Shown: piece by piece, positions 1-11,636 of the stretch
Numbering within the stretch: position 1 is the first letter of the stretch
Layout of the letters: each line of letters opens with the position of its first letter
Assembly: GCA_031409655.1 (NCBI GenBank)
Contig: JANNXQ010000085.1
Span: 1 to 11,636 of the forward strand
Length of the DNA: 11,636 nt
Direction of reading: 5' to 3'
From: Chthoniobacteraceae bacterium
Lineage (GTDB): Bacteria; Verrucomicrobiota; Verrucomicrobiia; Chthoniobacterales; Chthoniobacteraceae
Translations under genes and position numbers: made by a program
The notes under the pieces: generated by a model
Told to the model about the DNA's origin: nothing
The model's database searches: none
Seen by the model: only the letters and a program-made list of their open reading frames with translations

Positions 1-1
1 C

Positions 2-223
2 GCGAATACGCCGGACATCGGCGAGGCCCACGAGTCCATCGCCGTCCCCTACAAGGGCAAGGAATTCTCCATCGCCTTCAATCCGGAATTCCTCATGGCG
101 CCGCTGCGCAACCTGACGAACGACGACGAAGTCTTCCTCGACCTCATCGACGAGATGAGCCCCGGCGTGATCAAGATCCAGAGCCCCTTTCTCTACGTCT
201 TGATGCCGATGCGCATCAGCTAA
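2..223 (+). CDS. dnaN: DNA polymerase III beta sliding clamp, C-terminal part (5' truncated by window edge)
   Basis: Frame 2 translates as ANTPDIGEAHESIAVPYKGKEFSIAFNPEFLMAPLRNLTNDDEVFLDLIDEMSPGVIKIQSPFLYVLMPMRIS*. It has the beta-clamp domain III hallmarks GEAxE, IAFNxxFL and terminal YVLMPMR. Not in the ORF track. Confidence 0.95.
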   Translation, partial: ANTPDIGEAHESIAVPYKGKEFSIAFNPEFLMAPLRNLTNDDEVFLDLIDEMSPGVIKIQSPFLYVLMPMRIS

Positions 224-255
224 AGACCCGGGCGCAGCTTTCCGGATTTCCCCGC

Positions 256-284
256 TTGCCAAGGACCGCAGGCGCACGGATGAT
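256..284 (+). promoter_or_regulatory. Putative sigma70-type promoter for tRNA-Leu
   Basis: TTGCCA (256-261), 17-nt spacer, GATGAT (279-284), then a GC-rich discriminator-like CCGCGTC. It ends 22 nt upstream of the tRNA. Confidence 0.45.
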
Positions 285-306
285 CCGCGTCCCCAAAAGG
301 GAAAAC

Positions 307-388
307 GCTCACGTGGCGGAACTGGCAGACGCGCACGGCTCAGGACCGTGTGGGGTAACCCGTGGAGGTTCGAATCCTCTCGTGAGCA
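307..388 (+). tRNA. tRNA-Leu(CAG), CCA not encoded
   Basis: Acceptor stem GCTCACG/CGTGAGC; D arm GCGGAACTGGCAGACGC; anticodon stem CACGG/CCGTG with loop CTCAGGA; long variable arm GGGGTAACCC; T arm GGAGG-TTCGAAT-CCTCT; discriminator A388 followed by CTT. Confidence 0.96.
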
Positions 389-505
389 CTTTCCTCATCT
401 CCAGGGGAGAATTCGGAGCACCGGCTTTCGCGCCGCAGTACGTTCAGGGTTGGAGGCGGCATCCCATCCGCGCCATCCGTCGCGAAGTTTAAGATCCAAA
501 TCACC

Positions 506-533
506 TACAGCCGAAGGGTGCCCCGCCCGCGAA
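506..533 (+). promoter_or_regulatory. YACR-N19-GCGAW motif, site 1 (candidate alternative-sigma promoter of the phosphatase gene)
   Basis: TACA (506-509; extended TACAGCCG), N19, GCGA (529-532) followed by ATGG. ATG542 lies 9 nt downstream. Confidence 0.6.
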
Positions 534-541
534 TGGTGGGA

Positions 542-1732
542 ATGCTTGATCAACGTGCCCCCTCTCCTTCCGCGCTCGTCGCGGATGTTCCCCGGAAAAT
601 CTTGCTCGTCGATGACGACGCGCCGGCGCGACGCCTCCTCGGAGCCGGTCTCCGCGCCGCGGGGTTCGACCTCCAGGCCGTGGCGGATGGTGCGGAGGCG
701 CTCGCGGCGATTGAAATTGCGCCGCCGGATGTGCTCGTGCTCGATCTGGAACTGCCGGAACTCGACGGTGCTGAGGTCTGCCGCCGCCTCCGGGCATCGG
801 AGCGGGTCGCCCTCAATCAACTCCCCATCATCATGCTGACCGGACACACCGGCGAGGCAGACGAGATCGCGTGTCTGACGGCAGGTGCGAATGATTTCGT
901 GACCAAGCCGGTGAGCCGCGCGGTGCTCGTCGCCCGGATCGAGACGCAACTCCGTCTCGGCGCATTGAGCGAAGAATTGCGCGCGCAGAACGGGGAGATG
1001 GCCCGCTGGCGCGAGGCGCAGGAAGCCGATCTCGCGGTCGCCCGCTCCACTCAGCAGGCGATCGTGGCCATCGCTCCACCGCAGCTCGAAGGCTGGAAGG
1101 TGGAGGCGACTTACACGCCGCTGATTCAGGTCGGCGGGGATGTGTATGGCTGGCGGCAGTTGGATCACGGGGTCTGGCTCATCTGGGTGGCCGATGCCAC
1201 GGGCCATGGCGTCGCAGCGGCCCTGCTCACGAGCCTGGTCGCCTTGCTTTTCAATCACGCCAGCGCCGCATCCCGGACGGCCCATGGGATCCTGGCGAGC
1301 GTGAATGCGGAGTTTTACAGCGTGCTCCAGGGTCACGCTTTTCTCACCGCGTGCTGTGCAGTCATCGACGTCGAAGGGCGGTTGTCCTTTGCCGGAGCTG
1401 GCCATCCGCCGCTGCTCATTCGGAGATGCACCGGTGCCGTCGAGGCCTGGCCATCGCTGAATACGATGATGGGCATCCAGCAGGAGATGGAGATGCGCGA
1501 GTCGGCAGTGACGCTCGCCCCCGGGGACGTCGCGTTGCTCTGCACCGACGGAATGTTCAGCTTGCACGCCGGCGACGGTGAGCGCTTTTCGATCGAGACG
1601 GTCACAGACGCCCTCGGCCAGATCGACGGCAGCGCGGACTTGATCACGCGGCTGATCGCACAACTCGTCCAGCGCTCCGACGCCCAGCCTTTCGATGATG
1701 ACGTGGCGGCGATCGCGCTGCACCGCCGTTAG
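542..1732 (+). CDS. Response regulator receiver + PP2C/SpoIIE phosphatase (RsbU/RsbP-like)
   Basis: REC motifs VDDD, LDLELPELDG, MLTG and KP; coiled-coil linker; PP2C motifs VGGDVY, VADATGHG, AGAGHPP, CTDG and DDD. The start could be 518, 533 or 542; 542 was chosen from the motif spacing. Confidence 0.92.
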   Translation: MLDQRAPSPSALVADVPRKILLVDDDAPARRLLGAGLRAAGFDLQAVADGAEALAAIEIAPPDVLVLDLELPELDGAEVCRRLRASERVALNQLPIIMLTGHTGEADEIACLTAGANDFVTKPVSRAVLVARIETQLRLGALSEELRAQNGEMARWREAQEADLAVARSTQQAIVAIAPPQLEGWKVEATYTPLIQVGGDVYGWRQLDHGVWLIWVADATGHGVAAALLTSLVALLFNHASAASRTAHGILASVNAEFYSVLQGHAFLTACCAVIDVEGRLSFAGAGHPPLLIRRCTGAVEAWPSLNTMMGIQQEMEMRESAVTLAPGDVALLCTDGMFSLHAGDGERFSIETVTDALGQIDGSADLITRLIAQLVQRSDAQPFDDDVAAIALHRR

Positions 1733-1740
1733 CGGAGGCG

Positions 1741-1769
1741 TTGCATTGCCCTCCGCCCGCTTCGACACT
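1741..1769 (+). promoter_or_regulatory. Possible sigma70-type promoter for the single-domain receiver
   Basis: TTGCAT, N17, GACACT in the 48-nt intergenic gap, 11 nt before ATG1781. Same architecture as the putative tRNA promoter. Confidence 0.3.
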
Positions 1770-1780
1770 CCCTTCTCCCC

Positions 1781-2188
1781 ATGCCACCAGGCTCACCATC
1801 CTCGAGCGCGCCAGAGCCCGTGCGGCTGTCGCTGCTCGTCGTCGAGGATCACGAAGCGACCGCGGTGGTCATGGCGAGGCTGCTCGGCCGGCGCGGCCAC
1901 ACCGTCGTCACCGCCCGCTCGTGCGCGGAGGCGGAGGCGGCATTTTCCGCGCAGCGATTCGATTGCCTCATCAGCGACCTGACTCTGCCCGATGGCAGCG
2001 GGCATGAATTGATGCGCAGATTGCATGGGCGAAGCGCGATCGCCGGCATCGCGGTGAGTGGCTCCGGAAACGAGGACGACGTGGAGCAGGCGCTCGCCTC
2101 CGGTTTCGCCCGACACTTCACCAAACCGATCGACATCGACCGCTTGCAGCAAGCGCTCCTCGAGCTCGCCGCCGATTCCCGGACTTAG
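1781..2188 (+). CDS. Single-domain response regulator (REC only)
   Basis: VVEDH acidic pocket, ISDLTLPDGSG phospho-Asp region, AVSG and FTKP; no output domain. Confidence 0.9.
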   Translation: MPPGSPSSSAPEPVRLSLLVVEDHEATAVVMARLLGRRGHTVVTARSCAEAEAAFSAQRFDCLISDLTLPDGSGHELMRRLHGRSAIAGIAVSGSGNEDDVEQALASGFARHFTKPIDIDRLQQALLELAADSRT

Positions 2189-2213
2189 TCCCGCCCGCGC
2201 ATTTCCTCCACCC

Positions 2214-2868
2214 ATGAACCTCGTCGATCGCAAGGGTTTCACCGGGCCACTCCTGATCCTGGTTTTGCTCGTCACCACGGCGGCGACGCTGCGATTCGCG
2301 CAGGATTTCTTTCTTCCGCTGGCGCTCGCGGGGTTGCTGAGCTTTCTGCTTTCGCCGCTCGTCCGGCGCCTGGAACGCTGGCACCTCGGGCGCGTGGGCG
2401 CGGTCCTCGTGACGGCGACGCTGGCGTTCGTCCTTATCGGCGGGCTCACCTATCTGGTCGCCAGCCAGGTGCTCGACCTCGCGGGCTCGGTGCCGAAATA
2501 CCGCAGCAATCTCATCGCGCGGGTGTCGGCGCTGAAGACGCACGAAAACAATCCGTTGAGCCGCGCGTTCCAGACGATCAGTGAAGTCACTGCCGCGCTG
2601 AATAAGCAGGAGGAAATGGGCGCGTTGCCCGCCGTCGCGGAAAAGACCCGGCCAGTGCGGGTGGAAGTGGTCCAGTCGGCCGACGGCTCGATGCACCTGC
2701 TCCTGGGAGTGCTCTGGCCGGTCATCGGCCCGCTCGCCGATACCGCGGTGGTCATCGTCATCGTGATCTTCATGCTGCTGGCTGGCGAAGACTTGCGCGA
2801 CCGGCTCATCCACCTCCTGGGCCGCGGGCGGTTGCGGGTGACGACGCAGGCGCTGGATGAAGCCGGGC
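2214..2868 (+). pseudogene. AI-2E (PerM/YhhT) family transporter, 3'-truncated
   Basis: FFLPLALAGLLSFLLSPLVRRLE...P.Y..N...IFMLL..EDLRDRLIHLLG...VTTQALDEAG is typical of the N-terminal half of this family. Similarity stops abruptly near 2868 and the frame runs on in non-homologous Arg-rich sequence to 3116. Confidence 0.85.
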
Positions 2869-3024
2869 ATGCAACTCAAGCTCGACGAACTGATCCGCGC
2901 GATCAAAGGCGCACGCAACAGTCTCATCGACCTCGAAGAGATGTCCGAAGCAGACCTGAAGAAACTCGAGGAAGAGTTCCGCAAATTGCGCGCGGAAAAA
3001 CCGGACTCTTCGACGCTGGGCTAA
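2869..3024 (+). pseudogene. C-terminal fragment of a low-affinity iron permease family (Fet4-like) protein
   Basis: In a different frame: MQLKLDELIRAIKGARNSLIDLEEMSEADLKKLEEEFRKLRAEKPDSSTLG*. QLKLDELIRA..GARN.L.DLEE is the characteristic C-terminal segment of this family. The N-terminal TM part is absent. Confidence 0.8.
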
Positions 3025-3128
3025 TCCTGCGCCGGCAATACGCAGTTGACATCACGTGGCGCACGCGTCGTCGCGGTCCTTCATCGGGCAATACACTTCT
3101 TACGCGCCGGGTTTGAGCTCAAATGAGA

Positions 3129-3155
3129 CACAGCCGCACCGCGCGCGCGAAGCGA
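3129..3155 (+). promoter_or_regulatory. YACR-N19-GCGA motif, site 2 (orphan; no intact downstream gene)
   Basis: CACA (3129-3132; extended CACAGCCG), N19, GCGA (3152-3155). It is intergenic and points at the patatin stop codon. Confidence 0.4.
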
Positions 3156-3163
3156 CGTTCCCG

Positions 3164-5415
3164 TCACCGCTGATGCTGTCCGTGACGAAAGACCGGCCCG
3201 ATCTGGAGATACACCGCGGCCTCGCCACCCTCCGCCAGCCCGACCCCGAGATGCAGCAGGCCCATGAAGGTATCCGCGCCGAGAAAAACGCTGCCGCCAT
3301 AAACGGCATCGTCCAGCTTGAAATCTCCCACGTCCGCTGCGACCTCGCCCGCTTCGAGCGAAAAACCGGCATAGATGCCGCGGCCCACCGCCGGCGAAAC
3401 GTCCGCGATTTTTCGGTAGTAGATTAGCTCGGCGAGGAGCGCGTTCTGGTCGTAGAGATCGCCGCGGGCCAGGCCGGAAAGCTGGAGGAAACCGCCAAGC
3501 TGGAACCGGTCGTAGATCGGGATGTCTCCGCCGCCCGCTTTCAAGCCCGCGAACACCCGCGGCACGACGGTGTTTTTGCCAAACGTGAGCGGCTTGTAGA
3601 ATTCGCCTTCGAGCCGCGTGTAGTTGTCGTCGGCACCGAATTCTTTGCGCGAAGCGACCACGGAGGCACGCCCGTAGTAGCCGCGCGTGGCGAAACTCGG
3701 CGCGTCGAGCATATCGACCGTGAACTCGGCGTGCGCCCAGCCGCGGTCGATGGTGCCGGGCAGATCGTCGAGCACGCCGAATCGCCGCGTGGTCTTGCTG
3801 ACCGCCCGCGCGTAGCCGAAGCGAAACTCGCCGGCCTGCCCCACCCGCACGCCGGCATCGAGGCCCGTACCGACCGTCTGGAGCCGGAACCGGATCGGCT
3901 GCCGCGCGGAGTCCGTGCCGTCGATGAACTCGCTCGCGAAGAACGCGCGGGGCGCGACGAAGAACCGCCGCGCCTTGTCCAGCGGCTGAACCCATTCCGT
4001 GAGCCCGCGGTTGGCATCGCCGACGCTCAGAAAGGTGGTCCACTCCGCGCCGAGTGAGTTGAGTTCGGCCATGCGGTAGGAGAGCAGGAAGTTGGCGTCC
4101 GTCTCGCCCGAGGAGCGATAGGCGAAATCGATCCCGAAGCCCACGGTGTTCCGCCCGGTCTTCCTTTCCCGCGTCTTGATCAGCAGCCCGTAGGCGCCCT
4201 CCTGATCGATCACCTCATAGTCGGAGACATCGAACTTTTGCATCGGCACCAGCCCGGCGATCGTGCTCTGGAGCGGAGCGAATCTGGCCGGATCTTTGGT
4301 CTCAAACTCGATCGGCTTTCCGAGTGCATGCTCGGTCTCTCCGGACGGCGTGCGCACGCGGAGGAAGGAGATCATCACTCGCTCCGGGCGCGGCACCCGC
4401 TGGCCGGCGAGGTAGCCGCGGAACCGCTCCGGCCCGGCGGAGAAGTGCGCCAGCGCGGCCCTTTTCGCCATCGCCTGCTCGTAGCCGGTCGGGATTATTT
4501 TTGCCGCCGCGGTGAAATCTGTCTGTCCCAAGTCCTCGATGCGCAGCGCGAGGTAAACGTCATCCGGCCCGAGCCGTGCGAGCTGGGTTTTCGTCTCCTT
4601 CTGGATGAAAATGTTGAGCATCTGATCGGCGATCGCGCCCGCGTCGCCCAGTTCGGATGCCTTCCTCAGCGGCGTGCTGGCGTCGATCGCGATGATGATG
4701 TCGGCGCCCATATCCTTCACGGTCTGCACCGGGAGGTTGCTCGTGAGGCTTCCGTCCACGAGCAGGCGTCCGGCGATCTTGTGCGGCGCGAAAAAGCCGG
4801 GAACCGCCATGCTGGCACGCATCGCCTCGGCGAGGTCGCCCCCGCCGAGCACCACGAGCGCGCCGGTCTCATGTCGGTGGCTACCGCGCGGAAGCGGATC
4901 GGCAGCCGGTCGAAGTCATGAATGCCGCGCGCCGGGATCGTAAGCTGCCGCAGGCTCGCCATCAGGTTGCGCCCCTGGACGAATCCGGCGGGCAACTGCG
5001 CGCCCCTCCTGAGAGACACGCTGAGTTCGAGTTTTTGGTTCAGGTCAAAGTCGCGCTGTTTGCTGCGCAACTGCTGACTCTCGCGCGGCGCGGCGTCGGA
5101 GAGCAGGAAGTTCCAGTCCGCATTGCGGAACCAATCGTCGATCTCCTCCGGCGACATGCCGCTGGCGTAGAGGCCGCCGACGACCGCGCCGATGCTGGTC
5201 CCGGCGATGCAGTCGATCGGGATGCGCAATTCCTCCAGCGCCTTCAGCACGCCGATGTGAGCCACGCCACGCGCGCCGCCGCCGCTCAGGACGAGGCCGA
5301 TCCTCGGACGCCGCGAGCCGCTCGTGTCCTCCGCGTGCAGCGCCGGAAGGGGGAGGAAAAGCGCGGCTGCGAAAAACGCTGTCACGGCTGCTGGGAACGC
5401 GCGGGCGAAAGTCAT
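3164..5415 (-). pseudogene. Patatin-like phospholipase fused to POTRA-like/Omp85 beta-barrel (PlpD-like), frameshifted near 4870
   Basis: Signal peptide MTFARAF...[12 protein letters not shown] and GTSIG lie in ORF 4717..5451. [17 protein letters not shown] and the barrel ending YLQIGPVF lie in ORF 3164..4855. Adding one base at GAC AT(N)GAG ACC GGC restores ATD(M/I)ETGALVVL. A sequencing error is possible. Confidence 0.88.
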
Positions 5416-5464
5416 GGAGACAGGGAATGAGAAAACTTTCGGATTGTGCAAGCGGGCGGATGCC

Positions 5465-5663
5465 TCACCGCAGCGGCCAGACGCGCGGGACGAGCAGGAT
5501 GGCGACGGCGAAGATGATCACCGCGAGGAGCGCGCCGACTTTCCAAAAATCCGCAAAGCGGTAGGCCCGGGGGGGCGAAGACCATCACGCAGCAAGTCTC
5601 CAACGGCGCGAGTCAGGAGGTGCTCACGGCGGCGGCGACCATCATCGCGAAGGAGCGCGGGTT
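5465..5663 (-). pseudogene. SLC13/DASS-family (TrkA-C type) permease, C-terminal remnant
   Basis: NPRSFAMMVAAAVSTS*LAPLETCCVMVFAPPG, then a frameshift near the G run 5569-5575, then [32 protein letters not shown]. In-frame TGA at 5615-5613. Matches the family C-terminus (A.S....P.......V..PG.YRF.DF.KVG). Confidence 0.78.
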
Positions 5664-5847
5664 ATTTACTCTGCTCCCTTGGTCGGAGGGATTGGCGCGG
5701 CGCGGGCACCCTCGGGGTCTGGGCGCGGATTTCCTCGCGCCCCGCTTTACCCCGTGAATCCCGAGCCTTGGGTTTTTCACGAGGGTCCGAGGGCTTCTTC
5801 TTGTTCGCGGTTACTTTCGACAGCTGGCTTGGTCTTTGTTTTTTCAT
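5662..5847 (-). CDS. Small basic, probably disordered hypothetical protein (61 aa)
   Basis: MKKQRPSQLSKVTANKKKPSDPREK...REQSK*: 20 K/R versus 6 D/E and no aromatic residues. It fills the gap co-directionally with its neighbours. Confidence 0.5.
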   Translation of the reverse strand: MKKQRPSQLSKVTANKKKPSDPREKPKARDSRGKAGREEIRAQTPRVPAPRQSLRPREQSK

Positions 5848-5888
5848 AGCTGCGATTTTCCTGCATTCGCGATCCTGAATGAAAATGG

Positions 5889-6122
5889 CTACCGGATGAC
5901 GTCCTTGATGGCGTCCCTCGTCTTCCGGGCGGCATCCTCGACGGAATCGCAAATGCGCTTTGCCGTGTCCTCCACCTTGTCGGCACCTGTCCGACGGTCG
6001 CGTGAAGCCAGTGCCGCCAACGGAGCCTTCGCTTGAGCCACGGTGAAGCGGGCCATTTCCGTCGCAAGATACGCCTGGAGATTTCCCAGCTTCACCGCAG
6101 CCTCCTTCCGCTCCTTTCCGGT
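5889..6122 (-). pseudogene. 5'-truncated paralog of the lipoprotein at 9583..10086
   Basis: 77 codons (TGKERKEAAVKLGNLQAY...DAIKDVIR*) align without gaps to the C-terminal 77 aa of the 9583 protein, 51/77 identical by hand count. No signal peptide or lipobox. Confidence 0.85.
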
Positions 6123-6145
6123 GGATACGGAGAGGAGGATTGGAG

Positions 6146-6352
6146 TTATTTGGTTTTTACCGTGGTCTTCTTCTCAACGGTGGTTGCGGGGCTTGTCACC
6201 GTGGTTGTCTCGGTCTTCTTTTCCTCCTTCGCTGCCGGAGGATTGATGATGGTAGTGATCTTTTCCACGACCGGCGGGGTGCCGGTGTTCACCCGCGCAT
6301 CGCACGCCGGGAGGAGTGCCAGGACCGCCGCGAGGAGGATTGGTGCTTACAT
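6146..6352 (-). pseudogene. Small Thr/Lys-rich lipoprotein with a nonsense codon at position 2
   Basis: M*APILLAAVLALLPACDARVNTGTPPVVEKITTIINPPAAKEEKKTETTTVTSPATTVEKKTTVKTK*. TAA at 6349-6347 is likely from AAA (MK start). Lipobox LPAC. ATG is 2 nt after the upstream stop. Not in the ORF track. Confidence 0.75.
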
Positions 6353-6354
6353 GG

Positions 6355-6534
6355 TCAGTAGGTCCGGACGGCCCGCGTTTCCGTGGTGGTGCTGCGGGCT
6401 GGCTGACGGACCGTGGTTTCTTCGGTGGTCGTGGTGCTTGTCTGCGTTTGGGGCGGAGCCTCGACGGTGGTGCAAGCGGGAAGTGCCATGAAGCCCGCGA
6501 CGATCAATGGAACGATCAGGAATTTTTTCATCAT
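6355..6534 (-). CDS. Small Thr-rich lipoprotein (59 aa)
   Basis: MMKKFLIVPLIVAGFMALPACTTVEAPPQTQTSTTTTEETTVRQPARSTTTETRAVRTY*: basic N-terminus, hydrophobic core, lipobox LPAC. Below the ORF-track length cutoff. Confidence 0.8.
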   Translation of the reverse strand: MMKKFLIVPLIVAGFMALPACTTVEAPPQTQTSTTTTEETTVRQPARSTTTETRAVRTY

Positions 6535-6549
6535 AGGTTTGTTTAATGG

Positions 6550-6948
6550 TTACTTCTTTTCGGTGGTGGTGGTCGTCGTCGTCGTCTTTTTCTCCTCGAT
6601 GACCGGAGCCGTGGGTTTCACGACGACCTTCCTCACCACGACTTTCGAGGCGACCATCTTGTCCCCCACTTTGGTGTAATAGACAGTCACTGGCAGACCT
6701 GACTTTACGGTCGTCAGGGTCACGGGTGCGCCTGCCTCATCCACATAGACGGTCTTTGTGGTGTAGGTGTAGCGAATCGGTTCCGGGGCCGCCTCCGTCT
6801 TGATGACGAGGATGTCGGGCCCAAACTCGCTGATGGTTCCGCCGGTGTTCGTCGTGGTGGTGGTCTCCACGGTCGCTTGCGCCCAGCCGGAACTGGTGAC
6901 GGCGAGCAGGAGGCCCATGATGGCTGCTATGATGCTACGTGTTCTCAT
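6550..6948 (-). CDS. Secreted hypothetical protein with a beta-rich core and poly-Thr termini (132 aa)
   Basis: Sec signal MRTRSIIAAIMGLLLAVTSSGWA; ETTTTT at the N-terminus; core GTISEFGPD..VIKT...Y.YT..T.YVD..G.PV....VKSG.PVTVYY....MVASKVVV (OB-fold-like by inference); EEKKTTTTTTTTEKK tail. Confidence 0.85.
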   Translation of the reverse strand: MRTRSIIAAIMGLLLAVTSSGWAQATVETTTTTNTGGTISEFGPDILVIKTEAAPEPIRYTYTTKTVYVDEAGAPVTLTTVKSGLPVTVYYTKVGDKMVASKVVVRKVVVKPTAPVIEEKKTTTTTTTTEKK

Positions 6949-6960
6949 AAGACCCGCTGA

Positions 6961-6988
6961 ATCGCAGCCTGGGGCCAGTGCGCGTGTA
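6961..6988 (-). promoter_or_regulatory. YACR-N19-GCGAW motif, site 3 (upstream of the Thr-rich operon)
   Basis: Minus strand TACA (6988-6985), N19, GCGA (6965-6962) followed by T. ATG6948 lies 13 nt downstream. Confidence 0.55.
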
Positions 6989-7065
6989 AAAATCGCCGGA
7001 AATATTTAGGGCAAGACTGTAGCTGCGCGTAGTCCCTAAGCGTCTTTTGGCGCAGGCCGGCAGTC

Positions 7066-7320
7066 TCACCGCAGCGGCCAGAAGCGCGGGACGAGCAGGA
7101 TGGCCGGGGCGGAGACGATCACCGTCAGGAGCTCGCCGACTTTCAAGAAGTCCGCAAAGCGAGAGCGGCCCGGGCCGAATCCGTCGAACGCCCGCTCGAC
7201 CGGCCGCAGCGCCGTGAGTACGAGCGTCACCAGAAGGCCGGGCGCGATGGTGTCCGCGGTGAACCAATCGAGGGAGAAGAGCCCGACCGCGGCGAGCATG
7301 AGAGCGATTGGAAAAGTCGT
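7066..7320 (-). pseudogene. SLC13/DASS-family permease reduced to fused N- and C-termini by an internal deletion
   Basis: (ACG)TFPIALMLAAVGLFSLDWFTADTIAPGLLVTLVLTALRPVERAFDGFG resembles the family N-terminus (LF......D....L..L.L.G......AF.GF). It joins in frame near 7175 to PGRSRFADFLKVGELLTVIVSAPAILLVPRFWPLR*, the family C-terminus. The probable start codon is mutated from ATG to ACG. Confidence 0.72.
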
Positions 7321-7336
7321 CGCTTGCTGAATCGCC

Positions 7337-9079
7337 TCAAGCGCCTTGGCTGATCGGTGTCGCGTCGGTCTTGGGCAGCGCGGCGATTTCGCTGCTCCCA
7401 TCGTTCTTGAGCAGGAGCAGCCGATCGTGGAATTCCTTGAGCGTGGAGCGGTGGCCGACGCTGACGAAGGCGATGCCGGAGGCGCGCAGCTTTTCGTAGA
7501 GGAAGCGTTCGTTTTCCTCGTCGAGCGCGCTGGTGGCTTCGTCGAGAAATGCGATGGCGGGCTTTTTCAAAAAGAGCCGGGCGAAGGCGACGCGCTGCTG
7601 TTCGCCGAGGGAAAGTACGTTGGTCCAATCGATGACTTTGCCGAGATCGCTGCCGACGCGGGCGAAGATGTCGTGGAGGTTCACGTCTTCGAGGACGGCG
7701 GTGATGGCGGTGTCTTCGGCGTCTTCTTCGCCGAGCGGATACATGAGCTGCGCGCGGAGGTTGCCGGGCACCATGTAGGGTTTTTGTGGGAGGAAGATGA
7801 GGCGGTTGTGTGCAGGGCGATCGATCTGGCCTCCACCTGGAGCCCAGAGGCCGGCGATGGTGCGGAGGAGCGAGCTTTTGCCCGAGCCGCTCTCGCCCAT
7901 GACGAGCAGGCTGCCGCGCCGGGGAAGCTGAAGGCTGAGGTGCTGGGTCAGGGTTTTGTCGCCACCGGGCGTTTGCACGGTCACGTCGTCGAGCTTGAGC
8001 TGGAGGGCCTCATCGTTGATTTCGCCCTTCGCTTCCTCGGCCTCGCGGGCGTCCTCGGCGTCGAACTCATCGAGGTTGTCCCAGAGGTCGCCGAGGCGGC
8101 GGATGCCGGCGGTGAAGGAGCTGAGGCCCTCGATTTGCGCGATGATGATGGAGACGGCCGCGAGCACCGCGGCGAAGGCACCCTGGGCCTGGGTGACGAC
8201 GCCGAACTCCACCGTGCCGCGCATGAACATGGGGCCGACGATGAGGACGGGGATGATGAGGGCGAGGTAGTTGTAGCCGTTGGCGAAGAAGCCCAGGTTC
8301 CGCGTCCAGCCGATGATCCAGAAGGTGTTTTCCAGCACCGCGTTGAGGCGTTCGATGAGGTCGCGATGCTCGCGCTTTTCCCCGCGAAAGAAGGCGACGG
8401 ATTCCGCATTGTCGCGCACGCGGACGAGGCCGTAGCGGAAGGTGGCTTCTTTTTGATACTGATTGAAATAGAGGCCCACGAGCCGCCGCCCGAAGAGCAT
8501 GGAGATCCCGGTGCCGACCGTGGCATAGATGAAGAGAACGCCGACGAGCTGGCCCGAGACGGCCCACAGGACGCCGAGGAAGCCGATCAGCGTCACGACC
8601 GAGTTGACGATGACGAGAAAGAAATTCAGCACGCCGGTGGTGAAGAGTTTCGCGTCTTCCGCGATCCGCTGGTCGGGGTTGTCCACGCTCTCGGAGGCGC
8701 GGATGCGGTAGTAGGCGCGGTTGAAAAAATAGCGCTTGATGAGGAGCTGCGTCAGCCAGCGCCGCCAGGCGAGCGAGAGCCGCTCCTGCGAGTAGCGGTA
8801 GAAGACGCCGACGGGGACGGAGATCAGGCAGACGGCGAGATATTTCCAGATCCCGCGCACCCACGCCGCGTGGTCGCGCTGGGCGAGCGCGGTGATGAAA
8901 TCGCGCATCGCGTAGCTGAGGAAAACCTGGACGACCCCGACGGCGACGCAGAGCCCGAGCAAGGCCGCGAGCCACAGCCGCGCCTGCCGCTTCGCCCCGC
9001 CATTGAAGAAGGCTTTGGCGAGAACGAAGAACTTCCTGAACAGGACCAGGTGGGTTTTCCCGGCGTCGGACATGAGCAC
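7337..9079 (-). CDS. Fused ABC transporter permease/ATP-binding protein, YddA/Rv1819c/ABCD family
   Basis: DNPDQRIAED; EAA-like EATFRYGLVRVRDNAESVAFFRG; Walker A GESGSGKS; FLPQKPY; signature LSLGEQQR; Walker B AFLDEATSALD; SVGHR. Start is GTG9079 or ATG9073. Confidence 0.94.
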   Translation of the reverse strand: MLMSDAGKTHLVLFRKFFVLAKAFFNGGAKRQARLWLAALLGLCVAVGVVQVFLSYAMRDFITALAQRDHAAWVRGIWKYLAVCLISVPVGVFYRYSQERLSLAWRRWLTQLLIKRYFFNRAYYRIRASESVDNPDQRIAEDAKLFTTGVLNFFLVIVNSVVTLIGFLGVLWAVSGQLVGVLFIYATVGTGISMLFGRRLVGLYFNQYQKEATFRYGLVRVRDNAESVAFFRGEKREHRDLIERLNAVLENTFWIIGWTRNLGFFANGYNYLALIIPVLIVGPMFMRGTVEFGVVTQAQGAFAAVLAAVSIIIAQIEGLSSFTAGIRRLGDLWDNLDEFDAEDAREAEEAKGEINDEALQLKLDDVTVQTPGGDKTLTQHLSLQLPRRGSLLVMGESGSGKSSLLRTIAGLWAPGGGQIDRPAHNRLIFLPQKPYMVPGNLRAQLMYPLGEEDAEDTAITAVLEDVNLHDIFARVGSDLGKVIDWTNVLSLGEQQRVAFARLFLKKPAIAFLDEATSALDEENERFLYEKLRASGIAFVSVGHRSTLKEFHDRLLLLKNDGSSEIAALPKTDATPISQGA

Positions 9080-9469
9080 CTATCGCCGGATGAGAAGACC
9101 GGCGACGAAACCGGCGGCGAGGGCCACCAGCAAGGCTTTGCGCGGCTGCTGACTCACGCAATCCTCCGCCTCTTCACGCAGCGTGCGAACGCGCTGGCGG
9201 GTTTGTTCGTAAGCCTCGCCAGCGGCTCCGGTGACTTTCGCTTTCACATCCCCGGCGAAGTCCGTCGCGGCCGCTTGCAGATGATTGAGCAGTTCAATCA
9301 GCGCCTCCTCCGTGAGGCCGAGCTTCGTCTGCAGGCGACCGAGCAGTTCCTCGCCTTTGCCTTCGAGGAATTCGAGATCGTCGTCGGTGAGGAGCGCAAA
9401 TTTCTGCCGGAGCTGGCCTTTGATTTGGTGCCAGGAGCCATCGAAGATGAAGGGGTGCAAGGTGTTCAT
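9080..9469 (-). CDS. CsbD/YjbJ-family domain fused to a DUF883 (ElaB/YqjD)-type C-terminal membrane anchor
   Basis: GSWHQIKGQLRQKFALLTDDDLEFLEGKGEELLGRLQTKLG is CsbD-like. A helical linker leads to VSQQPRKALLVALAAGFVAGLLIRR, a DUF883-type tail. Confidence 0.88.
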   Translation of the reverse strand: MNTLHPFIFDGSWHQIKGQLRQKFALLTDDDLEFLEGKGEELLGRLQTKLGLTEEALIELLNHLQAAATDFAGDVKAKVTGAAGEAYEQTRQRVRTLREEAEDCVSQQPRKALLVALAAGFVAGLLIRR

Positions 9470-9477
9470 ACCTGATT

Positions 9478-9505
9478 ATCGCGGCGCGCGGCGTGTCCGG
9501 TCGTG
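9478..9505 (-). promoter_or_regulatory. YACR-N19-GCGAW motif, site 4 (upstream of csbD-like gene and ABC transporter)
   Basis: Minus strand CACG (9505-9502; extended CACGACCG), N19, GCGA (9482-9479) followed by TAAT. ATG9469 lies 9 nt downstream. Confidence 0.6.
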
Positions 9506-9545
9506 CAAAATGCGGGAATGTGACGCGGCTCTTTTTTAGAAAGCA

Positions 9546-9573
9546 TACGACCGCCCGCGCCATCATTCGCGAA
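9546..9573 (+). promoter_or_regulatory. YACR-N19-GCGAW motif, site 5 (upstream of the lipoprotein operon)
   Basis: TACG (9546-9549; extended TACGACCG), N19, GCGA (9569-9572) followed by ATGG. ATG9583 lies 10 nt downstream. Confidence 0.62.
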
Positions 9574-9582
9574 TGGACAGGC

Positions 9583-10086
9583 ATGAATCCACGCACATTT
9601 CCCCTGCTCGCTGTCGTCTCCGCTTTGGTTGCCGTCGCGGGTTGCGAACGCAAAACCGTGGTGGTGATCGAGCCGCCCAAACCGCTCGCGGAGCCGGTCG
9701 CGAAGACCCGGACGCTGGAAACTTCGCGCCTGGGATCGGCGGTCGATACCTTTGATCGCGAGCCGAACGCCGCCAATCACGCAGTGGCAAAGAAGGCGCT
9801 CGCGGAACTCGACGGCGAGATTGCGGAACTCGAAGAACTCGTGGCGAAGCGCAGTGGGAGCAGCCGGGAGGAGGCCGCGGTGAAATTGAAAAATCTCCAG
9901 GCTTATCGTGCGGCGGAGGTGACGCGCTTCACCGTGGCGCAGGCCAAAGCCCCGCTCGGCGCACAGCCGCCAGTCGATGCGCGATCCGGCGCGGACAAGG
10001 TGGAAGACACCGCAAAACGTGTCGGCAATTCCATCGAGGATGCGGCGCAAAAAGCGGGTGACGCCATCAAGAATGCCGTCCGCTAG
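9583..10086 (+). CDS. Lipoprotein with coiled-coil and LEA-like C-terminus (167 aa)
   Basis: MNPRTFPLLAVVSALVAVAGC signal with lipobox VAGC; helical segment ALAELDGEIAELEELVAK; paralogous fragment at 5889..6122 supports coding status. Confidence 0.85.
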   Translation: MNPRTFPLLAVVSALVAVAGCERKTVVVIEPPKPLAEPVAKTRTLETSRLGSAVDTFDREPNAANHAVAKKALAELDGEIAELEELVAKRSGSSREEAAVKLKNLQAYRAAEVTRFTVAQAKAPLGAQPPVDARSGADKVEDTAKRVGNSIEDAAQKAGDAIKNAVR

Positions 10087-10105
10087 TTCCCGCACTTTCA
10101 AGAAA

Positions 10106-10381
10106 ATGAAGGTGATCGGCTCCGAAAAACCGCCCACGCATCCCGCCGCCGCCCACTCGTGGCTCAACCATGCCGACGCCTTCGCCCGCCGAGAACCAAC
10201 GAAGGCGGTCGTGTCCGCATTTGGCGCGGGATTTCTGATCAACCTGCTTCCCATCGCGGCGATCGTTGGCGCACTCGCCGCCCTCGCCTGCACGCTGGTG
10301 CGACCGGCCCTGCTCTTCTTCGGCCTGCTCAAAGTGTGGGAACTCTGTCCTGCAAAAAACGACCCAACGCCTAATCCATGA
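10106..10381 (+). CDS. Small membrane protein with DUF883-like motif (91 aa)
   Basis: ADAFARREPTKAVVSAFGAGFLINLL followed by further hydrophobic segments. Its stop overlaps the next start (ATGA). Confidence 0.75.
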   Translation: MKVIGSEKPPTHPAAAHSWLNHADAFARREPTKAVVSAFGAGFLINLLPIAAIVGALAALACTLVRPALLFFGLLKVWELCPAKNDPTPNP

Positions 10382-10722
10382 ACACACGATCCGATCCCGC
10401 CACCGAGTGCGCGACAAAGCTCAATCGCCTGGCCCGCGAAAATCCCACGCGCTCCCTGCTCTTCGCCATTGGCTGCGGTCTCGCCGCCGGCCTCCTCGTG
10501 CGCGCACTGCAATCGCGTCCTTTGGAAAGTCGCGCGGCCCGCTTGCTGGATGAAATCCAGAACCGGCTGCACGGCCTCGCCGCACCCGTCCACCGGCACG
10601 CGGATCGTCTGGTCGAAAGCGGCGCGGGCACGGTCCGAAACGGCGTCGCCCATTTCCACGATCTCCAACTCTACCGCGGCCTGCGGAATCTTGGCCGCCG
10701 ATGCAAAAGCCTATTCCGCTAA
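10378..10722 (+). CDS. Small membrane-anchored protein with N-terminal DUF883-like motif (114 aa)
   Basis: ARENPTRSLLFAIGCGLAAGLLVR followed by an amphipathic helical region. Translationally coupled to the upstream gene by ATGA. Confidence 0.75.
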   Translation: MNTRSDPATECATKLNRLARENPTRSLLFAIGCGLAAGLLVRALQSRPLESRAARLLDEIQNRLHGLAAPVHRHADRLVESGAGTVRNGVAHFHDLQLYRGLRNLGRRCKSLFR

Positions 10723-10859
10723 TCCATCCAGAAAACCAACCAGCCATGAAACCCATCCTTGCCCCCACCGTGGCGATGGACAACACGCTGGTCGAATCCG
10801 GCGTTGTGAGTGGTCACTCGCCGCAGGATTGAGGGCGTTGCTCTGCCAAAGGCCGCAGT

Positions 10860-11636
10860 TCAAGCCCGACCCCGCAGCCACTCCCGCAGGAGGTTCAGGT
10901 CCAAGGGCTTGACCAGGTATTCGTCGAAGCCGGCGGCTCGCGCCTCGGCGCGGTCTTCATCGCTGCCGTATCCGCTCATCGCCACGAGAAAGGCGCCAGC
11001 CAGCGCGGGCATGCCGCGCAGTCGGCGGGCGACTTCGAAGCCGTCCATGCCGGGCAGGCCGATGTCCAACAGTACGACTTCGGGCAAAAACTCGGCGGCG
11101 ACGGTGACGGCATCCGGGCCGGTGAAAGCGGTGCGCGTTTCATGCCCGCGCCGGCGCTGGAGGATCGCCATGCTGCGCGTGGAGTCTTCGTTGTCGTCCA
11201 CGATGAGAATCCGCCGGGGCGCCTCATGCGCCGCGGGTGCCGCGGGCGGAGAATATTCGACGGGCGGCGCGGCCAGGATCGGGAGACGCACGATGAATTC
11301 GCTGCCGTGCCCGAGGCCTTCGCTTCGCGCCTCGACGCTGCCGCCGTGCAGCTTCACGAGCCGCTGGACGAGCGTGAGGCCGATGCCGAGTCCGCCGTGC
11401 GCGCGGTCGAGCGCCCGGGTGGCTTGGACGAAAAGATCGAAGATGTGCGGCAGCAGTTCCGGCGCGATCCCCATGCCGTTGTCGCGCACGCGCACGATGA
11501 TCTCCGCCGGCTCCGTTCCCTTCGCCGGAGCGCGCTCGGCGCTCAGTGAAATGGTCGAGCCGGCGTTGCTGTATTTGCAGGCATTGCCGAGGAGATTGCC
11601 GAAGACCTGCTCGAGCCGCGTGGCATCCGCATTCAA
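10860..11636 (-). CDS. Hybrid sensor histidine kinase/response regulator, C-terminal HATPase_c + REC (5' truncated by window edge)
   Basis: N box EQVFGNLLGNACKY, G1 DNGMGI, F box IFDLF and G2 GGLGIGL; REC motifs VDDN, LDIGLPGMDG, MSGYG and VKP. Confidence 0.94.
   Translation of the reverse strand: MNADATRLEQVFGNLLGNACKYSNAGSTISLSAERAPAKGTEPAEIIVRVRDNGMGIAPELLPHIFDLFVQATRALDRAHGGLGIGLTLVQRLVKLHGGSVEARSEGLGHGSEFIVRLPILAAPPVEYSPPAAPAAHEAPRRILIVDDNEDSTRSMAILQRRRGHETRTAFTGPDAVTVAAEFLPEVVLLDIGLPGMDGFEVARRLRGMPALAGAFLVAMSGYGSDEDRAEARAAGFDEYLVKPLDLNLLREWLRGRA

Follow-up and report, generated by a model that had tools for sequence, protein, structure and literature searches.

A recurrent two-box motif before stress genes of Chthoniobacterales resembles an ECF19-type promoter and points to a SigK-like candidate sigma factor

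The window analyzed here, a stretch of 11,636 nucleotides from a Chthoniobacteraceae bacterium, contains a recurrent two-box motif, and this recurrence is real. The motif is best written as YRCRNCCR-N15-(G)CGAW and is usually followed by an ATG 8–12 nt downstream. What could be shown is the motif with its spacing, targets and conservation, together with a co-occurrence with one clade of ECF sigma factors. We consider it likely that the boxes represent –35 and –10 elements in a promoter of the ECF19 type, which would be read by this SigK-like clade and would serve a general-stress regulon switched on by sigma54. The initial annotation, which had taken the boxes for the promoter elements of a lineage-specific sigma factor, is partly supported, as the boxes behave as such elements. 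The features of the window are listed in Table 1.

Table 1. Promoter-like sites and genes of the window
Position	Strand	Feature	Details
506..533	+	promoter-like site: TACAGCCG (506-513), 15-nt spacer, GCGAA (529-533)	ATG 8 nt later
542..1732	+	receiver + PP2C (SpoIIE) phosphatase	Pfam Response_reg, SpoIIE
3129..3156	+	one-mismatch copy CACAGCCG-N15-GCGAC	13.6 bits; heads no called gene
6550..6948	-	Thr-rich 132-aa protein, first gene of a small-ORF run	ORF list
6961..6988	-	promoter-like site TACACGCG-N15-GCGAT	ATG at 6948, 12 nt later
7337..9073	-	ABC transporter (ABC_membrane_2 / SbmA-BacA-like + ATPase)	starts 6 nt past the csbD stop
9080..9469	-	CsbD-domain protein with C-terminal glycine-zipper-like tail	Pfam CsbD 45.4 bits, cut-off 40
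9478..9505	-	promoter-like site CACGACCG-N15-GCGAT	ATG at 9469, 8 nt later
9546..9573	+	promoter-like site TACGACCG-N15-GCGAA	ATG at 9583, 9 nt later
9583-10086	+	lipoprotein-like gene	first of three genes in 9583..10722
10106-10381, 10378-10722	+	two small membrane-protein genes	ORF list

Four gene heads of the window carry YACR and GCGAW exactly 19 nt apart, as had been annotated. The fixed spacing of the two boxes stands, but with an upstream box of about 8 nt the spacer has to be corrected from 19 to 15 nt. The window contains five matches to the plain pattern YACR-N19-GCGAW where 1.08 would be expected (at least five in 2 of 200 shuffles), and three to YACRRCCG-N15-GCGAW where 0.01 would be expected, a count reached in none of 200 shuffles. 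Of the five plain matches, the one at 3667 (+) is located within a coding sequence and probably arose by chance. The supposed fifth copy at 3129 ends in GCGAC instead of GCGAW and is not a gene-head promoter; it is oriented antisense to the patatin/Omp85 gene, into whose 3′ end it points, and is a relic or a chance match. At the matching place this copy was seen in neither of two orthologous loci. A site before the patatin gene with a 14-nt spacer (7.9 bits) is kept in 0/2 orthologues. The scan of related loci reached two close relatives.

The phosphatase gene, which is likely leaderless, keeps its site 8–9 nt before the start in its closest orthologues, those of genomes G012, G028, G002, G036, G030 and G008, and this agrees with its proposed place in the regulon. 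Distant orthologues mostly lack the site (6/24 reach 8 bits vs 1–4 at shifted spacers). Several matches in the scans of phosphatase orthologues and of relatives' sites are chance ORFs. In G028 the homologues of the Thr-rich and of the lipoprotein-like gene both have the site 9 nt before their start. The Thr-rich protein is likely exported and has a paralogue on the stress contig C165; neither this protein nor the genes of 9583..10722 matched a Pfam family. Regarding the annotated CsbD and DUF883 functions, CsbD is confirmed above the Pfam cut-off, whereas DUF883_C matches weakly (E 0.0018, below cut-off) and in the CsbD protein only. The ABC transporter gene is likely co-transcribed with csbD. 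The csbD site and the divergent site at 9546 stand back to back, and the block comprising both of them and the genes of 9583..10722 is 85% identical to contig C5, so that the site copies on C5 are not independent.

For the genome scan, a matrix was built from the four window sites alone and applied to 5331 upstream regions, with contigs C85 and C5 left out. The predicted excess over shuffled sequence is present close to starts, where 6 matches of at least 12 bits lie at 8–13 nt compared with 0–2 for each of six shifted spacers and 0–2 in eight shuffles. Over 8–45 nt it is weak or absent, with 10 matches at 12 bits (2–10 in shuffles) and 32 at 10 bits (16–35 in shuffles). The signal appears near starts only and not in plain genome counts, as YACR-N19-GCGAW shows no genome-wide excess (470 at 19 nt vs 430–994 at other spacers). 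Matrix iteration pulled in many doubtful sites and later work was therefore restricted to island sites; reversed-pattern controls were not relied on because reversal alters codon-related word frequencies. The weak enrichment in the broad upstream window, the duplication of two window sites on C5 and the matches of 9–12 bits which also occur inside window genes would be compatible with a regulator binding site on housekeeping promoters or with a chance GC-rich pattern spread by island duplication. Such an origin is highly improbable in view of the single orientation, the single spacer, the sharp minimum of 8 nt to the ATG and the unseeded recovery of the motif in other genera. When 30 csbD upstream regions were subjected to Gibbs sampling without a seed, both boxes emerged again with identical spacing.

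In this genome about 30 sites are found on seven contigs, a count which includes some of the matrix training sites. They head general-stress genes, in line with the initial annotation, namely genes for trehalose synthesis, catalase, a ferritin-like protein, csbD and DUF1328. On the motif-rich contigs TreY, TreS and TreZ score above the NCBIfam cut-offs, and the further families are a long catalase, ferritin-like, CsbD, DUF1328, DUF892, DUF2383, DUF2934, DUF3309 and BON proteins; in G030 a Ku-like gene, recognised by eye, is among the targets. SigB and RpoS regulons overlap with this set in csbD, the long catalase, trehalose genes, DUF892 and YflT-like genes. At 20 of 27 positive csbD loci the distance between the site and the ATG used is 8–12 nt, and at no locus is it below 8 nt. 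Many small genes of unknown function are likewise flagged by the motif as belonging to the stress set.

The claim that the motif corresponds to no known consensus is not supported, since in spacing and at most bases it agrees with the consensus published for the ECF19 factor LitS from Streptomyces, GCATCCR-N15-CVGAAD (PMC11519972). Both forms share the 15-nt spacer, the CCR with which the –35 box ends and the CGA core of the –10 box; here the –35 box is less strict (ACRNCCR, in many cases without the AT of ATCC) and GCGAW is the usual –10 box. The window sites have 3–5 mismatches over the 13 specified positions, and some sites read TGCATCCA or TACATCCG; the motif is a variant of the LitS consensus and not an exact match. 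Thus, the promoter class is not new. A second lead of the initial annotation was FliA. The –10 element of FliA (sigma28) promoters resembles the CGAW core and its register, and FliA scores above cut-off in this genome, so that a FliA promoter with altered spacing might be considered. The chance of this is next to negligible: only 17 of 61 relatives were found to have FliA, many genomes with the motif are without it, and the search detected none in G022, G023, G041, G049 and G055 (96–100% complete), where csbD carries the site. This distribution largely refutes FliA as the reader.

The candidate sigma factor belongs to an ECF clade with Pfam regions 2 and 4 only. Its nearest known relative by NCBIfam and PDB search is the mycobacterial SigK, an ECF19 factor according to the accessible part of PMC7826278, in whose supplement Verrucomicrobia make up 0.51% of ECF19. 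SigK is among the top two NCBIfam models at 127–137 bits, below its cut-off of 226, and gives the best PDB matches (E 2e-21), with RpoE of R. sphaeroides nearly equal. In region 4.2 SigK reads SRMRD and the clade TR[LI]EL. The targets are different as well: a broad stress set for the clade as opposed to carotenoid and antigen genes for LitS and SigK. An RskA-like or other anti-sigma gene at position +1, as expected for the ECF19 group, was recognised by eye as the next ORF in 0/54 clade loci, compared with 6/10 outgroup loci, and an anti-sigma gene elsewhere in the genome may exist; the only anti-sigma partner confirmed by Pfam is the RskA-type partner of the ECF on contig C219. Clade and RskA-linked ECFs are split at 100/100 (54 vs 10 rows). 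The two clade copies of G000 neighbour DUF1328, kinases and sigma54 activators; of the 54 clade loci, only 18 lie within 1.5 kb of one of the stress or signalling genes tested for.

Co-occurrence was scored with a matrix of 19 non-csbD sites of this genome, leaving out G000 and G014. The csbD upstream region reaches at least 6 bits in 26/43 clade-positive vs 1/37 clade-negative genomes and at least 8 bits in 19/43 vs 0/37, figures for which Fisher values overstate the association because clade presence largely follows the order and the genomes are not independent. The remaining 17 of the 43 clade-positive genomes stay below 6 bits at csbD. Many clade-negative csbD genes belong to another subtype. 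The association crosses the order boundary (G179 and G380 positive, G060 negative) and is also found in one genus, where G306, G437 and G424 have 4, 4 and 3 pattern matches and a clade-range ECF and G051 has neither. The motif is found upstream of the ECF genes at few of 34 loci, and since these genes mostly lack it, autoregulation is no guide to the partner sigma factor.

Ordinary SigK-like paralogues, that is, the RskA-linked ECF of C219 or the ECF of contig C66, could read the promoter wholly or partly, the island ECF being a passenger or a second reader. The C219 gene has TGCATCCA-N15-GCGCA upstream with the same spacing, and G060, a clade-negative genome, has one site of 16 bits before a small membrane-protein gene. 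Moreover, the clade ECF was found neither in G028 (94% complete) nor in its congener G483, and G028 has only the C66-type ECF, yet it retains strong sites before the homologues of three window genes, which also counts against the clade ECF as reader. We nevertheless regard these paralogues as unlikely readers: in G002, G049 and G365 clade members are the only SigK-like matches and csbD carries the site, whereas in G060, G256, G298, G317 and G340 outgroup-type ECFs are present and csbD is without it. In addition, the outgroup ECFs of G340, G173 and G060 have, by eye, upstream motifs of their own which are one base shorter.

RpoS-like factors run comparable general-stress regulons elsewhere, and region-3 sigma matches in this genome are three (C55, C19, C32) plus FliA. 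A short RpoD-like factor, C19 or C32, as the reader would agree with a good site 83 nt upstream of the C32 gene in this genome and with the presence of the C19 type in G028, but is very unlikely. Neither reaches the cut-off for RpoS or that for SigB, and the C19 type is also found in the motif-negative genomes G051 and G060. At the shortest ATG gap the A of CGAW lies at –10, whereas a TAnnnT element has its A at –11 or further. C32 orthologues are present in 8/61 genomes with the strict motif near just one of the eight, and C32 was rejected as reader on this distribution and the missing motif.

In the favoured reading, the clade ECF is encoded in the same stress islands and would read the two-box promoter located 8–12 nt before the ATG, RNA polymerase starting at or next to the ATG and producing mostly leaderless mRNAs. 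As no anti-sigma factor lies alongside, the sigma factor may be switched on at the level of transcription, from a sigma54-type promoter and via an enhancer-binding response regulator. Input to this regulator would come from the islands' histidine kinases together with a kinase-like phosphotransfer protein that is sensorless. The putative chain would run from kinase to enhancer-binding protein and sigma54, to the ECF and to the roughly 30 promoters of this genome. Its output would comprise signalling genes, the window phosphatase among them, as well as genes for trehalose synthesis, catalase, a ferritin-like protein and CsbD, DUF1328, DUF892 and BON proteins.

Among known stress systems, EcfG (ECF15) of Alphaproteobacteria is controlled by NepR/PhyR partner switching (PMC8103513, available text). 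As far as described there, it is alike in being an ECF master regulator of general stress with a two-component link and similar target types, and it differs in its promoter and in its control, which here is apparently transcriptional. NepR was found in 0/31 genomes, with the Caulobacter control detected. A SigB-type sigma factor with linked RsbV/RsbW was not found either; the STAS and RsbW-like genes of the genome are unlinked, lie outside the islands and have no motif, and a partner-switching role of the phosphatase finds no support. We see about an even chance that Chthoniobacterales and some other Verrucomicrobia possess a fourth master stress sigma factor besides RpoS, SigB and EcfG, namely an anti-sigma-free SigK-like ECF with a sigma54/enhancer-binding-protein relay, including the sensorless phosphotransfer protein, and a mostly leaderless regulon. 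If true, a SigK-like factor became a global regulator by loss of its anti-sigma neighbour and gain of sigma54 control. Our literature search found no account of how general stress responses are controlled in Verrucomicrobia and no report of such a use of the motif in a sigma54-switched regulon of Chthoniobacterales; members of the Verrucomicrobia, 'Ca. Udaeobacter' for example, count among the most abundant bacteria of soil according to PMC7343977. The outcome is a promoter, a candidate sigma factor, a candidate upstream switch and a list of targets, all of which can be tested.

The upstream switch is suggested by the GG-N10-GC pattern, which is the sigma54-type consensus. It is found at most 200 nt upstream in 35/54 clade copies, compared with 2/54 in a control window, 4/54 on the other strand and 1/10 for outgroup ECFs; it is absent in 19/54, the C276 copy included. 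Gibbs sampling of the ECF upstream regions recovered a sigma54-type element and not the stress motif. The genome has one RpoN, and two enhancer-binding activators are on the ECF contigs. These elements, the –24/–12 pattern, RpoN and the activators, are HrpL-like. Comparable cascades are HrpXY to HrpS/RpoN to the ECF HrpL (PMC8103513) and Rrp2-RpoN-RpoS in Borrelia (PMC4014564), in which sigma54 together with an enhancer-binding protein likewise turns on a sigma factor; their output is virulence or host stage as opposed to general stress protection here, where the ECF is from another lineage. For the sensorless kinase-like neighbour the single-sequence fold had a pLDDT of 41, and the alignment-based fold succeeded.

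The two-box motif YACR-N19-GCGAW is real and conserved, and very likely a promoter of the ECF type in front of a general-stress gene set. The four gene-head sites of the initial annotation (506 and 9546 on the forward strand, 6988 and 9505 on the reverse strand) are exact. The window holds five copies of the short pattern versus 1.08 expected (2 of 200 shuffles reach five) and three copies of the long form YACRRCCG-N15-GCGAW versus 0.01 expected (0 of 200 shuffles reach three). The copy at 3129, counted as the fifth in the initial annotation, is no gene-head site: it reads GCGAC, runs antisense into a gene end and was not found in either of two orthologous loci. In the whole genome G000 (6.85 Mb, 63% GC) raw counts do not peak at the 19-nt spacing. 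Upstream of starts, YACRRCC-GCGAW yields six matches at the right spacing versus 0–2 at twelve other spacings, and a matrix of the five window copies yields eight matches at 16 bits versus 0–1 at eight shifted spacers (contig C5 included). The anticipated enrichment near starts was recovered in part with a matrix of the four gene-head sites only and with the window contig C85 and C5 removed: 8–13 nt before starts there are six matches of at least 12 bits versus 0–2 in controls, and over 8–45 nt the excess is weak or nil. As the excess is confined to the vicinity of starts, the signal is a positional one, and few genes belong to the regulon. Gene starts were called with a codon model (5557 genes). 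Errors occur among them, such as GTG 9520, which was picked over ATG 9583.

A matrix of 19 sites from the motif-rich contigs gives 30 matches scoring 9 bits or more within 50 nt of called starts (C5, C58, C85, C165, C210 and C260, training sites among them), and further sites lie on C276. The motif-rich contigs encode TreY, TreS, TreZ, GlgX, a long catalase, a ferritin-like protein and CsbD as well as DUF1328, DUF892, DUF2383, DUF2934, DUF3309 and BON proteins and several kinases and receivers. The window is the complete contig C85 (11.6 kb), and its features are compiled in the table. Its decayed middle comprises a cut AI-2E transporter gene, a piece of an iron permease, a patatin/Omp85 gene that is broken into two reading frames, and remains of genes that are also present on C5. 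The right end (9065–11635) is 85% identical to C5, where the 9505/9546 site pair is duplicated; given a contamination of 5%, strain mixing may lie behind this block. The tRNA gene adjoining the stress block may have been its entry point.

Coordinates of features in the window and of the candidate regulatory genes on other contigs
Feature	Coordinates	Location
tRNA-Leu(CAG) gene	307-389	between dnaN 3' end and first motif site
Receiver-PP2C phosphatase	542-1732	window
Single receiver; small Thr-rich ORFs; ABC transporter; CsbD protein		window
Lipoprotein-like operon; end of hybrid kinase		window
Decayed middle of window	2214-3024, 3164-5415, 5437-6292, 7065-7330	window
Two paralogous ECFs	C58:11693-12349, C276:33358-33990	inside motif-rich islands
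Sensorless 220-aa kinase-like protein gene	C58:12526-13185, C276:32369-33046 (L012:12526-13182, L018:10373-11047)	

Unseeded Gibbs sampling of 30 csbD upstream regions, of which 29 belong to other genomes, recovered both boxes at the same spacing. In G012, G028, G002, G036, G030 and G008 the phosphatase site is retained 8–9 nt ahead of the start. Overall, a score of 8 bits is attained by 6 of the 24 orthologues that could be scored, versus 1–4 at shifted spacers; 5 of 29 loci could not be anchored. In G028 the homologues of the lipoprotein and Thr-rich genes carry the site at 9 nt. Of 201 genomes in the order, 124 contain the exact pattern followed by ATG. This tally includes the unpublished G490, which is used for no other result; its control is imperfect, and some of the matches are due to chance. 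Genes for another csbD subtype, found in G300, G220, G256, G298 and G317 (L122, L128, L130, L131, L170), which are all negative for the sigma factor clade described below, have a different element in common upstream, in which GGAACAC or AAAACAC precedes TTGCCGT and a short inverted repeat. It may be an RNA element or a second ECF promoter. The csbD gene on C114 of G000 is of this subtype, without the motif studied here.

In the upstream box conservation extends over ∼8 nt, with YRCRNCCR as consensus and a leaning towards YACRCGCR; (G)CGAW follows after 15 nt. In the window the sites end 8, 12, 8 and 9 nt before the ATG. Among 4454 genes of G000, TAnnnT peaks 6–10 nt before the ATG (73, 61, 39, 42 and 53 versus about 10–30 elsewhere) and GGAG peaks little genome-wide. 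Leaderless mRNAs thus appear to be common, and the housekeeping TAnnnT distance is the one usual for leaderless genes. With the start site set by the shortest gap in each promoter class, we infer the register C-12 G-11 A-10 W-9, which is that of ECF promoters; an S. meliloti ECF promoter is reported to lie 9 nt upstream of the mapped start (PMC3616915). An ECF promoter is very likely what the motif represents. The Streptomyces LitS consensus, GCATCCR-N15-CVGAAD (PMC11519972), has the same register as the window sites with 3–5 mismatches over 13 positions. For ECF19 the ECF classification gives ATC/CG as typical pattern and an anti-sigma gene at +1 as the rule (PMC7826278). From the LitS register and this pattern it follows that the motif works like an ECF19 promoter; the likeness is one of promoters, and the candidate sigma factor fails the anti-sigma feature.

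G000 has 42 region-2 matches. Two paralogous SigK-like ECFs lie next to genes for DUF1328, kinases and sigma54 activators. In a tree of the 64 best hits (midpoint root, one row truncated), 54 ECFs with TR[LI][EDQH]L in region 4.2, these two among them, are separated at 100/100 from ten ordinary SigK-like ECFs; judged by eye, an anti-sigma-like next gene accompanies 0 of the 54 versus 6 of the 10. One G000 ECF gene has its two closest named relatives in Chthoniobacteraceae (95% and 78% identical). A matrix trained on 19 non-csbD sites of G000 was applied to the upstream regions of 92 csbD loci in 80 genomes, a subset of all csbD matches. At least 6 bits are reached in 26 of 43 clade-positive versus 1 of 37 clade-negative genomes and at least 8 bits in 19 of 43 versus 0 of 37, a contrast inflated by kinship and with clade status outside the tree assigned from score range. 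Two genomes were excluded: G000, which supplied the training sites, and G014, whose clade status is uncertain, as a contig end cuts the gene of the kinase-like neighbour at the expected ECF position (the csbD of G014 scored 8.3). Outside the order, G179 and G380 have both clade ECF and motif; inside it, G060 has neither. One genus comprises three genomes with both and G051 with neither. The clade ECF probably reads the motif. Other candidate readers do not track the motif: FliA was found in 17 of 61 genomes and the short RpoD-like factor of C32 in 8 of 61, and no RskA/C66-type ECF was found in G002, G049 or G365. Part of the clade (L025, L031-L038, L046, L049) has a common N-terminal extension beginning MLY(S/E)FD, a candidate regulatory or degradation tag.

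G028 is discordant: it has three good motif sites, yet searches found neither clade ECF nor csbD nor the kinase-like neighbour, and its phosphatase gene contains an internal stop. The clade ECF was also not found in its congener G483. This would fit a recent loss that left relic promoters behind, a gap in the assembly, or cross-reading by the C66-type ECF of G028.

In the upstream regions of 33 clade genes, Gibbs sampling picked out an element of the sigma54 type and not the motif. The fixed pattern GG-N10-GC, which we take to be of sigma54 type, precedes 35 of 54 clade genes versus 2/54 in a control window, 4/54 on the other strand, 1/10 for outgroup ECFs and 2/20 in a fourth control; G000 has one RpoN. 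The sensorless kinase-like protein accompanies 11 of 54 clade copies, ten head to head with the ECF and one as a partial match downstream. The fold predicted for it is that of a histidine-kinase core, with a pLDDT of 86 and ZraS as the best match (E 6e-12). It has an invariant histidine, and by eye the usual ATP-binding glycine box is apparently missing; it is likely a phosphotransferase. Gene context suggests a relay controlling the clade ECF, and the whole chain from relay through clade ECF to general-stress promoters is reasonably likely. STAS and RsbW-like genes are located elsewhere without the motif, and no link to the phosphatase was seen.

PMC7776599 contains ECFs under a taxon number that is presumably that of Chthoniobacter flavus. 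Its machine predictions may cover the clade; none for the clade was met in the text passages and supplementary files examined. HrpL is an anti-sigma-free ECF under transcriptional control through sigma54 and EcfG an ECF acting as general-stress regulator (both PMC8103513); a search of 31 genomes found no NepR. The promoter class is already known, and its likely role and control were found in no description: the searched, mainly open and partly accessible literature yielded no such promoter or regulon in this lineage and no such cascade, the sections seen of PMC7343977 and PMC5518139 do not describe such a promoter or regulon, and those of PMC7509140 give no consensus.

In front of clade ECF genes such as those of L025, L032, L036 and L047, the -24 box of the sigma54-type element is preceded at ∼9 nt by a AGAGTAAA-like word. 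Still further upstream are TGTC/GACA-rich repeats, few of which were caught by a palindrome pattern; both the word and the repeats may be activator or accessory sites. The C276 ECF copy has a degenerate sigma54 -12 element. Within C276:33061-33990, a stretch that includes this ECF, a motif site heads the DUF3309 gene directly upstream of it on the same strand, and read-through from this site is a possible positive feedback on the C276 ECF.
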